From Candidatus Heimdallarchaeota archaeon (GTDB lineage Archaea; Asgardarchaeota; Heimdallarchaeia; Heimdallarchaeales; Heimdallarchaeaceae): a stretch of DNA of 64,000 nucleotides. A program made the translations under genes and the position numbers. Every line of letters begins with the position of its first letter. Positions within the stretch are counted from its first letter, which is position 1. The notes beneath the pieces are model-generated. The model was not told where the DNA came from and did not search any database. It saw only the letters and a list, made by a program, of their open reading frames with translations. The DNA lies in the NCBI GenBank assembly GCA_019057815.1, contig JAHLWR010000005.1, positions 130,829 to 194,828 on the forward strand, read 5' to 3'. Of this stretch, positions 1 through 64,000 are shown in pieces.

Positions 1-207
1 AATTTCAGTTGGTACATCTCTAGCAATTTTTATCCCTCGCCATTGTTCAGTACCGTTTTTTCTTATTGTCCAGTAAATTTCAAAAGGTAATGTCCAATAA
101 TGTGCATTCAATTCATATAATTTATCACAGATTTTTTTCATAAACTGTATAGCTTCTTCTTTCCATCTTTTGGTTTCTAAATAACTGTTTTTTCTCTTTT
201 CGATCAT
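1..207 (-). CDS. Hypothetical protein, partial (runs off the window edge)
   Basis: ATG at 207 directly follows the stop of 208..648; frame open to the edge (MIEKRKNSYLETKRWKEEAIQFMKKICDKLYELNAHYW...). Confidence 0.55.
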   Translation of the reverse strand, partial: MIEKRKNSYLETKRWKEEAIQFMKKICDKLYELNAHYWTLPFEIYWTIRKNGTEQWRGIKIARDVPTEI

Positions 208-648
208 TTATTTACCACCTTCCACTACTTCTAATGTTTTCATATTTTTGATGCAGTTCTCCAACTGTTTGATTACTTCCAGTTGAATATCCTTCAGTGG
301 ATGAATGGGAATACTTGTTCCTTTCGTTCCTCCTGTGAATATCGAGATGGTTTCACTGGTTATTGCAAACAAAACAAAATACGGATAGCATAGCACTATG
401 TGTAAAACTGTCCATTGTATCGTCCCATCCGTTCTGTTTTTTTTCATCCCAATTATTCGTGGTGAAAGAATACTATACCATATTTTATCATCGTCTACAA
501 AGTCTCGTTTAACTAACTCTCTTCCGATTCTATGTATCAATCCTAATATTTCTTCTCTTCTCTTCTTTATACTTCGTATCTGTTCTAATGTTTCCTCTCT
601 TTTTTCTCCTGTATTTTTGAAAATTGGTTTATCGCTTTCTTCCTTCAT
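208..648 (-). CDS. Hypothetical protein (146 aa)
   Basis: ORF track; tightly coupled to the downstream ORF. Confidence 0.6.
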   Translation of the reverse strand: MKEESDKPIFKNTGEKREETLEQIRSIKKRREEILGLIHRIGRELVKRDFVDDDKIWYSILSPRIIGMKKNRTDGTIQWTVLHIVLCYPYFVLFAITSETISIFTGGTKGTSIPIHPLKDIQLEVIKQLENCIKNMKTLEVVEGGK

Positions 649-1088
649 TTAATCAGCTCTATCCATATTTCCTTTCGCTTGAAAATGTTTTTGATAATCC
701 TTTTTAGAGAAAAATACTTGTGATAAGATGAATGAAAGGTCGGCAGAAATGAGGAAGGGTTTTTTTTCTCCTCATCTTACCTAATTTTTCACTCTTAAAC
801 TTCTCTAGCTTGTGAACACACCGCATAAAGCCATTTACATTCAGAGAGTACTCCAAATTTGTTAGGGGTTCAATTACCATTCTTTACAACCTTTTTTCAT
901 ATTTCATCAGTATTTGTAAGTTATTTCATATATATTTTTGTATATATAATTAATTATATTTAAACTTTATTATTTTCAAATTTATTTAATATATTCTAAT
1001 TAATAATGCTCATAGACACTTACTTATCCTTATCTTTAAATAATTTTTAACCTATATACTTAATAAAGAGTAAAAACGTTGAAGAGTA

Positions 1089-1268
1089 ATGAATGATGAA
1101 GAAGCAATGGATTTAAAAGAAGTTGTGACAGTCTTTAAAAGCGGCGGTGGGGAAGTGGTTATTATTCCTGCAAAGGTTCGTAAAGAATTAAAAATTAAAA
1201 ATGGTGATCGATTCGCATTATATGTTCATAAAGAAACGAAGGATATTGTATTAAGAAAACTAAATTAA
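1089..1268 (+). CDS. AbrB/MazE/SpoVT-family DNA-binding protein (59 aa, not in ORF track)
   Basis: Manual translation MNDEEAMDLKEVVTVFKSGGGEVVIIPAKVRKELKIKNGDRFALYVHKETKDIVLRKLN; classic IP.kVR.eLkIk.GD motif. Confidence 0.85.
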   Translation: MNDEEAMDLKEVVTVFKSGGGEVVIIPAKVRKELKIKNGDRFALYVHKETKDIVLRKLN

Positions 1269-1429
1269 TTTTTGAAAAGTAAACATGAATAAAGGAGAAG
1301 AAAAAATAATTTAAACATTTTTAGTGTCTCAAGTAGATGTTAATCAGAATGCAAATTTTAAAGCATCTAGAAAAATTGAAAAAAACAAAAATCTTCTTCC
1401 GAAATATTGAAAAAATTGGATGAACTATT

Positions 1430-3625
1430 ATGAACTCTAAAACAGTTGTAATATCTAAAGAGTCTGATATTAAAAATATATCTGAAGTTAAAGGAATTCT
1501 GCATTTAATAATTCATCTAACTGATTATTCAAACCTTCACGAATTTCTATCAAATGAATGGAAAATCAAAGAACAAGAATTTCATAATAGATCTTATTCC
1601 TTTTTCTTGTTTATCATTATAGATAAGCTTTGCAGAACAATATCAGAGTTGCCTGAATTAACAGATTTTGAATATGATTATAAGTTATATAGAGGATTAC
1701 AGACTAGTAATCATTTTTCAGTGATAGTTACAACTACAAGAAAAAGTAGAATTTGTTATGAGATTTTCAGAAAGACTGTTGAAATTGTACAAACAAACAA
1801 TGAATTGAAAGACATGGTAAATAAGCTAAATGTTTTCTATAAATCTATTAGTTCAGCATTTGAAATTTTTACTAACAACACTATTGAATCAAATTTATTC
1901 TCAATTAGTAATTACATTGAAAATTTACTAAATCCTATTGATTTACCTTTACAAGCAAATGTTGAATTCATTTCTATTTCAAGACATTTCTTTGAAGACT
2001 TTTATGATTACTTAGAATATTTCAAAAATCACAAAGGTGAATGGATATCGTCAAATGGCTTCTTTGCAGCATTAATCAATTCTTATAAATTTCTTCTTGG
2101 AGATTATGTTTTTGAAAAATATAAAGAAATTCTTTTGATAGATGAACTTCCTTTCATTGATTTTTCTCCTGAAAAAAATGGTTTCTTCCCAAATTTCATT
2201 GGGACTGACATTAATGATCAGAACACTAAAACTAGTGGTGGTTCTATTTTCATAACTCAGAGTGGGATATTGCCAATATTCAGAAAGACACATGAAAAGC
2301 TATCAGAATTATATCATTTAATTTTCAAAATATCCCATTCCCATCTGTATAAAAAGTATTGTTCAAAGAAATACGAATCAATTACTATAGATTATCAGCA
2401 AATTGAGAAACTGATAAAGGAGATAGATAATTTTCCCAATTATAAAGAGCGATTTAGCTTAGAGAAGTTATTTGATTATAACAAGTTTTTTTCTATAGAT
2501 TTACATAATTCAATTCAAACTGGTTTAATGTTCCAAATTTTATTTAACGGACTTACTGCTTTTTGTAAAGAGTATGGAATGGATTCAAATATGATTATAA
2601 TTGAATCAGATGAAAATAATGATTATAAATTTAAATTCGATAAAATAGGAAACATCGTACATGTTCCTAAAAGCTCTGATTATCATATTACATCAGAAAA
2701 AAGATTGAAACAAATCTGTTATGAGAAATCAAACTTTGAGAAAATCAATACAAATAACACAGATACTAAAATCTTTGATAATAGAAAATATGGATTTTTT
2801 AGAGAGGTTAAAACTTATGGTACATCTGGAAATGATTATACTTTTTGGTTAGGTTCATTCTTTTATGGGTCAATAGATAATACAGCTGAAACAGAGAACC
2901 TAGAATTCTTGGTAAATGAAATTAGAAGAAATAGGAACATATATAGAATAGACCATTATATCCTTGATTTCTCTTTTTTCATTTATCTCATGAGACATTT
3001 CATAAATATTCCAATACTTGAGCCTTATAGAACTGATCCTTTTAACCTCTTTTTTGATTCTGTTGATGATATTGAGGATCAAATAAAAATAAATAAATTT
3101 CAATCCTCCTATTCGGTTTTCTTAGAATCTTTTCAAAAAGAAAATTTAGACAATAAAACAAAAAAGAATGCTTTAGAAAATCTTACGAAAGATCTATTTA
3201 ATATGTCTAAACAATTTGAGGTATTGAAAGTCAATTTTCTTGATAGTGCTGAAGAAATAGATTTGATTGTAGAAACTAAACCTTTAATTCCTGATCTATC
3301 GGAAATCTTAGGTAAAATATTTCTTGTTGAATGTAAAAATATGAACTCCAAAATAACTCCAAAGCAGATCAGGGATTTTGGAAGTAAACTGCCAAAATAT
3401 ACCATTAAAACAGGAATTATTGTTGCTCGTAAGAGTACAACAGGCAAAAATCAGGATAAAGGTGCAAAAAGAGAAATAAGAGATCTGATAAATAGAGGAC
3501 ATCTTATTCTTATTCTCGATAAGAATGATTTGGAAGATATTTCTAAAGGTAGAAGTGTTTCTACTATTTTGTTTAGATCTTTTTGTCGTATGTACTTCAA
3601 GGGATTAAAAACAATTCTGAAGTAA
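1430..3625 (+). CDS. Large protein with C-terminal Mrr-like PD-(D/E)xK restriction endonuclease domain
   Basis: EEIDLIV...FLVECKN...ITPKQIRDF..KL...GIIVAR motif at the C-terminus. Confidence 0.75.
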   Translation: MNSKTVVISKESDIKNISEVKGILHLIIHLTDYSNLHEFLSNEWKIKEQEFHNRSYSFFLFIIIDKLCRTISELPELTDFEYDYKLYRGLQTSNHFSVIVTTTRKSRICYEIFRKTVEIVQTNNELKDMVNKLNVFYKSISSAFEIFTNNTIESNLFSISNYIENLLNPIDLPLQANVEFISISRHFFEDFYDYLEYFKNHKGEWISSNGFFAALINSYKFLLGDYVFEKYKEILLIDELPFIDFSPEKNGFFPNFIGTDINDQNTKTSGGSIFITQSGILPIFRKTHEKLSELYHLIFKISHSHLYKKYCSKKYESITIDYQQIEKLIKEIDNFPNYKERFSLEKLFDYNKFFSIDLHNSIQTGLMFQILFNGLTAFCKEYGMDSNMIIIESDENNDYKFKFDKIGNIVHVPKSSDYHITSEKRLKQICYEKSNFEKINTNNTDTKIFDNRKYGFFREVKTYGTSGNDYTFWLGSFFYGSIDNTAETENLEFLVNEIRRNRNIYRIDHYILDFSFFIYLMRHFINIPILEPYRTDPFNLFFDSVDDIEDQIKINKFQSSYSVFLESFQKENLDNKTKKNALENLTKDLFNMSKQFEVLKVNFLDSAEEIDLIVETKPLIPDLSEILGKIFLVECKNMNSKITPKQIRDFGSKLPKYTIKTGIIVARKSTTGKNQDKGAKREIRDLINRGHLILILDKNDLEDISKGRSVSTILFRSFCRMYFKGLKTILK

Positions 3626-3801
3626 GATTCATGTTCACATTATTTTGCATTAAAGTGCAATTCATATCATCTTCTAATTAGGATGATTATTTTATAAGAA
3701 GTAAAATTTGTTGATTTATGGGAAAATAATCAATAGAGTGAATTTTTTATATAAATTAACTAAGTTAATATAAGATTTTTTAATGGATAACATAGATAAT
3801 A

Positions 3802-3876
3802 ATGGATAGATCAAAAGATTGGTTAACTCATGCAGAACGCGTTTTAGAGTAAGCATAGTGGAGTTTAAAAGGAGAA
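3802..3876 (+). pseudogene. Decayed 5' fragment of a HEPN-domain gene
   Basis: Translates MDRSKDWLTHAERVLE*A*WSLKGE, resembling the archaeal HEPN N-terminus (W...AerDLe.A..sl..g), with two in-frame stops. Confidence 0.5.
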
Positions 3877-3964
3877 GAGGGAATTAAATCGATACTTGAA
3901 GAAATAAAAAAGTATGAGAATGAAATGAATGAAGAATAGTTTCCACAGGAAATATAGGTGTTTC

Positions 3965-4285
3965 TTAAGGGTTTGTTTCTTCAAATTTTACTATATATTT
4001 TTCTCCCCTTAATTCACTGAGTTCGTGTGATAACTCCTTTTCCAGTAGTTTTTTTATTGCATCTCTGATTATAACTGAACGATCACAGTCTTCCTCTAAT
4101 GCAATACAATCTAACTCTTCTCTTTGAAGTACAGGTAGTTTACATGTAATTAAACTCTTTTTACCTTTTAAACCGAGAATGATTACTTTTTCTTGATCAG
4201 GTCTTTTTATGTAATCTTTACTACCTTCTTTTCTTCTTCGATGTTTTGTATTGTTTTCTTCAAACTGAGATGATTTCTGATTCAT
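3965..4285 (-). CDS. Ribbon-helix-helix (CopG-like) protein
   Basis: ITCKLP...EELDCIA....DRSVIIRDAIKKLL RHH pattern. Confidence 0.7.
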   Translation of the reverse strand: MNQKSSQFEENNTKHRRRKEGSKDYIKRPDQEKVIILGLKGKKSLITCKLPVLQREELDCIALEEDCDRSVIIRDAIKKLLEKELSHELSELRGEKYIVKFEETNP

Positions 4286-4487
4286 CTACTTTCCTCAATA
4301 TGCCTATTTTATATTAATACAAAACTTCTGTATTTAAACGAAACAAATTACAAAAATAAAAAAATAAATTCACTAAAACAGTAGAAAGAATGCTAAGAAA
4401 TATTGAATAGAAAACATATTAGTATAAGAATAATGAGCTAATATTAATATTTATTAAAATAATCGGAAAAAAATTGTTTAATTCTTT

Positions 4488-5003
4488 TTAGAATTTGAGA
4501 ATTTCAGCTTCCTCGAATATTTCAATGGCTTCATTTACATGTTTTTTATTAAAGTGTGGTTTCAAGGTCATAACCTTATCTCTAATTTCGCTACGATTCT
4601 TAAATATTTTTGAAAAATATAGTACTGTACTTAACAATTCTAAATCTCTTACATTTGCTACGCTAATCAAAGAACTTACTTTATCAATCTTACTAATATT
4701 AATTTTTCCCTTTTCAGCATCGAATAATCTTTTCCCAGCCTGAGTCAATTCTATTTTGTAACCCATATTTTCATTAAGATAAGAAACTTCTATCATGTTA
4801 ACATTGTCTAAAACATCTACTAAATTAGTTAATTCTTGTGAATATGGTCCGTAAAAATGTATCTTATATGCAAAATCAAGAGCTTTACCTAAGCCTTCTT
4901 GAAGTAAGTAAATTCCCTTTTGAATGTATGTTTTACCAACAGGTTGCTCTGCTTTGTCAATTATTCCTAATAAATAAATTATTTTTTTCATACTATTAGT
5001 CAT
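4488..5003 (-). CDS. YwgA-like winged-helix protein (Panacea/SocA-related), copy 1
   Basis: GKTYIQKGIYLLQ...YKIHFYGPYSQEL...LELLSTVLYF; start moved to the ATG at 5003 behind a GGTGA SD-like sequence. Confidence 0.75.
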   Translation of the reverse strand: MTNSMKKIIYLLGIIDKAEQPVGKTYIQKGIYLLQEGLGKALDFAYKIHFYGPYSQELTNLVDVLDNVNMIEVSYLNENMGYKIELTQAGKRLFDAEKGKINISKIDKVSSLISVANVRDLELLSTVLYFSKIFKNRSEIRDKVMTLKPHFNKKHVNEAIEIFEEAEILKF

Positions 5004-5133
5004 TTTGTCACCTGATTTAACATTCACATAATACATACTATGCGTTGAACACACCTAATATATACTTATATGCATATATGTAATATACTAGATTGTTTTG
5101 AATATTTAAACACTTTGAATACTTTGAACACTT

Positions 5134-6426
5134 TTATTCATTTTTATTAAAAATAGATTGATAAATAGCTCTTTTATCTTGTATGTATTTTTTGGAGAAT
5201 GAAGCAATCTCCTCTACCTTTTCTGATAGAGCATATAATCTTCTAATCATCAGATTTTCTAGTGAATTAACTAATTTTGAAACTTGTCGTATTGGTCGTA
5301 TTTCGCCATTCATTTCAACATTAATGGTAGATGATTTAATGGGTTCAGTCTCTTCATCAAAGTAGAATCTTTCTGGATATTTATCATTTAATTTCTCAAT
5401 CAATCCATCCCAGATAATAAGATCAGCTCTATTAAAATAGATGTTATCATCAACAGGTACCAATTTATAGAATTTTCTCTTCAAAAATATATCTCGATAA
5501 CGTGATTCTGGAAGAAAATTTATTATTTGCGCATCTGTAATCTTTACAAATTCATCTACATTATCTGGATAATATCCATCACCTATTTCTTTTTCTAAAT
5601 ATGATTTAATTAAATGAGACAAGTGATAGTCAAGGATTCTTCTATTTTTATGTAAATAAACTTCAGAATACATTAAATACCTAGCAATAACAAACTGCTC
5701 TAAAGCTCGAATACCCCCACTTTCCCAGTAGACAGGAGTACCGCCTATTTGTTTATCAAATGTTTGAATATCGACTTCTTTGTCTTTTTCGTAACGAAAT
5801 GTCTCCAGAATTCTTTCCAAATCAAACTTACCATACATTACACCTAAAGTATATGAATCCCTGAGTAAATAGTCTATTCTATCTATTCCAACATGTCCAG
5901 TTAGTAAATCATGTAGCAAAGTATCATTTGGTGTTATAGGTTCATTGCTTCCTCCCATAATGAAAGAAATTTTTTTAAGTACATTTTTATTAGAATATCT
6001 GTTTAAGATATCCTTGATTTCACCTTGTTCTTGGATTATTTTTGCCCCCATAATATCATGATTTTTAACATTTTTAAATAGGGGTTTTCCTTCGAATCTT
6101 TCACCAGCATGAGAAAAGGGAGTATGACCAATATCATGGAGCAGTGATGCAAGTTTAAAAGATTCTTCATCTTCTTCCGTTAGATTATGACATCCTTCTT
6201 CTTTCAGTCTCTTAAGAATTTTTTTTGATAAGTGAAACACCCCTAAGGAATGTTCAAATCGTGAATGGCTTGCAGAAGGATAGACCCAAAAGCTATTACC
6301 TAGTTGACGAATGAATCTTAATCTTTGGAAAGGAAGAGTTTGTATTAGTTCCTTTTCTATTTCATCTAATGAAATAAAACCATAGATAGGATCTCGAATG
6401 TTTAGTTTCTCTTCGCTTCTTTTCAT
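5134..6426 (-). CDS. HD-domain phosphohydrolase, SAMHD1/YwfO-like dNTP triphosphohydrolase, copy 1
   Basis: IRDPIYG, FQRLRFIRQLG, HSRFEHSLG, LLHDIGH, DRIDYLLRD, YSEVYLHK. Confidence 0.9.
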   Translation of the reverse strand: MKRSEEKLNIRDPIYGFISLDEIEKELIQTLPFQRLRFIRQLGNSFWVYPSASHSRFEHSLGVFHLSKKILKRLKEEGCHNLTEEDEESFKLASLLHDIGHTPFSHAGERFEGKPLFKNVKNHDIMGAKIIQEQGEIKDILNRYSNKNVLKKISFIMGGSNEPITPNDTLLHDLLTGHVGIDRIDYLLRDSYTLGVMYGKFDLERILETFRYEKDKEVDIQTFDKQIGGTPVYWESGGIRALEQFVIARYLMYSEVYLHKNRRILDYHLSHLIKSYLEKEIGDGYYPDNVDEFVKITDAQIINFLPESRYRDIFLKRKFYKLVPVDDNIYFNRADLIIWDGLIEKLNDKYPERFYFDEETEPIKSSTINVEMNGEIRPIRQVSKLVNSLENLMIRRLYALSEKVEEIASFSKKYIQDKRAIYQSIFNKNE

Positions 6427-6586
6427 TTTTTCACTACTCTAATTATTAATTGTCTTTTCATCTAATAATTGACTAAGTTTATTCATACTCTTAGTGTAAA
6501 CTTGTGCATATATTAGCAGTATACCTTAAAAATATATAGATAAGAATAATCATAACTCATCTTTACTGGAAATAGCATTAGTTTTA

Positions 6587-7042
6587 TCACAAGCTAAAAA
6601 TTCCTTTAACTGTTTTAAGTAGAACCTTCACATCCTCTTTAAATCTTATAATTTGATTTAATATATCTAAATCAGCCTTGTATGTTTTTGATTCGTCTTG
6701 TATATTGTTGAGATGTATTACTGAACTTTTGTAACCCTCTATGACTCCACTTAAATTTCCATTCTGAACAGCTTTTATCATTATGTCCATGTTTGCTAAA
6801 ACAGAATATATTTCATCATTAATAGCATCTGGTTGTTTATATTCAGTGTAATATAATTGCTTAGAAATATTATGAGCATCAGTTTCTAGTTCTTCTTGAT
6901 TTATTTGAAGGAGAGAAAAATAAAACGGATCATGTTTGAAATCCCCAAAATCAAGATTTTTATCAAATTCATATAAGTCGTTTTCATTAGATGTTTTTCT
7001 TATCTCTTTTTCTATCCACCTATTAAACTCGTCTAAACCCAT
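6587..7042 (-). CDS. Hypothetical protein (151 aa)
   Basis: ORF track; its 5' end and upstream region are duplicated at ~9742-9860. Confidence 0.6.
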   Translation of the reverse strand: MGLDEFNRWIEKEIRKTSNENDLYEFDKNLDFGDFKHDPFYFSLLQINQEELETDAHNISKQLYYTEYKQPDAINDEIYSVLANMDIMIKAVQNGNLSGVIEGYKSSVIHLNNIQDESKTYKADLDILNQIIRFKEDVKVLLKTVKGIFSL

Positions 7043-7104
7043 CCTAGTTGATAATGTTTACTTTCATTTAAGTAGTTGACAAAAAGAGTGGTAGTGGATT
7101 GAAA
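6987..7104. repeat. ~120 bp direct repeat, copy A (5' end and upstream region of 6587..7042)
   Basis: ttagatgtttttcttatctctttttct...aaactcgtcta...tactttcatttaagtagttga...attgaaag matches 9742..9859. Confidence 0.85.
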
Positions 7105-7553
7105 GCAATATCAATTACTACAAAAACAAAAATAATAATGCGGATGTGAAACAATAAAGAAAGCTTCAATATTAAATAAGATATTTATCATCTAAAGGCT
7201 TTGAGCTAATTCTTTATCTGAAGGTTATTAAATCATAGCTATTACTCTTCTTCCTCCTCTTCTACGTGAACTTTAATATTCTCCTCTTTGAAAGTAACTT
7301 TTGCCACATTTCATATATTTGTAACCTTGTTCAAGTTCTATTTCTGCATGGATTTTAGTTATAATTTTAAGAGAAGAAGGACAGCTAGAATAAGCTAATA
7401 ACGCCTTTAACAAAATAGAAAAATTAGAAAAGAATGAAAACTAATTTTGTCAATTATTCAACAACATATATCCATCCTACTAATTCTAAATTCTTCATCT
7501 ACAACCAAACATTAAAACTTTCAACCACTATTGATAAGGGATAATATCGAATC

Positions 7554-8405
7554 ATGAATAATATTCACAAACTATTATTCGTAAACTTAACTGCTTTTAA
7601 TATGGAATCAGCTATCATTATTTCACTTTTTGCTCTTGCTATCGCTTTTTTAGGATTCTTCTTCCAGTATCTACACAAAGGAAAGCTTGTATTTGCTGAA
7701 CCGCACATTTATTATTTATATAAACGAGAATCAGAGTTTTTTATTACATTTCCAATCACAATAAAAAATACAGGATCCCATAGTGTAACAATTGATTATC
7801 TAGTGGGAGAGGTCGAAGGTACAAATAGCAAATACATATTCCATGTTGATAAGGATTTAACAGAAACAACCCCAAGACAAGAAAACGAAGATACACCCGA
7901 TTTTACAGGAATTGAAATAAATCCTAGGTCAAGCCATAAACGTCTAATCAGTTTTGTGTTTAATAAAACTCTACCTAAAGACAAATATATATTTGGTCTA
8001 AAAGCGCATATTAATGGTAGCAAATACATTTCTGAAGAACAGGTGATGTCTTTCTTTTTTGAAATAGATAGCGAAATAAAAAAAGAACTGGTGGAAGAAA
8101 GTTATCATACAGCACATTTCTATAGAGAGGTGGAATTAAAAGAAATGTCTAGAAACACAAGAATCTTTTATGGAATATCAACTTATGGTGTTTCATTGCT
8201 ATTTGGTGCTAGCTTGATATCAGCATTCATTTTTTTTGGAAGTTATCCTACATTAAAACTTGGTACTGTTTCTTTGGGAGCTTTCTTCGGCATAATATCA
8301 TTAGGATTATTGATAATAATGATAATTATTGGTAAATTAACTACAACTGACATGTATAATATTGTTACAAAAGATAGAAGAAAAAAGCATGGTGAAAAAA
8401 GATAA
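7554..8405 (+). CDS. Hypothetical membrane protein (N-terminal TM, beta-rich domain, 2 C-terminal TMs)
   Basis: Hydrophobic segments; true start may be the ATG at 7602. Confidence 0.65.
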   Translation: MNNIHKLLFVNLTAFNMESAIIISLFALAIAFLGFFFQYLHKGKLVFAEPHIYYLYKRESEFFITFPITIKNTGSHSVTIDYLVGEVEGTNSKYIFHVDKDLTETTPRQENEDTPDFTGIEINPRSSHKRLISFVFNKTLPKDKYIFGLKAHINGSKYISEEQVMSFFFEIDSEIKKELVEESYHTAHFYREVELKEMSRNTRIFYGISTYGVSLLFGASLISAFIFFGSYPTLKLGTVSLGAFFGIISLGLLIIMIIIGKLTTTDMYNIVTKDRRKKHGEKR

Positions 8406-8440
8406 TCAAAGAATTTTGTTTTCTTTTCTGAAGATATAAC

Positions 8441-9700
8441 TTAAATTAGAGATTTGAATCCTAGATTTCCAGCTAGGAATAGAACTAATGCGATGATAAT
8501 CGCTATTGTTGATGTTATTTCTTTTGTAGAGACTTTACTGTCTTCTTTTATCTCTTTTAAAATACGTCTGATAGCCGCATTATCTCTCGATTTTTCAATG
8601 ACTTCATTTTCCTTTTTTTTCACACTGATTGTTTCTACTATATACCCGAAATGTAATACTGCGGATATCACTATACCTCCTCCAGCATAATATTGTGCTA
8701 AAAGAAGTGAAAACCAAATATGTACAACAAAATAACTAGCTAAAGAAAAAAGGAGAGATATTGTAGCAGCGAAGAAAATGCCTGATTGACCAAAACAGTT
8801 TTCTGAGTATTCTTTAATGTATTTTTCAATATCTTCCATTTCAATTTCCAGTTCTTTATCCTTTAAATAATCTCTTCTACAACTCGTTTTACGCTTTTTA
8901 TCATCATTATCAAAAATAGAAATCAATACAAAAACACTAATTACTATCACTGTTGTAAGGAAAATTTTTAGAAATAGAAACGGTACAAGTGATACTTGAA
9001 TTGTTGTATAAAGATCCAAGTTATATTCTGATGAGGCATTTTCTTGATTAAAGTGAAAATTGGATAATTCGACCACAAATAAAGAGGAAGTAGTTTCAGA
9101 ATCTACATTAGGGCTTCTATAAGCTTGATAGGTTTCAGAACCATCAATTACTTTGAAATTTCCCACTATTAAAGTTAAAGACCTTGATGTTGAATTTTGC
9201 CAATCATTAGGTATTTTAATTAAAAATCCACTTGTACTTGATAAATATGAAGTAGCATGAGTTCTGTATAATCTAGATTCTTCATCCAACGAATTAGAAG
9301 TATAAATTTCTGTATCAGAATCAATTATTAATTGAGCAACCTCAAATTGGAAATAATCAAACAAAGAGTCTCTAAGAAAGAAGAAATCATAATATAGAGG
9401 TACAATTTTCGTTTTAAAAGAAACATATTCGTAACCATTTTGGGGTTTATTAAAACCAAAAAGATAAAACACTCTGACTAGAATTTTTTCATCTTTAGAG
9501 TATATGTTAAATGATCCAGTTATTGAATAATTATAGTCATTCAAATGATCATGATAAGGATTCTGAGTCGATTCTCGAATCGGAGTTGATACAATATAAG
9601 GAATGGCTATAACCCATAGTCCAAGAATGTTTAATAAAATTAGAAGAATAAGAAAAGAGCTTTTAGACCTTAAATTCTGAATTTTACTTTTAAAACCCAT
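8441..9700 (-). CDS. Hypothetical multi-pass membrane protein
   Basis: About 5 hydrophobic segments flanking a soluble domain. Confidence 0.65.
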   Translation of the reverse strand: MGFKSKIQNLRSKSSFLILLILLNILGLWVIAIPYIVSTPIRESTQNPYHDHLNDYNYSITGSFNIYSKDEKILVRVFYLFGFNKPQNGYEYVSFKTKIVPLYYDFFFLRDSLFDYFQFEVAQLIIDSDTEIYTSNSLDEESRLYRTHATSYLSSTSGFLIKIPNDWQNSTSRSLTLIVGNFKVIDGSETYQAYRSPNVDSETTSSLFVVELSNFHFNQENASSEYNLDLYTTIQVSLVPFLFLKIFLTTVIVISVFVLISIFDNDDKKRKTSCRRDYLKDKELEIEMEDIEKYIKEYSENCFGQSGIFFAATISLLFSLASYFVVHIWFSLLLAQYYAGGGIVISAVLHFGYIVETISVKKKENEVIEKSRDNAAIRRILKEIKEDSKVSTKEITSTIAIIIALVLFLAGNLGFKSLI

Positions 9701-9741
9701 AGTTATATCTATAATTCTTATAATTAAAAATGATTGTACTG

Positions 9742-9859
9742 TTAGATGTTTTTCTTATCTCTTTTTCTTTCCACTTACTAAACTCGTCTAGTACCATCTT
9801 AGTTTATAATATCTACTTTCATTTAAGTAGTTGATAAAAAAAGAGTAGTGAATTGAAAG
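9742..9859. repeat. ~120 bp direct repeat, copy B; includes a truncated paralog start (MVLDEFSKWKEKEIRKTSN, minus strand)
   Basis: Aligns with 6987..7104; compare MGLDEFNRWIEKEIRKTSN. Confidence 0.85.
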
Positions 9860-9880
9860 TAAACTGATTAAAGATTAAAT

Positions 9881-9989
9881 AAACATGTCCCAAAACTAGT
9901 CTGAGTAGACTAGAGCGCCTTTAAGGGAGAAAGAGCGTTTTAACGGAGAAAAGATGAAAAAAGCAAAAACCAAAGAGTCGAAGTAGTGA
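9881..9989 (+). repeat. ~110 bp inverted repeat, copy 1
   Basis: catgtcccaaaactagtctgagtagactagagc...gggagaaagagcgttttaac matches the reverse complement of 14577..14687. Confidence 0.85.
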
Positions 9990-10050
9990 GAATTAAGTGT
10001 AGTGAGAATTTAGAATTTGATTTTCTAAAAAATTTCGCTTTATAAGAAAT

Positions 10051-10503
10051 TCAAATATATTCAGAACAAATCTTTGAGAGAAATTCAGATGTAGTAAAAC
10101 ACTGAAATTTGCAGTCTCCTAATTCAAATAACTTAAAATCACTATCATTGCTTATAATAATATCTGCGTTTCCTCCGTGTGCACAATCTAAGTAAATCTG
10201 ATCATCCGGATCGTTTATTGTACATGGAGCAGTCATTGGATTAACATATTCAATCTGTCTATTTTGTTCTAAAGGTAAGATAAAACTACTTTTATAATGA
10301 AAATAGCCGTTTGCTATTCGTGAAAATAGATTTTCATAACATTTAGTAACTTCAGGTGTACAAATGACCTTCATCTCGTCCCATTTGTATAAAATACAGT
10401 TAAACACTTTGTAAGATTCATAAGCTTCTGTGTCAGGTTCTCTTGTAATAAAAAGTTTAAACAAGATGTTAATATCAAGAACAATTCTTGGCAAGCATTT
10501 CAC
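10051..10503 (-). CDS. PIN-domain ribonuclease / putative TA toxin (PIN_3-like)
   Basis: IVLDINIL...DPDDQIYLDCAHGGNADIIISNDSDF. Confidence 0.85.
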   Translation of the reverse strand: MKCLPRIVLDINILFKLFITREPDTEAYESYKVFNCILYKWDEMKVICTPEVTKCYENLFSRIANGYFHYKSSFILPLEQNRQIEYVNPMTAPCTINDPDDQIYLDCAHGGNADIIISNDSDFKLFELGDCKFQCFTTSEFLSKICSEYI

Positions 10504-10519
10504 TACCTTTCAAGTTCAT

Positions 10520-11950
10520 TCAATTTCTTCTAAATTCCTCTTCAAGTATACGAAATTCCTTTCTAGAGTGTTCTAAAAATGAAGGAAGTCCATTCTTGAA
10601 AAGTCCTTGCTTGTCTATTTCAATAATATCTGCAACAGAGCCTTGCTTTGTCCTCATAAACTCGTAAACAACGACATCATCTGCAGTTAATGTTTTATTA
10701 GCAATTTTTGTTTGAAAGTGCAACAGAACATACTCTGAGTGTGTTGTTATAAATATTTGAACACCTTTTTTTGCGGTTTCTATAATTAGATCTATCAATA
10801 CTGCTTGGAATTTTGGATGTAGATGTACTTCTGGCTCTTCAATTAGTAGTATATCACCTTTCTTGGATAAAATGCATTTTATAATTAATCCTGTCAAAGA
10901 ATTCATTCCTGATCCAACAGCTTTTAGATTTACTGATGCATCCATCTCCAAATCTATTACATCCATAGCTATCAAGGGACCTGGCTTAGGGATTATCTCA
11001 AAATTTGAATAACCAAATTTTTTTATCCAAAACTCTAGTTTTTTCCAGAAATCTAGATATTTCCTATCCTTATAATACATAAGAAATGTTGCAAGAGATT
11101 GACCAGAATCATCAAGTGAAATTGTCTCAGGAGGATTATCATCTAAAGCATATACCCATTGTGTAACATGTCTATTAGCTGGTATAATATTTAATTTTGG
11201 AAGATAGGAAACAAGTTTAAATTCCAACCAATCTATAACTAAACCCTCTTGATCAAACTCTCTTGTTCTTATTAGATTCCAAAAACCATTAGGAAAACTT
11301 GAACTACCACTACCAGTTAAACGACCATACGTAATATTATTAGCATACTCAATTCCAACTTCCTTGAATAGAGCATTTAAATCTGATTCATAATCACCAA
11401 AATCATTTGAAGATGTGGTTATAATTCCGTTTTCATTGAAACTTACATGGTTTTGCCAACTTACAATTTTCTTGGTTTGTTGGATTAAACTGCTGTAAGT
11501 TTTAAATTCATATATCTGTTTATCCTCTGGAGTAGTAATTGATGAGATTAAAATATCACATTGATATGTGTCTGCTATTGGTTTCTTATATTTTTGATTT
11601 CTAGAAACAATAGAATATTCATTTTGATATTCAACTCTTAAGTTTACATTTTTATTGAGATTATGTTTGTTAAATATTCTTTGATATGAACCCCAATCAG
11701 TCAAAGGACCTGTGATTTTCATTTCGTTAATAGATTGGAAAAAAAAACCGATTATTTCGTAAACTGAAGATTTTCCAGTACCATTTTCTCCTATAAAAAG
11801 ATTAATCGATTTGCATTCGAGTTCAATATTGGAAATGCTTTTGAAGTTTTGAATATGAATAGATTTCAGCTTATTGTATAGATTAATTTGTTCAACTTCT
11901 TTTTCAATCAAAGGTTTTTCTTCACCTTTATCCTTTTGTGATTCATTCAT
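10520..11950 (-). CDS. ABC-type AAA ATPase (AAA_15/AAA_21, DUF3696-like C-terminus)
   Basis: IQNFKS, Walker A GENGTGKS, signature-like VGSG, Walker B LLIEEPEVHLHP, ITTHS. Confidence 0.85.
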   Translation of the reverse strand: MNESQKDKGEEKPLIEKEVEQINLYNKLKSIHIQNFKSISNIELECKSINLFIGENGTGKSSVYEIIGFFFQSINEMKITGPLTDWGSYQRIFNKHNLNKNVNLRVEYQNEYSIVSRNQKYKKPIADTYQCDILISSITTPEDKQIYEFKTYSSLIQQTKKIVSWQNHVSFNENGIITTSSNDFGDYESDLNALFKEVGIEYANNITYGRLTGSGSSSFPNGFWNLIRTREFDQEGLVIDWLEFKLVSYLPKLNIIPANRHVTQWVYALDDNPPETISLDDSGQSLATFLMYYKDRKYLDFWKKLEFWIKKFGYSNFEIIPKPGPLIAMDVIDLEMDASVNLKAVGSGMNSLTGLIIKCILSKKGDILLIEEPEVHLHPKFQAVLIDLIIETAKKGVQIFITTHSEYVLLHFQTKIANKTLTADDVVVYEFMRTKQGSVADIIEIDKQGLFKNGLPSFLEHSRKEFRILEEEFRRN

Positions 11951-12295
11951 AAGAAAACAACCTCAGTAATATCATATTATGGTTTATTCGATATAATTAT
12001 ATTTAGATATTTAATAAGATTGTTGTAAAATTTTGATTACAGTAAAAATATATAAACAACTTATGAATATTTTATTGCCTAATGTTTAAACTTCATTGAA
12101 TTAGTCAAATCTAATGTTTCAGAAGTTAATCAAGTTAATCGAGTCAATTTTTATATGCTTTTTCTTGAAAAACAAGATACCTCTTCTTTTTTAACAAGAC
12201 AATTAGAACTGAATTAAATAGATATAATAGTTATTTCCTTACTTTTGTACGCTCAACCCCTCTGGAGTTGATCAAGAGGTTTTGGGACATACTTC

Positions 12296-12808
12296 TTAAA
12301 GTATATTTGAATCTCTTAATCTATCTAATGCCTCTTTTATCTGATTTTCGTTGAAATGTGACTTAGCAGTATGAGTTTGATTTATACATTCAGAATCTGT
12401 ATCTGTTAGCTTTGAAAAGTATAAAGTTGTACTTAGAAGTTCCATTTCCTCAACAGATGAATTTCCGATTAAATTTATAATCTTAGTATATTTGTCTTCG
12501 GATATCTCATAATTCTCTTTTTCAGATTCGATAAAGTTTATACCATCTTCTAGAAGATAAATTTCATATTTTTCATTCTGATCATCATAATTAATTTTTA
12601 AAAAATCCATATCTTCTAATTCGTATAGAATTTCAGTTAGATCTTCTGAATATGGTCCGTAATAATGAATTTTATAGTTGAGATCCAGCTTCTCTTCTAA
12701 CCCCTCTTGAAGGAAAAATATACCTTTCTGAATATAAGTTTTCCCAACTGGTTTTCTAGAATTATTAATAAAATTTAGTACGTTCAAAATTTGATTAATA
12801 TACGTCAT
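12296..12808 (-). CDS. YwgA-like winged-helix protein, copy 2
   Basis: PVGKTYIQKGIFFLQEGL...YKIHYYGPYSEDL...MELLSTTLYFSK; clear paralog of 4488..5003. Confidence 0.75.
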   Translation of the reverse strand: MTYINQILNVLNFINNSRKPVGKTYIQKGIFFLQEGLEEKLDLNYKIHYYGPYSEDLTEILYELEDMDFLKINYDDQNEKYEIYLLEDGINFIESEKENYEISEDKYTKIINLIGNSSVEEMELLSTTLYFSKLTDTDSECINQTHTAKSHFNENQIKEALDRLRDSNIL

Positions 12809-12875
12809 TTTTCACATCTTCTATATACTAAGTAATTTTTCACTATATAAATTCTTTATATTATTAATTTATTCT

Positions 12876-14165
12876 TTATATTATTATATTTTTCTCAATA
12901 AATTTTAAAGCTTCTTTCTCAATTTCATCCAATAAGCTCTCCTTAGCATAAAGTCTTCTAGTTTTTATTTTATCCAATGAAGCAATTACTTCAGTAGCTC
13001 TATGTAAAAGCGTTTTAGTTTTCCCCTGTTCTACGCGAATATATTTTCCACCCTTATATTCATATGTTGATCTTGTGGGTTTATCAATAAAGTAATTACC
13101 TTTATACTTCTTACTAAGATGAACATCAATAATGTTCCAGTTCTTATCTAGTGTCATTTCTTTTTCTCTATTTGATCTGCATTCCTTTCGGAATAACTGG
13201 TATCTATTTTCAAAACTTGGGATACATTTGAAAAAATCTCTATTATAGAAAAAGGGTTTGTGCTTTGATTCTTTCAACCATTTGAGGATATCAATATCAC
13301 TTAATGAAAGATATTCATTAATGTCCTCTGGATATGTTTCCATATTCTTTTTCGTCCTTAGAAAATCTTGAATTGCATTTATTAAATGATAATTTAGAAT
13401 TCTAGTAGTTTTATGGAAATATACTTCAGTATACATATAATATCTTGCTAGCACAAAATGTTCTAGAGCTCTTATTCCACCATTTTCCCAAAAAAGAGGA
13501 CTTGGTCCTTCTTGACCATCAGCTCTTTCTCCCTTATCTAATCTTATAGTTTCCAAAATTCTCTCCAAGTCAAACTTACCATAATTAACTCCCACTGATA
13601 GAGAGTCTCTTCTTAAATAATCTAATCGGTCAATTCCAACCTGTCCATTTAACAGCTCTTTCGATATCATATCGTTTTCTGTTCCATTTTTACGGCTTCC
13701 TTCCATTACAAATATTATCCTATCTACAATATTTTTATCATGATGCTTTAACAATAAATCGTTTATTTCTGTTTCTCGAATAATTCTTGCTCCAAAAATT
13801 TCATGTCTATCTCTTTCATTTTTTCCTTTTTTTCTAAAAAGTATATTTTCTCCTACGTGAGAAAATGGTGCATGTCCAATATCATGAAGGAGAGATGCAA
13901 GATAAAATACTATTTTATCATCATCTGATAGTACATTGTTCTTTAGACAATCAACAATTTTCTTTGACAAATAGAATGTACCTAAAGAATGTTCAAATCT
14001 TGTATGTCTACCAGAAGGATACACCCACATAGTAGTTCCAAGTTGATGTATATTTCTTAATCTTTGAAATGGCCAAGTATCAATGATTTTCTTTTCGACC
14101 TCATTAATAGGAATAAATCCATACAATGGATCTCGAATGTTAAAGTCTTCATCGTACTTTGGCAC
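12876..14165 (-). CDS. HD-domain phosphohydrolase, SAMHD1/YwfO-like, copy 2
   Basis: IRDPLYG, FQRLRNIHQLG, HTRFEHSLG, LLHDIGH, DRLDYLRRD, YTEVYFHK; GTG start. Confidence 0.9.
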   Translation of the reverse strand: MPKYDEDFNIRDPLYGFIPINEVEKKIIDTWPFQRLRNIHQLGTTMWVYPSGRHTRFEHSLGTFYLSKKIVDCLKNNVLSDDDKIVFYLASLLHDIGHAPFSHVGENILFRKKGKNERDRHEIFGARIIRETEINDLLLKHHDKNIVDRIIFVMEGSRKNGTENDMISKELLNGQVGIDRLDYLRRDSLSVGVNYGKFDLERILETIRLDKGERADGQEGPSPLFWENGGIRALEHFVLARYYMYTEVYFHKTTRILNYHLINAIQDFLRTKKNMETYPEDINEYLSLSDIDILKWLKESKHKPFFYNRDFFKCIPSFENRYQLFRKECRSNREKEMTLDKNWNIIDVHLSKKYKGNYFIDKPTRSTYEYKGGKYIRVEQGKTKTLLHRATEVIASLDKIKTRRLYAKESLLDEIEKEALKFIEKNIII

Positions 14166-14576
14166 TAGAACCTTATAATTGTTGAACTTTTGAATTATTA
14201 AATTTATCTACGTTTAATTTCATTTAAAAAGATGAATGTTTAAATATCAAAAGATAGACCAAGAAATTCTTCTACAGTTCCATCAGAATAATACTTATCT
14301 TATTTTTTTGATTGCAATGATTAGACTTCATTAGGGCTTGAGTCTTAAAATTCTTAAATTTCTATTATCAAGGTTTGAATTCAAAATTAATATCTTTCGA
14401 TGAGTTAATTCAACTCTCTTCTGAATAGTTCAGAGTGTGTCTACTTAAGATATGAAAAACACTAGATGTTAAACGCTGTAAATTTCCTTCTAACCAAATC
14501 GTTATTTAGTTCAATAAACAGCCTAACTACGTGAGAGTCGAGTTTTGAAGTATTAGCATATTTAAAGATTTGACCG

Positions 14577-14687
14577 TCACTTCTTAGATTCCTCGGTCTT
14601 TGCTTTATTTCCCCTTTTCTCTGTTAAAACACTCTTTCTCCCTCAGAGAAGCTCTAGTCTACTCAAACAAGTTTTGGAACATGCTTT
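14577..14687 (-). repeat. ~110 bp inverted repeat, copy 2 (followed by a direct copy of 9849..9879 at ~14690..14720)
   Basis: Reverse complement aligns with 9881..9989. Confidence 0.85.
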
Positions 14688-14818
14688 AATGAATTGAAAG
14701 TAAAATGATTAGAGATCAAGAATCAGTCTTACAATAGTATTATTTTAAACCTTCTTTGTAATACTGCTGACCTACCAATATCCAAATATTCCGACAAAAC
14801 CTGTTTAGATTAGAGAAG

Positions 14819-15163
14819 ATGAGCAAAACAAGAATGAGCGAGAAAGTAGTGTGTTTTTTAAGCAAGTATGGTAGAGTTAAACAATTACTGGATGAGAAAG
14901 ACAGAATCCCTCCTTTCATTTTGGAGGATGATCTTCAAAAATTTGTAGTCTTCGTCTTTGATTGGAAAAAAAGCGCAGGAACAAACACTATTATCAGGAC
15001 AGAACAGAGAGCAGAGAGAATGAAATGTGATGGTGTAATTATCATCGCAAATAGATTCAGTCTAAATGCTCTAGAACAAGTTAATTATCTAAACAAAAGA
15101 AGGAATAAAAAGACAATCTTATTTAAAAGAGAAGAAATAGAATCAATATTAGATGCGTGTTAA
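14819..15163 (+). CDS. Small restriction-endonuclease-fold (Mrr-like) protein, degenerate active site
   Basis: VFVFDWKKSAGTNTIIR...GVIIIANRFSLNA resembles the Mrr_cat C-terminal half. Confidence 0.45.
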   Translation: MSKTRMSEKVVCFLSKYGRVKQLLDEKDRIPPFILEDDLQKFVVFVFDWKKSAGTNTIIRTEQRAERMKCDGVIIIANRFSLNALEQVNYLNKRRNKKTILFKREEIESILDAC

Positions 15164-15287
15164 GAAAAACTCTATGGCACATTTTACAGACTTGATATTG
15201 CGTTAAAACATTGAGGTTTAATAGCTGTTCTGAGAATCATTATAAGTAGCTGTTATCATGAGGTGTTTTTGTAATATTGTACAATAA

Positions 15288-16229
15288 TCAAGTTGATGGA
15301 AAAAGTCGATCAGTATCTTCCAAAAAGATACTCACATTTTTAACAAAAACTTCGATTTGACTTACTGTATTTGAACTTATATCAACTTCATACAAAACTA
15401 ATTTTTCCCTTAATTTCCCAAGATTATTTCTTACCCAATTTGATAACTCCAAATAAATTCCTAAAAGTGCTCCTTCTTGCAACAGCATAAGTATATCCTC
15501 AATAGCTTCTAGAGTAGTAATAATAGTTTTGTTTATGCTACTTACTTCTTTGGAATTATTGGAAGTAAGTGATTTTAAAATTTCATAAGCCTTTGTGATT
15601 ATTTCTTCTTTAAAAATCAACTTAAGTAGAGAAAAATACAACTCTCCAATTTGGAAGTCATTCGTTTCCATAGTTTTAGGTTCACTAGAAATTCCTAGTC
15701 TTTTACAACTTGCTTCAGTCTCTTTTTTTATCCAATCAATGAACACAGGCGAATGAACCATCTTTTCTTTAAGAAGCGCATCTGCGGGAGTAAAATCCCT
15801 TAAAGAATTTTGTGGTTTGAAGAATTTTCCTTTAACTTCAGAATAGATGGTATATTCAGGATAATGAGAATATACATAGCTTACTAGTTGACTTGAACTG
15901 AAATGACCGAGACGAAAATGTAACTCTTGGATCACTTGTTCGTCGAGTTTGGATATACTTTTTTCAAGTAAGTATTGCTCCCCATATTTGGTAATCTGAT
16001 AATAGTGATTATTGTTTCTTGCTTCTTCATGAATATATCCATGTTTAACTAATTCTTTAATGTCTTCTTGAATCGCTTGACAATATGGACCAAATCTGTA
16101 TGGTTTGAATTCATAATTTGTTTTAAAACTATAATTTTTTATTAGTAGAAAAACTATTTTCTGAAAATGTACTCGACCACTAATTATATGCCAGTATTTT
16201 AATAGTAAAAGGAGTAGCGATTTTTTCAT
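15288..16229 (-). CDS. YwgA/Panacea-like N-terminal domain fused to a helical C-terminal extension
   Basis: ISGRVHFQKIVFLL...YEFKPYRFGPYC...YQITKYG...LVSYVYSHYPEY. Confidence 0.7.
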   Translation of the reverse strand: MKKSLLLLLLKYWHIISGRVHFQKIVFLLIKNYSFKTNYEFKPYRFGPYCQAIQEDIKELVKHGYIHEEARNNNHYYQITKYGEQYLLEKSISKLDEQVIQELHFRLGHFSSSQLVSYVYSHYPEYTIYSEVKGKFFKPQNSLRDFTPADALLKEKMVHSPVFIDWIKKETEASCKRLGISSEPKTMETNDFQIGELYFSLLKLIFKEEIITKAYEILKSLTSNNSKEVSSINKTIITTLEAIEDILMLLQEGALLGIYLELSNWVRNNLGKLREKLVLYEVDISSNTVSQIEVFVKNVSIFLEDTDRLFPST

Positions 16230-16756
16230 TTCAATAACTAATAATTAATTTTATTTTTAAAGTAGGTAAAATAAAATTAGTGTGGTGAAAGAAACATCAA
16301 TCAAATAAATTTAGGCAAGGAGGAGTAGAAAGGGGAGGAGAGAAGGAAGGAGAGAAAAGTATAGTAGTTAAACTTATTCTTCTCCTTCCTAGGAATTAAG
16401 TAAATTATTCCAATAGTGTAACATTATTTAATTATATAAAGACAACAAAAATAGAATTTTAATACGAAAATCAAACATTTTACAAGTTTAATTGATATTG
16501 TTAATAATAAAAACAGTAAAGAATTTGTAGAAATTAAAAACACATTAATATTAGAACCACATAATACTCATATACATGAGATGTTTGTAGGCTAAATATG
16601 GAGATCATGATAAATCTTTGTGAGGATTCAGATGAATATCAAGAAATCCCTCAATTAGAGAATTTTTATCTTAAATGGCATACAATTTAGTTAGTTCACA
16701 GTACTACAATAAACTTCAAATTAATAAAAACATTAGATAAAGACAGGTATTTAAAA

Positions 16757-17617
16757 TTGGAACGTACTATTAAAGTCACTAAAAACGTTATTGTAAAAAA
16801 AAGAGAAAAAATATATTCTAATGTTACACAAAGTTTAGCTTTTCGAACAAAGGAAATCGCTTTTATTATTCGTTCATATAAAAAGGAAGAAAATGATAGT
16901 TATTCACTTATCACAGTAAAAAATTTTTGTGAAAGGAAGAAAATTAAATGGTTTGAACCAAAAAATGAGTTTATAGGAGAAACAAAAATTGAGCAAATTG
17001 TTGGTTCTGCATTATTATGCGATTTTGGTATAGCTATATTGCCAAAAACTCCAAATGAAAATGTAGGTCTGGAAATAGGATTACTTATGAGTCTAGCCAA
17101 ACCAATCTTTATTCTTAAAGGGAGGAACGTCAGTAGAAAGATACCTTTTGATTATGATAGTTTTATTTATATTAAGCATAATAGTACACAACAATTACTT
17201 AAAGATTTATTAGCTAAACATGAAACACATGAGCTTAGACATGTACAATATGAAGAACTTATCAATAAAATCCTTAAAAAAGTATTAAAACCTCTTTTTT
17301 CCTCAAAAACAGACCAACTAGCGATTGCATTAGGAAAAAGCGGGATTCAAGCACAAAATAATCAAAAAAACATTAAGTTATTTATAGAATCTTGGAAGAA
17401 AAATCCACAAAAAACTTTGGAAAGTTTAGAACGAGGAATGATACTTGACCTTGCCACTAGAGTGTGTAAAATCGAAAATGTTGCAAAATCTGGAACAAAT
17501 AAATTATGTAAAGGAATAAACAACTATCTTATTGAGGAAATATCAAAAGAGAAAAGTCTTTTTCTTGCTTATCAAGGAAAACATGCTATTGCAGATATGT
17601 TAATTAACAAAAAATAA
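16757..17617 (+). CDS. Nucleoside deoxyribosyltransferase-like / TIR-like nucleotide-binding domain protein
   Basis: AFIIRSY...CDFGIAIL...NENVGLEIGLLMSLAKPIFIL (N.nV..ElG....l.KP motif). Confidence 0.55.
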   Translation: MERTIKVTKNVIVKKREKIYSNVTQSLAFRTKEIAFIIRSYKKEENDSYSLITVKNFCERKKIKWFEPKNEFIGETKIEQIVGSALLCDFGIAILPKTPNENVGLEIGLLMSLAKPIFILKGRNVSRKIPFDYDSFIYIKHNSTQQLLKDLLAKHETHELRHVQYEELINKILKKVLKPLFSSKTDQLAIALGKSGIQAQNNQKNIKLFIESWKKNPQKTLESLERGMILDLATRVCKIENVAKSGTNKLCKGINNYLIEEISKEKSLFLAYQGKHAIADMLINKK

Positions 17618-18072
17618 AATTAAAATCCCAAAATTATGTATAATTTCTTAATATCTAAAAGTTTTACCATAAAAAATAAGAGATATCTTTACAAGATTGT
17701 ATAAGCGTAATTATTGTGAAAAAAGTCGATTAATATATTCTCAAATATTAACTACACCTTAAATATATTCTTCAATCTGAATACCTATTTGTGAGTTTAT
17801 GTCAGATTCATACTGTGCAAATTTTCTTTTAGTATATCAAGATTAATTTTCACATCATCTGACAACATCAAGTTTTATTAATATAATAATCTATTTTCAA
17901 AAAATATTCTAATCTATGAACGACAGAAAAAGAGTGTAAATAACGTCTTGTGGGTTCTAATAGTTGTAGTAACAAATTTCAATATTTTAATGTTACTTGG
18001 AGATATTACATGTACATTCTATTAATTTTCGAAAAATTAGTACAATAATTAGACCAGTATTAATAATCTGAT

Positions 18073-19830
18073 TTATTCATCCAAGATATCTTCAAGCAAA
18101 TTCTTTATTTCAGGATCAATTTCATCTTTTCTCATTTTACTTGCCCATCTTGGAATGTCCCTACTTTTTTTGAAGGTTTTGTTAAAGGATTTTTCAAAAT
18201 TTTTTATGTTTGAAATCATGGTTTTATTTGGGTTATATAGTTTAGACAACTCTTCGGATTCTATCTCCCAATCTTCTGCAATCACGCGCAATGCTCCTTT
18301 AAAATATTCTTCTAGATTTTTCTTTTTAAGAATATAGAGATACTTTTTAATTTCTTCCTCACCTATTGTTCTCACTAAATCATTATCTTTGCCTTTCATT
18401 CTGTCGGTAATTTCTTGCCTTTTATCATCTGGACTAAAATCATCTCTATCAGTTATAATTATATACTTGAAACATAGTTTCATTTGAAGCATAAAAGAAA
18501 GAGTTAAAACTGCAGATATTTCCCCTGAACCACCAAATTTTATTATTCCAACATATTTTTCCTTACCAAAGAGCTCTTTTATCCATTCACTAAAAGCACC
18601 ATAATCTGACTTTCCTTCTACGAAAATTAAATAATCATAGAATAAGAAGTCACTATTTCTTAGATCAAATTGGTTCTTAAATTCAATATAGTCGTTCATA
18701 TTTCTTATGGCAGATACATTCATTTTATTTTGATCTTTTGTTATTTTAAAAATTTTTACTCCCTCTTCAATTTCACCTAAGAGAATTGGGTTATGTGTTG
18801 ATAAGATTACTTGACCTTCAATATCCTCAATAAAAAGTCTTCGAAGTTCTCTCAAAGCTCTCGGATGTAAATATAACTCAGGTTCTTCAATAATTATCAC
18901 TTTTTCAGGATTGGTGATACAAATGGCAGCAATGATTACTGCTTCCTTTAAACCATCTCCGAGTTCATGCATAGATATTGGTTTTTTTCCCACATTACGA
19001 AATATCAGATTTATCCCCCCTCCTGTCTCTGCAGTAATATCTGGTCTTCCTACTGAAAAACTCCATTCGTTGACAATATCCTGAAACTTATGGTATAATT
19101 TTTTCTTTTCATCATCCTCTGATAAAGCTACATTAAGTAATAATCTTCTTAAATTAGTTCCGTCATTTATATAATAATGGCTATCTATAATTGCCTTTAA
19201 CCCTACATTAATGTTTTCACTTATATGTTCAGACTCTTTTATTTGTCTTTTTGATTGAATGAATACTATATTTTGCATTATGAATCTTATTACCCAATCT
19301 TCTAGTTTAGTTATTTCTCCTTCAAAATCAGATCCAGAACCAAGCATATCTGATCTTCTGTCTATTTCCTTTCGTAAGAACGTATTGAAAGGAATAGGAT
19401 CGGGCGATTCTTCTTGCCAAACTCCCAAAAATTTAGCATTAGATATTTCATGTATATCTTCCCTATAATAATCAGGAGTTACTTTAATATTGTAAATAAC
19501 TAAATTGTGCCAAAAATCACGTTTAGCATTGGCTACTTTCAAAAAAGCTCTTGTAAAATCGTCCATATGTGGAAACAAGTTTTGGATTATTATTTTCACA
19601 TCATTTTCTTCTAAACTAATACTCAAAATTATTCTAGCTTGAGACCAATTATCTCTATTTATTTCATTTAAAGATATATATTGATTTGTGATGTTAACAA
19701 TTATGGCGTCTTGTATAGCAGATTTTCCAACATTGTTTTCTCCAATAAAGCAGTTATATTTATCAAATTCGAAGTAATAATCTCCATTCCAGCACTGATA
19801 ATTTGATAATGTTAAACTTCTTATTTTCAT
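18073..19830 (-). CDS. OLD-family ATP-dependent endonuclease (ABC ATPase + TOPRIM)
   Basis: GENNVGKS, LGDGLKE, IIEEPELYLHP, STHNP, TOPRIM FVEGKSD and DRD. Confidence 0.85.
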   Translation of the reverse strand: MKIRSLTLSNYQCWNGDYYFEFDKYNCFIGENNVGKSAIQDAIIVNITNQYISLNEINRDNWSQARIILSISLEENDVKIIIQNLFPHMDDFTRAFLKVANAKRDFWHNLVIYNIKVTPDYYREDIHEISNAKFLGVWQEESPDPIPFNTFLRKEIDRRSDMLGSGSDFEGEITKLEDWVIRFIMQNIVFIQSKRQIKESEHISENINVGLKAIIDSHYYINDGTNLRRLLLNVALSEDDEKKKLYHKFQDIVNEWSFSVGRPDITAETGGGINLIFRNVGKKPISMHELGDGLKEAVIIAAICITNPEKVIIIEEPELYLHPRALRELRRLFIEDIEGQVILSTHNPILLGEIEEGVKIFKITKDQNKMNVSAIRNMNDYIEFKNQFDLRNSDFLFYDYLIFVEGKSDYGAFSEWIKELFGKEKYVGIIKFGGSGEISAVLTLSFMLQMKLCFKYIIITDRDDFSPDDKRQEITDRMKGKDNDLVRTIGEEEIKKYLYILKKKNLEEYFKGALRVIAEDWEIESEELSKLYNPNKTMISNIKNFEKSFNKTFKKSRDIPRWASKMRKDEIDPEIKNLLEDILDE

Positions 19831-19972
19831 AATAAACCAATATTAGTTGTTATGATTAGTATATAACTTTAATTAATAAAATAGAATTATTTTTTAAGTG
19901 TAAAAAGTGATAGAAAAAAGGGACTAATAACATTTTGTGGTCTTTAAATAAGTTGTAATAATAAAAGAATCG

Positions 19973-21028
19973 ATGTTAATCAAAAGAAACACTGATCGCT
20001 TTGTTAACATAACAAAAGGTATAATAATTGGATTCTTGATAATTAGTCTCTTAATTGAACCTTGTAATGCAGGATATCCTCGCGGAGAGTTTCATTATTC
20101 CAATTTTCTTGAAATTGATCAGACATTAGAATGGGAAGTCCATCTCGAAAAAATTAATGGTTCGTATACTGATTATCATCATTATATTGTAGAGGGCGTA
20201 GAATTACAGAATGAGGATAATATAACATTAAAAATTCTACAAGATCCTGATGATCCTTCAAGTAATTATGAATGGTATGATATATATTTAAATGGAATTA
20301 GTATTGGAAACTCTTTAAGTATCTTAAAATTGTATCGTTGGGGATCAGGAGACTTCTTTATTTCTCCTGTCACATTCACTAATGAAGCAGGAAATTTTGA
20401 TTTTTTTAAAGAATACTACAATTATGTGAAAAACGATCACCAATATTGCAATCAAGATATTCAATCCACAAATGATAGCGAAGAATGGATGTTCATTAAT
20501 GTAACTGAAGCTTTAGAATTTACTTTAGATGAAAATTTTTTCACTTCAAAAAACTATTATTGTGAGAAAATAGACGGGAAATCTTATGATGAAAAACTAA
20601 TATACACCCTAGAAGTTGTTCAAGAATCATTAGTTGATATTGAAAGAGGTGTTTTAAAATCATTCAGATTTAATGTTGATTACTTTTATAATTATACACA
20701 CGTTGAAGGATTAATAACATTCGAAGAAGGTTTATATCACTTGCTGATTGTAAATACTGATGAAAGTGTAGGTTATGTGGAGTTTGAGTCCCAATCGGAA
20801 GAAAACAGTGAATCTAATAATAACACATCATTCGATAAAAATCTCAATTTATTTGTTTTAGGCTTACTAGTTTTTAGTGTTACTTTTGCAATAATTGTAG
20901 GTATCTATAAATCGAAAAAGAGGAAATTATTAAAAAAAGGTGAAGAGTTACACGAAATCAAAAGAGATAAACATAATAATGATGATGGTTTTAGACACGA
21001 AGTAAAGCGAATACTAAATGCTAAATAG
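19973..21028 (+). CDS. Secreted/surface protein with C-terminal membrane anchor
   Basis: N-terminal signal-like segment, acidic N-x-S/T-rich body, C-terminal TM followed by a basic tail. Confidence 0.7.
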   Translation: MLIKRNTDRFVNITKGIIIGFLIISLLIEPCNAGYPRGEFHYSNFLEIDQTLEWEVHLEKINGSYTDYHHYIVEGVELQNEDNITLKILQDPDDPSSNYEWYDIYLNGISIGNSLSILKLYRWGSGDFFISPVTFTNEAGNFDFFKEYYNYVKNDHQYCNQDIQSTNDSEEWMFINVTEALEFTLDENFFTSKNYYCEKIDGKSYDEKLIYTLEVVQESLVDIERGVLKSFRFNVDYFYNYTHVEGLITFEEGLYHLLIVNTDESVGYVEFESQSEENSESNNNTSFDKNLNLFVLGLLVFSVTFAIIVGIYKSKKRKLLKKGEELHEIKRDKHNNDDGFRHEVKRILNAK

Positions 21029-21029
21029 A

Positions 21030-21080
21030 ATGAACTACCCCCACCAAAAGGAATGGGATTTCTGCTATGATAGCTTAATA
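21030..21080. mobile_element. Possible degenerate IS200/IS605-type end hairpin
   Basis: aactacccccaccaaaaggaatgggatttc resembles the AACTACCCC..CTAAAGG..GGG.TT subterminal hairpins; no transposase nearby. Confidence 0.3.
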
Positions 21081-21194
21081 AAGGTTTTTTCTTTTTACAA
21101 GGGAGTAATAAGAGTAAATAGAAGTTTTTAATTATCTTTTAAACATAGATGAAAAAGTGTGGAGTATTTAATGTATTTTGAAGCTTAATAAGTA

Positions 21195-22442
21195 ATGCGT
21201 AAAGAACTATTTGCACTTCTAGTAGTACTCACTGTAGTATGCAATTGTAGTAGTTTAGTATTAGGTGGTTCTGTGGAGGAAATAGAAATTATAAGTGTTA
21301 AAGTACTTGAAAGCTTTAACCATGCCGATTTTTTCATTTCTGGAATCGCATTACCAATAGGTTTTCAAGTTTGGTGTAATGGTAATGAAGTAACAGAAAA
21401 ATGCGAAATCGATAGTTCGCGTGTTTTATTTAGTAATGAACGCATTCTAATCGTTCCCTTGCCAAAGTTAGTTGGTACTTACAATATAACTATATTATTT
21501 TACGATCGAAGATCGTCAGTAATTTTCACAGAATTTGTAGATGTGTTAAGCATAGAAACTGAAATAGACTGGATGCTAACGGGGATTGTTTTTGGTTCAT
21601 TGATTTTTTTTATCGTTATTGGATCTCTATTTGTGCCAAAAAGCTGGATGGATCATGCTGAATCAAAACACAGTGAAATGAAGAATAAAATCTTCATTGC
21701 GTTATTCATTTCAATAGCTTTATTCGCCTATACTGCTCTGAATCCTTATTTTAATTATCCCCAAATAATTAACTTCTTTTGGTGTGAAGTATATCGTGAT
21801 GTAGATTACTTTTCGCGTGCAGCTTTGTATCTAGCCATAGTCGGTTTTTCATATCATTCATTACGTTATGCATTGGGTAAAGAAAAGAAAAGGAATTCCA
21901 AACCTAAAACTCAATCACTGACGAAATTTCAATATTTCTTCCGATCTGTGATAGGAGGAAAGGATTCTATCAATGATGAAATCATCAAGGAAAGACGACC
22001 TTCATTTGCAGCTTTGGCAAAAATAAGCTTGATTGTTATGTTGTTCTTCACTACCAGAATACTTATGTTAATGCTTTTTAGCACACTCTACAAGTATTTT
22101 CCTAAGAATTTTATGTTAGTTACTAGGGACAATATACCAAACCATTCAGTTTTTTCATGGATTAATCTTATTTGTCAAATCCTTTCCATTGTTTTCCTTA
22201 TTTGTTGTTTTATAAGTATAGCAAAGTTTTCCTTTGCTACTCTACATAATCTAAATCAACTCTCCACCGAAACATCAGATACCCTCAACAAAGAGGAGTA
22301 TAAAACAAAAACTTTTGAAGAAGAGGAACATAAAATAGATATAAAAAAGAAAACTTCTCCCTTTTCTCTTCGTTGGTTTATTCTATCAATGATTTTTTAC
22401 GTTTTGTACTTCGGTTTTGCTAAACTTACTGAATTAACATAG
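21195..22442 (+). CDS. Hypothetical multi-pass membrane protein with N-terminal signal
   Basis: Signal-like N-terminus and about 6 TM segments. Confidence 0.7.
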   Translation: MRKELFALLVVLTVVCNCSSLVLGGSVEEIEIISVKVLESFNHADFFISGIALPIGFQVWCNGNEVTEKCEIDSSRVLFSNERILIVPLPKLVGTYNITILFYDRRSSVIFTEFVDVLSIETEIDWMLTGIVFGSLIFFIVIGSLFVPKSWMDHAESKHSEMKNKIFIALFISIALFAYTALNPYFNYPQIINFFWCEVYRDVDYFSRAALYLAIVGFSYHSLRYALGKEKKRNSKPKTQSLTKFQYFFRSVIGGKDSINDEIIKERRPSFAALAKISLIVMLFFTTRILMLMLFSTLYKYFPKNFMLVTRDNIPNHSVFSWINLICQILSIVFLICCFISIAKFSFATLHNLNQLSTETSDTLNKEEYKTKTFEEEEHKIDIKKKTSPFSLRWFILSMIFYVLYFGFAKLTELT

Positions 22443-22811
22443 ATATTAGTCTCTAGCTTAATAACATAAAATAACCTACTCCTACACCTAAAGGGCATAA
22501 TTTTTCAATTATGATGAAATTTAGGTATATGAACACTCTAAAAGTTATTCCGGATGCAAAAATGGATTACTAACAATTTCAACCAATAATGCAAAAAAAG
22601 TGAGAATATCGAATATTCTATACAATATTTACCCTTTTAGATTTCCTTAAATATAAAGTCCTTCATAAAAAGCATAGGTAAAATTTGTATGTGCACCTAA
22701 TAAATTGCATACGCAAAGATGGCCCGACTCTATAGGTGGTTTTGAATTGCTTATTTCTCTTTTAATTGCTTTTTATATCCATAATAAGCAATTTTAATCG
22801 CTTTTCTATTT

Positions 22812-23582
22812 TCAACCCATCAATTTTGATGATAAATTCTCAATAAAATGTATAATCCAAGCCTCATTACATTTTGGAACAACTGGTGAACCCCATTCTG
22901 GTAAATAGTGGTGGCTTGCAATAATATGGATTATTTTATCTAATTTTTCAGACACAATATTCTGAGAAACAACCTTGATACCATTTACAATATGATTCTG
23001 TTCAATATAGATTTGTGTCCTTAAAATCGCTTCATTTTCGATTTGGTAGCAATTAATTTTACCTATATCATGAAGAATAATACCTGCTATTATTAAATCC
23101 TTATCTACCAAAATATCTTCATCTAGATTCTCAACAACCAATAAAGTAAGTTTCAATACTTGAACTGTGTGTTCTAATAACCCTCCGCGATATCCATGAT
23201 GAAAGTTTAATGAAGCAGGCGCTTCAAAAAATAATTCGTTCCCAGCAAAATAATCTTTCATTGAAGTTTTCAAAGAATCTTCTTCTACTAAATCTAATAA
23301 CTGGTTGAATTCTTTTTTCAATTCATTAATATCCTTAGATGGTTCAGTTTTAAACTTGATTGTTTCTAGTATATTAACACCTTCGTAATCAATATGCCAT
23401 AGATAAGTCTTGTTAAATGTCAATTTGAAAGTGTTTCTAAAATACTCCTTCAATTTTGGATGTTTATTGAGCAAATATGCCGGATTTTCAATAAGTCGAA
23501 TAATTTCTCCTTCTTTTTTAAATTCAAATCCAATAGGATTATATTTTCTATTTAATCTTGCTATGTTTTCATCTAAATACAT
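22812..23582 (-). CDS. HD-domain protein, YhaM/Cbf1-like
   Basis: APASLNFHHGYRGGLLEHT...LHDIGK...HIIASHH...WGSP. Confidence 0.8.
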   Translation of the reverse strand: MYLDENIARLNRKYNPIGFEFKKEGEIIRLIENPAYLLNKHPKLKEYFRNTFKLTFNKTYLWHIDYEGVNILETIKFKTEPSKDINELKKEFNQLLDLVEEDSLKTSMKDYFAGNELFFEAPASLNFHHGYRGGLLEHTVQVLKLTLLVVENLDEDILVDKDLIIAGIILHDIGKINCYQIENEAILRTQIYIEQNHIVNGIKVVSQNIVSEKLDKIIHIIASHHYLPEWGSPVVPKCNEAWIIHFIENLSSKLMG

Positions 23583-24362
23583 GATAATACCTCCTGATCT
23601 ATTTCGTTAAATAACTTTAATTCAATTATTCTATTTAATTCTTTAGCTATTTCGATTTTCAATTCCTTTCTTTCCACTTACAAAGAATTCTTAGAATTAC
23701 TTCACGAAACTAGAATTGAGACAGAAGAAATCAGAAAATAAAAAAGTAGTTTAAAAGCTTTGAAGAACTATTACCAGGCAAAATACCAGGTCACAGTCTA
23801 CAAAAATTTCAGATACTGTCAATGAAGAGATACATGAAATTTCTACTTTACAAGAGAAAAAAAATAAAACAGATATTTTTAATGGAGAAATACATAAAAA
23901 AAAAATAAAAAAGATTTCTTCTCTCTTTTCTATTCGTAGGTTTCTTTTATCAGTAATTTTCTTTACCTTGTATTTTGGTTGTATTAAATTAACTGAATTG
24001 TTTTGAGCTTCTGTCTCTAGCTTATCAATATTGAATAGGTTAATCAATAAAAATTGTTTTTAGACATACATTAAGAGAATTTTATTACTACATTTCATAT
24101 TTTTCTCCTTGCTTATAAATGAGTTCTAACATAAGCGGGTAAATACAAAAGATTGAAGAGAATTAAGAATGTGAATTTTCTTCTTTCTTGCGGTTTTGGT
24201 AAAGATAGGTGAAAGTCACTGAAAACGAAGATTGAGCAATTAAGAGAAGATTCAAGGAAAAGAAGTGAAGTATTTTCTTTCTTTATATCTATTCTTAAAA
24301 AACATATATCACAAAAAGAAGCGAAAAAGAGAAAAACTTCATTTCAGATTAAAATCTTCATA

Positions 24363-27300
24363 TTGTTGATACTTGTATCCATGATTTTCCAAAGAGTTAA
24401 CGCTGAAGAACATTCTAATTCCTATCTGGAAAATTCCGCTATAACTCTCCTTCCCCAAGATATTGTTTTTGAGTATAACTCAACCTTTAGCAATCAATCT
24501 TTTACTGTTGAACTCTCTCACATTGAACTTGATGTTTTTAACTGCTTTAATCTCTTTTTCAAACAAGAAGGGGATAAAACCGATGGATCATTAAAAGTTG
24601 TCTTTCTATTCGATGGTGCGGGGATTGAATTTATAATCTCACGTTTATATCAAGACCAACAAGAACATAATTTGACGCAAGCATTTGTTTATCCAGTTAA
24701 ATTCAACGGAACAATGAATCTGACAATAACTTGTGAAGGTCAAACATCTTATTTTCATTCAGGTTCATTACAAATATTTTGCACAACAGCAATCAAAGCA
24801 GTTGAAATTCCTTTTTTATCAGATACAACCACTGCTCTTCCTACTGTCCCCAATTCTTTATCCTTTGGAGGAAGCATTGCATCGCCCGTGTTTAGGAGTA
24901 TGATGACTGCGTTTTATAACGCGAAAGAATTAGATAAACTTAATGTCTCACTTTCCTTTTCTTCAAATTCCTTTACAGCTTTCTCGCAATATATTGAAGT
25001 TGAACTCAACAATCAAGTTGTAGTAACAGAAGAATTTGATGATGGAATAACGACTACTTTAACCTTTATTCTTCCAATAGATACCGGCTTAAACTTTCTT
25101 TCCTTCCATTTTGTTGTTAGTAAGAGCGTTGATACTTTTCATTTTACAGACATTCAAATAGGTGGATTTATCTTCTCATTTGAAGATTCCCTTCCAGAGA
25201 ACATTCTAAGTTATAACCATTGGGAAGGAGATGAAATAAACTATACTTTTGATCTTTCCATATTGAAACCTGTTGCAAGCAACAATCATCAACAGACATT
25301 ATATATAGAATTGAATTATGGATGTTTAGGTTCAATAATTTCTCCAGCTTATTATGAGCTTTACTCAGGAATAGAAATCTATTCTGGAGAACTGACAGAA
25401 AGTGAGCAGAGTCAATCACAAACTATAGAAATTAACACTTATACAACTACTTATGATGTTCCTTTGCTATTTAGAATTCATGGCTCAGTAGAAGGAGAAG
25501 GAATATTTTTCATTTTCAATACTAGCACAATAGAAATAAAACCTATTCTCGAATTTACAGATGAAGCAACTGAACAGTTTGAGAGTGTGTTTACCAAAGA
25601 AGAAATAATTCCTTCTTCTATTTCTGAAACCGTTACCCGTACTTACTTTGATGTATTTGATACTACGTCTTATGTAACTAGATGCGATCTCTGGTTATCA
25701 CTTATTTTGTTCACCGAAACTTATTTTCCTGTTGAACAGATTGATATTAATCTAAGAGTTGACAATCAAAAATTATTCTTTGGCAGTATCAAGGATAGAA
25801 TGGAGATTAATATTACTAAAGAATTAACGATTCTTCGAGGATATCACGAGGTAGAGTTAACGCTTGTAATCTATATGAGCGGGACAGCGATTACCTTACA
25901 GAATGTTCGATATACCCTCATTCCTTCCACAATTGTTGGGTTTCCAACTTATAGCAATCCTGTCAATGATGAAACTAGTGAACCAAAGAATGCTATTAAC
26001 CCCTCAAAACCTCTTTTTATGGGTATTGAATATGGGGTTGATTGTTTAATGATTGTATTTTTTATTTGGCACTTTTTCAGTAAAAAAAAGGAGAGAAAAG
26101 AGGATTTGATGGAAGGAGGAGAGATAGTTGAGCTACAAATGGAAGGCTATAACTTGCATCGAGGACACTATTCTAATTTTAGAAGAAGTGTCAAAGGTTG
26201 GAGACTTGAAAAGAATATATCTATATTGAAAACAATATTATTACCTATTAGTCTATTTTATCTAACAGGCAAAGTAGTTGTTCTCAATTTTCTAACAGAT
26301 CAAATGAATATAATAGCAACAAATGGAATATTTGAGCTTAAGTCTCCTTCACTCAGTTGGGGGTATCTAAGTTTCGCAGTTTGTGTATATTTATCAACCC
26401 TTGAGTTATTCTGCATTTTCGTTCTTGTTACTCGTTCTACCTTTTATGAAGATTATTTTGATGCGATAAAACTCTTAGGAAAACTCTTAACGTTTCCTTT
26501 TATTATTTCATGGATTTTACTCTTTCTATATATTTCCCGTAACACACATAGTTTCTCAATCTGGAATACAGGTCTCCTTTTCCTTTGTTTTCTTATTATG
26601 CACTTTTTCACTAAAAAATTAGGAAAAGCGATTATAAAAAAACATGAGTTTGTCTTCTATAATTTCAAGAAAACGGGAAGGATGAAAGTAAAGTTATTAA
26701 AAAACGAATCTTACCCCCCATCCCTTAACCCTTTAAATCCACTAGGGAACTCTTCTATTTCTTCTGGTAAATGGAGTGAAAAAGAACGTGAGAAGTACAA
26801 AATGCTCTTGTTTACTACCATAGTCTATAAGATTCGTCCAAATGTTCCTGTAAGTCCTCATCGTCTTGCTGATCTTGCTGATATTCCTATAGAACTCATA
26901 GAAAAACTTCTTCTTGAACTTTGCAACAACAATCCTGCTCTTGGAAAATATTACCATACTGAACAAGTTTTCATCCGTCACTTAGATTCGAATAAAGAAG
27001 CACTTGATTTGAGAAATACCTCTCAAAGACAAAATGATGAAAACAATGAAGACAATTACCACACAACAAAACACGAAATAATGCCAAGCAGCAAAAATTC
27101 GTTTCGTTATCCCAATACTGAAGCAAGGAATAATACAAATGAAGTAAAGCCACCTATGAAATTGGAAGAACAATCATCCTTATCCAATTCCAAAACGTTA
27201 GTTTTTTATTCTAAAATAAAATATCAATTCAAATCATATTTCACAAAAGATGTCCTTGAACATGTAAAAATTTACGGTACACTTCCTTTCGTAACACAAA

Positions 27301-27494
27301 TAGTGCTTAGTTTATTTCTCTTTCTCCCAATTTTTTTCCTTTCTTGCAAAATTTTCTTCTATAATCCATGGATTAATATTATCTTTACTATTATTGGTGT
27401 ATTTCTTCTCATTGAGCTGATTAACATAATATTAAGATATATCGTAAGATATGACAAAAAGGGATGTACAATAGAACAAGCAATGATGAAGTGA
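24363..27494 (+). CDS. Large membrane protein: extracellular beta-rich region, multi-TM core, cytoplasmic winged-helix-like segment
   Basis: 1043 aa; ~540 aa beta-rich N-terminus, several TMs, RLADLADIPIELIEKLLLEL...LGKYYHTEQVF. Confidence 0.7.
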   Translation: MLILVSMIFQRVNAEEHSNSYLENSAITLLPQDIVFEYNSTFSNQSFTVELSHIELDVFNCFNLFFKQEGDKTDGSLKVVFLFDGAGIEFIISRLYQDQQEHNLTQAFVYPVKFNGTMNLTITCEGQTSYFHSGSLQIFCTTAIKAVEIPFLSDTTTALPTVPNSLSFGGSIASPVFRSMMTAFYNAKELDKLNVSLSFSSNSFTAFSQYIEVELNNQVVVTEEFDDGITTTLTFILPIDTGLNFLSFHFVVSKSVDTFHFTDIQIGGFIFSFEDSLPENILSYNHWEGDEINYTFDLSILKPVASNNHQQTLYIELNYGCLGSIISPAYYELYSGIEIYSGELTESEQSQSQTIEINTYTTTYDVPLLFRIHGSVEGEGIFFIFNTSTIEIKPILEFTDEATEQFESVFTKEEIIPSSISETVTRTYFDVFDTTSYVTRCDLWLSLILFTETYFPVEQIDINLRVDNQKLFFGSIKDRMEINITKELTILRGYHEVELTLVIYMSGTAITLQNVRYTLIPSTIVGFPTYSNPVNDETSEPKNAINPSKPLFMGIEYGVDCLMIVFFIWHFFSKKKERKEDLMEGGEIVELQMEGYNLHRGHYSNFRRSVKGWRLEKNISILKTILLPISLFYLTGKVVVLNFLTDQMNIIATNGIFELKSPSLSWGYLSFAVCVYLSTLELFCIFVLVTRSTFYEDYFDAIKLLGKLLTFPFIISWILLFLYISRNTHSFSIWNTGLLFLCFLIMHFFTKKLGKAIIKKHEFVFYNFKKTGRMKVKLLKNESYPPSLNPLNPLGNSSISSGKWSEKEREKYKMLLFTTIVYKIRPNVPVSPHRLADLADIPIELIEKLLLELCNNNPALGKYYHTEQVFIRHLDSNKEALDLRNTSQRQNDENNEDNYHTTKHEIMPSSKNSFRYPNTEARNNTNEVKPPMKLEEQSSLSNSKTLVFYSKIKYQFKSYFTKDVLEHVKIYGTLPFVTQIVLSLFLFLPIFFLSCKIFFYNPWINIIFTIIGVFLLIELINIILRYIVRYDKKGCTIEQAMMK

Positions 27495-27657
27495 GTGAAA
27501 ATGAATATAGTCGCTCTATTCTAGAAGCTGATCCTTTGGAAGCTTTATCAGAAGTTGGTTGGAATAGAGAAAAATTTCTTAAAAGAGGAGGGATTTATGA
27601 TTGGTAAAGGAAAGTGATTTCTTAGTTCTTATAAATTATTTTCTAGTTCCTTGCTTT

Positions 27658-28062
27658 CTAACTAAATAGTATTTTTGTTATTGTTTTATAAATAAATTGG
27701 ATAGTTTGATATAGGTAATGACCATAAGTTCTATTTTTGAAATTATCTCCTGCTACTTCTTTAGAAATTTTTGTTCCGAAGGTTATTACTTCCCATAATA
27801 CTTTGTGTATTTCCATTTCCAATTGCTGTATATCTTGAAAATATTCATTAATCCTTTCCTTTAAAGATAGAGCTTTGAACGAAACTCCGATGATTATAGG
27901 TGTTTGTTGTAGATGAGGTATTTTCCTTTGTAAGAAGCTGTTCCATCTGTAGTTAAAGAAATCAAATCTATCAAAACACAATTCTGAATTTCTTATTTCT
28001 TTCAATTCTTCTTTGAATTTCATTATCATTTTTATTACCTTTTTTTTCTTGTTCATTTGCAT
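27658..28062 (-). CDS. Hypothetical protein
   Basis: ORF track only. Confidence 0.45.
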   Translation of the reverse strand: MQMNKKKKVIKMIMKFKEELKEIRNSELCFDRFDFFNYRWNSFLQRKIPHLQQTPIIIGVSFKALSLKERINEYFQDIQQLEMEIHKVLWEVITFGTKISKEVAGDNFKNRTYGHYLYQTIQFIYKTITKILFS

Positions 28063-28283
28063 TCAATAAAGTTTATAGACAAGAAGTATATAAGGAAGTA
28101 AATCTTTTTGAATTTCTTAATTAGACATCAAAAAATGGTCAAAAATGGCAAATTAGAATATTATAAATGTTGAAATATAACTATGTTTGTAGTTATAATG
28201 AGTGTTAAGATTGCCAAGGATAAAGAAAGAAAGACAAAAAAGAATTATTAATAGTTTTAGAAGATATTAAAGGTTATGTTAAT

Positions 28284-28559
28284 TTGGATTTTACTCATAT
28301 AAATGAAGAAATTTGTAAAATAAAACTCAAGTTACATATACCTGGATCAAAAATGATTCTTTGCTTAAGATGTGGAGAGATTGGTACTGGTAAACAGATG
28401 TTATTAAAACTCGCTAATAATCATTTCCACTTTTGTAAAAAAACAGACATAATAATTGATGTTCCATGCTCTATATATGTAAGAACTTCATATTTAAGGA
28501 TTGAAAAAGTTTTAGCAAAACAAAATAAAGTCAGACGAATATCATTTATTAAAATATGA
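28284..28559 (+). CDS. Small hypothetical protein with CxxC/HxxC
   Basis: CLRCG...HFHFC. Confidence 0.4.
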   Translation: MDFTHINEEICKIKLKLHIPGSKMILCLRCGEIGTGKQMLLKLANNHFHFCKKTDIIIDVPCSIYVRTSYLRIEKVLAKQNKVRRISFIKI

Positions 28560-28593
28560 AAATTTGAATGATGATACTAAAATCTGTGTATCA

Positions 28594-28852
28594 CATGGAG
28601 AGTTTACTGAGGGACAACCACTTGTGCGGTTGCAAAATAGGTAGGTGATAAAGACTACACTATCTTGAAACAGTTCAGTGAGGCACCAAAGGGCTACTCT
28701 AAGTTGCGGAATAGGTAAGTGATGAAGACTACACTATCTCTACTTATATTTGTTTAAATTCGTATAGAAACCAGTGGAAAAAAAGAGTTAGTTTTTATTC
28801 TTCTTCTACGTCGCCATTTATGTAGTTAGAACGCTTATGGCAAGATCAGTCA
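28594..28852. repeat. ~190-260 bp dispersed non-coding repeat, copy 1 (internal 37 bp duplication at 28629..28665 / 28703..28739)
   Basis: gagagtttactgagg.acaa.cacttgtg..gttgc.aaa.aggtaagtgatgaaga...cactatctctac...tgtttaaattc...tatggcaagat.agtca shared with 30118..30302. Confidence 0.85.
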
Positions 28853-28959
28853 TCTTTGTTCAGCGGTGAATAAAACAATTTCAATAAGAATAACCTGGAA
28901 TGATGAATTTTCTGAAAATAGCAGCTTAAAAGCAGTGAAACAATTCAATAATATAAGAT

Positions 28960-29193
28960 GTGGTGCAAATTATTCCGTTTGATGCAGGAAATGACATAAT
29001 GGAACTTATTGTGAATATCCTTAAAATGGTTATATATTACATAGGAAAGTGCGGGATTTTTTTTGGTATCACAATAATTAGCGAAAAGGTTTGTAAAACA
29101 ATACTATACAGAGACCAAAGAAATCTAAGAAAAATTGGAAAGGGAGTTGCAATTCTGCTTATTTCACTAATTGTTTTCATAATCGTTACTTAA
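28960..29193 (+). CDS. Small 2-TM hypothetical membrane protein
   Basis: Two hydrophobic segments. Confidence 0.45.
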   Translation: MVQIIPFDAGNDIMELIVNILKMVIYYIGKCGIFFGITIISEKVCKTILYRDQRNLRKIGKGVAILLISLIVFIIVT

Positions 29194-29284
29194 AAACAAG
29201 AAAATAACAATGGTGCATAGTTGGTTATAGAAAAAACTTATCATATACTAAAAATAATCAATATTTGAGTAATTTTGAGGTGAG

Positions 29285-29914
29285 TTGGTGTTACAAGGAC
29301 TATTCAAAGGAATTAAAACACCTCGAGGTATAACCCACATAGCTGGCCCTCCAAATTCAGGAAAGACAACTTTACTTTATAATGTTTGTAGAAGTATTAA
29401 AAAAAACGAAAAGGCAATTATTTTTGATTGTGAGATGAATTTCAGCGCACAACGCTTAAAAGAAATAATAATAGACAATGAAATAAATCTTCAAAATATT
29501 ATAATAATAAGAACGCCTGAAAAAAATAGTCAATTTCTTAATATCATGAAACTCCACAATTTTTTAGCACAGATTAAATGCAGTTTTATAGCAATAAACG
29601 GTATGACGAATCATTTTCGAATACCGGATAAGGAGGATAATATGATGTTGCCTCACAAAATGCTAGCAATGCAGATGGCATATCTAAATTTAATAAGCAA
29701 AAAACTAAGAACGCCAATATTACTTACAAACCAAGTTTTGTACCGTACAATCAACAAAAGAAAAAAATTTATCCCAGTTCTAAATACTATAATTGAACAT
29801 TATTCAGATAATGCAATTATGGTAGAATTATTAAATAAAGGTATTTGGAGAGCTAAATCAAAAAACAATGAGGTACTTTACAAACTTGTTAGCACAGGAA
29901 TTGAAATTGTTTGA
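29285..29914 (+). CDS. radB: RadB-like RecA-family protein
   Basis: ITHIAGPPNSGKTT, IFDCEMNFSAQRL, PILLTNQV; Walker B degenerate (AING). Confidence 0.7.
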   Translation: MVLQGLFKGIKTPRGITHIAGPPNSGKTTLLYNVCRSIKKNEKAIIFDCEMNFSAQRLKEIIIDNEINLQNIIIIRTPEKNSQFLNIMKLHNFLAQIKCSFIAINGMTNHFRIPDKEDNMMLPHKMLAMQMAYLNLISKKLRTPILLTNQVLYRTINKRKKFIPVLNTIIEHYSDNAIMVELLNKGIWRAKSKNNEVLYKLVSTGIEIV

Positions 29915-30117
29915 AATAAAAGAGGAAGAATAAAAAATATGCTTTTGTTCAGTTTTACGCACATTATGAAACTTGGTTAGACTTGCCAGAGGTTTTTTAA
30001 CCGCCGTTTGAAGGGGGTTTCACCCTTGACCCCTCACGTGCGTTGAGGGGTAATCATGAAGACTTTTCCATTGTAGTTAGTGTTTTATCAACACAAAACT
30101 AGCTAGGTTCCCTGTTT

Positions 30118-30302
30118 CATAGAGAGTTTACTGAGGAACAATCACTTGTGGAGTTGCGAAACAGGTAAGTGATGAAGATCGCACTATCTCTACCTCTATA
30201 TGTTTAAATTCACATATAAATCCGTAGAAAAAAAGATTTTATTTTTCCTCTACCTTTACATCTCCTCTTATGCTGTTAAAGCGTGTATGGCAAGATTAGT
30301 CA
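30118..30302. repeat. Dispersed non-coding repeat, copy 2, preceded by GC-rich hairpins (~30010-30106)
   Basis: Aligns with 28594..28852. Confidence 0.85.
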
Positions 30303-30310
30303 GTTTTTTA

Positions 30311-30739
30311 TTACCCCGTTTTACGGTTAAATAATACCATAATTGTAACATACCATATAATGACTAGAATAGCTGCTAAAAATTCAAGTTTTTGTGCGGT
30401 GTTGACATCAAAAGCAAATTTTGTCGCATAATCGAATAAATATAAACTTAGAGCGGCAAAAGCAAAAATAAAACCAGCAACCAGTCCTTCTATAAGATAT
30501 TGATGATGTGGATATGGAGAAACAAAGACAGGGTTATTACCAGATTGACCAATAGCTATGAGAGTATCTTTATTCACTATATCATAAGCTCCACCGCTGA
30601 AAATATAGAATACAATAGCATATATCACAATATATAGAAAACTTCTAGGTATCCTTGTGGGTATTCTGAAAGAAATTTGACGCAAACTGAAAGTGGGTCT
30701 ACGAATTCCCGGAAATATCCAAGGTAATTTGCTAGGCAT
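30311..30739 (-). CDS. Oligosaccharyltransferase accessory subunit, OSTC/DC2-like (OST3/OST6 family)
   Basis: FYIFSGGAYDIV...HQYLIEGLVAGFIF matches the eukaryotic OSTC pattern YFLITGGIIYDVI...GQYIMEGLASSFLF; 3 TMs. Confidence 0.75.
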   Translation of the reverse strand: MPSKLPWIFPGIRRPTFSLRQISFRIPTRIPRSFLYIVIYAIVFYIFSGGAYDIVNKDTLIAIGQSGNNPVFVSPYPHHQYLIEGLVAGFIFAFAALSLYLFDYATKFAFDVNTAQKLEFLAAILVIIWYVTIMVLFNRKTG

Positions 30740-30947
30740 ATTTATCTATCGTTCAAAGAATTAAATACTATTTTAAAGATTTCGTACCTAGTAATAAATA
30801 ATGTTTAAAGTTGTATTAATGTGAGTTTTAAGGGGTTTTTCGCAAATTCATAGGCATTTTTTCCATCGATTTTACAACACTTTTTCCTCATAACTTGCTG
30901 AATAGCTTTCCACCATACTGTTTTTAACCATTATTGTTGGTTAACAG

Positions 30948-31709
30948 CTATTTCTTAATTATAATTTTTTTCTCCAGTGGATATACTACGATTAAATTAG
31001 GATTTTCTTTTACATGCTTCATAATATAAGTTTCAATGTTTTCATCTAAAACACCCAAAGCATTAGCTATGTCACTGAAAGATAATTCAGTTACAGTACT
31101 AATTCGCTCCTCTATATGCTTTAAGAATAGTTCTTCAAAGGAATCAGCGCTCATATAAATTGAATTGTCCTTAACAACTCCAGTAATGTTATCCTCATTG
31201 ATTAATTCCCTAACATTTGCAACTATTTGAGTTAGAGAGAGTTGCATATCATCACTTAATTCACCTAAATTACATTCCTCTTCCACATTTCTTAAAGTTG
31301 TTATTATTTTATTTTTCAAATACTGATCCGTAAAGTAATCTTTACTTCCCATTACCCCTTTTTCAATGGATTGTAAAAATGAGTTAATGATTTTAATTTT
31401 TACCGACCATTTTTCTTGAAGAATAGATAATCCAAGTGTTCCTTTGCTTTTAAGAGTGGTTTTAAGTCTAGAATATTCGCTATTTTTAATTGAAAGAAAA
31501 TGCATATATTTTACAATAAGCACGCCCTCTATTTTTTTTGAAGAAATAAAACCATCAACAACAAGTAGTCTTTTTCTTTTTGAAACCTTGCTTGGGATAC
31601 TTTTTAAATCAACAAATTTCTTTAATTCTACTTCTTCTTTGAAAAGTTGAATGAACCTAGTTTCTTCACTCTTGAAAAAGCCTAACAATTTCCTCAGAAA
31701 TGCACTCAT
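30948..31709 (-). CDS. Hypothetical protein with C-terminal winged-helix (PCI-like) repeats
   Basis: NLGELSDDMQLSLTQI...ITGVV; LSFSDIANALGV; start taken at ATG 31709. Confidence 0.5.
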   Translation of the reverse strand: MSAFLRKLLGFFKSEETRFIQLFKEEVELKKFVDLKSIPSKVSKRKRLLVVDGFISSKKIEGVLIVKYMHFLSIKNSEYSRLKTTLKSKGTLGLSILQEKWSVKIKIINSFLQSIEKGVMGSKDYFTDQYLKNKIITTLRNVEEECNLGELSDDMQLSLTQIVANVRELINEDNITGVVKDNSIYMSADSFEELFLKHIEERISTVTELSFSDIANALGVLDENIETYIMKHVKENPNLIVVYPLEKKIIIKK

Positions 31710-31928
31710 ATCTCTCGAAATAAATAATACAAGTATCTTTAAAATCTTGTGATTCAAAGAGAGGATATGCTTTTGATTAACAGATAGAAATAGTCTCTTT
31801 ACTCAAACCAAAAATACAAAAATTCTTGGTTTTAGTTGGAGAAGGCATGCATCTGTGTTAAAATAGTTTGAATTAAAGATAAAAGTGTGGAGTTTATTTA
31901 TGTAAATACAATAAAAGTATCGATACTT

Positions 31929-32855
31929 ATGACAAAAATTGAAAGAATACCATCAGGTATTATAGGATTAGACACGCTTCTACATGGAGGGTTAATTAAA
32001 AATTCTGTGAGCTCTATAGTAGGAAGCAGTGGAACAGGAAAAACTACTTTTGCTCTTTCTTATATTTACCAAGGATTATTAGAAGGGGATCATATTTTAT
32101 ATCTTTCTTTTGAAGAGAGTCCTTCAAAACTGATTTCTGAAGCAAAATCTTTAGGAATAAGTTTTGATGATATAACCCATGATGCTTCTGATCTTATTCA
32201 TCTAGTGGAAAGTGAGAAAATAGTAGAATTTATGACTAATATCCTACCAGCTCTAGCACAAAAACTTAGACATCAAAACATAAGACATACACGCATCGTT
32301 TTAGATCCATTAACACCAATCCTTTGGGAATTTCCATCAGAAAAAGAGCAGAGAAAAATACTGACAAAAGCCTATTATCACCTTAGTTCATTAGGAACAG
32401 TTTTACAAACGGTCGAAGAACCTAATGCATTTGGTCAAACAGATATTGGCTCAAACGAGATTAGAGTGCCAATTTACCTTTCTGATAACGTTGTTCATAT
32501 CCAGAGTTTAGGATTAGGAGGAAAATATAACAGGACTTGCAAAATCATAAAGTCCAGAAAAACCCCACACCACGAAGGCATTTATCCACTATCTTTTGTC
32601 AATGGTCTAGGAATAGAGATTGACACAAGTTCAATCATTGAACAAGAAAGAAAGGTACTACAAACTGAAAATAATTATAACGAATTACTAATCAAAATAA
32701 AAAGCATGGCAAAAGCAAGGGATCCAAAAAAAAGAATCGTTGCTCAAATTGCTCAAAACATCTTGTCAAATAGATCTGGGAAAGAACAAAATTTCAATGT
32801 AGAATTAGTAAAAACCTTGACAGATCCACAAATCTTGCAAGAGGTTAGAACATGA
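31929..32855 (+). CDS. KaiC/RAD55-like RecA-superfamily ATPase
   Basis: RIPSGIIGLDTLLHGG, GSSGTGKT, YLSFEES, RIVLDP, IIKSRKTPH. Confidence 0.85.
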   Translation: MTKIERIPSGIIGLDTLLHGGLIKNSVSSIVGSSGTGKTTFALSYIYQGLLEGDHILYLSFEESPSKLISEAKSLGISFDDITHDASDLIHLVESEKIVEFMTNILPALAQKLRHQNIRHTRIVLDPLTPILWEFPSEKEQRKILTKAYYHLSSLGTVLQTVEEPNAFGQTDIGSNEIRVPIYLSDNVVHIQSLGLGGKYNRTCKIIKSRKTPHHEGIYPLSFVNGLGIEIDTSSIIEQERKVLQTENNYNELLIKIKSMAKARDPKKRIVAQIAQNILSNRSGKEQNFNVELVKTLTDPQILQEVRT

Positions 32856-33211
32856 AACCAAATTATGGAATTGAATCAGAATTAGAGGATTTAATACATC
32901 TTGATGATGTTAACGCTGCAGTTCTCTTCAGGATTGATGGCAGCGTAATGAAATCTGCATTCAATGAACAAAACTGCGACCATATAATTAGAGTGTTACA
33001 ATGGTGCAAATCAAATGTAGAGAAGGTTTCATTGGAAATGAAAACAAATAACCTGAAAAAAGTGACCTATGAGTTAAACGAAACAAATATTTTGTTTTTT
33101 ATTGTAGATAATGTTACAATACTAACAACATTAGCAACTCATAATGCAAATATGAGTTTGTTATCTATAGAGTCAAAAAGAAAATCCTCACTAATTTCTC
33201 AATATTTATGA
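32852..33211 (+). CDS. Roadblock/LC7-like protein
   Basis: VNAAVLFRIDGSVM...NMSLLSIE; ATGA overlap with the KaiC-like gene. Confidence 0.7.
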   Translation: MKPNYGIESELEDLIHLDDVNAAVLFRIDGSVMKSAFNEQNCDHIIRVLQWCKSNVEKVSLEMKTNNLKKVTYELNETNILFFIVDNVTILTTLATHNANMSLLSIESKRKSSLISQYL

Positions 33212-33221
33212 GGGAACACCA

Positions 33222-34562
33222 ATGCAAATAAGTACTTCCACCATAAGCCATAGATCTATACATAAAACAACAAAATATATAGTGAAAAATGTTATATCTG
33301 ATATCAATGGCACACCAAATTTTATTTTGGTAGCATTAACTTCGAGTTATAAAAACAGGGAAGATTACCAAAAAGCGCTTTTAAAAATTCAAGAAGAAAG
33401 TGGCACAGAAAATATCATGGGGGGAACGTTTCCAGCTGTGGTCACTTCGGATGAAAAACCTACTGTCCAAGGATGCGCTGTAATGGCAATAAAATCAAAC
33501 GAGATTCATTTTGAAAAACCATTTGCATATTCCAATATAAGAACTAAACCAAAAAAGGGAGCTAAAATAATACAAGAAAAATATAAAAACACTTTACTAA
33601 AATCAAAAATTGGTTTTATCATAACACCAGGACCAAATTTTCTTCCTGGTGCAATGGAAGATATGAAACCCATGGATTCGTTTTTTGCACATAAATTTAA
33701 GAGGATTTTCGGAGTTATAGGGGCTCTGATACAAAAAAATATGGGGAAACAAGGATATGGAGTTACTGAATATGCAGATGTAATCCTAGAAATATTATCA
33801 AATAACGGTGTTGATGAGTTAATTGGAGGAGCAACTTATGAAATGGATGTAAATCCAAATTTTCAGTTTCAAGGGAATCAAGTATATCAAAATGCACTAG
33901 TGGGAACAGTGATTTCGTCTGACATTCTAGAATTTGGTCATAGTTGGACATTTGATAGATCACAAAAATACAAAAACTTCATGGTTACTGATTATTTAAA
34001 AGGAGGGTATATTCAGAAAATAGATAATAAATCAGCAAGTGATAAGTTTTTAGATGAAATTGATACGACTAGGGAGCTCTATGATGAGGCATTTAGCAGA
34101 TATTCATATGCATCTTTGCTATATCTGACAGCTGTGCAGCTTGAAAATGGTGAATATTCACCTTATGTTTGTGCAAGTCATCCAGCATTAAAAGGATTGA
34201 TCACATCAATTCCAAATAGTAAATTAAATGGTAAACCATTCAAGACTGAGCTATTTACTCAATCAGGATCAGGAATAAAAAGTTCTGCATATGAATGTGC
34301 AATCAAAGCTCGTGAAAATATAGACAACCCACTTTTTGGTATATTTGTTAACTGTTCAAACAGGCTAATAATTGCAGGAGACAAGATTGAAGACGAAAAT
34401 GTAATGATAAAGAAAGCACTAGGAGAAGACGTTCCTTTCATCACACTTTATGGTGGAGGAGAATTTTCACTTATCAATAGACAACCCATTTACTCCTCAG
34501 TTTCGCTTCATAGTTTTATCGCAGGTAAAACTAGTTTTTCAAAAAAAAATGTGGTGTTTTAA
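33222..34562 (+). CDS. FIST-domain signalling protein
   Basis: IMGGT, LIGGA, IQKIDNKSA, IFVNCSNR, FITLYGGGEF (FIST_C C..R / GE motif). Confidence 0.7.
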   Translation: MQISTSTISHRSIHKTTKYIVKNVISDINGTPNFILVALTSSYKNREDYQKALLKIQEESGTENIMGGTFPAVVTSDEKPTVQGCAVMAIKSNEIHFEKPFAYSNIRTKPKKGAKIIQEKYKNTLLKSKIGFIITPGPNFLPGAMEDMKPMDSFFAHKFKRIFGVIGALIQKNMGKQGYGVTEYADVILEILSNNGVDELIGGATYEMDVNPNFQFQGNQVYQNALVGTVISSDILEFGHSWTFDRSQKYKNFMVTDYLKGGYIQKIDNKSASDKFLDEIDTTRELYDEAFSRYSYASLLYLTAVQLENGEYSPYVCASHPALKGLITSIPNSKLNGKPFKTELFTQSGSGIKSSAYECAIKARENIDNPLFGIFVNCSNRLIIAGDKIEDENVMIKKALGEDVPFITLYGGGEFSLINRQPIYSSVSLHSFIAGKTSFSKKNVVF

Positions 34563-34583
34563 ATCTTTTATGAGGTAAAAGAA

Positions 34584-35183
34584 ATGATGAGTTCAAGAAA
34601 TTTATATAGCACAAAACAAGGAGAAATTCTGAAAATTGCAATTTTAGGGCTTGGATCTGTAGGAAAAACTACAATATCAAAAAGTTACTCAGGAGAACTA
34701 AATAACCCTGATGAAATTACAATGACCAAAGGTGTTGACATTACTGTTAAGAGAGTCATACTACAAAATAACTATTATACTCTACAAATTTGGGATTTTG
34801 CTGGCCAAAAACAGTTTCGCTTTATGATAGATGTTTTTCTTAGAGGAATTAAAGGTATAATGTATGTATATGATGTAACGGATATTGAAACACTATTAGA
34901 CCTTAATGAATTTGTAGATTTAGCTAGAGATTACCTTATTAATAACAACTATTCAAATATTCCTGAGATTTTAGTTGGTAATAAGGCAGATTTAGGTGAA
35001 GCAGAAGTTTCTATAGAAGACATTCACAATTTTATGAAAATGTACAATTTGAAGAAACACTTTCTTGTAAGTGGACTCTTTAATGCTAATGTCTCTGAAC
35101 CTTTTGAACATCTTGTATCTGAAATAATTAAAGAGAAACAGAGTTTAAGTGAGGAAATCATCTCAAAATACAATAGAATTTAG
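34584..35183 (+). CDS. Rab/Ras-like small GTPase
   Basis: G1 GLGSVGKT, G2 T, G3 WDFAGQ, G4 NKAD, G5 VSG; no C-terminal prenylation motif. Confidence 0.9.
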   Translation: MMSSRNLYSTKQGEILKIAILGLGSVGKTTISKSYSGELNNPDEITMTKGVDITVKRVILQNNYYTLQIWDFAGQKQFRFMIDVFLRGIKGIMYVYDVTDIETLLDLNEFVDLARDYLINNNYSNIPEILVGNKADLGEAEVSIEDIHNFMKMYNLKKHFLVSGLFNANVSEPFEHLVSEIIKEKQSLSEEIISKYNRI

Positions 35184-35205
35184 AGAGCAATTCAAAGTGA
35201 TTAAA

Positions 35206-35535
35206 ATGTTTCAAGAAGAGAAGTATATACTTAAATCAATCACTTGCGAAAAATGTGGTAAAATACTGGAATGCAGAATAGATAAACAGCACCTTAACGA
35301 TATGAGAGATAACCAGTTGTTCAATTTCGTCTTAATGCATGCAAATGATCATACACTTGTGATCGCCGTTGATGGTAAAGGAAATATTAGAAGAACTAGG
35401 ATTGCATCTCTTAATTCCAATGATTCAAAAGAAAGGAAAGTTGAATCCTTTGAAAGTTATCACGTAATAAAAGAATCTAATAGTTTAGTGGATGCCTTTA
35501 ATGCTTTTTTTAAACAAGGTAAAAAGAGTATTTAG
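35206..35535 (+). CDS. Small Zn-binding hypothetical protein
   Basis: CEKC...H..DHTLVIAVDGKGNIRR; GTGAT SD-like sequence before ATG 35206. Confidence 0.6.
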   Translation: MFQEEKYILKSITCEKCGKILECRIDKQHLNDMRDNQLFNFVLMHANDHTLVIAVDGKGNIRRTRIASLNSNDSKERKVESFESYHVIKESNSLVDAFNAFFKQGKKSI

Positions 35536-35662
35536 TGAATAGTTTCATAATAGTACGAATGAAGTTGCCAAAAGTGATGGAATTTTTTTACGATTTAGCT
35601 CTCTTAACATACTAAAAAAATATTAAATAAAAAAAGAGGAAAAAAATGAAATTCACCAAATT

Positions 35663-36946
35663 TTACTTAGGTGTAACCTTTTTAACAATGCCTACTGCAA
35701 CCGTTTGTCCCATATCTCTAATTGCGAATCGTCCTAGCTGAGGAATATCACTAAATTGTTCAATAGCCATATCCCTTGTAGGAATCATCAGAACCTCTGC
35801 AGAATCACCATTCTTTAAGAAATCAGGTTTATCAGTTGTTACTCCTTTTGCTACTTTATTTATTAACTCAGCAAATCTTACAGCAACTTGTGCAGTACCA
35901 CAGTGGATTACTGGAGTATATCCTGCAGCAATGGCAGAAGGATGACGGATAACTGTAACTCGAGCTATGAAGTCTTTTGCAATTGTTGGTGGTTTAGTTT
36001 TATGCCCAACTACATCACCACGACGTGCATCTTGTTTGGATAAACCTTTACAGCTGAAACCTATGTTATCACCAGGTATTGCTTCAGAAATATCTTCGTG
36101 ATGCATTTCAATAGACATAACATCAGCTGTTTTACCAGTTGGTTGGAAAATAACCTCATCTTTTGGTTTTAGTACACCCGTCTCAACACGACCAACAGGA
36201 ACTGTTCCGATTCCTGTAATACTATAAACATCTTGTATTGGTAGCCTTAGTGGCTTATCAATAGGCTTAGCTGGAACAGTAAGTGTATCAAGTGCTTCAA
36301 CAAGAGTTGGTCCTTTGTACCATGACATTGTTTCTGCTTTTTCATTTAAGTTGTCACCTTTTATACCACTAACTGGAATAAATAAAGTTTCATTAGTGTC
36401 GAAACCAAACAATTTTAGGTTTCTTTCCATTTCACTTTTGATTTCTTCATAGCGTTCTTGCTTATATTCAGCAAGATCCATCTTGTTAACTGCAACAAGT
36501 AGCTGATCAACACCTAAAGTTTTGGCTAACAAGGCATGCTCACGGGTTTGACCTGTAGTGCTGATACCTGCTTCAAATTCACCTGTTCCTGCACTAATTA
36601 CTAAGACAGCTGCATCTGCTTGTGAAGTACCAGTTATCATGTTTTTAACGAAGTCACGATGGCCAGGAGCATCAATAATTGTAAAGTAGTATTTTTTAGT
36701 TTGAAACTTATAAAAAGCAAGATCGATTGTGACACCTCTCTCTCTTTCTTCCTTCAGTTTGTCTAACACCCAAGCAAACTTGAAACTTCCACGACCAATC
36801 AATTCAGCTTCTTTTTCGAATTTTTGGATATCTCTATCAGATACACTTCCACAAACATATAACAAGTGACCTGTCATGGTTGACTTACCGTGATCTACGT
36901 GCCCAATGATTATTAGATTTAAATGGGGTTTCTCTTTTGAACTCAT
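35663..36946 (-). CDS. tuf: Translation elongation factor 1-alpha
   Basis: [48 protein letters not shown]. Confidence 0.98.
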
Positions 36947-37182
36947 TTTTCCTACACCTTTTTTGGTTTTACTAATAACTAGCATAGGTTATACTTGATA
37001 AAATAACCAAATTCGTTTTATTAAAAGCATTTTGGTTTTGGTTTTGTATTCATATTTGAAAAAAAACAGAAAATGGTACACAGAGCTGTTTCTATCTACT
37101 TTAGAGATAGCAATAATGCTTTTCTTTCCAAACTTATTATTATATAAGAACAGAAAAAAAAGGAGGGAAAAGAATCTTAATT

Positions 37183-39435
37183 TTAGGAACTAGGATAGGC
37201 AGTATCCAATTCAGCAGATAACTGTGCAATGTTTGGAGGATAATTCACTTCAAAGATTCGGACAAGAGGATAATTACGTGCCATATCAGGACTAGAGGCA
37301 AGGCCATAACTACGAAAAACTTCATTGAAATAGATGAAACCATCCACACCTTTCAAATTGTAAACAGGATATTCTACCGCATATTCCATCAACCCAGGAT
37401 TTTGGCCTATAGGGCTGATATCTGATTGATCAAATGCGTGACCGGTATCTGCATCATATGCAATCAATCTGTAAAGAACCGAATCATAGAATTTTCTTTG
37501 ATAGACATTTGCTGTGTTTTGTTCATTTAATCCGTAGTAATCCTCTTCAACAACTCCAAATTGAGGAACAGTCGCCTCAGCTATTCTAATACACCACACA
37601 GCTTTACCTAAATCAGAACCCAATCCACTCATTCCAGCTTGACTATTAACTAATACATACTTAACATTGTATTTGTACATAAGTTTAATTGATTCAGTGA
37701 AATCCCACATCAACATTGTTCCAACAACGCCTATATGGGTTTTATTTGTAGTGGCATTATCAACAAGCGACGTGGCGTTTCCATAATTTGTTATCCAGTA
37801 ACCATAATCCCACCAACTTAAAACCACAGATGGGCTATTTGTTACTATACCATCGGATTGAGCGTTTTGTCTTAACCATAGAAGAGCCTCTTGCCAATCA
37901 GTGATTGGAAGACCGTTTTGATAATATACAGGGGCCATCTCAATACGTGCTAAATTATCAGCAGTTGTTATACTGTGTATTGAGAAAGTTACTAGTAAAC
38001 CGAATATTACAACATAGGCAATTATTGCCTCATCTCTTCCAATAGATTTAGTTATTCGCAGTTTCCTCTTCGTAAGAGCCATTTTTCCGTGAGCACTTAA
38101 GGAATAAGGATAAAGCAGTTTATCAATAGCCATAGCACTTAGTAATGAAGCGGCTGGTGCTAGTAGTAAGACTAAACGCACCATTGAGCCTGAAAAATAA
38201 ATAGTAGTAAGACCAAATACTAGGATAAGGATATTCACATTAGTTGGTTTTTTCAAACAATAGTATATACCCAAGGGAATAAGAAAAACCATTATATGAA
38301 TATTATTGAAGATTCCACTCCACGTAATAGGTTGATGTTCACTAACAGAAGAAATTATAGGAATATTTAACCTTCCTCCTGGTAATATCACAGCCCAGAA
38401 TTTTTCAGCAATGTTCGTAAATATTCCAAGAGAAAGGAATATACCTATAAGAATGGCTAAAACAACCACTGACCCTATTGCACCTACAATTAGAATCTTT
38501 TTGAAAGTTTTTTCACTTAGGCTACGCGATATATTTTGAATTATACCTACAAAAATCAATAACCCTATCATAAGAACGGGAATCATCACTTCTATATTGA
38601 AAAATTGATTACGCACAACTCGTGGAAGTAAAAAACCAATTCCAAGTGAGGTAACTATTGTAATTGTATAAGTTTTTATTAGTTTATAGGACAATTTCCG
38701 AGTGAAAACTAAGAACAAAACAGCTAAAGGTAAAAGATCCAATATATATCTATAAGCTCCCCAACTACCAATTAAAATACCTAAACTTATTCCAGATAAG
38801 AAAGCAGAAACAGTACTACCACGTTTAATTCCTTTAATAAAGAAAAGGAGGGTAAGTACTAGGAACAGGACTCCTACAGATTCATTGTCATAGAACCCCG
38901 CAATGCTACGTGATAAATAAGCGGGAGATAAAGACATGAAAAATGCTGTGAATAACCCAGCTCTTGGACTAATGGCTTCTTTCCCTAAGAAATATGAAAC
39001 TAGTATTGTTAAAAAACCATAAATAACAGGACTAAAATATGCTGCTTGTTGAATTGTTACATTGATTGATAAAATACCTAAAAACCACTTAATTATTATT
39101 GAACTTAAAGGAACGCCCCAGTAAAGTTCTTTACCTGCATGAAAACCATATGGATACCAAGAATCCATTTTAAACCAGCTAATAAAATCTACAAAACCAT
39201 TTTGACTTATGAACTCTGCACTTGTTAACTGAACATAGGGATCAAATGCCTTGATTAGTGGATCATAACCTCTTATGAGAGGGAAAAATCTAATAATTAT
39301 ACCAACTGCAAGAATAAACAGCAAACTTAACTTATGTAAAAGTGATTCTCTGTTAATTTCATAATCTTCAAAGTGGTCTACGATTCTATCCCAAAAACGA
39401 CTCAATATACCACGTATACCTGTATCACTGGACAT
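37183..39435 (-). CDS. aglB: Oligosaccharyltransferase AglB/STT3
   Basis: FDPY, RSIAGFYDNE, SVSEHQP, WWDYG, DNAT. Confidence 0.95.
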   Translation of the reverse strand: MSSDTGIRGILSRFWDRIVDHFEDYEINRESLLHKLSLLFILAVGIIIRFFPLIRGYDPLIKAFDPYVQLTSAEFISQNGFVDFISWFKMDSWYPYGFHAGKELYWGVPLSSIIIKWFLGILSINVTIQQAAYFSPVIYGFLTILVSYFLGKEAISPRAGLFTAFFMSLSPAYLSRSIAGFYDNESVGVLFLVLTLLFFIKGIKRGSTVSAFLSGISLGILIGSWGAYRYILDLLPLAVLFLVFTRKLSYKLIKTYTITIVTSLGIGFLLPRVVRNQFFNIEVMIPVLMIGLLIFVGIIQNISRSLSEKTFKKILIVGAIGSVVVLAILIGIFLSLGIFTNIAEKFWAVILPGGRLNIPIISSVSEHQPITWSGIFNNIHIMVFLIPLGIYYCLKKPTNVNILILVFGLTTIYFSGSMVRLVLLLAPAASLLSAMAIDKLLYPYSLSAHGKMALTKRKLRITKSIGRDEAIIAYVVIFGLLVTFSIHSITTADNLARIEMAPVYYQNGLPITDWQEALLWLRQNAQSDGIVTNSPSVVLSWWDYGYWITNYGNATSLVDNATTNKTHIGVVGTMLMWDFTESIKLMYKYNVKYVLVNSQAGMSGLGSDLGKAVWCIRIAEATVPQFGVVEEDYYGLNEQNTANVYQRKFYDSVLYRLIAYDADTGHAFDQSDISPIGQNPGLMEYAVEYPVYNLKGVDGFIYFNEVFRSYGLASSPDMARNYPLVRIFEVNYPPNIAQLSAELDTAYPSS

Positions 39436-39628
39436 TATTTCACCTTTAAATAACTATAATTAAATTCTATTAGTATTTGAAATGAGTAAAAGAAAGGCGT
39501 TTAAAAACATTACTTATCAAGTTGGTTTTAAGAGAAAGCTACTAAAACATGTGTCGAAAATAGAAAATGTGTGAACTTGACAATAAGATTAATTAATATA
39601 GTGTCTTCTTAAAAAGAATTAGGTAAAG

Positions 39629-40042
39629 ATGAGATTAGAAAGAAAGGTTGCCTACGCATTAGCAAAAGAATTGAAAGACATAACTCAAGAAGCTAGATTA
39701 GAAGCATTGGCTATTTTAACAGCAACAGGGGATAGAATTGCCTTTTATGCAGGTGATAAAAAAGCTAATTCAACCGAATTATCTGCTATAGGTGCAGCAC
39801 TTGTTGCAGCTGCGAGATTAGCGCTAGAGAGACTAAATTTCTCACCTATTAATGATGTAATGGTTAGAGGAAATAATGGATTCTTAATACTTAAGTCAAT
39901 TGGAGATTTTCACATAGTAGGTGGAACAAGTGATATAGAAGAATTTAAAACGGCCATAGCTGTGCTCTCAAGCCACGCTACAAAAATTGCTGACATACTT
40001 TCTTATGTCCAAATAGATGAAGACGAGATTCTTCAAGAGTAA
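39629..40042 (+). CDS. Roadblock/LC7 domain protein
   Basis: LAILTATG...LSAIGAALVAAA...VMVRGNNGFLIL. Confidence 0.8.
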   Translation: MRLERKVAYALAKELKDITQEARLEALAILTATGDRIAFYAGDKKANSTELSAIGAALVAAARLALERLNFSPINDVMVRGNNGFLILKSIGDFHIVGGTSDIEEFKTAIAVLSSHATKIADILSYVQIDEDEILQE

Positions 40043-40059
40043 AAAAAATAAGAGAGAAG

Positions 40060-41631
40060 TCACTGAATAGTCTTAAAATCAATTGCTGTTCGCTGTAAAT
40101 TCTTTGAATTCACAACATAAGTTAATCCAGGATTGGGATTAATATTCATGCTTTTTTGATAAGGTGTTTGAAGCTGCAGTGTTCCTGAGTTAATCACTGT
40201 GACACCATTGTAACTATCATCTCCAGCAATATGAGTATGACCAGTATGAAAAATATCTGGAATTCGTGTAATAACCAGTTGGTCTATAGCTTCAGGGGCG
40301 ATAGGGGTTCTCTTTCCATAAATAGGTACTAAATGACGATTCTTAAGCATTTCAATCATAGCAGGTGTTGATGTATCATGTGAAATTTTTGGAATAGCTT
40401 CATTTATGTCAATAATTGAATTCCCATGGGACATTAATATTTCAACATTATGAGCTTTTACATAAGCAGGGCTGCCTAAAATATGGATGTTATCGAGTGA
40501 ATATAACTCAGGTGCAAACTCCTTTTGAATAGGAGTTTGAGGTTCAGCAGTTCTTGCTCCATCATGATTACCAGGAATAACAATGATTTCAACATCGCTT
40601 CGTATTTGCTCGAAAAATTCAAATGCAAGTAAATATTGGAGATGTATATTTTCAAATACAAGGTCATCTGCCTGATCTGGGTATATGCCTACGCCATCGA
40701 CAAGATCTCCTGCAACAAATAAATACTTAATGTTCTCACCTAGACGATTATGTTTGTCAGATTGAAGACTACCATTTAGAAAATTAATTGTTTTTCTAAA
40801 AAGGTTCCCATCAAAAAACTTTGAGCCTACATGCATATCAGAAAGAAAAAGAAAGAAAACATCTTCATCTGAGTAATTGGGACGACGTCCATGAGGAATA
40901 TCAGGCCATAATATGTCACTAATTCTTAATACACCATTTTTCCAATTACCAATAAAACAAAGAACTGAATCATTCAAAACACAGTTAATTTTCTTTAACA
41001 AGTCGTTGTTGGGGAACTGCGCACTACCCTTAACTTTCCCAAATGGATCCTCCAATTCAAAAGTTATAGGGCCTCTTCCAGACTTTGTTTTAGAATACAC
41101 TAGTGCAATTAATGAAATTTTCTCCTTTTCTCGGCTTGCAGAAAGGTTTTCTGTAGTTACCCTGTTTGTTATGTCCCTACGTTTTTTGAAAATATTATTT
41201 ATAGTATCATACCTGTTAAGAAAATAATCACGAAAACTAGCTGCAGCGGCTGAAGATTTAGCTTCTCGCAGTGAAGAAATTATTTCCAAGTCTGATTCTA
41301 CTTTTTCTCGTCTAAATTTCGTAGTACTCTCCTTAGATGATTTTTCAGGAATTTTAGCACGAGAATGTTTAATTGTGTCATCTTGAAGAGATTTCTGTTT
41401 GACAATTTGAGTGGAGGTAGAAAATGTTTGTTCATCATCGGTTATTTTTTCTGCTTTTAATATCACCTTAAGATCATCAATAGATAGAATCACCTTACTT
41501 GGCTTGTCTAGAAGAATTCTATCAATAATTGCATCAAGTTGTTCAGAATATTTACTTATAAAAGTAAAAGCTTCAGGAGATAATTGATAACCTGCAGAAA
41601 AAAGCTTACGAAGTTTCTTTGAATAGCTCAT
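40060..41631 (-). CDS. polB: DNA polymerase D small subunit (DP1)
   Basis: OB-fold (LEDPFG) plus phosphoesterase motifs SDMHVGS, AGDLVDGVGIYP, PGNHD, HG, GHTH. Confidence 0.95.
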   Translation of the reverse strand: MSYSKKLRKLFSAGYQLSPEAFTFISKYSEQLDAIIDRILLDKPSKVILSIDDLKVILKAEKITDDEQTFSTSTQIVKQKSLQDDTIKHSRAKIPEKSSKESTTKFRREKVESDLEIISSLREAKSSAAAASFRDYFLNRYDTINNIFKKRRDITNRVTTENLSASREKEKISLIALVYSKTKSGRGPITFELEDPFGKVKGSAQFPNNDLLKKINCVLNDSVLCFIGNWKNGVLRISDILWPDIPHGRRPNYSDEDVFFLFLSDMHVGSKFFDGNLFRKTINFLNGSLQSDKHNRLGENIKYLFVAGDLVDGVGIYPDQADDLVFENIHLQYLLAFEFFEQIRSDVEIIVIPGNHDGARTAEPQTPIQKEFAPELYSLDNIHILGSPAYVKAHNVEILMSHGNSIIDINEAIPKISHDTSTPAMIEMLKNRHLVPIYGKRTPIAPEAIDQLVITRIPDIFHTGHTHIAGDDSYNGVTVINSGTLQLQTPYQKSMNINPNPGLTYVVNSKNLQRTAIDFKTIQ

Positions 41632-41752
41632 TGCGATGCAGTTCTATTTACAACCAAGCGAATAAAACACTTTCGACAATATGGTGAAAAACAGAAACCA
41701 GAAAACAAAAAGTTTAAGATATTAACTATATGAGAAGAAACTACCATAACTA

Positions 41753-41849
41753 GGCCCCGTAGCTCAGTCGGATAGAGCACCAGCCTTCTAACTTTCAAAA
41801 AAGAGGAGAAAGTTGGGGGTCGCGCGTTCGAATCGCGTCGGGGCCGCCA
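41753..41849 (+). tRNA. tRNA-Arg(TCT) with a 20 nt intron at 37/38 (41791..41810)
   Basis: Acceptor GGCCCCG/CGGGGCC, D-loop GG, anticodon TCT at 41787-89, TTCGAAT, encoded CCA; BHB central helix CUUC/GGAG with 3 nt bulges. Confidence 0.93.
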
Positions 41850-41974
41850 ACAATTTTTGTATTCAAAGATTGAATTAACTTCAATTGAATATTAAGAGAC
41901 TACTTAAAATTCAATGGATAAATTGAAAAACTATAAATTTATATACGTTCATTTCTAGCACCCACTCGATTAGT

Positions 41975-42169
41975 ATGAGCAGTTCAAAGAAGCAAAAGAC
42001 AAAAAGAGACACTAGTCCAATGCCTGCAACTGGTGCAGGTTTAATGAGATACTATGATGAAGATTTGCCAGGTGTCAAAATTGGTCCATGGTACATAGTT
42101 ATTTTTGCGGTTATTTTAATAATAGGAGTAATATTAGGAAACGTATTTTACACTCCCCCAACGGCATAA
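41975..42169 (+). CDS. Preprotein translocase subunit Sec61beta
   Basis: MPATGAGLMRYYDED..GVKIGP plus one TM. Confidence 0.92.
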   Translation: MSSSKKQKTKRDTSPMPATGAGLMRYYDEDLPGVKIGPWYIVIFAVILIIGVILGNVFYTPPTA

Positions 42170-42495
42170 TTATTCTACTTCTAATCCCAGTTATTATTGA
42201 AGGTGATATTATTCAAGAATTTCAAAAACTTATGAAAAATCTATATTTTCCTAAAGACAACAAAAAGGGAAAAGTAAAAACAATGTTAAAACTTGTAGAA
42301 GAGATTGGGGAACTTTCTGAAGCCGTTTTACTTGATGATTTGTCCAAAATATCTGAAGAAATTGCTGATGTTTTGGCTTGGACTGCAAGCCTTGCTAACT
42401 TATATAATATCGATTTAAAGAGAGTAGTTTACAACAAATATCAAAAGAAATGTCCAAAATGTGGAAATAACCCTTGTAATTGCGAGAATCATTAA
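42088..42495 (+). CDS. MazG-like nucleotide pyrophosphohydrolase (true start probably downstream of 42169)
   Basis: LVEEIGELSEA...EEIADVLAW..SLAN...KY.KKCPKC...PC.C. Confidence 0.85.
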   Translation: MVHSYFCGYFNNRSNIRKRILHSPNGIIILLLIPVIIEGDIIQEFQKLMKNLYFPKDNKKGKVKTMLKLVEEIGELSEAVLLDDLSKISEEIADVLAWTASLANLYNIDLKRVVYNKYQKKCPKCGNNPCNCENH

Positions 42496-42602
42496 GAAAA
42501 AGGTTACTTAATATCAGTATTGTAATATCAGCATATTATCCCGGTTAGTCTCAAATTTTTTGTTGTATTTTTATTACTTTGTTATTGAAAATGTATAGAA
42601 AA

Positions 42603-42833
42603 ATGAAAGAAATATTACTTTTTACAGCAGATGATTGTCCATACTGTAACGTAGCAGAGACCATATTAAAAGAGGTACTAGAGGAGTATAGTGGTTTATT
42701 TGAATACAAAACCATTAAAATTGATAAAAATAAGAATGCGATCATTCTTTCTTTGCCTACTATTATTGTTGGGCAAAAAAGGATAGAAGGATTGCCAGAA
42801 AAAGATCAAATTCACTCAGCCCTGTTTGCTTGA
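42603..42833 (+). CDS. Thioredoxin/glutaredoxin-like protein
   Basis: CPYC motif, LPTIIV. Confidence 0.85.
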   Translation: MKEILLFTADDCPYCNVAETILKEVLEEYSGLFEYKTIKIDKNKNAIILSLPTIIVGQKRIEGLPEKDQIHSALFA

Positions 42834-42897
42834 GAAGAATAACTACTTTAGATAAATTTTTAATGGTATTTTTTCCTAATCAACGTGCTTGTAATAT

Positions 42898-42983
42898 GCC
42901 AGGATAGCCAAGCGGATTAAGGCGCTGGTCTTGAAAATCAGTTCTCGCAGAGAGCCGGGGTTCAAATCCCCGTCCTGGCTCCA
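42898..42983 (+). tRNA. tRNA-Ser(TGA)
   Basis: Acceptor GCCAGGA/TCCTGGC, anticodon TGA at 42932-34, long variable arm, TTCAAAT, encoded CCA. Confidence 0.92.
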
Positions 42984-43039
42984 CGCAGAAATATATTTAA
43001 TTATCTCATAAAATTTTACATAGTTTGGTGTTTATAACG

Positions 43040-45163
43040 ATGCCCTCCAAAAGCGAAACATATACACTTGGTATAGCAGAGAAAGCTCAAGCTGCTAAGA
43101 GAATAGCAAGAGCATTAGATGAAGAAGGGAAACCAAGTGTTGAAAGGTTGTACAATGTTCCTGTATATACTTGTACACGCGATGAAAAAAAGATAGTAGT
43201 TGTCCCAGCAATTGGACATTTGTTCACATTAAAACAAATTGGAAAAACATGGAATTATCCAGCCTTAGATTATGAATGGGTGCCGACGCATACAGTGGAT
43301 AAAACAGCAAGAACAAAGAATTTTGTTAGTGCTTTTAGTAGCTTAAGAAAAAAAGCGTCTAATGTTATTATAATGACAGATTATGATAGAGAAGGAGAGG
43401 TAATAGGTTACATAATCCTAAAGTATTTGTTGAAAAGAAATCAAGCCGAAAGAATGAAATTCTCCACTTTAACAAAATGGGACATTTTAGAAGCATATGA
43501 AAATAGAGAAAAAGAGCTCAGTTTAGGGTTTTTGAATTCAGGATTAATCCGTCATTACATCGATTGGCTCTATGGAATAAATTATTCAAGAGCACTAAGT
43601 TTGTCATTAAAACATGTAGCAGAAAAATTCAAAACAATTTCAATAGGAAGAGTGCAAGGACCAACACTAGCATTTGTAGTTGAAAAAGAAAATAATATCA
43701 ATTTATTTGTGCCTAAACCATATTGGACCATAGATAGTGAAGTAAGAGTTAATAAAGAAACTTATCCCGCGTTTTATGAAAAAGCAAGAATCGATACAAA
43801 AAAAGAAGCCCAGAATATTGTTCAGGAATGTAATAATTTGATAGGAGCTGTGAAGGATGTTGAGGAAAATCAGAAAAACATTCCACCACGTCCACCTTTT
43901 AATTTAAGTGATCTTCAAAGAGAAGCTTATAAGCACTTCAAATTCTCTCCAAGTAAAACTTTAGATTTTGCAGAAGTGTTGTACCTTAAAGCCTTAATAT
44001 CCTATCCTAGAACTGATAGTCAAAAGCTCCCCATGACACTAGGACACAAAAGAATTTTGACAAATTTGACCAAAAATGGTTCTTACAAAACATACTGTAT
44101 TGAAATTATTGAAAAAAAGAGGTTCAAACCATTTGAAGGGAGAAAAAAAGATGCAGCACATCCAGCTATTCACCCAACGGGGAATTTAATAGGAGAGAAC
44201 CTTTCATCAAATGAACGAAAATTATATGATTTAATTGTGAAAAGATATCTTGCTGTTTTTGGTGAAAGAGCAAAACAAGTAAACAAAAACATTGTAATCA
44301 ACATAAATTCTCATCATTTTGAAATACGTGGAAGCCACATTGTCAAAGAAGGATGGATAAGATATTACAAGCCTTATGTTTCATATTCAGATATTTTTAT
44401 TCCTGATTTTAAAATAGGGGAGAAAATTTTCTTCAATTTCATAAATGAAAAAGAACACTTTACTGAACCAACTAGAAGATTTAATGAATCAACTCTTCTA
44501 AAAATGATGGAAGACGAACAAATAGGAACAAAAGCAACACGAGCAGGAATTATTAAAACTTTATTTGGAAGAGGATACGTCGCAGGGAGCGTAATAAAAC
44601 CAACACCGCTAGGTATGGCAGTAGTGGAGGTTCTACAAAAACATTACCCAATTATTGTAAAGCCCGATATGACAAGAAATTTGGAATTATTAATGGAAAA
44701 AGTTCAAGAAGGAAAAACCAGTGTTGACGAAGCTATCCTATCTAAAAAGAAAGAACTAAAGGATATGTTAATTGAATTTCATAAGAAAGAATCAGAGATA
44801 GGTATTGCATTAAATAAGAACCTTCTCACTTCAGAAAAAAAGAGTTTTGTCAATTTGGGAGCTTGCCCTGAATGCAAAATTGGGGAATTAAGAATTATCT
44901 ATTCTAAAAAAACAGGAAAACGGTTCATTGCTTGTTCCTCTTATCAAAATTCGTCGATAAAATGCAAAGTAACATATCCACTTCCACCATATGGGGAGAT
45001 TAGCAGAACAAATAAAATTTGCCAATTTGATGGTTTACCACTAATGGAATGGAAAAGAGGCAGAAAAAAAGAGCATATTTGTATTGATTTCCATTGTATG
45101 TCTAGAAAAGAGGTAGGAAAGAATGATAACAAAGCAGAACAGAATCCTATGTCCAATCTGTAA
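43040..45163 (+). CDS. topA: DNA topoisomerase IA with C-terminal Zn ribbons
   Basis: IAEK, TDYDREGE, SIGRVQGPTL, ISYPRTDS, DAAHPAIHPT, IGTKATR. Confidence 0.96.
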   Translation: MPSKSETYTLGIAEKAQAAKRIARALDEEGKPSVERLYNVPVYTCTRDEKKIVVVPAIGHLFTLKQIGKTWNYPALDYEWVPTHTVDKTARTKNFVSAFSSLRKKASNVIIMTDYDREGEVIGYIILKYLLKRNQAERMKFSTLTKWDILEAYENREKELSLGFLNSGLIRHYIDWLYGINYSRALSLSLKHVAEKFKTISIGRVQGPTLAFVVEKENNINLFVPKPYWTIDSEVRVNKETYPAFYEKARIDTKKEAQNIVQECNNLIGAVKDVEENQKNIPPRPPFNLSDLQREAYKHFKFSPSKTLDFAEVLYLKALISYPRTDSQKLPMTLGHKRILTNLTKNGSYKTYCIEIIEKKRFKPFEGRKKDAAHPAIHPTGNLIGENLSSNERKLYDLIVKRYLAVFGERAKQVNKNIVININSHHFEIRGSHIVKEGWIRYYKPYVSYSDIFIPDFKIGEKIFFNFINEKEHFTEPTRRFNESTLLKMMEDEQIGTKATRAGIIKTLFGRGYVAGSVIKPTPLGMAVVEVLQKHYPIIVKPDMTRNLELLMEKVQEGKTSVDEAILSKKKELKDMLIEFHKKESEIGIALNKNLLTSEKKSFVNLGACPECKIGELRIIYSKKTGKRFIACSSYQNSSIKCKVTYPLPPYGEISRTNKICQFDGLPLMEWKRGRKKEHICIDFHCMSRKEVGKNDNKAEQNPMSNL

Positions 45164-45371
45164 AAAAACAAAAAACAAGCCAAAAGACGTGTATTGTAAT
45201 AAACATTCTTTAGCCCAAAAAAGTTTGAAAAAAGGATATAAAGATTGGTTGAAAGCTTATAGCACTATTTCTTGGGATGAATATATCAAAAACATTCTAG
45301 ATTTTGGTGATTTATTGGGAATTTTAGTTCGAGAAGTCGTGGAATACGAATTATATTTCAAACTAAATTAA
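45123..45371 (+). CDS. Small Zn-finger hypothetical protein
   Basis: CPIC...YCNKH; overlaps the topA 3' end. Confidence 0.65.
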   Translation: MITKQNRILCPICKKTKNKPKDVYCNKHSLAQKSLKKGYKDWLKAYSTISWDEYIKNILDFGDLLGILVREVVEYELYFKLN

Positions 45372-45389
45372 GAAATCTCAAAAAATCCT

Positions 45390-45671
45390 TCATCCTCCAT
45401 GAGATATTGGAATTATCCTTATAGTCAAATCCTCTATAATAGGAGCTAAAAGTTTTTTTGTGGTTCTTAATTCAATTTTGTTTGTCAACAGTAAAAAACC
45501 TGGTTTTATGTTGTTATTCAGTATAAGAAGGTCTGAAAGCTCTTTGTGGGAAGAAAGAGTTAATGTTAACGCATTTAACAAAATTGTACCTTCCTCAAAC
45601 TCTTTTTTGAGAATCTTTAAATTCGAAGAAATAGATGAATGTAAACGTATAGTAATTGTGTATTTTTTCAA
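45390..45671 (-). CDS. Ubiquitin-like sulfur carrier (Urm1/SAMP/MoaD family)
   Basis: Beta-grasp size, IKPGFLLLTN, C-terminal IIPISHGG. Confidence 0.75.
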   Translation of the reverse strand: MKKYTITIRLHSSISSNLKILKKEFEEGTILLNALTLTLSSHKELSDLLILNNNIKPGFLLLTNKIELRTTKKLLAPIIEDLTIRIIPISHGG

Positions 45672-45714
45672 TTATTACACCAAGAAAACCAAATAATGAA
45701 GACAAAAATCAGTT

Positions 45715-46614
45715 TTATCCAATTTCTATCTCAAACATTGCTATTAAATCATTTATATCTTGTGATATCTTTTTGTCTTCCTCGCTTAATTCAGCTCCCT
45801 CTTCAGGTTTCAGAAATTCTATTGATCGAACAATTCCTTTCTCACATATCATTCTTGGAACATGATTTTTTGAGAAAAATATACCTTCAGGAGGTTCATC
45901 GAGTTCCTCAAATTTGTTATCATATGTTTCTGTATATACTTTTGTACCGATAATCACAAGATCGCGATAAAAACCGCTTGGAGCCCCTAAATCTCTTAAG
46001 ATTTTGAAAGATTCCTTAGTTTGGTCAAGTTTTTCTTCAACAATCGTCTGCGATTTTGGGCTATCAACAACATCAGATTCAAGAGCTGTTAAGATTGTTG
46101 GCATTGGACGATTTCCGGGTGCACCCATCTTAGCTAAATGGTTAGGAAGTTGGGATTGAGGAACTTGTGCAGGACGATCTTTAAGTCTACTTTCACCCTC
46201 CTCTACAGCAGGTGTTGGTGAAGGTGGTTTAGGCATTGAAGGTGAAGGTTCAATATCAGTTTCATTGAATATATTGATGTTTTTTTGGCGATCCCTTATT
46301 TCTCTTACTTTGCTTAATACTTCAGGAGATACTAAGTCTGTTTTACCTATTTTTTCTAACATTATTATGAACTCAGAGGTTTCATCGTTTTGATCGCAAG
46401 ATTGAGGTATATAAGCAAAACCATACTCATTTTTTCTCAAATCTGATAGAGCCCTACTTCCAACGAACTTCTTTCTTATAGGACAATTAGCGCCTTTCCA
46501 TAACCATAGTCTCTTTATTTCTTCATTAACAATAATTAGGACTTTTTCAGTTCCAAGTTCTAAATCAGATTCTTCAACTAGAGAGCCATCATCTTGAACT
46601 TCTAGAAATCTCAT
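45715..46614 (-). CDS. Gelsolin/villin-domain protein with Pro-rich linker
   Basis: VLIIV....RLWLWKGANCPIRKKFVG...DQNDETSEF; PSPSMPKPPSPTP. Confidence 0.75.
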   Translation of the reverse strand: MRFLEVQDDGSLVEESDLELGTEKVLIIVNEEIKRLWLWKGANCPIRKKFVGSRALSDLRKNEYGFAYIPQSCDQNDETSEFIIMLEKIGKTDLVSPEVLSKVREIRDRQKNINIFNETDIEPSPSMPKPPSPTPAVEEGESRLKDRPAQVPQSQLPNHLAKMGAPGNRPMPTILTALESDVVDSPKSQTIVEEKLDQTKESFKILRDLGAPSGFYRDLVIIGTKVYTETYDNKFEELDEPPEGIFFSKNHVPRMICEKGIVRSIEFLKPEEGAELSEEDKKISQDINDLIAMFEIEIG

Positions 46615-46830
46615 TTATTATTCACACCTTTCTTATATCTATGTTTAAGTTAAACTATTATGTACACAATTCATACTTTTAATAAAGGTTATTAAAGTGT
46701 GATAACATCATTTTCAAATTAATTGATATTGTTTTTGAATTATTCACGCTCATATTTGAGGGGCTTTTATAATGTAAAGTGGTAAATTCTTTGAAAATAG
46801 GTTACTAAATCTCGTAGTGAGGAGAGAAAT

Positions 46831-49632
46831 TTGGTTAACAAAAGTAATTCTTTCAATAATAAAAAGGATAAATGGAAAAAAAAGAAAAATTATCGTTTCT
46901 CTCTTCAAAAAACCATTATTGTATATTTCATAGTAACAATTATAGCAATCATCACATTTGTGCTTTTATTTCCTGAAATTCTCAGTTGGTTATCAGTCAA
47001 TCAGTTTACATTTGTGCTGAGTAAAGTATCTCTTGCTTTTAGTGATTTTTTCTTAAATATCAAACCCTTTGTTGTAAATCAGTGGTTCATAGGTTTTAGT
47101 TTACTTATTTTTCTAATTTTATTAACTGTTAAGAAATTACCCTATTATAATATCACAGGGAAGAAATATTACACACTCAAGAAATTATTCTTGCCATATT
47201 ATAGAAAAATCAGTGTAATTATTGTTAATTCATCATTAACGAGCAATAATAGGACCCCTATAAACAATTCTTATATGAATAGAACAAATATCACCTTTGT
47301 AAACCACCTTCTTTTGCAATCAAAACAAATACAAATGGGTATATTTAGCCAAAGAAGAAGCGTAAACGTTTTTTTTGCTGTGGTTGAGCATGGTTGGAAT
47401 GAAAAAAAAGTTTCAAAAAAAATTGAGAAACATATCACCTACCTAACACATTCTATTGAAATGTATTACAATTGTAACATTGAAATACTTTCAGAAATAC
47501 AGATGTCTAAGTTCGTTAAAATAACGGGTGACACAAAAACAAGAGCAAAAATAAAGATTTCAAATGCATCTACAAGAGATCTTAATATAACAGATCATTT
47601 ATACAACCTTTTACTAAAATTTGAAACCAATAATACGTGTATAATTATTCAAGCTCAAAAAGATCGAAAAAATGAAAGTAAGATTTTAACATCAATAAGC
47701 ATCTTTTCTGACAAAAAAGAGATAACCTCTATAATTTGCAACACGAGTGATTTTTCAATAAAAAAACCCAACTTATTGTTCAAAAAGCTCAATTTCATAA
47801 AAACGCTCACTAAATCGCCAAAAAATAATAAAAAACTCAAAATTGAGAATGTAGCAAACCTAATCCACATCCCTATCAATTATCAAGGAAGCATAGATTC
47901 CATGAATCTTATTGGCTTTAATGTAAACAATACCAATCTCAAAACAGTTCCTAATTCAATTATTATAGGAAAAACAATTAACGGAAAATATTCAGGCAGA
48001 GATGTAACTGTTGATGTTAAAAACCTGCTATTGAATGTTGAAATATTTGGTATGATAGGAAAAGGAAAAAGTAAATTAGTTTCATCTGTTTTCAGACAAC
48101 TTTTAGATAAAAAAATAAGTACAGTTTTTTTTGATATAAAGGGGGAACATTCACGCACTTTTACTGAAAATCCCAATGTCAATATATTAACAATTGGACA
48201 ACCGAGACCATTATGCATAAACATATTTGAAACAACAGATGAGGATGATGTAAGAGATACACTTCTAATTATAGAAGAGATGCTTAAGTCTTCCAATCAA
48301 GAATTTACTGCTGCTATGAAAAATTTATTTGAAACTGCTTTATTTTTGACTCATAAATCTCCTAGAAGGAACCTCAAAACCTTCGTAAAGAATCTCTGTA
48401 ATATTACAACACAATTTCAAATGAGCAAAAACACTACATATTTTCAACAAACGTTAGATGCTGTTCTTAACAGGTTAAACTTCATTTTTAACCCAATAAA
48501 TTTTGAAATTATAGGTGTTTCAAAAACAACATTAGATTTTTCAGTTTTAGATGAAGGAAAAAGTATAATTTTGGATTTAAGCCAATTTCAAAGAAGAGCT
48601 GCTAGACCATCTGATATTTTTTTGATTTGTAATTTAATCCTGAAAATGCTCTATAAACACGCGTCTTCCAAGGGAATGACAGATTCTCTTAGATATATGG
48701 TGATAATGGAAGAAGCTATTAATATAATACCTAACTTTTATCATACTGAGAGCTCTGCATCATTAATTACTGCAGAAAACAATTTTTTGTTGGGAAGAAG
48801 TCTGGGGATAGGGCATATAACAATCTCTCAGATGTGGGATAGTGTAAGTAACATTGTACATGCAAATAGTTCAACAAAAATTGTCTTTCGTTCAAATGAG
48901 AAAACAGAAAGAATAGGCAGAGCATTAAACTTGAGTGAAGAAGAAATTGCTTTGGTTCAAAGACTCCTGACACAACAGTGTTTTGTTCTTTCAGATCAAC
49001 ATGAGCAAGCTGTCTTAACCCATACTTATGACAATAGCGTGAAACCAAGTAGCTATTCAGAGTACATATCAACTATTCTAAGAAAATACGGTAAAAGCGA
49101 ATTCCCAACACTTTACAAGAACTTCATAGAGATGAGAACAGAACTTTACAAGCAAAACGAAAGAACAGATAATAGAAGCACAAAAATAAAAGAATCGATA
49201 AAAAAAACCCTTAATGGGCAGCAAACATTAGAAAATTATTATTCGGGAAAAAACCCTCGACAGGATGAACAAAGTCAAGAATTTGCCACTTTTAACCTGC
49301 TAGCCCCAAATCAGATCTGTGAAAAAATGTGTTCTAAAAAGCATAACGAGAAGGAATGTTTAGAAATAAAACTGAGAGCTAAACTAATCAAAAATATTTT
49401 GAAAAAGAATTTCCCAAGAAGTGAAATAGCTGCTCTACTACAAAATGAAAAGAACTTGGAAAAACAAATACAAGATACAGCTGAAAATAAGAATATAAAA
49501 CAAGATGATATAACCATTTTTTGCACAATAAAGGAAATCATCACAGAATTTATAGCGTCAGGTAGAATTTCCGATTTAGAGGCAATTAATATCTTAGTAA
49601 AATTCATCCCTAAACATCATACCTTTATATAG
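46831..49632 (+). CDS. Membrane-anchored HerA/VirB4-like (DUF87) ATPase
   Basis: N-terminal TMs; GMIGKGKS, FDIKGEH, VIMEEA, GRSLGIG..TISQ, NSSTKIVFR. Confidence 0.8.
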   Translation: MVNKSNSFNNKKDKWKKKKNYRFSLQKTIIVYFIVTIIAIITFVLLFPEILSWLSVNQFTFVLSKVSLAFSDFFLNIKPFVVNQWFIGFSLLIFLILLTVKKLPYYNITGKKYYTLKKLFLPYYRKISVIIVNSSLTSNNRTPINNSYMNRTNITFVNHLLLQSKQIQMGIFSQRRSVNVFFAVVEHGWNEKKVSKKIEKHITYLTHSIEMYYNCNIEILSEIQMSKFVKITGDTKTRAKIKISNASTRDLNITDHLYNLLLKFETNNTCIIIQAQKDRKNESKILTSISIFSDKKEITSIICNTSDFSIKKPNLLFKKLNFIKTLTKSPKNNKKLKIENVANLIHIPINYQGSIDSMNLIGFNVNNTNLKTVPNSIIIGKTINGKYSGRDVTVDVKNLLLNVEIFGMIGKGKSKLVSSVFRQLLDKKISTVFFDIKGEHSRTFTENPNVNILTIGQPRPLCINIFETTDEDDVRDTLLIIEEMLKSSNQEFTAAMKNLFETALFLTHKSPRRNLKTFVKNLCNITTQFQMSKNTTYFQQTLDAVLNRLNFIFNPINFEIIGVSKTTLDFSVLDEGKSIILDLSQFQRRAARPSDIFLICNLILKMLYKHASSKGMTDSLRYMVIMEEAINIIPNFYHTESSASLITAENNFLLGRSLGIGHITISQMWDSVSNIVHANSSTKIVFRSNEKTERIGRALNLSEEEIALVQRLLTQQCFVLSDQHEQAVLTHTYDNSVKPSSYSEYISTILRKYGKSEFPTLYKNFIEMRTELYKQNERTDNRSTKIKESIKKTLNGQQTLENYYSGKNPRQDEQSQEFATFNLLAPNQICEKMCSKKHNEKECLEIKLRAKLIKNILKKNFPRSEIAALLQNEKNLEKQIQDTAENKNIKQDDITIFCTIKEIITEFIASGRISDLEAINILVKFIPKHHTFI

Positions 49633-49724
49633 CAATGGAATAGGGTTTGGAGAAGAAATATTTTCATTTAAATTATACTTTTTTTTAAATCACAGAGAAA
49701 CTTGAATAAAAGTTAACTGAAATA

Positions 49725-49797
49725 TAAAAAGAAGGCATGAAAGGTTTCCCCCTCATGCCTCAAGACATGGCTACATCCACTTTACGTGGTAGTACAC
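49725..49797 (-). ncRNA. Candidate small structured RNA
   Basis: Minus-strand TTTAAATA box (49820-49813), small hairpin, then a 13 bp stem with G-U pairs and GAAA tetraloop (49761-49732) followed by a U-tract. Confidence 0.35.
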
Positions 49798-49944
49798 ATA
49801 TCTATACTTAGATATTTAAACGTTGCTCTTTTCTTATATGTAAATAGCACCCTATCTCAAAGGAAGGAGGATTTTGTCGGAGTTATTTTTAAAGGAATTA
49901 GAAAAAGCTGTTTTTATTGGATGGTTTAATACAAATAGACTGAA

Positions 49945-50013
49945 GTCATTTTTTTTCTGTTGTTTTGTTATAGCTTTAGCTCATAATTAGTTTAACACAA
50001 TTAAAAGTGATGT
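49945..50013 (+). promoter_or_regulatory. Conserved ~70 bp upstream block of peptide unit 1, ending in a GTGAT SD-like sequence
   Basis: gtca.tttttttctgttgttttgttatagctttagctcataattagtttaacacaattaaaagtgatg; near-identical at 50178, similar at 62492 and (reverse) ~52340-52400. Confidence 0.75.
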
Positions 50014-50076
50014 ATGATGTTAGACCCTGGTGAACCCGGCGATGATTATATAATCCCTCCAGCTTGGACTCCTTAA
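50014..50076 (+). CDS. Micro-peptide 1: MMLDPGEPGDDYIIPPAWTP
   Basis: SD-like GTGAT; motif conserved with 50248 and 62563 through synonymous codon changes; downstream T-tract. Confidence 0.8.
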   Translation: MMLDPGEPGDDYIIPPAWTP

Positions 50077-50112
50077 AAAGGGATTATTCTCTTTTCTTTT
50101 TTAAATTATTGA

Positions 50113-50247
50113 CTAATAATGGGTCTGAAATGTAATAAATTTAGAAAATATATGACGAAAAATATAATTTTCTGTATGTCACTTTTTTTCTGTTGTTTTG
50201 TTATAGCTTTAGCTCATAATTAGTTTAACACAATTAAAAGTGATGAT
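50113..50247 (+). repeat. Inter-unit spacer plus conserved upstream block of peptide unit 2
   Basis: Highly similar to 62427..62562. Confidence 0.85.
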
Positions 50248-50304
50248 ATGTTTGACCCAGAACCCGGCGATAATGAAACGATGCCTCCTGAATGGCATCC
50301 TTAA
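50248..50304 (+). CDS. Micro-peptide 2: MFDPEPGDNETMPPEWHP
   Basis: Same motif; in-frame 3 nt indel relative to copies 1 and 3; downstream T-tract. Confidence 0.8.
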   Translation: MFDPEPGDNETMPPEWHP

Positions 50305-50567
50305 GAAGAAACCAATTCTTCTTTTTTTTTTATTACTAGCGCAATAATTTAATCCGAAACGAAGATATTTTTATAGTGTTTTATATATTTATTATTGGGT
50401 GTTCATTAAAATAATGCTAGACATAAGAAATCTCTTATTTATTAGGTATTTATGCGAAATTATTCCACCAATGCTTTTTCTTAGACTGACATTCAATCAA
50501 AATACGTAGAGAGGAGAGGAAAAGAATTTTTGATGTAAAAGAATTTCATAGAGCAAAACAACACTTA

Positions 50568-52217
50568 TTGGATAATAAGGATAAAATAACATCGCTTTCT
50601 AAATTAAGGGAATATATTGAAAAATTAGAATTCGTCTGTGCCAACGAAAGATCGTCTCAACTTGCTCAATTATTGGAAGAAATAATAGAAAAAATAAAGC
50701 CTTTCAACGATAATTATTCTCTCTTCACAGTATGTTGGGAATTTTTCATCCAGACTTACTATTATGTACAAAAAAAAGAGCAAACAGAGTACTTAATTGA
50801 AAATATGAGAACAATAGCTTGGCAAGATGAGAATAACCTACAAAAAGCACTAGTATATACAGCTATAGCCCTTTTCAGTCAATTTAAAGGGGTTTATGAA
50901 GATGCTATTAAATATACATTGTTAGCTAAGCAATTAGTTGAACCATTCAAAAATAAATACAAAAACACCTATTACAAAATTTTGTATACATATACACATT
51001 TTTTCATCTGGTTCAAGGAAAGAGACATACCATCAGCTGTAGAAAATATGGAAGAATGTTTTTTGTATTATCATCAAAGTTACAACTCTCTAGGTATGAT
51101 AAAGTCTATCTCCCTACTCTTGCGATTTTATATTTTGTTAAATCAAGGAACTAAAATCAAAAAGCTACTAAAATGGATATTTGTAGAGGAACGAATCCAA
51201 GATAATCTAATTGACACACATTTTATTTGGTTATACAGAACTGTTGGGATAATTTTTACAATACAAAACAAACTTTATGATGCTCTAGGCCATTTGACAG
51301 AAGCGTATAAACGAATTAAGAGAGAAAGTTTACAACATGAGGTAATGTATGAATATGTTGAAATTTTAAGGTTTTTAAGTCGCTGCTATGCTTATCAAGG
51401 TGATTTTCAACTAGCACATAATTTGCTCGTTGAATTGGCTGGTTTCATGGAAACCGATTTTGTGAAAAAAAATTATTTTAAATCAGGTATAAAACTTGCT
51501 TATTTCAGCACTTGTTACACACTTTTATTCATTTTTGTACAACTGGATTTAGATATTTCAAACGTACAAGATGAAAAATTAAGGCAAATTTATAAATATA
51601 CTAAATCGTTTATTTCTGAATCACGTTTATCAAAGGATTTACTTTTAGATTCATATTCAGATGAAGAAGGCACGAAATCGCTGTTAAATGATGAAACAGA
51701 CAAATCTAGAGAAGAGGTTTACATAACTCTACATCAACTTCTCATTACACACAAACCATATATAGCAACTAAAAAGACTGCAGATGCAATAAATAAAATC
51801 AAAAATTATACTTTTGATCCATTATACGCAGATATTTTACTGGGAAAGATACATTTAGCAATGGGAAACTTTGCAGAATTCAAAAAAACAGCAGAAAATG
51901 TTAGAAAAAAAACAACAGATGAAAAAGCACCAATTCTGCAAATTTGGAGTGACTTTTTTACTTTGTTGTCCAAATATTTAGAGGAGCCTAGCAATCTCAC
52001 AATTCTTAAAGAGTTTAAGAATTTAGAAATAAAGTGTTCACAAAAAAATTTCAGGAAAATGGCAGAGGAGATAAAACTATATCAGAAATTAATCTCATCC
52101 ACTCGAACAATTAAAAAATTTGAAGATAGATTTCAACAAACTGCTTTTATGGATGTATTCAATGAACAATCAAAGAAAATGGTTATAGAATATTTGGATG
52201 AGCAAAAAACGAGTTAG
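50568..52217 (+). CDS. TPR-like alpha-helical repeat protein, paralog A
   Basis: ALVY..IA....FKG.YEDAIKY; VGIIFTIQNKLYDALGHLTEAY; LSRCYAYQGDFQLA; LGKIHLAMGNF. Confidence 0.75.
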   Translation: MDNKDKITSLSKLREYIEKLEFVCANERSSQLAQLLEEIIEKIKPFNDNYSLFTVCWEFFIQTYYYVQKKEQTEYLIENMRTIAWQDENNLQKALVYTAIALFSQFKGVYEDAIKYTLLAKQLVEPFKNKYKNTYYKILYTYTHFFIWFKERDIPSAVENMEECFLYYHQSYNSLGMIKSISLLLRFYILLNQGTKIKKLLKWIFVEERIQDNLIDTHFIWLYRTVGIIFTIQNKLYDALGHLTEAYKRIKRESLQHEVMYEYVEILRFLSRCYAYQGDFQLAHNLLVELAGFMETDFVKKNYFKSGIKLAYFSTCYTLLFIFVQLDLDISNVQDEKLRQIYKYTKSFISESRLSKDLLLDSYSDEEGTKSLLNDETDKSREEVYITLHQLLITHKPYIATKKTADAINKIKNYTFDPLYADILLGKIHLAMGNFAEFKKTAENVRKKTTDEKAPILQIWSDFFTLLSKYLEEPSNLTILKEFKNLEIKCSQKNFRKMAEEIKLYQKLISSTRTIKKFEDRFQQTAFMDVFNEQSKKMVIEYLDEQKTS

Positions 52218-52279
52218 TATTCAATTTTAAAAGGTAACTCCTTGTAGTTATTAGAAGAAATAAAAGAAGAACAGACTTC

Positions 52280-52339
52280 CTACTCAAGGATACCATTCAG
52301 GAGAAGAAAGTTATTATCTTCAGACTCTGGGTCAAACAT
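52280..52339 (-). pseudogene. Inverted, frameshifted micro-peptide copy (MFDPESEDNNF...; shifted frame ends SPEWYP*)
   Basis: Reverse complement reads acaattaaaagtgatgatatgtttgacccagagtctgaagataataactttcttctcctgaatggtatccttga, one nt short relative to copy 2. Confidence 0.75.
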
Positions 52340-52547
52340 ATCATCACTTTTAATTGTATTAATCTAAGTATGAGTAAAAGATTAAAGAACAAAACGAAGA
52401 AGGTGATAGAATAAAGTGAAATAAGAAGCACCTAAATTACTCTTAATTGAAGTTTACAAAAAACATTTGATCTTTAAAAGATTAACCAAAGTTAAATCAA
52501 ATATCATAACATTTTTCTATAAAGACTCTGAGTTTGGTTTGATAATT

Positions 52548-52973
52548 ATGCCATCGAATCCGAATCGTGAATTTCTATTAGAGTTGAGCACCTTAGTAAA
52601 TAAGCGTGTCAAAATACTGTTAAGCAGTGACAAAATATACACTGGTGTTTTGAGAGGTATTCAAGATACTTCATTTAACGTAGCTTTATCTGAAGCAGAG
52701 AGCGCAGGAATAAACTATTTTAGAGTTTTTATAACTGGTTCCAACATTGTTGAAATTACCCTTGCAGAAGAGCCATTTAACTTATCAGGACTAGCAAGCG
52801 AACTAGCATCTATGTTCCAACCCCAAAATATCAAAATCTTGGAAGAAGCTGGGATTATACAAGTTTTTGACAGATTTACTGTCAGTGAAGAAGGAGTAAA
52901 AGGGACTGGACCTATAGCTGAGAGAATACAGAAAATTTTCGACAAATACAAAGCTCAAGCAGAATCGGAGTAA
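52548..52973 (+). CDS. Lsm/Sm-like protein with C-terminal extension (SmAP3-like)
   Basis: LVNKRVKILL..KIYTGVLRG...FNVALSEA...FITGSNIVEI; start at ATG 52548. Confidence 0.85.
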   Translation: MPSNPNREFLLELSTLVNKRVKILLSSDKIYTGVLRGIQDTSFNVALSEAESAGINYFRVFITGSNIVEITLAEEPFNLSGLASELASMFQPQNIKILEEAGIIQVFDRFTVSEEGVKGTGPIAERIQKIFDKYKAQAESE

Positions 52974-53010
52974 GGTCCGTGAACCTGCGCTCCCTTTTTA
53001 TTGTTTTTAG

Positions 53011-54609
53011 GTGTTACTGTTGGAAGAAATAATTAATTCGGATTTACACAGTCGAATAGGTTCTTTTTCACTTCCCCACGGGAAAGTAACAACACCTACA
53101 TTACTACCTGTTATTGATCCTAAAGAAAACATTATTACTGCAGAAGAAATGCTCAGCAAATTCGGATTCAATTTTGTAATTACAAGTGCTTATCTTTACT
53201 ACAAAAGGTATGGAATGCCAAGCAAAACGAAAACAATACACGAAACTTTGATGTTTCAAGGGAATATAATGATGGACAGTGGAGCATACCAAATTTTGGC
53301 ATATGGAGATGTTGACATAGATCCATTACAATCTTTAGACATTCAATCGAATCTAAGTCCTGATGTAGGAGTGATTTTGGATGTCCCAATCCCGCCAACA
53401 GACACTTATGAAAGTGCCCAACTTAAAATCTATGAAACAATCAAAAGAATAAAATTGTCTGTTGAAAAAATTAAAAATCATCCTGAAATCATTTGGACAG
53501 CGCCAATTCAAGGAGGAAAGAACACTTCTTTAATAAGAGAGTTTATACAAAAACTCAATAAAAAAGACCTCCTAAAACACTTCAATTTTTACGCACTTGG
53601 TAGCGTTGCTCCAATTATGTCCCAGTATGACTATCAATCACTCTTTTCTATGATATATGAAGCAAGGAAATTATTAACCCACAGTATACCTCTACATCTC
53701 TTTGGAGCCGGTCATCCAATGATTTTCCCTTTTATTGTTGCTTTAGGTTGCGACACATTCGATAGCGCGGCTTATATCTTGTTCGCTAAAGAGAATCGTT
53801 ATATGGGAGCTACAAGAACATACCAATTAGCCAATCTAACTGAATTCCCTTGCAGTTGTGAAATATGTTCTAAATGGTCACCAAAAGAATTGATTCAAAC
53901 CGAAAACAGAATCAGGATTCGTAATTTAGCTCTTCATAATTTATATGTATCAGTTGCGGAAATCAAACAAATTCGTGTTGCAATAAGAGAAGGAAGATTA
54001 TGGGAATTATTAGAGCAGAAAGCGCTTTCACATCCACTACTATATCGTGCTTATAAGCACATTTTAAAGATTGTAGATAGCAAATACTGGGAATTTGGAA
54101 CACCTATAACAAAATCAGTAGGTTTGAAGATATTCAATGCGGACTCTTTTCATAGACCAGAATTTACAAGGATAAGAGGTAGAATTCTGAGAAACTACCA
54201 AGCACAGCAAAAAAAATTGCTTATTTTAATTTCATCAGGTAAAACAAACCCAATTGAAATGCTCATTCATCGAAGAGATGTTTATGAACAAATAGAAAAA
54301 GCTATCAATCATTATGATATAGCTATGTTTCTCCCATTTATTGGTCTTATTCCCGTAGAATTAGTTGAAACTTACCCCTTTTCACAATCAGTCTTTTCTT
54401 CGCTTTTGTCAGAAGAGATAATTGAAAAAGCCATTTCAGAAGCATTGAAATTCTTGAAAGCAAAGAAATATGAAGAATTTATAGTTTTCAACATTGATAA
54501 AGAAGAAGTTCCTGATAACATATTAACTAGGATAGAAATAGCAATTAAAAATGGTGTACAAAAAGTCAAGAAGTTAGAGAGAATTGAAGATTTAAAGACA
54601 ATAGAGTAG
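53011..54609 (+). CDS. tgtA: Archaeosine tRNA-guanine(15) transglycosylase
   Basis: TPTLLPVI, MMDSGAYQ, PIQGG, HLFGAGHPM, GCDTFDSA, CSCEIC, LALHNL. Confidence 0.95.
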   Translation: MLLLEEIINSDLHSRIGSFSLPHGKVTTPTLLPVIDPKENIITAEEMLSKFGFNFVITSAYLYYKRYGMPSKTKTIHETLMFQGNIMMDSGAYQILAYGDVDIDPLQSLDIQSNLSPDVGVILDVPIPPTDTYESAQLKIYETIKRIKLSVEKIKNHPEIIWTAPIQGGKNTSLIREFIQKLNKKDLLKHFNFYALGSVAPIMSQYDYQSLFSMIYEARKLLTHSIPLHLFGAGHPMIFPFIVALGCDTFDSAAYILFAKENRYMGATRTYQLANLTEFPCSCEICSKWSPKELIQTENRIRIRNLALHNLYVSVAEIKQIRVAIREGRLWELLEQKALSHPLLYRAYKHILKIVDSKYWEFGTPITKSVGLKIFNADSFHRPEFTRIRGRILRNYQAQQKKLLILISSGKTNPIEMLIHRRDVYEQIEKAINHYDIAMFLPFIGLIPVELVETYPFSQSVFSSLLSEEIIEKAISEALKFLKAKKYEEFIVFNIDKEEVPDNILTRIEIAIKNGVQKVKKLERIEDLKTIE

Positions 54610-54680
54610 TTGATGGAAATCAGGGACGACGCAATTTTTTATTAGTGATTTTTTATACTCTATTTAGATTAGTATATTAG

Positions 54681-55610
54681 GTGAAGAACGAAATGAATGA
54701 ATCCAATTCTTTGTTAATTCTAGGAAAACCTATTAGTTTCTTTACAGGAGAAATCATATCAATTGGAATATATCAATGGGGAATTGTTGGAAAAATAAGG
54801 GTAGATGAGAAAGAGTACAAATATAAGTTGAAGGATCCTGAATTGAAGAAGCAAATGGAAATAGGTATGGACTTAATAGTCAGAAATGGTTTTTGTATTA
54901 AAGGAGAACAAGAAGAGGCTGTAGTAACAGAGGGAAAGTTTGGAGAAGTAGAGTTTGATATAAACCTTAATCGCTATTATTCTCAAAAAGAACTTGTGGA
55001 AGGAGGAAGGATAATAACAGGGATGTTGAGAGAAATACAAAGTGATGTAAATGAAATAACAATAACCATCGATTCAATAGGTGAGTTAAGTGAATCTATT
55101 GATATATTTGGTCCAAATGATGCATTAAATCCACAAGAATTGCACCCAGGAAGCATAATTAGAGTAAAAAATGTGAATAGTGTTAATAAAATACAATCAA
55201 TCGATTCCATAGAGGTTCTACATAAAGAGCACTTTTGGTATAAATTTTTAATGATTCGTGATGGAAATCTAAAAGAGATTTCAACTTTCTTATATTTGTT
55301 TCAAAAAAAATCAAACCTTATAAATCAACATTATGAAACATTCAAGCAATTGTTGTTCAATTTTGGAAGTGAGATTTTAAAATCATCATTGGTCTTCCTC
55401 AAAGAGGTTTTACATGAAAAAGTATTTGCCAACAAAAATTACCCTGCTCAAGTTTTAATTTCCAGTGAGCAAATAGATCAATATTTCGAAGGTTTGTTTC
55501 TTTTCATTAAGAAAAAGCTTGAGAAGAGTGAAATGTTCAATGAACTGGATGATTTTATTATATTCTTAAAGTATGTTTATCCTCCAATTAAAATGAAATC
55601 GTATATTTAA
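54681..55610 (+). CDS. Hypothetical protein with OB-fold-like N-terminal region
   Basis: LIVRNGF.IKG...VTEGKFGEV resembles RPA-type OB folds. Confidence 0.55.
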   Translation: MKNEMNESNSLLILGKPISFFTGEIISIGIYQWGIVGKIRVDEKEYKYKLKDPELKKQMEIGMDLIVRNGFCIKGEQEEAVVTEGKFGEVEFDINLNRYYSQKELVEGGRIITGMLREIQSDVNEITITIDSIGELSESIDIFGPNDALNPQELHPGSIIRVKNVNSVNKIQSIDSIEVLHKEHFWYKFLMIRDGNLKEISTFLYLFQKKSNLINQHYETFKQLLFNFGSEILKSSLVFLKEVLHEKVFANKNYPAQVLISSEQIDQYFEGLFLFIKKKLEKSEMFNELDDFIIFLKYVYPPIKMKSYI

Positions 55611-55679
55611 TTGCAAACATAACAGCATATTAATTTCTTGAAAAATAAACGGAGAGAATTGTTACAAAAAGAGAATAAA

Positions 55680-55994
55680 TTATTTTCTCTCAATGGCAAT
55701 TTCAATATGGACATCTTCAGGAACGTGAATACGCATTAATAATCGCATGCTTTTCTCTTCCGCATCCATATCTATAATTCTTTTATGCAGTTTCATCTCT
55801 AAATGATCATAGGTTGCTGTGCCGTTGCCACAGGGTGACTTTCTAACAGGTAAAACTATACGCTTTGAGGGGAGTGGAATAGGTCCTCTAATTCGTAGTC
55901 CTGTTCTTTCAGCTATCTTTTGGATTTGGTTGCAGATTTTTTGTAAAGATTGAGGATCGTTACCAATTAACCGGATCCTAGCTCGTTGACTCAA
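55680..55994 (-). CDS. rpsJ: 30S ribosomal protein S10 (uS10)
   Basis: RARIRL...GPIPLP...RKSPCGNGT...MKLHKRIID; TTG start after GGTGA. Confidence 0.97.
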   Translation of the reverse strand: MSQRARIRLIGNDPQSLQKICNQIQKIAERTGLRIRGPIPLPSKRIVLPVRKSPCGNGTATYDHLEMKLHKRIIDMDAEEKSMRLLMRIHVPEDVHIEIAIERK

Positions 55995-56100
55995 TAAATC
56001 ACCTTTTGATAGTAGAATTCTGGAGTGTTTTAAGAATATTTCGTTACTAGATTATTTAGAAGAGTAAAAAATAGTTAGAAGGATGTAAAGGATAATTTAA

Positions 56101-56487
56101 TTATTCACGATGTTCAAGGATAAATTCAATTCGCTTTATTCTTTCTTCGAGCATTTTAATTCGTTCAAGTACATCCTCCATTGAATTATCTATGGCTGAA
56201 ACATTGGTTAGAGTAGTTTGTGTTTCAGTAGCGGAGACATCTCGAAACAAAATTTGAGCTTGTGTGGTTATGTCTCTTGTTATTTGATCTACCATAAAAT
56301 CGTTAAGATACATATTTACCTCTGAAAGGACAGCTTTTATATTATCTCTCATTCCCCTTTCACTAACCTCCTTGACCACTGCTTCCCCCTCAACAACATC
56401 ATCAAGTTTAATTTGAATCATCCATTGGCCCTTTACATTTGTCAAAGCACACACATACCTAGTTCCTGGAATCTTTGCTTCATACAT
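56101..56487 (-). CDS. Hypothetical protein with C-terminal coiled coil
   Basis: GAGG SD-like sequence; LERIKMLEERIKRIE. Confidence 0.7.
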   Translation of the reverse strand: MYEAKIPGTRYVCALTNVKGQWMIQIKLDDVVEGEAVVKEVSERGMRDNIKAVLSEVNMYLNDFMVDQITRDITTQAQILFRDVSATETQTTLTNVSAIDNSMEDVLERIKMLEERIKRIEFILEHRE

Positions 56488-56695
56488 GGTTTTAACCTCA
56501 TAAGTGATTGATTAACTAAGTTATTGAAATTTATAGTCTTGGTATATTTTCACTATCTGTCTAAACAACTTTGAATATAGTATCATTTTTTAAATTTAAA
56601 ACATTAACGGATTGGCAAAGATGTATTTTCATTTAATTAATGAGAAATTTGTTGTAGATAAATCTTTAAACTAACAAACATACCCAAACATAATA

Positions 56696-58696
56696 ATGAG
56701 TCATTATACCAGAGAAATACTTCTAGCAATGACTAATAAACAGAATATTAGAAATATCAGTATCATAAGTCATGTAGACCACGGAAAAACAACCCTATCC
56801 GATCACTTACTCCAAGCAGGGGGGTTAATTTCCCGAATAATGGCAGGAAGTGCAAGAGTTCTAGACTACTTAGATGAAGAACAAAAGAGAGGTATAACAA
56901 TTAAAACAGCTAATATATCCTTCATCTATAAACTCAATGGGGGGTCATTTCTAGTTAATTTAGTAGATACACCAGGTCATGTAGATTTTTCTGGTATGGT
57001 ATCCCAAGCTTTACGCTTAGTTGATGGAGTAATTATTGTAATAGATGCCGTGGAACAAGTTATGGCACAAACAGAGACAGTAATTAGACAAGCAATGAAA
57101 GAAGGATTAAAACCCTTATTATTTATTAACAAAATAGACAGACTGATTAATGAACTAAAATTAACAAAAAAAGATATCAAAATTCGCATTAGTAACATCA
57201 TACAAATGACTAACGACCTAATTAACCAGTATGCTCCAAGTCAATTCAGAAAAGAATGGAAAGTAAGGGTTGATGTTGGTACAGTTATTATAGGATCTGC
57301 CCTTCATGGATGGGGTATTTCAAAATATTCAGAGAATGAACCGAAATTTGAAGAGATTATTGATTTTTACTCAGAAAAACAAATAGAAGAAATAAGAGAG
57401 AACTACCCTCTCATTGAAGCTATTCTGCCGAGTGTAATAAAAAATATTTCAAACCCTGTTGACTCTCAGGTTAATCGTATGAGATTAATTACAAAAGAAT
57501 TGGATAAAGATGCTGAAAATTATCTAAGTAAGTGTGATGATAATGAAAAAGCAGTTCTTTGTATAGGTAAATTGATGTATGATGACAATAGAGGAATAAT
57601 TTCGATAATGAGGGTTTTTTCAGGAAAAGTTAAATCAGGAACACTTGTAAAAAATGTAAGAACGGGAGAGATTTGTAAGGTTCATCAAGTATGTATATAC
57701 AAAGGTCAATCCTTAGTAACGATAGATTCAGTAACAGCTGGAAATATAGCTGCAATCATTGGAATAAAAGATGGAATCATTGGAGATACCTTTATAGAAA
57801 CAAAAGGGCACATTCCAAAGTTATTGTTTTCACCAATATCTTATATTCAAGAGCCTGTAATCTCAAGAAGAGTTGAACCACGAAAAATAGCTGATATACC
57901 AAAATTACAGAAAAATCTAGAAATCTTAACCTTAATTAAACCAAATTTTAGTTATAGTTATGATCAAAATACAGGTGAGATAAAGATTTATGGCATTGGA
58001 GAGCTACAACTTGAAATAATTACAGGAGAAATAGAAGAACTAGGAATAAAAGTTGAGGTATCTGAGCCCGAAGTTTCGCTTGTTGAACAAATAGAAAAAG
58101 AAGAGAGTATCACAAAAATTGACACATTAGAACTTGTGGAAATTTCAGTGACGTGTAAACCAACGGAATCAGAGTTAAAATCAGAAATAACTTACAAAGA
58201 TTCGAGAAATAATATTTTAATTGTTGAAATTGAAGAAATAAACCAAGGTATTGAGGAAATATTAATTATAGGGTTTAAAAATGCCATATTAAAAGGACCA
58301 GTGAATAATAAGCCAATACGAAATATAACAGTAATTATCAGTGATATCAAAGAATTAGAAAAAAACGCTTTAAGATACGAAATTCTTGTTCCGTTAGTGA
58401 AAACAACAATTTACGAAACAATTCAAAAAGCGGATATTGGTGTTTATGAACCAATTTATAGTTTTACCATAACAACACCCATGCATTATTTAGGACAAGT
58501 ACTCAAAGTAACACAAAAATTTGATTGTGAAATAAAAAATACGCAACATTTGGCAACAAGAACAATAATAGAAGGTAAAATAAGTGTGGAATCCTCTCTG
58601 AGAATTGCAACAGAACTTCGTTCTGCTTCGGAAGGATATGCGTTTTGGCAGTTCCAACTTAAAGGATATGAAAGAAAGAAAAATAGCTTTTTATAA
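56696..58696 (+). CDS. Elongation factor 2 paralog (aEF-2p-like) lacking the diphthamide HRG motif
   Basis: HVDHGKTT, RGITI, DTPGHVDF, NKID, GELQLE, LRSASEG; domain IV loop reads ELEKNALRYE instead of ...IHRGPAQ. Confidence 0.85.
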   Translation: MSHYTREILLAMTNKQNIRNISIISHVDHGKTTLSDHLLQAGGLISRIMAGSARVLDYLDEEQKRGITIKTANISFIYKLNGGSFLVNLVDTPGHVDFSGMVSQALRLVDGVIIVIDAVEQVMAQTETVIRQAMKEGLKPLLFINKIDRLINELKLTKKDIKIRISNIIQMTNDLINQYAPSQFRKEWKVRVDVGTVIIGSALHGWGISKYSENEPKFEEIIDFYSEKQIEEIRENYPLIEAILPSVIKNISNPVDSQVNRMRLITKELDKDAENYLSKCDDNEKAVLCIGKLMYDDNRGIISIMRVFSGKVKSGTLVKNVRTGEICKVHQVCIYKGQSLVTIDSVTAGNIAAIIGIKDGIIGDTFIETKGHIPKLLFSPISYIQEPVISRRVEPRKIADIPKLQKNLEILTLIKPNFSYSYDQNTGEIKIYGIGELQLEIITGEIEELGIKVEVSEPEVSLVEQIEKEESITKIDTLELVEISVTCKPTESELKSEITYKDSRNNILIVEIEEINQGIEEILIIGFKNAILKGPVNNKPIRNITVIISDIKELEKNALRYEILVPLVKTTIYETIQKADIGVYEPIYSFTITTPMHYLGQVLKVTQKFDCEIKNTQHLATRTIIEGKISVESSLRIATELRSASEGYAFWQFQLKGYERKKNSFL

Positions 58697-58789
58697 TTGA
58701 AAATGGCTCAGAACTCAAGATCCTCAACATTAAATTCAGTAAAGGGCTAGATTCTTCATTGCCATTATACTCCCCTCTTGCCAGTATTT

Positions 58790-60103
58790 TTACTTTCCCA
58801 TTTCTGAAAGAATACGTTGTGAAATAGAAGAACATTTATCAAGAATTTTGTGTTTATCAAGTGTTTGATGTTTCTTATTGAAGTAGACAAACTTGCCATT
58901 GACTATTAAATCACTAGTGTCAGAGCTAGATGATGAATAGATAATATTGGACAAAGGGTTATTTTGAGGCCAGGAATGGCTATTTTCAAGTGAAAGTATA
59001 GTAATATCAGCTGGAGAGCCTTCTGATAACCCAAATGTGTCAACACCCAATGCTCTCATACCACTGATAGTACCAAGTGATAGTGTATAGGCATTATTCA
59101 TTACCGTAGGATCATTAGCTAGATATTTCTGTAGAACAGCTGCAATATTCATCTCTTCGAGTATACCAAGATCATTATTTGAAGCACTACCATCCGTTCC
59201 AAGAGCAATTTTAACCCCCATTTTTGCATATTTGTGAATTGGTGCTATTCCGCTAGCTATTTTAAGGTTTGACTGAGGGTTATGCAAAACAGTAAAATCG
59301 GTAGTCTGCATTATCTTACAATCTTTTTCATTTGTATGGACGCAATGAGCACCTAAAATTTTCAAATCGGTTAGGCCAATTTTGTGGATATATTCAATTG
59401 GGGAAAGATCATATTTTATTAGTGATTCCGTTACCTCTTGCTGGGTTTCTGAAAGGTGAATATGAATGGGTAAAGAATGTCTGGAAGCAAAATCAATAAT
59501 ATCCAAAAGATACTCCTTAGGAACAGTATAGGGTGCATGTGGTCCAATACCATATTTTATCAAACCGTTTTTAGAATTTCTCTTGCTCAAAAGAAACTTC
59601 TGAACAGATTTCCAGGTTTTATCTAAATCTCCTGATTCAGGAGTATTATCAAAAACTGAAGGACAGATAAGAGCACGGATTCCAGCCTCTTCCACAGCAG
59701 TCTCAATACTGGAAGCATAAAAATATTGATCAATGAAACCACTTATACCAGATTCAATAAGTTCAAGGCAACCAAGTAAAGCGCCAAAATAGGCGTCATT
59801 TTTTGATAGTCTTGCTTCAAAAGGCCAAATGAAATCATAAAGCCAGTTTTTCAATTTTTGATCATCACAAATACCTCTTAACAATGTTTCAGGAAGGTGA
59901 GTATGTGAATTTACCAGTGAGGGGATTGCTACATGTTGTAATCTGTCAATTTGATCATGTCCAGAAAGAAAAATTTTTACTTTTTCATATTTACCAACGG
60001 CAATGATTTTGTTATCCTCAATCAGTATAGAACCATCTTTTATGATCTTGTTACACTTCTCACCAGATATAATATATTTGCATCGCAGAAAGATTTCATT
60101 CAT
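58790..60103 (-). CDS. mtaD: Amidohydrolase, MTA/SAH deaminase-like
   Basis: NSHTH, GPHAPYT, HIHLSET, AHCVH, HNPQSNLKIASG, GTDGSASNN. Confidence 0.85.
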   Translation of the reverse strand: MNEIFLRCKYIISGEKCNKIIKDGSILIEDNKIIAVGKYEKVKIFLSGHDQIDRLQHVAIPSLVNSHTHLPETLLRGICDDQKLKNWLYDFIWPFEARLSKNDAYFGALLGCLELIESGISGFIDQYFYASSIETAVEEAGIRALICPSVFDNTPESGDLDKTWKSVQKFLLSKRNSKNGLIKYGIGPHAPYTVPKEYLLDIIDFASRHSLPIHIHLSETQQEVTESLIKYDLSPIEYIHKIGLTDLKILGAHCVHTNEKDCKIMQTTDFTVLHNPQSNLKIASGIAPIHKYAKMGVKIALGTDGSASNNDLGILEEMNIAAVLQKYLANDPTVMNNAYTLSLGTISGMRALGVDTFGLSEGSPADITILSLENSHSWPQNNPLSNIIYSSSSSDTSDLIVNGKFVYFNKKHQTLDKHKILDKCSSISQRILSEMGK

Positions 60104-60187
60104 TAAAGTTAGTTAAGAAAAGATAAAGAAAAAGTTTTCTTAGATATTAGAGTAAGAAAAAAAAGTGTCTTGATAATTGAACGAAAT

Positions 60188-61408
60188 TCACATTTCATGT
60201 TCAAAAACCTTCGAAAGTCTAAAATCATTCTCCAAAACTTCTTTGACTTGACCAAGAGATACTGTTAGGTGAATACGCTTTGAGCGACCATATCTTCCTT
60301 TGCTTATAATTTGAGCTGTAACAATACCCAACATATCAAGTTCATTTATTAAATCACTAACACGTCGCGCTGTCAACTGATCTAGTCTAACAATTTTACA
60401 GAGATTAGAATAAATTTCATAAACATCTCCAGTCGTTATTTCATTTGGGTTTCCTTCTCCAATGAAAATTGCTTGTAGAACAGCTTTAGTTTGTATAGGT
60501 AAGGTACTCAGTACTTCAACAACAGTGTTCCTCTCTATTACTTGTTGAGCTTTACGGACATGTACCTCTGTAACTTTAGGATCATTATTCCTGTCAGCGA
60601 GCTCAGCAGCCACACGTAGTAAATCTAAAGATCTTCGCGCATCACCATGTTGTTGAGCACCTATTGCGGAACATAAATTAATAACACCATATTCAAGAAC
60701 ATCAGATTGGAAAGCTTCATCAGTCCTTTGAGAAAGTATGTCCCTTAGCTGTTCAGCAGTATAAGGTGAAAAAACGATTTCTTCTTCACTTAAACTACTA
60801 CGAATACGTGGATCCAAAGTTTCCTTAAAATTAACATCGTTTGTTATACCGATTATACTAATTTTTGACTTCTTCAAGTCACTATTCATGCGAGTAAGAA
60901 TATATAGTGATTCTGTGTTCTTACGATATAACATGTCAATTTCATCAAGAACAGTTATATGGAGTGTTTCCATCGAATCTAAGGCTTCTTTAAATTTCTG
61001 ATAAATAATATCAAAATGCAAACCAGTAAAAGGGACGTCAATACCTATATCTTCACATAATTGAGCAAATAACCTATACTTGGTGTCAACATGTTGACAA
61101 TTCATATAACTATATTTGAATGGAAGACCTCTTGATTCAGCTTTCTTTTTCAAGATGGATAGAACATATTTACTAACAGCAGTTTTACCCGTTCCTGTTG
61201 TACCGTAGATAAATATATTTGAAGGAACACCACCTCGAAGTGCAGGTCCTAAAATTTTAGCCATTTCCTCAAATTTATCATCTCGATGAGGTAAAATGTC
61301 AGGAACATGATGGGGGCTTAAAACTTCACGTTTAGCAAAGATTCGAGTTTCATCATCTAGATATTTGTCAAAAATATCATCAATATGAGACCCAGATTTT
61401 TTTTCCAT
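60188..61408 (-). CDS. cdc6: Orc1/Cdc6 replication initiator
   Basis: LPHR, GTTGTGKT, VLDEID, GDARRSLDLLR, ELDMLGI..SKGRYGR. Confidence 0.96.
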   Translation of the reverse strand: MEKKSGSHIDDIFDKYLDDETRIFAKREVLSPHHVPDILPHRDDKFEEMAKILGPALRGGVPSNIFIYGTTGTGKTAVSKYVLSILKKKAESRGLPFKYSYMNCQHVDTKYRLFAQLCEDIGIDVPFTGLHFDIIYQKFKEALDSMETLHITVLDEIDMLYRKNTESLYILTRMNSDLKKSKISIIGITNDVNFKETLDPRIRSSLSEEEIVFSPYTAEQLRDILSQRTDEAFQSDVLEYGVINLCSAIGAQQHGDARRSLDLLRVAAELADRNNDPKVTEVHVRKAQQVIERNTVVEVLSTLPIQTKAVLQAIFIGEGNPNEITTGDVYEIYSNLCKIVRLDQLTARRVSDLINELDMLGIVTAQIISKGRYGRSKRIHLTVSLGQVKEVLENDFRLSKVFEHEM

Positions 61409-61530
61409 TTTCTTTCATCACATCTTTAACTCTAAAAGGATATTTTCAATGCAAGTTTAACTTTATCTATTAGTGATGATTCAGATGAATAAATATTTTA
61501 CGAATGTATTTTGACTTCACTTGATTAATA

Positions 61531-61845
61531 TCAACAGAGCTTGAATACAACTTTTGGTCGACCTCTAGTGCTACGAGGGATAGATTCCTTTTTTATACGA
61601 CCTTCCAAGATCAGTTTAGCTAAATTATCGTAAAGAGTTGAACGTGGTATCTGAGTAAGAGAAACTAGCTCCCCACGGGTTAATGGACCATTTTCAGCAA
61701 TAAGATTAAGTAAAAGATTTTCCAATCTTATTGCTTTATCTTTTTCATCAGAATAGACGTAAACTCTACGGCTACTAACGACAACACCTTGAATATCTGT
61801 CTTACTTTTCATCTTTCGTTTAAGTAATTGCTTATTTTGACTCAT
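61531..61845 (-). CDS. Winged-helix (TrmB-like) DNA-binding protein
   Basis: GPLTRGELVSLTQIPRSTLYDNLAKL...RGRPKVVF. Confidence 0.8.
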   Translation of the reverse strand: MSQNKQLLKRKMKSKTDIQGVVVSSRRVYVYSDEKDKAIRLENLLLNLIAENGPLTRGELVSLTQIPRSTLYDNLAKLILEGRIKKESIPRSTRGRPKVVFKLC

Positions 61846-61964
61846 AATATCACGTCTACTTACTAGCGACTAGGGGATTATTGTCGAATAAATAAATCGA
61901 TATAATCCACAGAATATCTACGGAATATCCATAGTTTATATTAGATATCGGTATAAATAGTAGG

Positions 61965-62312
61965 ATGATTATAGGAATGGAAAGGATAAAAATATTAAAA
62001 AAAGAAATCATAGAAACAATCAAATCAATAGAGAGGGAGATTCAAGAGTTAACATGGAGGGATCCTATTTTCGGTTTTATAACAAAAAAGTATACAAAAT
62101 GTGGGAAAGAAAACTGTAAATGCGCTAAGAGTATAAAATATCAACATGGACCATATTATTATCTGAGAGAGGAGCCTGAATATAAGTATGTGAAATATCT
62201 TGGAAAAAAAGTTCCAGAAACAATTAGGGGTAGAATAGAAATAGGGGTAAGAATCAGAGAATTAGAGAATAAACATAAAAAATTACATCAATCAATTAAA
62301 AAACTTAGCTAG
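61965..62312 (+). CDS. DUF6788-like Zn-binding protein (mobile-element associated)
   Basis: KCGKENCKC.....HGPYYYL......KYLGK. Confidence 0.65.
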   Translation: MIIGMERIKILKKEIIETIKSIEREIQELTWRDPIFGFITKKYTKCGKENCKCAKSIKYQHGPYYYLREEPEYKYVKYLGKKVPETIRGRIEIGVRIRELENKHKKLHQSIKKLS

Positions 62313-62351
62313 ACAATAGTTGTTGAAAATATATTATAATTTTAACAAGGT

Positions 62352-62378
62352 ATAACTCCGCCAATTTGGCTGTTTTAG
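62352..62378 (+). pseudogene. Truncated 3' remnant of a micro-peptide (ITPPIWLF*)
   Basis: ataactccgccaatttgg is nearly identical to copy 3 (ataactccgccagtttgg); sits at the unit-1 position relative to the spacer; in-frame stop just upstream. Confidence 0.65.
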
Positions 62379-62426
62379 CCATTGAGAGAGAGTTTTTCTT
62401 TTTCCTTTTCTTTTTCAAACCATTGT

Positions 62427-62562
62427 CTAATAATGTGTCTAAAATGTAATAAATTTAGAAATATATGACAAAAAACTATAATTTTCTGTGTGTCACTTTT
62501 TTTCTGTTGTTTTGTTATAACTTTAGCTCATAATTAGAGTACTAATTCAAAAGTGATGCATA
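62427..62562 (+). repeat. Spacer plus conserved upstream block of peptide unit 3
   Basis: Highly similar to 50113..50247. Confidence 0.85.
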
Positions 62563-62622
62563 ATGTACGACCCTAGCGAACCAGGAGATGAACATATAAC
62601 TCCGCCAGTTTGGTGGCCTTAA
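62563..62622 (+). CDS. Micro-peptide 3: MYDPSEPGDEHITPPVWWP
   Basis: Same motif with synonymous codons (CCA GGA vs CCC GGC); GTGAT SD-like sequence; downstream T-tract. Confidence 0.8.
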   Translation: MYDPSEPGDEHITPPVWWP

Positions 62623-62699
62623 TTGGTCACTATTTATTTTTTTATATCGATATTATCCCTCTTTATAAATCAATTGTCGTATAGTAATATGAACAAAAA

Positions 62700-64000
62700 A
62701 TGCATATAAATGAAGTAGCAAAAAGCATTAATCATATAAGAACAAAGGAAAAATTATGTACTGTAATGGAAAAGCTTCGACTCATAGTTTATAACGAAAA
62801 AACAAACGATCAGGTTTCCAGTTTAATTAACAAGATGATAGAGAAAAGTATAGAATTTAATAATAAAAGGGTTATAATTAACTTATATAGTTTAAAAATA
62901 GTACAAAAACATCACCTTAAATCTAAAAGTGAGCAAATTGTTAATTTAGCATCTAAAATCTATTCTTTATCAAAAGAAATTGACTACAATTATGGATTTG
63001 CACTATATTATTCCCATATGTGGTATATTGAGAAATTTAAAGGAAATAAAGAAAAGTCAAAAAAATGTATTGAAAAATCAATAACTATACTAGAAAAATC
63101 ACAAAAGGATGATGATTTTATTTATCATGTTTGTAAATATACCTTTGCGATAGAAAAATGGTTAGAAGAAAGTGATTCAAAAAGTATTGATATTTTAGAA
63201 GATTGTGCAGACTACTTCTTCCAAAATGGATTTTATAGAAGCTTAGTTCAAACCTTGGGAATATTATTAATAATTTATCAACGAACGCAAAACAGGGAGA
63301 AAGAGCTAGAAATATCTAAAGTGTTATTAGGGAACAAAAGCGTTTTTGAAAAACTACCTAAAGATGTTCAAGCATACACGCACTACGTAGCGGGGGTAGG
63401 ATATATGTTACAATTTTGTTTGGAAAACGCTGAAACCCATTTTGGAAGAGCGCACAAAATTTTCGAAAACATCCATAAACAAACCATCTATATCAGTAAC
63501 TATGTTTTGGCTTTGTCCTATCTTTCAATGTCACAAGCACTTCAAGGAAAAATGGATCAAGCTATTCAAGTAATTTATAAAACAGAAAATTTAGTACAAG
63601 ACGACTTTATTCAAAAAAACTTGGATAAAGTGAATAAGCGCCAAATTACCCACACTTTCAATCTGATAAAATTCTATATTCAAACACGAAGGGAAGATTT
63701 TAACATTGAAGAATTTAGTGTCATAGTTAAAAACCTTTATTCTGGAATTCAAATCAATTACAGCGATACTATCATGTTGAGCGAATTTCTCCTGAATGCT
63801 CAATTGTCCTATGAACAATTGCAAGAGTTACAAAAGAAGGATAATTCAAGTCTAAAAAGAGTAAAGCACATTATTTCGTTTATGATGGAAAAAACAAGGA
63901 CAGATGTAGAGCTTACAGCTGTAGAACTTTTAAGAAATTCCATCGTTACCCTGTGGAAAAGAAGAGTTCCTAGGGACGATACTTTTATAGAACGCTCTTT
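62700..64000 (+). CDS. TPR-like helical repeat protein, paralog B (partial; missing from the ORF track because it runs off the window)
   Basis: Manual translation MHINEVAKSINHIRTKEKLCTVMEKLRLIVYNEK... stays open to the edge; aligns with 50568..52217. Confidence 0.8.
   Translation, partial: MHINEVAKSINHIRTKEKLCTVMEKLRLIVYNEKTNDQVSSLINKMIEKSIEFNNKRVIINLYSLKIVQKHHLKSKSEQIVNLASKIYSLSKEIDYNYGFALYYSHMWYIEKFKGNKEKSKKCIEKSITILEKSQKDDDFIYHVCKYTFAIEKWLEESDSKSIDILEDCADYFFQNGFYRSLVQTLGILLIIYQRTQNREKELEISKVLLGNKSVFEKLPKDVQAYTHYVAGVGYMLQFCLENAETHFGRAHKIFENIHKQTIYISNYVLALSYLSMSQALQGKMDQAIQVIYKTENLVQDDFIQKNLDKVNKRQITHTFNLIKFYIQTRREDFNIEEFSVIVKNLYSGIQINYSDTIMLSEFLLNAQLSYEQLQELQKKDNSSLKRVKHIISFMMEKTRTDVELTAVELLRNSIVTLWKRRVPRDDTFIERS

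Follow-up and report, generated by a model that had tools for sequence, protein, structure and literature searches.

Conserved micro-genes paired with Rap-like TPR proteins suggest a peptide-receptor system in Heimdall-group Asgard archaea

Two loci in a 64,000-nucleotide stretch of Candidatus Heimdallarchaeota archaeon DNA (the window) raise the question of whether very short reading frames lying beside large TPR-type genes are genes in their own right, and what they may have to do with their neighbors. The window holds three intact micro-ORFs (starting at 50014, 50248, and 62563) and two decayed copies, and all five copies listed in the initial annotation were recovered. Micro-ORF 1 (50014..50076, + strand) encodes 20 residues plus a stop, or 19 with the second ATG as start, and fits the family core G-D-x4-P-P-x-W-x-P-stop; micro-ORF 2 (50248..50304, +) encodes 18 residues plus a stop, followed by a T10 run, and micro-ORF 3 (62563..62622, +) encodes 19 residues plus a stop. 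A decayed inverted cassette (52280..52395, - strand; inverted repeat I1, 83 nt at 81%) lies convergent on the TPR1-type gene and retains the promoter block and the ATG (52339), with a frameshift before the P-P-x-W part in its ORF copy (52339-52280, -); relatives of this TPR gene carry intact convergent peptide genes. The other decayed copy is a 3′ remnant (62346..62378, +; repeat D3, 89%) comprising the last 10 codons and the stop without a start, followed by the same inter-unit spacer as at locus 1. A tandem pair of units had been proposed to precede the TPR gene at both loci; this holds at locus 1, whereas the second locus carries one truncated and one intact unit rather than two intact ones. 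The peptide genes are unannotated and were missed by gene callers.

A search over this and other Asgard genomes revealed that the family is real and reaches well beyond the window. The back-translated core pattern gave 89 matches in 25 of the 31 genomes of one family (two genera); reversed-pattern controls gave no match, nor did 369 genomes of the phylum outside this family, which excludes a chance origin; a stricter pattern, run against 185,579 species, matched only Heimdall-group MAGs. Nine intact copies are present in the source genome. The core, [YF]-D-P-x(0-3)-[ED]-x-G-D-x4-P-P-x-W-x-P, lies at or adjoining the C-terminus of hydrophilic, acidic peptides of 18-24 residues (net charge -2 to -6). 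At the invariant G, D, P, P, and P residues, codon positions 1-2 displayed zero variation and position 3 varied by 1.0-1.8 bits, while the invariant W has one codon only. Among 13 orthologous modules, ORF divergence was 4.8% at positions 1+2 vs 28.4% at position 3, with 25.5% in the upstream DNA and 20.4% in the spacer, bearing out the earlier view that conservation acts at the protein level. Judged by these codon patterns, the micro-ORFs encode proteins and evolve under purifying selection.

The micro-genes also carry their own putative expression signals. Upstream of micro-ORF 1, a promoter-like 5′ block (49945..50012, +; repeat family D1) combines a GTCA + T-rich element, a TATA-like stretch, and an SD-like GTGAT at 50007-50011; 15 cassettes of the genus share this conserved type of block. 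The corresponding blocks of cassette 2 (50178..50245, +) and cassette 3 (62492..62559, +) share 99% and 74% identity with this reference copy, confirming that the roughly 70-nt upstream block noticed earlier is a true repeat family. The GTGAT and T-tract features noted along with it also stood, with GTGAT located 3-8 nt 5′ of each ATG and a T-run after each stop, including a terminator-like T-rich tract 3′ of micro-ORF 1 (50077..50110, +). Across 75 unique cassettes, an SD-like site preceded the ATG in all 75 (background, 6%) and a T5+ run followed the stop in 63 (background, 17%), with the promoter-like block retained in most. The peptide gene, as its sequence reads, is a self-standing micro-gene consisting of a promoter-like block, an SD site, 18-24 codons, and an oligo-T terminator.

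This organization bears on the idea that the micro-ORF is a cis-acting leader, in which ribosome arrest at the P-P-x-W-x-P-stop end would decide whether transcription ends at the T-tract or continues into the TPR gene. TnaC- and SecM-type arrest peptides are brought to mind by amino-acid-level conservation with Pro-Pro, Trp, and Pro at or adjoining the stop, and by the position of the micro-ORF directly 5′ of a TPR gene and followed by an oligo-T tract. However, every unit is headed by a promoter-like block of its own, two or three units may stand in tandem, what appears to be the conserved TATA element of the TPR genes themselves sits after the T-tract, and in the TPR1-type subfamily intact peptide genes often lie downstream and convergent, a position useless for a leader. 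Furthermore, many copies carry 1-3 extra residues past the last Pro, indels between D-P and G-D are tolerated, and the variable residues follow the receptor clade. As read from the DNA, the peptide ORF does not lie in the 5′ leader of a regulated gene on one shared transcript, and we regard a leader function as highly unlikely.

The TPR1-type partner gene (50526..52217, +; family HMM 7e-25, AF2 pLDDT 83, phi105 Rap Z 20.4) was assigned its start by comparison: the ORF list gives a TTG at 50568, relatives begin 14 codons earlier, and the window sequence at that position is ATT (50526), behind an GAGGAGAGG SD. The TPR2-type gene (62700..64000, +), belonging to the main clade, is cut by the contig end after 433 codons; its paralogs share 41-67% identity, each behind a peptide gene. 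Its own candidate promoter, a C-rich element plus TTTATAAA (62662-62669) within 62655..62675 (+), lies 31 nt 5′ of the ATG, and this type of element precedes TPR genes in both genera. The two window genes, described earlier as paralogs, are indeed homologous and distant (tblastn 22% identity, 6e-11; family HMM on 50568-52217, 7e-25). The partner proteins are all-helical, of about 525-560 aa, with a predicted architecture of a Rap-like N-terminal bundle and TPR solenoid (approximately residues 20-390), extended by more helices at the C-terminus; conservation is highest in this C-terminal part and lowest in the N-terminal bundle region. They form an orphan family of about 100 clusters, all unnamed, among 1.84 billion. 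Pfam yielded sub-threshold TPR matches only, NCBIfam none, and the best E in a profile search of PDB sequences was 0.037, for a designed TPR.

How tightly are the two genes tied? Nearly all full-length partner ORFs are preceded on their own strand, at a distance of 50-300 nt, by 1-3 intact peptide genes. In both genera the micro-ORFs thus show the close and specific linkage to a single TPR family that the initial annotation had proposed testing. Up to ten diversified pairs occur per genome in the two Heimdallarchaeaceae genera. The type of the proximal peptide follows the TPR clade, and where orthologous receptors occur in different genomes, their peptides are identical even though synonymous changes have accumulated. 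No other neighbor is common to all loci; the flanking genes are housekeeping genes that differ at every locus. Co-diversification would also be expected because neighboring genes could simply co-duplicate, and two-gene block duplication could yield the linkage as well, with the peptide being a free-standing acidic mini-protein (a metal-binding D-x-D-G-D loop or a short-linear-motif mimic) with another target. The acidic D/E-G-D stretch resembles calcium-binding loops, and several TPR paralog subfamilies, including one on contig C39 of the source genome, have no detectable peptide gene. Against such independence, the linkage persists where TPR genes have diverged to about 20% identity and where the two genes have changed their relative orientation, and the peptide was never seen without the partner family in 400 genomes of the phylum or among the 185,579 species. 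Since such lasting linkage is hard to keep otherwise, a functional tie of the two genes is suggested, and merely co-inherited genes seem very unlikely.

A TPR solenoid fold was obtained in both of two independent models, TPR1 (AF2 pLDDT 83) and a full-length TPR2 paralog (pLDDT 91). In a structural search with VIA over 48,161 chains, the best match of both was the phage phi105 Rap with bound peptide (TPR2 paralog: Z 21.0, rmsd 4.3, 326/350 aligned; TPR1: Z 20.4, rmsd 4.1, 325/350 aligned), and NprR-NprX, RapI, RapH, AimR, and PlcR also ranked high (Z 12.5-18). These models place the TPR proteins nearest in structure to Rap-type peptide receptors, with a lead of only 2-3 Z units over generic TPR proteins (separase, APC subunits, LGN, MalT). 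The alignment starts at Rap residue 10, in what is the least conserved part of the partner family, and an N-terminal helical bundle is plausible. Predicting the peptide-TPR complex gave an ipSAE of 0.32 vs 0.01 for the best of three controls, a value in a range where predictions fail more often than they succeed unless binding was already likely on other grounds. The runs shared at least 80% of contacts, no interface being reported. Partner pLDDT stood at 42-45, and the chain used for the partner included 8 additional N-terminal residues, probably untranslated leader. In calibration, 58/80 solved complexes and 2/110 mismatched pairs reached the mark, 7/80 solved complexes and both mismatches doing so at 0.60 or under, counts that are only approximate because our own alignment was used. 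The prediction hints weakly that the peptide may bind the TPR protein.

Binding is also implied by a conflict module, toxin-antitoxin- or defense-like, in which the peptide would neutralize a harmful or sentinel TPR protein. Such modules would match the multi-copy, lineage-restricted distribution, the tandem arrays and frequent decayed copies, and a perfect 114-nt inverted duplication around one gene. However, no nuclease, kinase, pore, or other effector or output domain was found in the TPR protein, viral contigs gave no match, and the flanks hold housekeeping genes rather than defense islands, which renders this reading highly unlikely. Tandem, fast-diversifying peptide genes are likewise typical of loci for exported bacteriocin- or RiPP-like peptides, for which the TPR protein might be an immunity, scaffold, or processing factor instead of a signaling receptor. 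In at least 7 genomes, drawn from both genera, one peptide-TPR module has a MacB/FtsX-type ABC pair immediately upstream; the ATPase of this pair is similar to the FtsE, LolD, and bacteriocin-export families, in each case with a score below the cut-off. Yet the pair occurs as a single copy, two genera without the peptides have it too, most modules lie far from it, and no locus has a conserved modifying enzyme, protease, or leader/core architecture. The acidic, hydrophilic peptides are unlike membrane-active bacteriocins, and the RiPP-precursor alternative raised initially gained no support from the neighboring genes; we consider such a product decidedly improbable.

We therefore favor, as the probable reading, a lineage-specific, multi-copy two-gene module whose peptide would be a trans-acting cognate ligand of the adjacent TPR receptor. 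Action in trans is suggested because the TPR genes appear to have their own conserved TATA element and the TPR1-type peptide gene is often downstream and convergent. The peptide would lie in the concave groove of the neighboring TPR protein and switch how that protein engages a common partner, as Phr peptides switch Rap proteins, and through it some cellular output. Pair specificity would reside in the variable positions of the peptide and in the variable solenoid, which would account for several distinct pairs per genome. No secretion signal was found in the peptides, whose highest 9-residue hydropathy of 0.96 leaves them without a hydrophobic core, and we lean slightly toward action inside the producing cell over export and re-uptake. 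As for export and Opp-dependent re-import, the MacB/FtsX-type ABC pair beside one module was the sole lead. An unlikely extension is cell-cell communication by peptides, which would be the first in Archaea: the acidic peptides, lacking a leader, would leave the cell (perhaps through the adjacent MacB-type ABC pair), be taken back up, and be read by diversified Rap-like receptors, providing pherotype-like kin recognition independent of, or very anciently shared with, Firmicutes RRNPP.

To our knowledge, no Rap-Phr-type peptide-receptor pairs have been established outside Firmicutes and their mobile elements, and we found no description of one from archaea. The sequence comparisons and models suggest that a small Heimdall-group Asgard set carries a peptide-receptor system so far undescribed in archaea. 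The host archaea, two uncultured genera of Heimdallarchaeaceae, are closely related to eukaryotes, and if the peptides bind their neighbors, the module would represent a compact, testable ligand-receptor system in Asgard archaea, offering synthetic ligands of about 20 residues, soluble helical receptors, and a natural set of pairs, cognate and non-cognate, for studies of specificity. The micro-genes also illustrate that Asgard intergenic regions conceal short conserved genes.

Comparison with known systems places the module among several partial likenesses. With TnaC and SecM it shares a short ORF, peptide-level conservation, and essential Trp and Pro near the stop, but the archaeal micro-genes have their own promoter-like block and terminator, are tandem and sometimes convergent, and their variable residues follow the receptor clade. 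The TPR groove of kinesin light chain (KLC) binds a short acidic, Trp-containing cargo motif (PDB 3zfw; PMC13078783, PMC5739299), again pairing a TPR protein with a short acidic Trp peptide, and KLC TPR chains were among our structural matches (Z 16.1 and 12.1). Here, however, the ligand would be a free gene product, the acidic cluster lies 6-10 residues upstream, and P-P-x and x-P, rather than acidic residues, flank the Trp in 74/74 cassettes scored. In the streptococcal RopB/Rgg leaderless-peptide and ComS/XIP-ComR systems, signal-less short peptides act on a TPR-type cytoplasmic receptor encoded adjacently (PMC10518010); since these work with leaderless peptides, cell-cell signaling is compatible with a missing leader. 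Those Firmicutes receptors have an N-terminal HTH and hydrophobic peptides, whereas ours are strongly acidic and HTH families gave no match in the partner proteins. Many distinct peptide-receptor pairs per genome, pointing to specificity diversification, occur in Paenibacillus (PMC7425212) as here, although those are bacterial RRNPP-type receptors with secreted pro-peptides and no homology to our partner family.

The initial annotation had judged the module, on account of the missing signal sequence and HTH, not to be a standard RRNPP system, in agreement with our hydropathy and family searches. Pfam, NCBIfam, and the PDB profile search detected no sequence homology to RRNPP receptors or to any protein of solved structure, and the acidic 18-24-aa peptides do not resemble pro-peptides with a secretion signal that are processed to 5-10-aa mature forms. 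A TPR-type solenoid of Rap/NprR/PlcR architecture is present at the level of fold only, and an adjacent small peptide gene is present in an orientation that differs from the classical downstream position. The nearest counterpart is Rap-Phr of Bacillus, plasmids, and phages (phi105 Rap with hexapeptide, PDB 8rte). Our system differs in its archaeal host and lack of detectable sequence homology; in a peptide gene sited upstream, or convergently downstream, as an apparently separate transcription unit, whereas the Phr gene overlaps the rap 3′ end; in peptides that lack a Sec signal and are probably unprocessed; in about 130 additional, conserved residues at the receptor C-terminus; and in having no known target such as Spo0F or ComA. 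Shared by both are a cytoplasmic TPR protein without HTH, here with a plausible N-terminal helical bundle, beside a small peptide gene, many diverged paralogous pairs per genome, and a similar fold by modeling, Rap being the best structural match of both partner types.

Reading both cassette regions (49800-50700 and 62100-62900) confirmed the three intact micro-ORFs that the initial annotation had placed at 50014, 50248 and 62563, which occupy 50014-50076, 50248-50304 and 62563-62622 on the plus strand. Its two damaged copies were also found: the minus-strand cassette starting at 52339 keeps the upstream block, the SD and the first eight codons and loses its frame before Pro-Pro-x-Trp, while the copy near 62352 is a 3' remnant (62346-62378) holding the final ten codons and the stop. 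The shared upstream block, described earlier as about 70 bp, corresponds to a 68-nt repeat family whose copies are 99% and 74% identical to the reference copy, and the spacer behind unit 1 reappears at the second locus with 89% identity. The neighboring genes of the window (Lsm, archaeosine TGT, EF-2-like GTPase, amidohydrolase, Orc1/Cdc6, DUF6788, and HerA) are ordinary archaeal housekeeping genes with no common relation to the cassettes. The DUF6788 gene (115 aa; 61965-62312) lies directly 5' of the second cassette locus, and a double-zinc-ribbon ORF takes the equivalent position at the locus on contig C23 of the same genome; no conserved association was apparent.

The window's genome (3.74 Mb, 48 contigs, 32.8% G+C) carries nine intact peptide copies spread over three contigs, eight of which precede a gene homologous to either 62700 or 50568, the ninth lying at a contig end. 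A back-translated search for G-D-x4-P-P-x-W-x-P-stop yielded 89 matches, distributed over 25 of the 31 genomes from the window's own family and all terminating in a true stop codon; the reversed pattern yielded none. Across 400 genomes of the phylum, matches were confined to two genera of this one family, with none in the 369 genomes outside it. A stricter pattern, applied to 185,579 bacterial and archaeal species at one genome per species, returned 38 stretches, nearly all from Heimdallarchaeota-labeled MAGs and a few labeled uncultured archaeon or Promethearchaeati; one was labeled Thorarchaeota, and its match positions coincide with those of a contig from a same-family genome. The source names of the partner proteins likewise read Heimdallarchaeaceae.

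Analysis of 75 unique cassettes from 36 loci revealed an SD-like GTGA, GGTG or GATGA 3-14 nt 5' of an in-frame ATG in all 75 (6% of random windows) and a run of at least five T within 45 nt past the stop in 63 (17% of random windows). From the SD-proximal ATG, the peptides comprise 18-24 aa with a net charge of -2 to -6, and none contains a hydrophobic stretch. The order of elements is the same in both genera: a (T)GTCA plus T-rich element is followed by a TATA-like stretch located about 60 nt 5' of the ATG, then by the SD, the ORF and finally the T-tract. In the codons of the invariant G, D, P, P and P, positions 1 and 2 are constant, with 1.0-1.8 bits at position 3, and the invariant W is encoded by a single codon; as the motif itself served to find these copies, part of this invariance reflects ascertainment. 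An ascertainment-free comparison used 13 module pairs picked as sister receptors in the tree, in which ORF positions 1 and 2 diverged by 4.8%, compared with 28.4% at position 3, 25.5% in the 110 nt upstream and 20.4% in the spacer to the receptor gene. Purifying selection thus acts on a translated product rather than on DNA or RNA, in agreement with the protein-level conservation proposed initially. Decayed and frameshifted copies, together with occasional bicistronic pairs, reveal birth-and-death turnover. At L019 (1730-1882 and 3850-4000), a locus of the related genome G043, two peptide genes only 11 nt apart share one common promoter as a bicistronic pair, and a frameshifted copy stands immediately 5' of an intact peptide gene.

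The two large genes of the window, 50568-52217 and 62700-end, had been called paralogs and proved to be distant homologs (22% identity), the family HMM matching the former at 7e-25. This partner family is present in 21 of 41 relatives, all of one family, in up to ten copies per genome and often in tandem arrays. The expected linkage held: in the fetched loci, one to three intact peptide genes precede nearly every full-length partner ORF detected by the family HMM, in the same orientation and at a distance of 50-300 nt. The main clade has two apparent exceptions, one of which is an over-extended ORF call covering its peptide gene. The type of the proximal peptide tracks the clade in a tree built from 44 receptors, and orthologous receptors of different genomes have identical peptides. 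The divergent TPR1-type subfamily, which includes 50568-52217, is also linked to family peptides, more loosely: some lie upstream, several are downstream and convergent, and the residue before Asp is often T, S, L or D instead of Gly. No peptide gene was detectable beside other paralog subfamilies, including that on contig C39 of the window's genome. A third conserved gene in the module was considered and rejected, as the flanks differ from locus to locus. The window's 3' limit is the contig end, an assembly break that falls inside repeated TPR paralogs and leaves the 62700 gene incomplete for technical reasons. The final 55 nt of the window (63946-64000) recur without a mismatch as the final 55 nt of contig C23, where they come after another peptide cassette.

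Within 50511-50570, the TPR1-type gene of the window reads ATT at 50526, the position at which its sister-genome ortholog and every relative show the ATG that opens a conserved N-terminus, M-[LF]-D-x-x-E-[FY]; the SD GAGGAGAGG lies 7 nt 5' of this ATT. Translation may begin at the ATT or at TTG 50568, 14 codons further on; alternatively, the gene may be losing its start codon. The peptide copy downstream of it is likewise decayed. In the related genome G012 (locus L022), a TPR1-type gene is flanked by a perfect 114-nt inverted repeat holding a whole peptide gene (10375-10488 and 12305-12418), which could stem from an assembly effect or from a recent duplication or gene conversion event. The arms around the window's TPR1-type gene, an inverted pair of 83 nt at 81%, are a decayed form of this layout. 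The possibility that the inverted cassettes bracketing the TPR1-type gene mark the ends of a mobile element was considered; no transposase or integrase occurs between or beside them. A search of viral contigs gave no relative of the TPR family, and there is thus no sign of the module riding on known viruses.

Receptor genes possess conserved promoter elements of their own, located 3' of the peptide's T-tract. The first type, shared by the 62700 gene of the window and many genes in the second genus, consists of a C-rich box plus TTTATAAA, 25-40 nt 5' of the start; the second is a direct repeat, TGCAA-N5/6-TGCAA, 15-20 nt 5' of a TATA box. A micro-ORF acting in cis, as a leader or arrest peptide, is unlikely in view of these separate promoters, the tandem peptide units and the convergent downstream copies, which together argue for a diffusible product. 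The exact repeat-plus-TATA arrangement, a 21-nt direct repeat whose two CTGCAA units are spaced by one helical turn, with the TATA box after it, occurs six times in the window's genome (C10 6104, C12 112951 minus strand, C23 39947, C7 51847 minus strand, C24 68725 minus strand, and C40 101305 minus strand) and is absent before the window's own TPR genes. Three occurrences are at receptor promoters; the other three lie before two protein pairs without Pfam matches and before a ParA/MinD-like ATPase accompanied by a subtilase. This distribution suggests a shared operator and a shared regulator.

For the partner protein, Pfam gave sub-threshold TPR matches only and NCBIfam no match, and a profile search of PDB sequences with the family returned nothing meaningful. 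We regard the family as an orphan because only about 100 proteins, all of the TPR family itself, emerged when 1.84 billion cluster representatives were searched with its profile. AlphaFold2 models are confident all-helical solenoids, with a pLDDT of 91 for a full-length main-clade paralog and 83 for the window protein 50568-52214. Foldseek against the PDB gave generic TPR matches only (best E 2e-6), NprR and Rap among them; it was VIA-align, against 48,161 chains, that ranked phage phi105 Rap with its bound hexapeptide first for both the main-clade paralog (Z 21.0, rmsd 4.3 Å, 326/350 residues aligned) and the window protein (Z 20.4, rmsd 4.1 Å, 325/350). Other RRNPP receptors followed at Z 12-18 (NprR-NprX, RapI, RapH, AimR, pLS20 Rap, and PlcR), interleaved with separase, APC subunits, LGN and MalT domain III. 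As judged from these models, the Rap match is clearly above the usual helical-repeat level, Z of about 14 according to the alignment tool's note, but just 2-3 Z units over unrelated TPR proteins. The Rap-matching part covers residues ~20-390, beyond which the receptor continues for a further helical ~130 residues; within the family, conservation peaks over the last 85 of these and is lowest at the N-terminus.

The peptide-receptor structure prediction suggested initially was run on one G017 receptor (53-row alignment) with its adjacent peptide, modeled as the natural 31-codon ATG frame; the true peptide is shorter, the first eight modeled residues being probably untranslated (SD region translated). 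Three runs gave an ipSAE of 0.32, compared with 0.01 for the highest-scoring of three controls, and shared at least 80% of their contacts; the partner chain had a pLDDT of 42-45, and the output included no interface. In calibration, the mark was reached by 58/80 solved complexes and 2/110 mismatches, and at 0.60 or under by 7/80 solved complexes and both mismatches, counts that are rough owing to our own alignment. The prediction thus lends the pairing weak support, a small increment rather than evidence of binding.

One peptide-receptor module is immediately preceded by an ABC pair in at least seven genomes that span both genera: the window's genome (C23 43589-46316; locus L013 7590-10320), G001, G009, G017, G020, G024 and G043. 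The ABC pair comprises an FtsE/LolD/MacB-like ATPase of ~285 aa and a ~605-aa protein with 8-9 hydrophobic segments, a large loop and weak FtsX and MacB-domain similarity. The pair is single-copy, the receptors beside it belong to different clades, and it also occurs in two peptide-free genera at ~30% identity. This MacB/FtsX-type pair is a candidate peptide exporter, and no more.

The initial observation is confirmed and generalizes beyond the window. Literature searches on RRNPP in archaea, Heimdallarchaeia TPR proteins or small peptides, Asgard peptide quorum sensing and Asgard small proteins turned up no description of the module. A putative peptide-ligand/TPR-receptor system is the best explanation, and we consider it reasonably probable; cell-to-cell signaling is a possibility to which we assign rather low probability. 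Streptococcal leaderless communication peptides show that signaling is possible without a signal sequence (PMC10518010). The module falls outside RRNPP, having no sequence homology and no secreted pro-peptide, and it is archaeal; in layout and fold it resembles Rap-Phr, with a receptor lacking an HTH, an adjoining peptide gene and many diverged pairs. The kinesin light chain TPRs, which bind Trp-acidic motifs, offer a looser functional analogy (PMC13078783).
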